From Pedosphaera sp. (GTDB lineage: Bacteria; Verrucomicrobiota; Verrucomicrobiia; Limisphaerales; SIBH01), in contig JANOQV010000037.1 of the NCBI GenBank assembly GCA_031414955.1, positions 1 through 18,805 of the forward strand: DNA of 18,805 bases, read 5' to 3'. This document shows positions 1-18,805 of this stretch, piece by piece (the stretch's first letter is position 1; every line of letters starts with the position of its first letter). Below the pieces are notes generated by a model. That model did not search any database and was not told the DNA's origin. It saw only the letters and a list, made by a program, of their open reading frames with translations. The position numbers and the translations under genes were made by a program.

Positions 1-503
1 AGCATGAGCGCGAGCGCGAACCGATGCGGAGCGACGACGCGCTTCACGGCGGAAATGACCGCGTGATCGTCGCGGTGAAAGAGGCGGTTGAGGTCGAGTC
101 CGTCCGCGTCGGTGCGCGCATTTTGGAGAAGACCCCACGGATTCAGCGCGGGAAAAAGCAGCAGCGGCAGCCGCGCGAGCCGCGAAGCGTGACGCTCGGC
201 CCATGCGATGAGGGCTTCGCTGGAAGCGGGTTCGTCGCCGTGAATGCCGGCGGAGAGGTAAATGCGCCGGGCCGGTCGCGGCACCGCGCGGCGCAGGGCG
301 AGCAGTTCCACTCCGGGCCGGACGGGCAGGAGATCGATCTGCCAGCCGCGGGCCTGGGCGAGGTCGCGGATGGCGTGCAGGACGGAGCCAATCTTGATCA
401 ACTCGCCGTGGTAACGGCCGTGGTTCAAGCCGAGGCGGGCCGGCAGGGACGAATGGCCCGTGGGATTCGGGGGCGGAGCGGTTGGTTGCTGGTCATGCTG
501 CAC
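1..503 (-). CDS. M14-family metallocarboxypeptidase / succinylglutamate desuccinylase-aspartoacylase-like protein (runs off the left edge)
   Basis: Manual minus-strand translation from GTG at 503 is open to position 1: ...RLGLNHGRYHGELIKIGSVL...RIYLSAGIHGDEPASSEAL...LLFPALNPWGLLQNARTDADGLDLNRLF...FALALML. It has the HxxE Zn ligands plus the NPxG and DLNR motifs of M14 enzymes. Absent from the ORF track (no stop in window). The start codon is uncertain. Confidence 0.88.
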   Translation of the reverse strand, partial: MQHDQQPTAPPPNPTGHSSLPARLGLNHGRYHGELIKIGSVLHAIRDLAQARGWQIDLLPVRPGVELLALRRAVPRPARRIYLSAGIHGDEPASSEALIAWAERHASRLARLPLLLFPALNPWGLLQNARTDADGLDLNRLFHRDDHAVISAVKRVVAPHRFALALM

Positions 504-626
504 GCGCAGAGGAAAGCAGAATCGGCGGCGTATGGAAACCCCGGCGCGCACCCAGCGCGGATTCACGGCCACTCGCAGTGGGGTGTCCAGGCTGGGTAAA
601 ATTTCAGCCCCGCGCCGCTTTCCCGA

Positions 627-654
627 TTGAAGATCAAATGCATCGGAGTAGGAT
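627..654 (+). promoter_or_regulatory. Putative sigma70-type promoter, TTGAAG-N16-TAGGAT, 8 nt before ATG 663
   Basis: Consensus-like -35/-10 hexamers with 16-nt spacing and no Shine-Dalgarno; supports ATG 663 over TTG 627 as the start. Confidence 0.45.
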
Positions 655-662
655 TCTTCTAC

Positions 663-1460
663 ATGGTTCCCGGCTCATTCATCCAGTCCGTGCCTGCCTT
701 GCTGGCAGAGGCCAGCCTTGCCCGACCCGATGAACTGGTGGCCGCGTTTCTCATCGCCTTGGTGGCGGCGGTCATCTGCACCATCGGCATCCTGCGTTGG
801 GTGGTGAGGCGGGAACTGGGCCAGCGCGCCCCGGAGCAAGATCCCTTCGCCGACACGCATCTGTCCGCGTCCGTCTTCGAGGCGCCGGGCCGCTGGCTGG
901 CGATCCGGGGACGGCATCCGCACGAAGTCGAGGTGGCGTTGGGCGTGCAGCACGCGCGGGCCTGCTCGTGGGGCGACGCCATCGCTGCGCCGTTCGAGCC
1001 GCGGCTGTTCATCTCGCCGCCGGTCCACGGCTGGATCGTGGTCATGGGTTGCGACCTGCCCGATCCGGCGGATGACATCGACGAGTGTTTCAAATTCCTC
1101 ACCGGGTTGAGCCACCGCCTGGGCGAGGTGCATTTCTTCGCGCGTCACCGGGCCGTGTCGCACCATGCCTGGGCGCAATTGGATCATGGCCAGGTTCTGC
1201 GCGCTTACGCCTGGGCCGGAGAGACGTTGTGGAACCAGGGGCCGATGACGAAGGCTGAGCAAGACTTGAAGCTGCGCTGCCTCAGCTACACGCAAAGCTC
1301 CGAGACGCTGGGACTGGCCCGGAGCGAACTGCTCGCGGCCAACACGGACAAGGTGGTGCGCCTGGCCGCCGCGTGGAGCATCGATCCGACCACGCTCGAA
1401 GGCTCGACCTTGGAGGCCAAGGGCATTGCCGGCGATCTGCTCCACTCGAAGCTTCACTGA
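663..1460 (+). CDS. Hypothetical protein with an N-terminal transmembrane helix
   Basis: Long ORF with GC-rich third codon positions. A hydrophobic segment (LVAAFLIALVAAVICTIGIL) precedes a globular domain (WLAIR...FISPPVHGWIVV...HHAWA...LRAYAW...WSIDP). Stop is 4 nt before the next gene. Confidence 0.8.
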   Translation: MVPGSFIQSVPALLAEASLARPDELVAAFLIALVAAVICTIGILRWVVRRELGQRAPEQDPFADTHLSASVFEAPGRWLAIRGRHPHEVEVALGVQHARACSWGDAIAAPFEPRLFISPPVHGWIVVMGCDLPDPADDIDECFKFLTGLSHRLGEVHFFARHRAVSHHAWAQLDHGQVLRAYAWAGETLWNQGPMTKAEQDLKLRCLSYTQSSETLGLARSELLAANTDKVVRLAAAWSIDPTTLEGSTLEAKGIAGDLLHSKLH

Positions 1461-1464
1461 GCGC

Positions 1465-1731
1465 ATGGCTGTTCCCGAGACTTGTCCCAATTGCGGCGCC
1501 GATGTGCCCCGTCGCGCCAAGGCCTGCCCGGAGTGCGGCTCCGATGAGAAGACTGGCTGGTCCGATCACGCCCAGTCACAGTCCCTCGACCTGCCGGATG
1601 ATGAATTCAACTACGAGGAGTTCGCCGCGCGCGAGTTCGGCCCGCCCAAGCGCCCCAAGCTGAAACTCTTCTGGTGGGCCGTCGCCGTGGTGCTGCTGGT
1701 GTGCAGTTTGTTTCTTCTCCTGCGCCGATGA
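1465..1731 (+). CDS. Zinc-ribbon protein with a C-terminal membrane anchor
   Basis: MAVPETCPNCGADVPRRAKACPECGS gives two CxxC pairs, followed by an acidic linker and a TM helix (LFWWAVAVVLLVCSLFLLL). ATGA overlap with the next gene. Confidence 0.85.
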   Translation: MAVPETCPNCGADVPRRAKACPECGSDEKTGWSDHAQSQSLDLPDDEFNYEEFAAREFGPPKRPKLKLFWWAVAVVLLVCSLFLLLRR

Positions 1732-2945
1732 ATTTACGCGCCTCGATTCTTCTCTCGCTGACATGTTCGTGGTGCGCGGCGGCGGACTGGCCGCAGTTCC
1801 TCGGGCCGTCGAGAAATGGTTCTTCCATCGAGACCAACCTCAGCGTCGCGTGGCCCAAAGAGGGGCCGAAGATTCTGTGGAAGACCAAAGTCGGCGCAGG
1901 CTGGAGCGGGCCGGTGGTCGTCTCCAATCGCGTGTTTGTCTTCCACCGCACCGACGACAAAGAAATGCTCGACTGCCTGCACGCGGCGAGTGGTGAACGG
2001 ATTTGGCGCGCGGATTATCCCGCGACCTATCGCGATGATTTTGGTTTCGACGCCGGTCCGCGCGCCACGCCGGCGGTGGCTGGTGAACGCATCTTCACCT
2101 TCGGCGCGGACGGTGTCTTGAGCGCGTGGAACCTGGCGACCGGCGCAAGCCTGTGGCGCGTCGAGACGCGGAAAAAGTTCCCCAACGAAAAAACCTACTT
2201 CGGCCTCGCCTGCTCGCCACTCGTCGAGGGAAAGGCGGTCATCCTGAACATCGGCGGAGCCGGCGCGGGCATCGTGGCCTTTAACCAGACCACGGGGGAG
2301 GTGCTTTGGAAGGCCACGAGCGATGAAGCGAGCCACGCCTCGCCCGTCACCGCGACCTTGGCCGGGGGGCGGCGGCTGTTCGTCTTCTCGCGCAGTCAAC
2401 TGGCCATGCTCGATCCGGGCGACGGGCGGATCTTTTGGCAATTCCCGTGGAAGCCGAACATTCAGGCGTCGGTCACCGCCGCCACGCCGCTCGTGCTTGG
2501 GGATGAGGTGTTCATCTCCGCGAGTTATGGTGCTGGTGCCGCGTTGCTGCGCGGCGGGGAAGCGAAGCCCGAGGTGATCTGGAGCGGCGACGACCTCCTC
2601 TCCAGCCATTACCCGACGCCGGTGCAGCACGGCGGTTTCCTCTACGGTTTCGAGGGGCGGCAGGAACAACGCTGCCACCTGCGCTGTATTGAGTGGAAGA
2701 CCGGCCAAGTGCGCTGGAGCCAGGACCGGTTCGGGGCCGGCTCGATCATTCTGGCCGGCGACCGGCTGTTGATCCTGACGGAGCGCGGCGAATTGATCTC
2801 CGCGCCAGCCTCGCCGGAGAACTTCGCGCCCCAGGCGCGCGCGCAAATCCTCGGCAGTGACATTCGCGCGCATCCCGCCCTGGCTGAGGGTCGCTTCTTC
2901 GCCCGCGACAAAACCTCGCTGGTCTGCGTGGATTTGCGTCCGTAG
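1728..2945 (+). CDS. Secreted PQQ-like (BamB-like) beta-propeller repeat protein
   Basis: Signal peptide MNLRASILLSLTCSWCAAA, then DWPQFLGPSRNG, repeated ...GxxxW blades (TGASLW, TGEVLW, TGQVRW), GPRATP, and a HPALAEGRFFARD end. The start overlaps the upstream stop (ATGA). Confidence 0.9.
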   Translation: MNLRASILLSLTCSWCAAADWPQFLGPSRNGSSIETNLSVAWPKEGPKILWKTKVGAGWSGPVVVSNRVFVFHRTDDKEMLDCLHAASGERIWRADYPATYRDDFGFDAGPRATPAVAGERIFTFGADGVLSAWNLATGASLWRVETRKKFPNEKTYFGLACSPLVEGKAVILNIGGAGAGIVAFNQTTGEVLWKATSDEASHASPVTATLAGGRRLFVFSRSQLAMLDPGDGRIFWQFPWKPNIQASVTAATPLVLGDEVFISASYGAGAALLRGGEAKPEVIWSGDDLLSSHYPTPVQHGGFLYGFEGRQEQRCHLRCIEWKTGQVRWSQDRFGAGSIILAGDRLLILTERGELISAPASPENFAPQARAQILGSDIRAHPALAEGRFFARDKTSLVCVDLRP

Positions 2946-2966
2946 GCACGATTGTCTTCCGAGTTG

Positions 2967-3033
2967 TGGCAGAAAGATTTCCTGGCAGAAAAATGAAGCC
3001 GCTCAATTTTTCTGCCCCCAAATATTTCTGCCA
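2967..3033. repeat. Nested inverted repeat of GGCAGAAA units (extragenic palindrome; possible terminator)
   Basis: TGGCAGAAA (2967) and TGGCAGAAAAAT (2983) pair with ATTTTTCTGCC (3006-3016) and ATTTCTGCCA (3024-3033). Confidence 0.7.
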
Positions 3034-3196
3034 TGACTGGAACCGGAAAACCACAGGCGAGGAACGAAGAGCCTGAATGAGTGGTTTCTCGCCCGCGGGG
3101 ACTGTCGCCCTGACACTGAGTCAGCAGAATTTAATGCCTATCTGAAGGTCGCCCCCTCTGCGGCCGGGGCCGGAGCCGCCGGGCCGAGCAACAGCA

Positions 3197-3225
3197 TTGC
3201 CTCTCATCCGCGTGCGCGCCACACT
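3197..3225 (+). promoter_or_regulatory. Putative sigma70-type leaderless promoter, TTGCCT-N17-CACACT, 6 nt before ATG 3232
   Basis: Hexamers with 17-nt spacing directly before a start codon that has no Shine-Dalgarno. Confidence 0.4.
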
Positions 3226-3231
3226 CCCGTC

Positions 3232-4113
3232 ATGCGAGCCAAATCTTTGAACCGTCGTGCCTTCCTCAAGGCCGCCGCGCTGACCAGTGCCGTGGCCGGT
3301 GTCGCACCGGTGGTCCGGGCCGCCGATGCCCTTTACACGGTGCAGCGCGGGCGCATCCAACAGTCCGTCGTGCCGTGGTGCTTCAATCCCATGCCGCCGC
3401 GCGAGGTGGTGGAACTGGCCGCGAAACTCAAGCTCGCTGCGGTGGAACTCATCAGCCCAGACCTCTGGCCGTTGATGAAAGAGAAGGGGATGACCTGCGC
3501 CATCGCCAGCAGTCATGGCTTTGCCAAAGGCTTCGCGCACCCCGAAGAACACGACCAGTGCCTCGACACCTTGCGCAAGAACATCACCCTGGCCTCGAAC
3601 GCCGGCGTGCCGGGCATTATCACTTTCTCGGGCTTCCGCCGGAAACTTCCCACGGAGGAGGGCGTGAAGAACATGGTCGCGGGTTTGAAAAAAATCGCCG
3701 CCTTCGCGGAGGAGAAGAAAGTCACCGTCTGCCTGGAGATGCTCAACTCACGGGTCGATGTGAGCATGAAGGGGCACCCGGATTATTTCTGCGACGACAT
3801 CGATCTCTCGGTGGACATCTGCCAGCAGGTGGCCTCGGAGCGCGTGAAGGTGCTCTTCGACATTTATCATGTTCAGATCATGCACGGCGACGTCATGGCG
3901 CGCCTGAAGCAGCATCAGAAGTGGATCGGCCACTATCACACCGCCGGGGTGCCGGGCCGGAATGAGATCGACGACACGCAGGAGTTGCAATACGCGCCGA
4001 TCATGAGAGCCATTCTGGCCACCGGGTACAAAGGCTTCGTCGGGCAGGAATTCATTCCGCTGCGCGACAAGGCGACCTCGCTGGCCGAGGCGGTGAAGAT
4101 TTGCGACGTGTGA
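3232..4113 (+). CDS. Hydroxypyruvate isomerase-family (xylose isomerase-like TIM barrel) protein with a Tat signal
   Basis: Twin-arginine motif NRRAFLKAAA; family motifs CLEMLNS, LFDIYHVQIMHGD, GHYHTAGVPGRNE and GQEF. Confidence 0.9.
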   Translation: MRAKSLNRRAFLKAAALTSAVAGVAPVVRAADALYTVQRGRIQQSVVPWCFNPMPPREVVELAAKLKLAAVELISPDLWPLMKEKGMTCAIASSHGFAKGFAHPEEHDQCLDTLRKNITLASNAGVPGIITFSGFRRKLPTEEGVKNMVAGLKKIAAFAEEKKVTVCLEMLNSRVDVSMKGHPDYFCDDIDLSVDICQQVASERVKVLFDIYHVQIMHGDVMARLKQHQKWIGHYHTAGVPGRNEIDDTQELQYAPIMRAILATGYKGFVGQEFIPLRDKATSLAEAVKICDV

Positions 4114-4137
4114 GTCCCCTCTGTTCTTGAACCGCCC

Positions 4138-4617
4138 GTGAACAAACGCGCCCTCCTCCAGAAAATCGTCGCCCAGCTTGGGGACGAACTCGATCTGCTG
4201 CTCAAGGCCGCGCGGACTTCGCACGCCGAAGCCACTCACGAATCGAGCCGGGCCGAGAACAAATACGACACCCGCGGATTGGAGGCGGCTTACCTCGCGC
4301 GCGGCCAGTCCAAACAGGCCGCCGAGTCCGTGGCGGCCATCCAGGATTTTGAGGCGCTGTCCCTGCGCGATTTTGGACCCATCGATGAAATCGCGGTCGG
4401 TGCGCTGGTGGAACTGGCCGGCAAGAAGGACCGATCCCTCTACTTCATCGGCCCGCGCGCGGGCGGCACGGAAGTCACCCACGAAGGGCGCGAGGTGCTG
4501 GTCATCACGCCGCAATCTCCGCTGGGACAGCAACTCGTGGGGCGCAAGCAAGGCGACAAGGTAAAGCTGGAAATTGCCGGCACCCGCCAGGAGTCGCGCG
4601 TCTCCTCCGTGACCTAA
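4138..4617 (+). CDS. GreA/GreB-family transcription elongation factor-like protein
   Basis: Coiled-coil with AENKYDTRGLEAAYLARGQ, then a C-terminal IAVGALVEL...VITPQSPLGQQLVGRKQGD domain; GTG start. Confidence 0.88.
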   Translation: MNKRALLQKIVAQLGDELDLLLKAARTSHAEATHESSRAENKYDTRGLEAAYLARGQSKQAAESVAAIQDFEALSLRDFGPIDEIAVGALVELAGKKDRSLYFIGPRAGGTEVTHEGREVLVITPQSPLGQQLVGRKQGDKVKLEIAGTRQESRVSSVT

Positions 4618-4623
4618 ATTTTT

Positions 4624-5454
4624 GTGGCCAAACCCAATTACATCGAACTGACGCGGGACCATCGCATCCCGATCCTTTACGAAGACCGTTCCATCATCGC
4701 CATCGACAAGCCGGCCGGCTGGATGCTGGTGCCGGTGTCGTGGCAGAAGACGGACTGGAATCTCCAGGCCGCGCTCATCTCATCCATCGAGGTGGGGCAC
4801 CACTGGGCGCGCTCGCGGAACATCAAGTTCTTCAAATACATTCACCGGCTGGATGCGGAGACCTCGGGCATTCTGCTCTTCGCCAAGAGCCAGGGCGCGT
4901 TGAACACCTACGGCGATTTGTTCGAGACGCGGCAGATCGAAAAGATTTATCTCGCGGTCACGGATCAGTTGCCCGCCCAGTCGCAATGGACCTGTCGGTT
5001 GAGTCTTTCGCAGGACCCCAAGCGCATCGGACGGATCCTCGTCGATCCAAATGGCAAACCGGCCGAGACGGCATTTCGCGTCGTGGCCAGCGTGGGCGGG
5101 CGGCATCTGATCGAGGCGCGGCCCTTCACCGGACGCACTCACCAGATTCGCGTCCACCTCGCCGAATCCGGCTGCCCGATCGTGGGCGACGAAATGTATG
5201 GGCGGGCTGGGGTGCAAATGGCTCTGCGTTCAGTAGGGCTGGCCTGGAGCGATCCCTTCACCCGCCAACCCATTTTCGTGCGCGCGCCGGTGGAGCCGTT
5301 CCTGAAGGCCGGCTGTTTTGATCTTTCCTACCGGGTGGCTTTCCAAACCGCAGGTCCCGCCCGCCCGCCCCGCCCGGCGGATCCCAAAGGCAGCGCGCCC
5401 GCGGGCCAGGGAACCGCAGCCTTGCAGCGGAAGGGGCCAGGCCAGCCGGGCTGA
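4624..5454 (+). CDS. RluA-family pseudouridine synthase
   Basis: Motifs ILYED...AIDKPAG, catalytic HRLDAETSG and TGRTHQIRVHLA...PIVGD. Confidence 0.93.
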   Translation: MAKPNYIELTRDHRIPILYEDRSIIAIDKPAGWMLVPVSWQKTDWNLQAALISSIEVGHHWARSRNIKFFKYIHRLDAETSGILLFAKSQGALNTYGDLFETRQIEKIYLAVTDQLPAQSQWTCRLSLSQDPKRIGRILVDPNGKPAETAFRVVASVGGRHLIEARPFTGRTHQIRVHLAESGCPIVGDEMYGRAGVQMALRSVGLAWSDPFTRQPIFVRAPVEPFLKAGCFDLSYRVAFQTAGPARPPRPADPKGSAPAGQGTAALQRKGPGQPG

Positions 5455-5600
5455 ACCAGGCGGTTCGGGCTGGAGTTGAGGACGTCCCGGTCGTGGTTGC
5501 TGAGTGGGATATGATTTTTTGTTCTCCTGCTCTCCACGGTCTGGCCTGTTCATCGTAGAAATTTGCGGCCAGGCCGAAAGCGGCATGCTTTACTGCCGCC

Positions 5601-6503
5601 ATGTTCATCACAGGCATTGGCGACGAGGCGGCGAGCGGCATCGACGGACAGATCAAGGCGCATCAGACGCTGGGCTGGAAGACTATCGAAATGCGTGGCG
5701 TGGAAGTGCCAGGCTTTCCCAAGGGAAATTTCCATGAGATCCCCGACGCGGCATTCGACATCGCGCGGGCCAAACTCGAAGCCGCCGGCCTCAGCGTGTG
5801 CTGCTTCGGCTCCACGATCATGAACTGGCAGAAGACCGTGGTCACACCCTTCGACGTGACGCTCGGCGAGGTGAAGCGTTGCATTCCACGGATGCTGAGG
5901 CTCGGCACGAAGTTCGTGCGCGTGATGAGCTTCAAGCCCGGCGACGACGAAGCCACCATTCCCCGGGACGTCTTCCACCGCGTGCGCGAGGTGACGAACA
6001 TGTTCCTCGATGCCGGACTCCAGCCTGTCCATGAGAACTGCATGAACTACGGCGGCATGAGTTGGAAGCACGCGCTCGAACTGCTCGACCAGGCACCGGG
6101 ACTCAAGTGGGTTTTCGACACCGCCAATCCCGTCTTCAACGCCGACCGCTCCAAAGGCCGACCGTGGCCCAAGCAGGATGCGTTTGAATTTTATCAGCAC
6201 CTCAAGCCGCACACCGTTCACGTCCACATCAAGGACGCGCGCTGGAACGCGGCCAAGAACGATGCCGACTATACCTTCCCCGGCGAAGGTGACGGTTACG
6301 TGCGCGAGACGATTAGGGACTTGCTGGCGAGTGGCTACGACGGCGCGTTCTCCATCGAGCCGCATGTGGCCGTGGTTTTCCACGATGCGGCGGTGCAAGC
6401 CCCGGCGGAGGAACAGTTCAAGAGCTACGTGGACTATGGACGGGCGCTGGAGAAAGTGATCGGGGAAGTGCCGGGCCAACTGCTGATCCGGAAGGTGGCG
6501 TAA
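5601..6503 (+). CDS. Sugar phosphate isomerase/epimerase (AP endonuclease 2 / xylose isomerase-like TIM barrel)
   Basis: Motifs GIGDEA, HEN, FDTAN, HVHIKD, PGEGDG and FSIEPH. Confidence 0.9.
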   Translation: MFITGIGDEAASGIDGQIKAHQTLGWKTIEMRGVEVPGFPKGNFHEIPDAAFDIARAKLEAAGLSVCCFGSTIMNWQKTVVTPFDVTLGEVKRCIPRMLRLGTKFVRVMSFKPGDDEATIPRDVFHRVREVTNMFLDAGLQPVHENCMNYGGMSWKHALELLDQAPGLKWVFDTANPVFNADRSKGRPWPKQDAFEFYQHLKPHTVHVHIKDARWNAAKNDADYTFPGEGDGYVRETIRDLLASGYDGAFSIEPHVAVVFHDAAVQAPAEEQFKSYVDYGRALEKVIGEVPGQLLIRKVA

Positions 6504-6506
6504 TCC

Positions 6507-6534
6507 TTGATTCTGGGAAAGCGCGCCTTAGCCT
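6507..6534 (+). promoter_or_regulatory. Putative sigma70-type promoter, TTGATT-N16-TAGCCT, 9 nt before ATG 6544
   Basis: Consensus-like hexamers fill the short intergenic gap; no Shine-Dalgarno. Confidence 0.4.
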
Positions 6535-6543
6535 CTCACCTGC

Positions 6544-6765
6544 ATGAACGCCACGCTGCCGCTCAAAGAAATGACCCTGCGCGAGAAACTCGCCGTCATG
6601 GAATCACTGTGGGAAGACTTAAGCCGGACGCCAGAGAAATTTCCATCGCCAGCCTGGCACAAGGAAGTCCTTGCCCGGCGCCGGGCACGAGTGGCTTCAG
6701 GCAAGGCAAAATTCGTCGAATGGGAGACGGCCAAACGCGAACTTCGCCGCCGACTCAAATACTGA
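6544..6765 (+). CDS. Putative addiction-module component (TIGR02574-like antitoxin); no intact toxin adjacent
   Basis: 73 aa: MTLREKLAVMESLWEDL...SPAWHKEVLARR...FVEWETAKRELR matches the family's E(K/R)L...LWxxL / PxWHxxxLxxR / WxxxK pattern. Confidence 0.85.
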   Translation: MNATLPLKEMTLREKLAVMESLWEDLSRTPEKFPSPAWHKEVLARRRARVASGKAKFVEWETAKRELRRRLKY

Positions 6766-6818
6766 CTGCCGGAGAAAATTGGTGCCTTGACGCCTTCGTT
6801 GCTTAACTTCCTTGCGCC

Positions 6819-7436
6819 ATGTCCATCTGGATCAAAATTTGCGGAATCACCCGCGCGGCCGACGCCCACGCCGCTTCCGATGCAGGAGCCGATGCGCTGG
6901 GCTTCATGTTCTACGCACCGAGCAAGCGCGCGATTGAGCCGGCCGCAGCGGGGGAGATCATCCGCGCTCTCCCGCCTTCCATCGCGAAGGTCGGCGTGTT
7001 CGTGAATCCGACGGCGGAGTTTGTGCGCGAGGCCATGGCGACGAGCGGCATCGACACGCTGCAATTTCACGGAGAGGAAGCGCCGGAGTTCTGCGCGCAG
7101 TTCGGTCTCCCTTTCCTGAAAGCCTTCCGCATCAAAGACCGCACCTCGCTCGACGCGTGCGCGCCGTTCCGCGACTGCGCGTGGCTGCTCGACAGCCATG
7201 TGGACGGCGCTCAGGGCGGAACCGGAGTCGTGTTCGATTGGGACGTGGCGCGGGAAGCCACCCGCCTCAACCGCAAGGTCATCGTCGCCGGCGGACTGAA
7301 GCCTGAAACGGTGGCCGAGGCCGTGCGCCAGGTGCGCCCTTACGGCGTGGATGTTTCCAGTGGTGTGGAGTCAGCGCCGGGGAAAAAGGATCACAGGAAG
7401 ATTCGGGACTTCATCGCGGCGGCGAAGAGTGTTTGA
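6819..7436 (+). CDS. trpF: Phosphoribosylanthranilate isomerase
   Basis: Motifs IKICGIT, GADALGF, VGVFVN, QFHGEE, GGTG..FDW, AGGL and GVDVSSGVESAPGKKD. Confidence 0.97.
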   Translation: MSIWIKICGITRAADAHAASDAGADALGFMFYAPSKRAIEPAAAGEIIRALPPSIAKVGVFVNPTAEFVREAMATSGIDTLQFHGEEAPEFCAQFGLPFLKAFRIKDRTSLDACAPFRDCAWLLDSHVDGAQGGTGVVFDWDVAREATRLNRKVIVAGGLKPETVAEAVRQVRPYGVDVSSGVESAPGKKDHRKIRDFIAAAKSV

Positions 7437-7491
7437 GCCAGGCCAGGCCTCTGGTCGCGGCGCGACCAGTTCCACCTCAGAGGTCCGGTAC

Positions 7492-7541
7492 AAAAAATCG
7501 GCGGGCTTTGGCGCACACACAGATTGGCACCAAAGCCCGCC
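7492..7541 (-). terminator. Intrinsic terminator of the minus-strand cassette
   Basis: 12-bp perfect stem GGCGGGCTTTGG (7500-7511) / CCAAAGCCCGCC (7530-7541), followed on the minus strand by ATTTTTT; about 30 nt after the stop at 7571. Confidence 0.75.
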
Positions 7542-7570
7542 ATCCACTCACACGAGCGGACATTTGTTTC

Positions 7571-10402
7571 TCACGGCACGAGCACCGCGCGATAGAACCG
7601 GGTCGGATGCTGCGGGGAAGCCGGATCGATGAAGAGATACGGGCTGCTGGGCAGCACCACGTTCGTGAGGTTCAACCAGTTCGTGTTGTTGAGGTCGTTG
7701 CGGTAGTCGATCTGGTAATTGCCGCCGACCGCGCCGACGATGGTCAGGCCCGCATACATGTTCAGACTCAGGAGACTCAGCGTGGCGTTGGCACTGATGA
7801 CCGTCCCCGCCGCGTTGCTCACGACCACGGAATAAACCCCGGCCTGGCTCGCGTTCAGACTGCTCAAGGTCAGCGTCGCGCCGGTCACGCCGACGAGGTT
7901 CGTGCCGTTCAAGCGCCACTGGTAGGACAGGCCGCCGCCGGTCGCGCCGACACTCAAGGTCACCATGCCGTTCGCCGCCGCCGTCACATTCACGGGCTGA
8001 TTCGTGATGGCGGGTGGAGCGACGACCGTCAGCGGGGTGCTCGCGGCCAGGTTCCCCGCCGTCGCCGTGATCGTGCTGCTGCCGACGCTCAAGCCCGTGG
8101 CCAGACCGTTCGCGTTGAGGCTGGCGACCGCCGGGCTGCCACTGCTCCAGATGACTTCATTGGGCGCTGTGAAAATTTCGAGCGCCGAGGAGTAGGTGTT
8201 GTTGTATCCGCTGGCGGCAAAGATTTTACCGCTGCCTTCATCCGCCGCCACGGCCATCTGACGGCGGCCGGTCGGCAGCGGCGCAAAGTTGGTATGCCAG
8301 GCGTTCAACGCCGGGTCATAGGCGAAGACTCTTTGCTCCGGACTCGGTCCGGCCCCGATGGAAAACAATTTTCCATTCAGGACCACGCCCTCGCCGTTGC
8401 CATTTGTGAAGGGCATCGGGGCATTCGTGGCCCAGGTATTCACAATCGGATCGTAAGCATGAGTCGCAGTGGTCGGCCCGGAAGTATCCGAGCCGCCGGC
8501 CACATACAATTTCCCGCCGATGGCTCCCACCAATGCACCCAGATGGGCCGTCGGCATCGAAGCCTTGGTCGTCCAGGTGTTGCCGGACGGGTCATACTCC
8601 TCGACCCGGTTGAGGGCGGTGGCACCTGCGACGGTGGTGCCGCCGACGGCATAGATTTTCCCGTTCAGCGCCGCCGCTCCGAGGGCGTAACGCGCCCCCA
8701 AGGGCATGGGCGCGAGCGTGGTCCAGGTGTTCAAGGCCGGATCGTAACGCAACAGCGTGGCGCGGTCGCCGCTGCCGCCCGTGTCGCCGCCGACCAGGTA
8801 AATCTTCCCGTTGAGAACCGCGACGCCCGCGTACTGGCGCAAGTTGAACCCGGTGTCAGGCGGCAGGGGCGCTCCGTCAGACCAGGTGTTGTTGGTCACG
8901 TCGTAAATGCCCAATCGTGCCGTGGCAAAACCGGAGATGGCAAAAAATTTCCCACCGACGAACGCTCCGCCCAATCCGTAGCTCGGGGCCGGAATCGCTG
9001 TGCCACTCGTCCAGACGTTTCCGCCGCCGACGAGCGCGCGCGACGAGCCATCGCTGAAGGTTCCCGTGGCGGTGAACTGAAGATTGCTGGTCACGCCGAT
9101 GACGCGATTCGTCGGCGTCACCGTGAGCGAAACCAAAGCGGGAGCCACGGTGTAGCGCAGCACGAAGGCGTCATTCTGCCCCGCCGTGTTTCCACCGACG
9201 ACAAAGCTGCGCGTCTCGCCCACGACGTAGAGGTCCGTGCCATCGGTGGTGATGCCGTTGGCGATGTCATCCTGCGCGCCGCCGTAAAGCGTGGTTGAAA
9301 GCAGCGCGCCGGTAGCTGAATCCACTTCGAGCACGGCGGCATCAGCGCCACCGGCGGTCGTGCCGCGCGTCGCGCCGACGGCGTAAATCCGCGCGCCGAG
9401 TCCGGCCACGCCGTTCAGGAAATCTTCCGCGCTGTTCCGGTCGTATTGCTGCGACCACGATAAGTTGCCGGCCTCGTCCCATTTATCGACGAGGAAATTG
9501 GCCGCCGCGCCCGCGCCGACCTGGCCGACGGCGAAGATCGATCCGTCCAGCGTGGTGACGCCGATGTACGAGCCGCTCGTCGTCGTGCGCGACCAGAGGA
9601 GGTTGCCATTGGAGTCATACTTCCGCAGGTAAGCCTTGACGCCGCTGTCTGAGTTGACCCCCGAGACGTAGATGTTGCCATTGAGCAGCGCGAGTCCGCG
9701 ACCGACGCTGTAAGCGTTGCCGACCATGCTCGCGGAATCGTCCCGGGTCCACACCACGGTTCCATTCGTGTTGAGTTTGGAGACGAAGAGCCGTCCGCCG
9801 TTGGCGCCGTTCACCTGGCCGCTGCCAGTCACATAGACAAAGTTGGTGCCGCCTTCGCTGGTGACGAGCGAAGCCCATAAGCCTTCGCCTCCTCCGTAAC
9901 CAAATGCGCCCGGGGCCGCTGGAGTCTGCCGATCCCAGACCGAGCCGCCGAAGCCTCCGCCTGTCGCGCCGGTGAGCGGGAATCGGACGGTGATGCCTTT
10001 ATTCTCCTTGCCGCCGACGGTGTCGCTGGTGCGCCCGAAACTGCCGCCCGCGACATAGATTGCATCTGCCGAAGCGGCCACGCCGTTGAAGTCGTCGCCG
10101 CCGGCCAGCGCCGGCCAGATTGCGCTCCAGACCGGCGCGGCGTTGTTCACGGTCGGCAACGCATAGCGGCCCACAAGGCCGTCGCCGCTATTCGCCGAAC
10201 TAACCCCCGAGAAATACAGCGCGCCGCTGGAGACGCCGACCGCCGTGGCGCGCTGGTCGCCCGCGCCGCCGAAGTGATTTGTCGCGGCGAGGGCAAGGGT
10301 TTGGGCCTGCGCCGTGGCAGTACCGATCAAAGCGCCGACGAGCACCAGCGAAGGAATGAGGCGTCGTTTTACGAAACCGAATAGTGAGCTGTTATTTTTC
10401 AT
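7571..10402 (-). CDS. Large secreted multidomain protein: signal peptide, SBBP-like beta-propeller, Big_2 domain with an inserted 6-blade Kelch propeller, Ig-like domain, C-terminal RFYR tail
   Basis: AGGAG RBS before ATG 10402; signal peptide MKNNSS...GTATAQA. Propeller blades (YVTG...KLNTNGTVVW, KYDSNGNLLW, KWDEAGNLSW) and Kelch repeats (GKIYLVGG...YDPALNTWT) follow. Big_2 halves are SLTVTP...QFTATGTFSDG and VIWSS...GLATG...TITAT; the Ig domain is PAITNQP...YQWRLNG...AGVYSVVVSN. Confidence 0.92.
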   Translation of the reverse strand: MKNNSSLFGFVKRRLIPSLVLVGALIGTATAQAQTLALAATNHFGGAGDQRATAVGVSSGALYFSGVSSANSGDGLVGRYALPTVNNAAPVWSAIWPALAGGDDFNGVAASADAIYVAGGSFGRTSDTVGGKENKGITVRFPLTGATGGGFGGSVWDRQTPAAPGAFGYGGGEGLWASLVTSEGGTNFVYVTGSGQVNGANGGRLFVSKLNTNGTVVWTRDDSASMVGNAYSVGRGLALLNGNIYVSGVNSDSGVKAYLRKYDSNGNLLWSRTTTSGSYIGVTTLDGSIFAVGQVGAGAAANFLVDKWDEAGNLSWSQQYDRNSAEDFLNGVAGLGARIYAVGATRGTTAGGADAAVLEVDSATGALLSTTLYGGAQDDIANGITTDGTDLYVVGETRSFVVGGNTAGQNDAFVLRYTVAPALVSLTVTPTNRVIGVTSNLQFTATGTFSDGSSRALVGGGNVWTSGTAIPAPSYGLGGAFVGGKFFAISGFATARLGIYDVTNNTWSDGAPLPPDTGFNLRQYAGVAVLNGKIYLVGGDTGGSGDRATLLRYDPALNTWTTLAPMPLGARYALGAAALNGKIYAVGGTTVAGATALNRVEEYDPSGNTWTTKASMPTAHLGALVGAIGGKLYVAGGSDTSGPTTATHAYDPIVNTWATNAPMPFTNGNGEGVVLNGKLFSIGAGPSPEQRVFAYDPALNAWHTNFAPLPTGRRQMAVAADEGSGKIFAASGYNNTYSSALEIFTAPNEVIWSSGSPAVASLNANGLATGLSVGSSTITATAGNLAASTPLTVVAPPAITNQPVNVTAAANGMVTLSVGATGGGLSYQWRLNGTNLVGVTGATLTLSSLNASQAGVYSVVVSNAAGTVISANATLSLLSLNMYAGLTIVGAVGGNYQIDYRNDLNNTNWLNLTNVVLPSSPYLFIDPASPQHPTRFYRAVLVP

Positions 10403-10502
10403 GATTTTGTCTCCTGCAAACGGACGGAACACGTTTTGTTAAATGCTTTTGCTTTTGCGGCTGCCTTCCGCATTCGCGGCGCAGCCTCTTCTTTCCAACG
10501 CT

Positions 10503-10530
10503 TACAACAGGAAGCGGAGTGAACTCTTAC
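10503..10530 (-). promoter_or_regulatory. Putative ECF1 promoter copy A, GTAAGAGTTC-N8-TCCTGTTGTA, upstream of the secreted-protein gene
   Basis: Identical 10-mer and 7-mer with identical 8-nt spacing recur at 14624-14648, upstream of the kinase on the same strand. Confidence 0.75.
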
Positions 10531-10545
10531 GAAGATTGTTTTCCC

Positions 10546-13500
10546 TCATCGCTGCAGCAACACCCTGGGCGGCGCGCTCCAGTGGTCCGCGACCGGATCG
10601 TAGATCATCAAGTCGCCGTGCGGCAGGGGCGGCTTCACGGTCCAGCCGCCCACGACGTGCAGCTTGCCGTTTACGAATTGCGCACCACTGCCCTGATAGC
10701 GGCCGGCCGGGATGGGCGCGAGCACAGTCCAGGTATTCGACCCGGGATGGTAGGCGAAGAGGGTGGTTTCTGGTTCCGACGAGAATTGCCCGCTCGCGAC
10801 GTAGAGACGTCCGTTTAAGGCGGCGATGAAGAAGTTCGCGCGGGGTTGAGGCAGCGGCGCCCGGGTCGTCCACCCCGCGCCGGGAGTGAACGCTTCCACA
10901 GTGGTCAGGTAATTGTACCCTTGATGGCCGCCCACGGCGTAGAGCGTGCCGTCCACCACCGCCGCGCCCAAGCCGGACCGGGGCGTGGGCAGCGGGGCCT
11001 CGGTCTGCCACGAATCGGTCGCCGGATCGTATGATTCCACCACTGCCAGCGTGTTGGTGCTGGTGCCCAGCTCTCCACCCAGCACATACAGCCGGTTGTT
11101 CAGGACGGCACTGCCCATGGCGCTGCGCCCCGTGGGCAGCGGCGCTTTCGTGGTCCAAAGATCGAGAGCGGGGTCATAGACGTCGAGCCGGCGGCTGGCC
11201 AGGTCGGTGCCGTCCCCTCCTCCGGCGACATGGAGCCGGCCCGCGATTACTCCGGAAGCGGCCCGGGTATGAACCGATGGCGAGGGAGCCAGGGCACGCC
11301 AGACGTTTCGCGCCGGGTCGTATCCATGCAGAAGTTTCCTGGCTCCGCCGCTGTAACCATCCAGAGGCGTGGTGACGTAGAGTTGGCCGTCAATGGTCTC
11401 GCTCGAGCCGCCGTTGCTGCGCGTGGGCATGTCCGCCGGACAATCGGCCACTTCTTCGCGCACTTGCTGGATCTCCGGCGACCGCGAATCAGAGGCCACA
11501 GCCAGACGGCTGAACCAATCCGCTTCGTTCCAGTGGCGCGGATTTAATTTGGCCGGCTCGGCCAACAAGCGCCGCGCCAAGGCGGCGAGCGCCGGCGCGT
11601 TGGTGGGAGACCAGCGCACCGCTTCCTCCAGTCCGGCGAGGTGATTTTCTCTCACCCGCACCCGCACATCGTCCTCCACGCTCCGGGGCCATGCCGCCCG
11701 TGTTGCCGACTGGCCGCGTCCGGAAAGCAGTGAGCGGATCAATTGCGCGCCGCTCTTCGTGCCCCACGCTGGCGCCGGTTGAATCTGTAACCCAGCCCAC
11801 TCGCCGGCGGGCACGGGTCTGAGCTCGCCCTTGGCGTTCAGCCGGTGGCCGGCCAGGTTTTCCGCCAGGGCCGCCAACCCTGGCGGTGCGGGCCAGGGCA
11901 CCTGCGGCAATTCCCAAATGCGAACCGCGGTGTGGCGATTGTTCAGCCGACAGACGGTTAGCAGGCGCGTGGCATCCGGGCTGAACTCGGCGTGGGCCAC
12001 CGCCGTCTCGTGAACCAAGGCCCCGCTTAACGCGTGGCCCGTCCTCGTGTCGATCACGCGGACGGACTTGCCGTCCAGCACCAGCGAGAAGGGCAGAAGC
12101 TCGGATGAAGTGGCGGAAGCATTGGGGGCCGCCGCTTCGGACAGGCGTTGGCCCGAACTGATGTCCCACTGCTGGGCCACGCCATTTGTGCCCACAGTGA
12201 TCAAGGCGCGGCCATCCGCGCTGAGGTGCGCCGTGTGCGCAGACACGATCAAGCGCAGCGGCTCGCCGGGCGGCCGGCCCGGATGCACCTCCAGCACTCG
12301 CGCCTCGTTGGGTTGGGAGGCGACGAGCACGCGCACCGCTCCTTGGAAAAACTGCGCGGCCAGCACGCGGCTTTCAAACCGCTGCACGGTCCCGATCAGT
12401 TCGCCACTCCGCGAAGACCACACTCGCACCGTGTCATCATCGGCCACGGTGAGGACGCGCAAACCTTCCGGGCTGAATTCCATCGAGCGCACGCGCGCGC
12501 TGTGTCGCAGCACTCCGGCGAGCGGCAACTCGTTCCAAACATTCCACAGCCACACGTTCACCCCGTCCTCCAGGCTGGCGAGGTGCTGCCCGTCCGGGCT
12601 GAAAGTGGCGGACCGGACCGGAGCCAGGTGCTGCATGGGCTGGGTCAGTGGCGCGCCCGAACGGGCGTCCCAAACGCGGGCGGTTCCATCATCGCACGCC
12701 GTGACCAAGGCTTCTCCATCCGGGCTGAATTGCGCGGCACGATTGAATGACAGGTGCGTGATGCCCTTGGTCTGCGGCAATCCGGTGCGCAAATCCCAGA
12801 CCCACGCCGAATAACCGTAGGACGCTGTCACCAGCCGCTGTCCATCCGGGCTGAAATCGGAATCGAGCACCAGGGCGTGATCCGTGAGCCGTTCCGTGAT
12901 GGGCTGGCCGTCGTCCACGTTCCACACCCGCACTCCGCCCTCCATGGGCGCGGCATCCACGATTACGATGCGCCGTCCATCGCGGCTGAAGCGGGCCCCG
13001 CGAACGGGACCGCCCGGTTGCACCACGAGCAGTAGACGACCGTCGCTGACGGCCCAGACATGAACTGAATTGGTGGCGAGAATCATCAGGCGCTCGCCAT
13101 CCGCGCTGAACATGGCGCTGCGCAGCTTGTCGGGATGACTCAATGTTGGCGTCAACGGCCCTCCGGTTTCCGCATCCCAGACGCGCGCGAGGTTCGAGGA
13201 GAGGGTCACCACGCGCCGCCCGTCGGCGCTGAAGGACGCGGCCCGCACCGTGTCGTCGAGCCACAGTGCTGCTCCGAGCGGCACGGGCAGGTCGCGCTGC
13301 GCCAGGGCGAACATCAATCGCTCGGCGGCCAGGCGATTGGTCGGATGCGAGCGCAACACCTGGCCAAGTCCCGCCAGCGCGCGGGCGGATAGATCGGTGG
13401 CAAACCATTCCTCGATGCGCTGGAGTTCGATCAGGTCCAGTCGTTCCTCGGCGAGTTGGCGCTGACCTTGTTCGGCCTGGCGCGCGGAAGCGATGCGCAG

Positions 13501-14601
13501 CGCAGCCCGCGTGGACGTGAATGCGACCGCCAGCAGCAGCAGGCCAACCGTGATGGTCAGGCCCGCCACCGCCGGATGGCGCCGGCTCCAGCGCCACGCT
13601 TTTTCCGCCGCGCCGACGGGGCGGGCGTGGATTGGTTTGCCGCGCAGGAAGCGCCCGAGATCCTCGGCGAGTTCGCGCGCCGTGGCGTAGCGACGAGGCG
13701 GCTCTTTCGCGAGACACTTGAGGCAAATGATTTCCAGATCGCGCGGTGTGCCGGCATTGAGCAGGCGCGGGGGCGCGGGTTCCAGTTCCCTCACCTGGCG
13801 CAGCGTTTCCTCCAGCGTCCCGGCGGCAAACGGGGGGCGGCCGGTGAGCAGTTGATAAAGAATCGCACCCAGCGAATAGACATCGCTCGCCGCGCCGATG
13901 GCCTCGCGGCGACCGGTCGCTTGTTCCGGCGACATGAAGCTCGGCGTGCCGAGCACCTGCCCGGACACGGTCAGTTCCGAGCCGCCCCCGAGGCGCTTGG
14001 CCAGGCCAAAGTCCGTGACGTGCGGCTGATCACGTTCGTCGATGAGCACGTTCGATGGCTTGAGATCGCGGTGCAGGGTGCCTTGCTCGTGCGCGTATTG
14101 GATGGCGGCGGCGATGGTCCGCGTGTATTCGGCGGCCCGGCGCGGGGGCAAGGGTTGATCGCGGACCACCTCGGCCAGGTTTTTCCCCTCGATGTATTCC
14201 ATCGAGAAGTAGTGCCGGCCCTGGTGCTCGCCGATTTCGTAAATGGCGACAATGTTCGGGTGCCGGAGATTGGCGGCCGCTTCCGCCTCGGTGCGGAAGC
14301 GCTTCACGTCGTCTTCGCTCGCGAGCGCGCCGTTGAGAATCATTTTCAGCGCGACGATGCGATTGAGGCTCACCTGGCGCGCCGCATACACCACGCCCAT
14401 GCCGCCGCGGGCAATCTCCTCGATCAGCTCATAATCGCCAAAGTAGCGCACCCGGCGAGGATCGATCCCTTGATCGGAGGAAGGCGGCCCCGGGCTGACG
14501 GCGGGCGCAAAGGCTGCGCCGGCCACGCACCTGGGGCAAAGTCCACCCAGGCCCGCGCCGGCCAGGCGCGCGCCGCACTTCGTGCAGTTTGATCCGATCA
14601 C
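10546..14601 (-). CDS. Membrane Hanks-type Ser/Thr protein kinase with N-terminal CxxC/CxxC ribbon, TM helix, ~11 WD40 repeats, helical linker and C-terminal 6-blade Kelch propeller
   Basis: Kinase motifs [38 protein letters not shown] and SDVYSLG; TM segment [23 protein letters not shown]...VWD repeats; Kelch GG...YDP...W repeats. Likely start is GTG 14601 (GGGGA 8 nt upstream). The ORF-track extension to 15009 overlaps the sigma gene. Confidence 0.93.
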
Positions 14602-14620
14602 ATTGGTTGTCCCCACTTGA

Positions 14621-14648
14621 TAGAACAGGATTGCGGGCGAACTCTTAC
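14621..14648 (-). promoter_or_regulatory. Putative ECF1 promoter copy B, GTAAGAGTTC-N8-TCCTGTTCTA, between the sigma stop and the kinase start
   Basis: Matches copy A at 10503-10530; begins 6 nt after the ECF1 stop codon. Confidence 0.75.
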
Positions 14649-14654
14649 ACGACT

Positions 14655-15404
14655 TCAGCGGCTCAGGATGGCCTGCAAGTCCCGCAGTTCGTCGTCCACC
14701 TGCTCCGGCGTCCCGACGGTCTCGGCGATTTCGCGGCGCAAGGCTTCCCGGTATCGCTGCCGGAGACGATGGACGGCCACGGCCACCGCGCCCGCGCTCG
14801 TGTTCAGTTCGCGCGCCGCCTCCTTGTAGTCGCCGTGGCTCACGTCGCCTTCGAGAAATGTTTTCAGCCCCTCGAACTGCGCGAGCTTGCCGGCGGTCTC
14901 GAATTCGCCGCGCACCCGCGCAAAGGCGCGCTCCAGCAACGTGAGCGCCCAGCGACGGTCGAAAATATCCTCGGCTGTTTCCGTCGCGGCCGGCTCCGCG
15001 CCCAGCCATTCCTCGGTGTCATTCGCATCCAGGGGAACGAACGCCACGCCGCCGCCACGCTTCTGCGCGCTGGCTCGCTCGTGTTCGTTGACCAGGAAGT
15101 TATTGAGCGAGGCGAGCAGGAAGGACCGGAATTTGCCCTGGTCGCGGCGGACGTAGCCGAGAAAATCTTGCGCGAGAAGATGGGTGATGAAGGCCTGGGT
15201 CAAATCCTGGGCATCGTGCTGGCCGTAACCCCGGCGACGGAGGTAGGTGTAGAGCGGCGGCCAATAAGTGCGGCAGAGGGCTTCGAGCGCCGCGGTGGCC
15301 TGGGGTGAGCTTTCGCGGGCGGAAAGCACCACGCTCCAGTGCGTGGTCGTGAACCAACGCTGCTGATCATCAGGTTCCGGCGGACGCTGCGTGTCTAACG
15401 GCAT
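14655..15404 (-). CDS. ECF-type sigma-70 factor (Ser/Thr kinase-associated type), here called ECF1
   Basis: N-terminal FTTTHWSVV; region 2 [10 protein letters not shown]...[10 protein letters not shown]...GKFRSFL; region 4 [25 protein letters not shown]. It lies directly upstream of a kinase, with no anti-sigma gene. Confidence 0.93.
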
Positions 15405-15428
15405 GGCACAGGGATTTGAACGGCGGTG

Positions 15429-15456
15429 AGCTTAGGGTGGGCCGGGAGAGATACAA
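15429..15456 (-). promoter_or_regulatory. Possible housekeeping sigma70 promoter for ECF1, TTGTAT-N16-TAAGCT
   Basis: Consensus-like hexamers 24 nt upstream of ATG 15404. No copy of the ECF1 motif is present here. Confidence 0.4.
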
Positions 15457-15484
15457 GCGCCCGTTCGGGGACCAGCGAGGCCGC

Positions 15485-15524
15485 GGATTGAGGATTGAAG
15501 ATTGATGATTGGAGAATGAAGATT
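15485..15524 (+). repeat. Degenerate 7-bp tandem repeat (AAGATTG-like, ~6 units)
   Basis: GGATTG AGGATTG AAGATTG ATGATTG GAGAATG AAGATT immediately upstream of trpB. Confidence 0.7.
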
Positions 15525-15529
15525 CACCC

Positions 15530-16732
<1,203 letters not shown>

Positions 16733-16784
16733 GGCGGCGCAAACAGGCTCGCGCAGGAGGGCGCAACTCGACACCCGCACCACT

Positions 16785-16897
16785 CGGAGCGCGGGCTTTC
16801 CAGCCCGCAGCGATGTGGTAGGTCGAAAAGCGCCGGCGAGAGCGGAAGCAGTCAAGTCATTGACTGCCTTGCTGCGGACTGGAAAGTCCGCGCTCCG
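16785..16897. repeat. REP-like inverted doublet (REPIN/BIME-like)
   Basis: CGGAGCGCGGGCTTTCCAGCCCGCAGC (16785-16811) and its inverted copy GCTGCGGACTGGAAAGTCCGCGCTCCG (16871-16897) match at 25/27 positions. Each has a 5' GGAG and an internal hairpin. Confidence 0.8.
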
Positions 16898-16947
16898 GTG
16901 CTGGTGTCGAATCGCGCCCCGCGCGGGAGCTCCGGCCGCTCCGGCTT

Positions 16948-16973
16948 TGTAACAACCGGGAAGATTTGCTTAA
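16948..16973 (+). promoter_or_regulatory. Putative ECF2 autoregulatory promoter, TGTAACAA-N11-TGCTTAA
   Basis: The exact bipartite motif recurs at 17747-17772; this copy ends 9 nt before ATG 16983. Confidence 0.78.
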
Positions 16974-16982
16974 TCTCCCTTG

Positions 16983-17732
16983 ATGCCAGCGCCCGAATCA
17001 CCTGAGGAATGCCCGCCGTCGCCGCTGTTCGTGACCACGCGCTGGTCGGTGGTGCTGGCGGCGCAGGATCGCGCCGCGCCCGCCTCGGCGGCGGCGCTCG
17101 AAACACTTTGCGGCGCCTACTGGTATCCGCTCTACGCCTTGGTCCGGCGACAAGGCCATTCACCACATGACGCGCAGGATTTGACCCAGGAGTTTTTTGC
17201 GCGACTGCTGCAAAAGGACTATCTGCGCGCGGCGGCCAGGGAGAAGGGCCGACTGCGCACGTTTCTCGCCGTGGCGCTCAAGCGTTTCCTGGCCAACGAA
17301 TGGGACCGCCTGCGCGCCCAGAAGCGCGGCGGGGGTGTGCCGCTCATCTCCTTCGATGCCACCACCGCCGAGCAGCGATACCAGCAGGAAGGCGCGGACA
17401 CGCTGTCGCCGGATCGCATCTACGAGCGCCAATGGGCCATGACCCTGCTCCAGCAGGCCCTGACGCGTTTGCGCGCGGAGTATGCGGCGGCGAGGAAGGA
17501 GGCGGAGTTCGAGATTCTCAAGAGTGCCTTGACCGCGGATCGCGGCGCGATCCCTTACGGCGACCTTGCCAATTCGCTGAAGACCAGCGAGGGCGCCGCG
17601 CGCGTGGCCGTGCATCGCCTGCGCAAGCGTTTCCGCGAGGTGTTCCGCGCGACCATTGCCGACACGGTGGAGGATGCGGCCGCAGTGGAGGACGAGTTGC
17701 GCTATGTGGCCCGCGTGCTGGGGGAGACATGA
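16983..17732 (+). CDS. ECF-type sigma-70 factor (Ser/Thr kinase-associated type), ECF2, paralog of ECF1
   Basis: Motifs [44 protein letters not shown] and SEGAARVAVHRLRKR. Confidence 0.93.
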   Translation: MPAPESPEECPPSPLFVTTRWSVVLAAQDRAAPASAAALETLCGAYWYPLYALVRRQGHSPHDAQDLTQEFFARLLQKDYLRAAAREKGRLRTFLAVALKRFLANEWDRLRAQKRGGGVPLISFDATTAEQRYQQEGADTLSPDRIYERQWAMTLLQQALTRLRAEYAAARKEAEFEILKSALTADRGAIPYGDLANSLKTSEGAARVAVHRLRKRFREVFRATIADTVEDAAAVEDELRYVARVLGET

Positions 17733-17746
17733 AAGCTGCGATTTCG

Positions 17747-17772
17747 TGTAACAAACTCCGCCGGATGCTTAA
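17747..17772 (+). promoter_or_regulatory. Putative ECF2 promoter copy, TGTAACAA-N11-TGCTTAA, upstream of the wHTH-kinase pair
   Basis: Same motif and spacing as 16948-16973; ends 10 nt before ATG 17783. Confidence 0.78.
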
Positions 17773-17782
17773 GGAGAAGGTA

Positions 17783-18117
17783 ATGAGCACTCTTTCTTCA
17801 GCCAACGAACGGGAACCGCAGGTCGTGATCAGTTTGGACCGGCGGGAGATTCGCCACGGAAACGGATTGCGCCACAAGCTCTCGCGTCTTGAAGCCGACC
17901 TGCTCTCGTGGCTGCTCGGCCGCGCGGGCCGTCCAGTCACGCGGAATGAACTTCTCGCCGGGGTCTGGCGGCTCGACCCGCTGCGCACGGTCACGCGCAC
18001 CGTGGACATGCACATCAGCATGCTGCGTAAAAAGCTCGGCGACGATTCGCGCCGGCCAGCGCTGCTGGTGACGATTCATCGGGTCGGGTACATGATGCAG
18101 CCCGTGCCCGCGATTTC

Positions 18118-18121
<4 letters not shown>
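17783..18121 (+). CDS. Stand-alone OmpR/PhoB-type winged-helix DNA-binding protein (no receiver domain)
   Basis: 112 aa: LSRLEADLLSWLL...GRPVTRNELLAGVW...TRTVDMHISMLRKKLG...LVTIHRVGY matches the Trans_reg_C pattern. AAGGAG precedes the ATG, and the stop overlaps the kinase start (ATGA). Confidence 0.88.

Positions 18122-18805
<684 letters not shown>

Follow-up and report, generated by a model that had tools for sequence, protein, structure and literature searches.

A predicted cassette of ECF sigma factor, receptor kinase and secreted Kelch protein in Pedosphaera sp., and a residue-base code for its predicted promoter

The stretch of 18,805 nucleotides from Pedosphaera sp. analyzed in this study (hereafter the window) carries on its minus strand, in this order, the genes for an ECF-type sigma factor (ECF1), a receptor kinase and a secreted Kelch protein (the cargo). 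We consider it probable that the three form one signaling cassette, in which the kinase senses an outside cue and activates ECF1 by phosphorylation, and ECF1 transcribes the kinase and cargo genes. The family motif TGTAAC-N18-CTGTAA, which is found behind the sigma gene and ahead of cargo genes, tracks two DNA-reading residues of the sigma factor, which is strong sequence evidence that this motif is the promoter read by the sigma. In the proposed pathway, the single-pass Hanks kinase would likely perceive the cue through its WD40 and Kelch propellers, the adjacent ECF1 would likely be activated by kinase phosphorylation, and ECF1 is predicted to use promoters of the form TGTAA(C/T/G)-N18-(C/T)TGTAA to transcribe both the kinase gene and the gene for the secreted surface protein.

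Organization of the cassette and its family

The kinase gene directly follows the sigma gene, and trpB lies upstream of the sigma gene in divergent orientation (Table 1). No anti-sigma gene was found at this locus, as the initial annotation had stated, and both the gene order and the Pkinase match agree with its description of a kinase-linked ECF sigma factor that lacks an anti-sigma. The window cassette belongs to a large family of kinase-linked ECF sigma factors: homologues were detected in 246 of the 401 searched genomes of the order, with about 25 in the source genome, and a kinase gene is located at most 2.5 kb downstream in 32 of the 37 held-out sigma genes with room. As judged from sequence, the sigma factor, the promoter and the kinase domain are the constant core of this family, around which the cargo and the outward-facing portion of the kinase can be exchanged.

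Table 1. Predicted features of the cassette (positions within the window)
Feature	Position	Strand	Description and basis
ECF1, ECF-type sigma factor	14655..15404	-	249 aa; N-terminal FxTTxWS; DAQD replaces DAED
Predicted ECF1 promoter of kinase gene	14612..14649	-	-35 TGTAAG (14649-14644), 18-nt spacer, -10 TTCTAT
Receptor Hanks kinase	10546..14601	-	1351 aa from GTG 14601; Pkinase E 1e-51; VALK, HRD, DFG intact
Zinc ribbon CxxC...CxxC	14527..14586	-	kinase N-terminus (aa 6-25); sequence
Single predicted transmembrane helix	13516..13569	-	hydropathy scan
WD40 propeller region, predicted periplasmic	11932..13254	-	aa ~450-890, limits approximate; Pfam WD40 E 3e-25
WD40 end and helical cap	11449..11931	-	aa 891-1051; L039 ORF alignment E 6.5e-17; four model helices
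Kinase six-blade Kelch propeller	10549..11421	-	Pfam Kelch_1 E 2e-40; six repeats
Predicted ECF1 promoter of cargo gene	10494..10531	-	-35 CGTAAG, 18-nt spacer, -10 TTGTAA
Predicted secreted cargo	7571..10402	-	943 aa; signal peptide, SBBP-like propeller region, Big_2 with Kelch insert, Ig_3, C-terminal FYR (Pfam)
Cargo six-blade Kelch propeller	8168..9022	-	Kelch_1 E 8e-38; lineage unlike that of the kinase
C-terminal FYR domain	7574..7765	-	own profile; five-strand model, pLDDT 89.5

ECF1 gave weak matches to Sigma70_r2/r4_2 and TIGR02937, all below the cut-off. Its nearest Atlas clusters, at 0.99, are Verrucomicrobiota ECF sigma factors, and Verrucomicrobiota account for most of the nearest Atlas clusters for both ECF1 and the cargo tail. 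In the alignment to SigE (PDB 9m9d), which is weak (E 0.29), DAQD of ECF1 aligns with DAED and two acidic residues are kept.

For the kinase gene, the start was moved from ATG 15009, which lies within the sigma gene, to the GTG listed in Table 1; six database proteins share the architecture, with lengths of 1314-1408 aa and 62-70% likeness in the Kelch part. Of 38 kinases from held-out loci, 25 have the zinc ribbon. Between the transmembrane helix and the Kelch propeller we observed a WD40 region with a helical cap, which was absent from the initial annotation; in the closest relative (G259) the kinase terminates just past this module. The six-blade Kelch propeller previously placed behind the transmembrane helix was confirmed by Pfam, by an AlphaFold2 model (mean pLDDT 76.5) with four helices followed by six 4-stranded blades, and by the best structural match, the Kelch domain of KLHL17 (Z 34.5, rmsd 2.0, 267 aligned).

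The cargo weakly matches NF047494, below the cut-off, and its orthologues in three same-genus genomes are 69-80% identical. Its Kelch part, also proposed earlier at nearly the same position, is a six-blade propeller as counted from the repeats, and in the sequence it splits the Big_2 domain into two halves. The C-terminal FYR domain is common to 184 ORFs of the source genome by our own profile. No Pfam or NCBIfam match was found on this tail, and its structural matches were only non-specific FN3-like ones (Z at most 6.2); kinship with the T9SS C-terminal domain may be a lead. The FYR domain may represent a secretion or sorting signal.

The predicted promoter and its residue-base code

The initial annotation had noticed the same bipartite motif before the kinase and cargo genes, and this similarity exceeds chance, as the two copies reach a local score of 34 and none of 5000 shuffles went above 32; the -10 half, given there as CCTGTT, is better read as (C/T)TGTA(A/G). 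The pattern GTAAG-N3/5-TC-N3/6-CGC-N1/2-TCCTGTT occurs only twice genome-wide, at 14648 and 10530, both on the minus strand. With a promoter model for which 42 of 52 sigma-kinase gaps, all from other genomes, served as training set, the kinase promoter, which starts 6 nt past the sigma stop, scored 21.9 bits (genome rank 9) and the cargo promoter 24.6 bits (rank 6). The former is kept at four other loci (L051, L131, L132 and L134), and the core of the latter is also present in L039. At the 12-bit threshold, the shuffled control (8 in 1.7 Mb) was about equal to the observed hits (45 in 6.5 Mb), so that only top ranks count. The model detected sites behind 16 of 47 kinases, compared with 0.05 in shuffles. 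In the held-out set, 24 of 39 sigma genes are followed by a site, with 0/39 on the reverse strand; 41 of 97 sigma genes, and 15 of 39 in the held-out set, have no site of at least 10 bits nearby. At 17747, a family-type site is followed by a winged-helix ORF.

The identity of the promoter is indicated by the covariation of protein and DNA. Residue 208 in sigma4, which aligns with R of GTVRSR in SigE, corresponds to base 6 of the -35 element (K/R with C, and A/G/T with T/G) in 56 of 56 cases and in 24/24 held-out loci; this residue changed only twice on the tree, and the perfect match thus represents two events, not 80. Residue 85 in sigma2 corresponds to the second base of the -10 element in 55/56 cases and again in all 24 held-out loci. 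Here residue and base changed 17 times each on the tree, and among the independent pairs six agree, none disagrees and one is tied (p=0.031). The cargo sites, 1.2-9 kb away, obey the same two-position code (46/48 and 45/48). The claim that the kinase and its target share a promoter is thus upheld as a prediction by the genome ranks and by the bases that track the sigma residues.

Since the shared promoter precedes the kinase gene, positive feedback on the kinase would follow, and the sigma gene is without such a site. No family-type site was found before the ECF1 gene itself, sites upstream of sigma genes occurred at chance level (2/83 vs 2/83), and a simple scan found no sigma-70-like promoter for ECF1. 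Autoregulation of the sigma gene was rejected; basal sigma and kinase could arise from upstream or read-through transcription.

Relationship between kinase and cargo, and proposed control of ECF1

It had been proposed that sensor and effector domains are swapped together, and that the two Kelch propellers of the window are a matched pair. Searching with a Kelch profile identified only three ORFs in the 6.5-Mb genome, of which two are the neighbours in the window. The two propellers are 36% identical to each other, and when compared with the kinase Kelch the cargo Kelch ranks 74th among 112 non-kinase Kelch proteins, a set itself assembled by likeness to the kinase Kelch. The proposed Kelch phylogeny separated the two (AU p=0.035 for sisterhood; four blades, 32 rows from 158 Kelch proteins, with the register ambiguous between lineages), and sisterhood was rejected. 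The Kelch pair at another locus, L111, is likewise non-sister (rank 66/112). Among non-kinase proteins, the cargo of L032 is closest to the kinase Kelch clade, and the kinase Kelch is related to it by circular permutation (55% in two swapped segments). The kinase Kelch thus probably descends from an older cargo propeller that was captured and circularly permuted, and not from its neighbour of today.

Joint swapping was not observed for the window pair, as each partner was found to change alone. G259 retains the sigma factor (91%), the promoter, the kinase domain (84%) and the Kelch cargo (80%), with WD40 at 36% and a kinase without Kelch; its kinase lies in two pieces on separate contigs, which are linked through homology and the common promoter and not through continuous sequence. 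Conversely, L134 carries an orthologue of the Kelch kinase with a non-Kelch cargo behind the same motif. The search for further Kelch kinases gave one new case in 45 genomes and none in 14, 301 and 7 genomes, and collection scans added 3 orthologous Kelch-kinase loci.

A functionally matched pair of Kelch propellers, binding the same ligand or each other and kept by selection, appears quite unlikely from these data. It would be in keeping with the adjacency of two of the three Kelch ORFs, with the relationship of the L032 cargo to the kinase Kelch clade, and with the enrichment of Kelch cargo behind Kelch kinases (3/8 vs 2/86 other loci; p=0.004 by Fisher's test and 0.027 once the window is left out, the loci being few and related), which independent exchange alone does not explain. 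Against it stand the non-sister propellers of both pairs, the five of eight Kelch kinases without Kelch cargo (L031, L033, L034, L132 and L134), and the presence of the window cargo lineage behind the Kelch-less kinases L039 and L042.

As a family-wide rule, domain matching between kinase and cargo was rejected, there being only 2 real cases among 87 unselected kinases. BLAST detected matches within the own locus for 5 of 67 kinases (18 of 85 were dropped as having no downstream gene, and 10 of the 67 are Kelch-picked loci or the window) and for 2 of 30 held-out kinases. The five matches in the pooled unselected set of 87 consist of two artefacts (a split kinase and a duplicated fragment), one case of a membrane domain that a second sigma factor also carries, and two Big_5 pairs. 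When Pfam was run on the tails of 36 kinases and on 47 proteins encoded downstream, covering part of the loci, no family was shared within a locus. The matching suggested in the initial annotation holds for the Big_5 subfamily, where a secreted Big_5 protein follows all 30 readable Big_5-bearing kinases and the partners co-diverge; pairing of the kind envisaged for Kelch thus exists in the family. One might generalize that these loci sense what they secrete, the kinases capturing the lead domain of the induced protein and binding it or its ligand so that a self-tuning loop runs through the cell exterior, with Big_5 as the stable form, Kelch as a second capture with replaceable cargo, and the two-residue code separating the approximately 25 circuits per genome, but we consider this generalization rather unlikely.

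As to the control of ECF1, the position phosphorylated in ECF43 sigma factors carries no Ser/Thr in ECF1, and at the third DAED position Q is found in 105 of 136 relatives (E in 21), so that any phosphosite must be elsewhere than the ECF43 threonine. Phosphorylation could stand in for the charge missing in DAQD, with T21, S24 and T229 as candidates, at which Ser/Thr is near-invariant in the family (T21, 136/136; S/T24, 135/136; T229, 134/136); the two acidic residues kept in DAQD and the E of some relatives weigh against this view. Alternatively, the kinase might control ECF1 without phosphorylation; it might, for instance, tether ECF1 to the membrane through its zinc ribbon or kinase domain until a signal sets the sigma free. 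Anti-sigma genes are often under the promoter of their sigma, as the kinase gene is predicted to be, and the absence of Ser/Thr at the ECF43 position points in the same direction; however, the intact catalytic motifs and the near-invariant Ser/Thr residues argue for phosphorylation, and we judge such control to be improbable. Section 3.4 of PMC8999054 leaves the mechanism of non-ECF43 groups open, stating that they may work differently, whereas direct phosphorylation was demonstrated for EcfP and EcfK (PMC8999054, PMC13147305).

That the motif is instead the site of another DNA-binding protein, or a recombination site shuffling cargo genes, is hardly credible: it contains TGTAA twice, about 25 nt apart, as a nearly direct repeat at module borders, and the winged-helix ORF could be so interpreted, but each half of the motif varies with a residue in sigma4 or sigma2 of the adjacent sigma factor, even at distant cargo sites, it always lies on the coding strand, and TGTAAC is a predicted -35 for ECF120 and ECF231 in the supplement of PMC7826278.

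Implications and comparison with known systems

Kinase-linked ECF groups other than ECF43 have no tested member. The present family supplies a predicted promoter with a residue-base code of two positions, along with predicted outputs and candidate sites of phosphorylation, making sigma phosphorylation beyond ECF43 directly testable. A search based on autoregulation would likely overlook the promoter position downstream of the sigma gene. Our results also point to a large layer of signaling above the surface proteins in an order that is abundant yet little studied; they further point to a C-terminal domain (FYR) not described before and to a Big_5 subfamily with a domain common to receptor and output.

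In the literature, we found no relevant paper on kinase-linked ECF sigma factors of Verrucomicrobia, and an earlier description in the classification supplement is possible; in the available part of the PMC7826278 supplement, none of 10 passages naming Verrucomicrobia concerns a kinase-linked group. For ECF60 and ECF62 only the classification and reviews were found, and nothing on point was found on such sorting signals or on matched sensor and cargo domains.

The window family is ECF62-like, a likeness drawn from the published description. As described in the available part of PMC7826278, ECF62 has a kinase at +1 bearing a single transmembrane helix plus WD40, an N-terminal zinc finger and no anti-sigma, and the window shows the +1 kinase, the single helix with WD40, and the zinc finger. 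ECF62 is described there as 100% Planctomycetes, whereas the window host is apparently of Verrucomicrobiota (the published range may reflect sampling); its predicted promoters are "not conserved" and its outputs not stated in that text, whereas in the window family the predicted promoter follows the sigma gene and the predicted outputs are secreted proteins. ECF59, ECF61, ECF217 and the former ECF60 are also kinase-linked ECF groups of the PVC group, but their kinases are described as multi-TM or TPR proteins of Planctomycetes, and the window kinase is a single-TM protein with WD40 and Kelch. ECF60 left the classification and is now unclassified over its divergent sigma2 (PMC7826278); ECF1 similarly falls under the Pfam cut-offs.

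The ECF43 pairs EcfP/PknT and EcfK/PknS share with the window an adjoining membrane Hanks kinase, the lack of an anti-sigma and an incomplete DAED charge, but ECF43 carries the phosphorylated Thr in the DAED position (STTA), which ECF1 lacks (PMC8999054, PMC13147305, as available). The Planctomycetota WD40/TPR receptor kinases share the cytoplasmic kinase, the single transmembrane helix, periplasmic arrays and lineage-specific expansion; the main text of PMC11032199 does not contain the word "Kelch", and the portion available gives no sigma partner, promoter or cargo. Finally, the Big_5 pairs parallel the EAD principle, in which homologous domains on neighbour genes are proposed to provide homotypic coupling (PMC8195603, in part); EADs are cytoplasmic helical adaptors of counter-invader systems, whereas the Big_5 pairs consist of a periplasmic sensor and a secreted protein.

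Gene organization and the predicted promoter

The cassette of the sigma gene (ECF1), the receptor kinase and the secreted cargo protein lies between trpF and trpB in the orientation opposite to both. In the orthologous cassette at locus L131 the neighbours are different, suggesting that the cassette moves as one unit. In the kinase, a CxxC...CxxC ribbon is followed by a Pkinase domain that retains its motifs, a single hydrophobic helix, the WD40 region, a helical cap and, last, six Kelch repeats. The cap plus Kelch part is predicted to fold into four helices and six blades, a structure that matched the Kelch domain of KLHL17 (Z 34.5). The cargo carries an SBBP-like region (weak match), a Kelch propeller within Big_2, Ig_3 and, at the C-terminus, a domain whose last residues are FYR. 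Across the whole genome, a Kelch profile matched just three ORFs. The observation of the initial annotation, a Kelch domain in both proteins, a common motif ahead of both genes and no anti-sigma gene, was confirmed as a whole, while its interpretation is partly supported. A second cassette of the same family lies beyond trpB.

Features of the window and loci with paired Big_5 domains
Feature	Position	Strand	Remark
FYR domain	7574-7765		window copy
trpF	6819-7436	+	flanks cassette
Cargo gene	10402 to 7571	-	943 aa, signal-peptide-like start
Kinase gene	14601 to 10546	-	1351 aa, GTG start
ECF1 gene	14655-15404	-	ECF-type sigma
trpB	15530-16732	+	flanks cassette
Second cassette	16980-18805	+	
ECF2 gene	16980-17732	+	second cassette
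Motif site	17747	+	second cassette, 17.0 bits
Trans_reg_C ORF	~17783-18121	+	second cassette, stand-alone winged helix
Zn-ribbon kinase gene		+	second cassette, continues past contig end
Big_5 pair	L143:3336-4330		cargo begins with related Big_5
Big_5 pair	L148:4941-6620		cargo begins with related Big_5
Big_5 pairs	L206-L233		cargo begins with related Big_5

A 38-nt promoter model was trained on 42 of 52 sigma-kinase gaps of other genomes, leaving out the window orthologues, and gave the consensus TGTAAC-N18-(C/T)TGTAA. Sites fitting the model follow 16 of 47 kinases, where shuffled sequence gave 0.05; upstream of sigma genes they are no more frequent than by chance. The two window sites are the 6th and 9th best in the genome, where matches below about 15 bits are at chance level. 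Base 6 of the -35 element is C when sigma residue 208 is K or R, and T or G when it is A, G or T, a rule that held in 56/56 cases with this base masked and in 24/24 held-out loci; ECF1 itself has A208 and the site TGTAAG. Residue 208 lies in the sigma4 helix; a weak alignment with SigE pairs it with the arginine of GTVRSR, which contacts the -35 element. With just two changes on the tree, this trait carries little weight as independent evidence. The second -10 base is tracked by sigma2 residue 85 (55/56, and 24/24 held-out); each of the two changes 17 times on the tree, and the starred independent pairs stood 6 to 0 in agreement with one tie (p=0.031). Both rules were kept at sites ahead of cargo genes 1.2-9 kb away (46/48 and 45/48), and each of four cargo genes at locus L032 has its own site. 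The motif is thus very likely a promoter read by the neighbouring sigma, supporting the earlier proposal that one sigma serves both kinase and cargo.

The L032 cargo genes belong to a secreted-gene array (L032:9883-19958) that also holds a Kelch cargo gene containing an in-frame stop, as well as a duplicated fragment of a kinase tail. Cargo orthologues in two other genomes, G015 and G098 (L037:7240-7731; L038 near 11400-11600), keep the promoter with only kinase remnants ahead.

Relationship of sensor and cargo domains

The two window propellers, proposed as a matched pair, are not sisters. They share 36% identity. In a comparison set collected through likeness to kinase Kelch, the window cargo came 74th of the 112 non-kinase Kelch proteins when these were ranked against the window kinase, and the reverse comparison gave rank 91 of 158. 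A tree of 32 rows places the kinase Kelch inside a 17-row clade (100/98) with the cargo clade (100/100) outside, and a tree constrained to unite them was rejected (p-AU 0.035). Nor are the two propellers exchanged as one module: the closest relative, G259, has the same promoters and a retained cargo (80%; sigma 91%, kinase domain 84%, WD40 just 36%), and its kinase, on two contigs, ends just past the cap where the window Kelch starts; conversely, at the orthologous locus L134 a complete Kelch kinase and the motif are followed by an FYR protein lacking Kelch.

A Kelch cargo follows 3 of 8 Kelch kinases with readable downstream DNA (the window, L032 and L111, with L131 excluded because it stops at a contig edge) and is lacking behind the other 5, compared with 2/86 at other loci, an excess (p=0.004, or 0.027 with the window left out) that rests on few, related loci. 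The kinase propeller corresponds to a circularly permuted L032-type cargo propeller, with 55% identity over two swapped segments, whereas the window cargo aligns with the kinase propeller at 32-39% in no fixed register. From this one informative locus, the kinase Kelch was likely captured from an earlier cargo gene. Kelch cargo is also found at L040, L042 and L047 behind kinases paired with another, putatively ECF43-like sigma type (N-terminus MSEVT/MNDVT-like), and Kelch kinases of ~1010 aa (P0011-P0086), some named from Acidobacteriota, form a large group outside the studied clade.

As a rule for the family, sensor-cargo matching did not hold, with true matches in only 2 of 87 kinases not chosen by domain; both were Big_5, and in the Big_5 subfamily the rule stood. 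Big_5 matches were found in 67/401 genomes, the window genome not among them, and we surveyed 46 loci in 45 of the genomes with matches (28 regions chosen for a visible pair, 12 for a single hit, and 6 from the existing locus set). A small secreted Big_5 protein directly follows the kinase in all 30 readable cases among 31 Big_5-bearing kinases, one being cut at a contig edge, although kinase length ranges between 525 and more than 1300 codons. The layout recurs in three cut ORFs, 11 loci have Big_5 cargo without a Big_5 kinase, and no motif was found between kinase and Big_5 cargo in the surveyed loci. Own-locus identity stands at 0.567, compared with 0.525 for permuted pairs, and kinase and cargo domains form mostly separate clades (7 label changes); the pairs thus fit an old duplication retained together rather than repeated copying.

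Family breadth, proposed circuit and known ECF groups

ECF1 homologues (E <= 1e-60) occur in 246/401 genomes of the order, and the closest Atlas clusters are mostly from Verrucomicrobiota. Within its own genome, which has 51 Hanks kinase ORFs, ECF1 gave 27 BLAST hits (two being halves of one gene and one a fragment); the nearest paralogue (63%; L130:298-1131, contig C229), near a contig end, lacks a kinase downstream. In a further 40 loci, 32 of the 37 sigma genes with room are followed by one. The outer parts of the kinases differ (WD40, TPR, Kelch, DUF4019, M23 and others), and the genes behind them often encode modular extracellular proteins (RCC1, LamG, FG-GAP, Ig, Calx-beta). At L059:10948-16040, the kinase and the next gene product, a sigma factor bearing a membrane extension at its C-terminus, have a common membrane-region domain (35% over 114 aa). 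The sigmas of L131 and L132 are 82-87% identical to ECF1, though filed as Bifidobacteriaceae and Acidiferrales, which may reflect misbinning or transfer.

An FYR-domain protein is encoded within the next three genes of 19/57 unselected kinases. The domain is found at the C-terminal end of 184 ORFs in the genome, only 20 of them within 15 kb behind a kinase, and is therefore a general secretome feature beyond kinase cassettes. A crude signal peptide was found in 106 of 149 complete FYR ORFs, and the modelled five-strand sheet gave only non-specific, FN3-like structural matches; this undescribed domain on predicted secreted proteins is a candidate secretion or sorting signal. The C-terminal region of one kinase (L122:5884-8166, contig C159) resembles several non-neighbouring FYR proteins (33-35% over ~330 aa) and matched none of its own neighbours.

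In the most likely reading, a cue sensed by the WD40/Kelch ectodomain would activate the kinase, the kinase would phosphorylate ECF1, as in the analogous cases of EcfP and EcfK (PMC8999054, PMC13147305), and phosphorylated ECF1 would direct transcription of the cargo and, as positive feedback, of the kinase. T21, S24 and T229, nearly invariant across 136 relatives, are candidate phosphosites.

The cassette family, the downstream promoter with its residue-base code, the secreted outputs and the matched Big_5 subfamily were not found in the literature searched, which covered the classification supplement only in part, and all four are open to direct testing. The portion of the ECF classification text examined gives no kinase-linked group in Verrucomicrobia (PMC7826278). 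ECF62, in the same portion, has a kinase anatomy like that of the window kinase, but is given as restricted to Planctomycetes and without a conserved promoter (PMC7826278). Alignment shows DAQD in ECF1 in place of the canonical ECF DAED, and hence the threonine phosphorylated in ECF43 is missing. ECF1 is assigned to neither ECF62 nor ECF43, and would function as a kinase-linked ECF.
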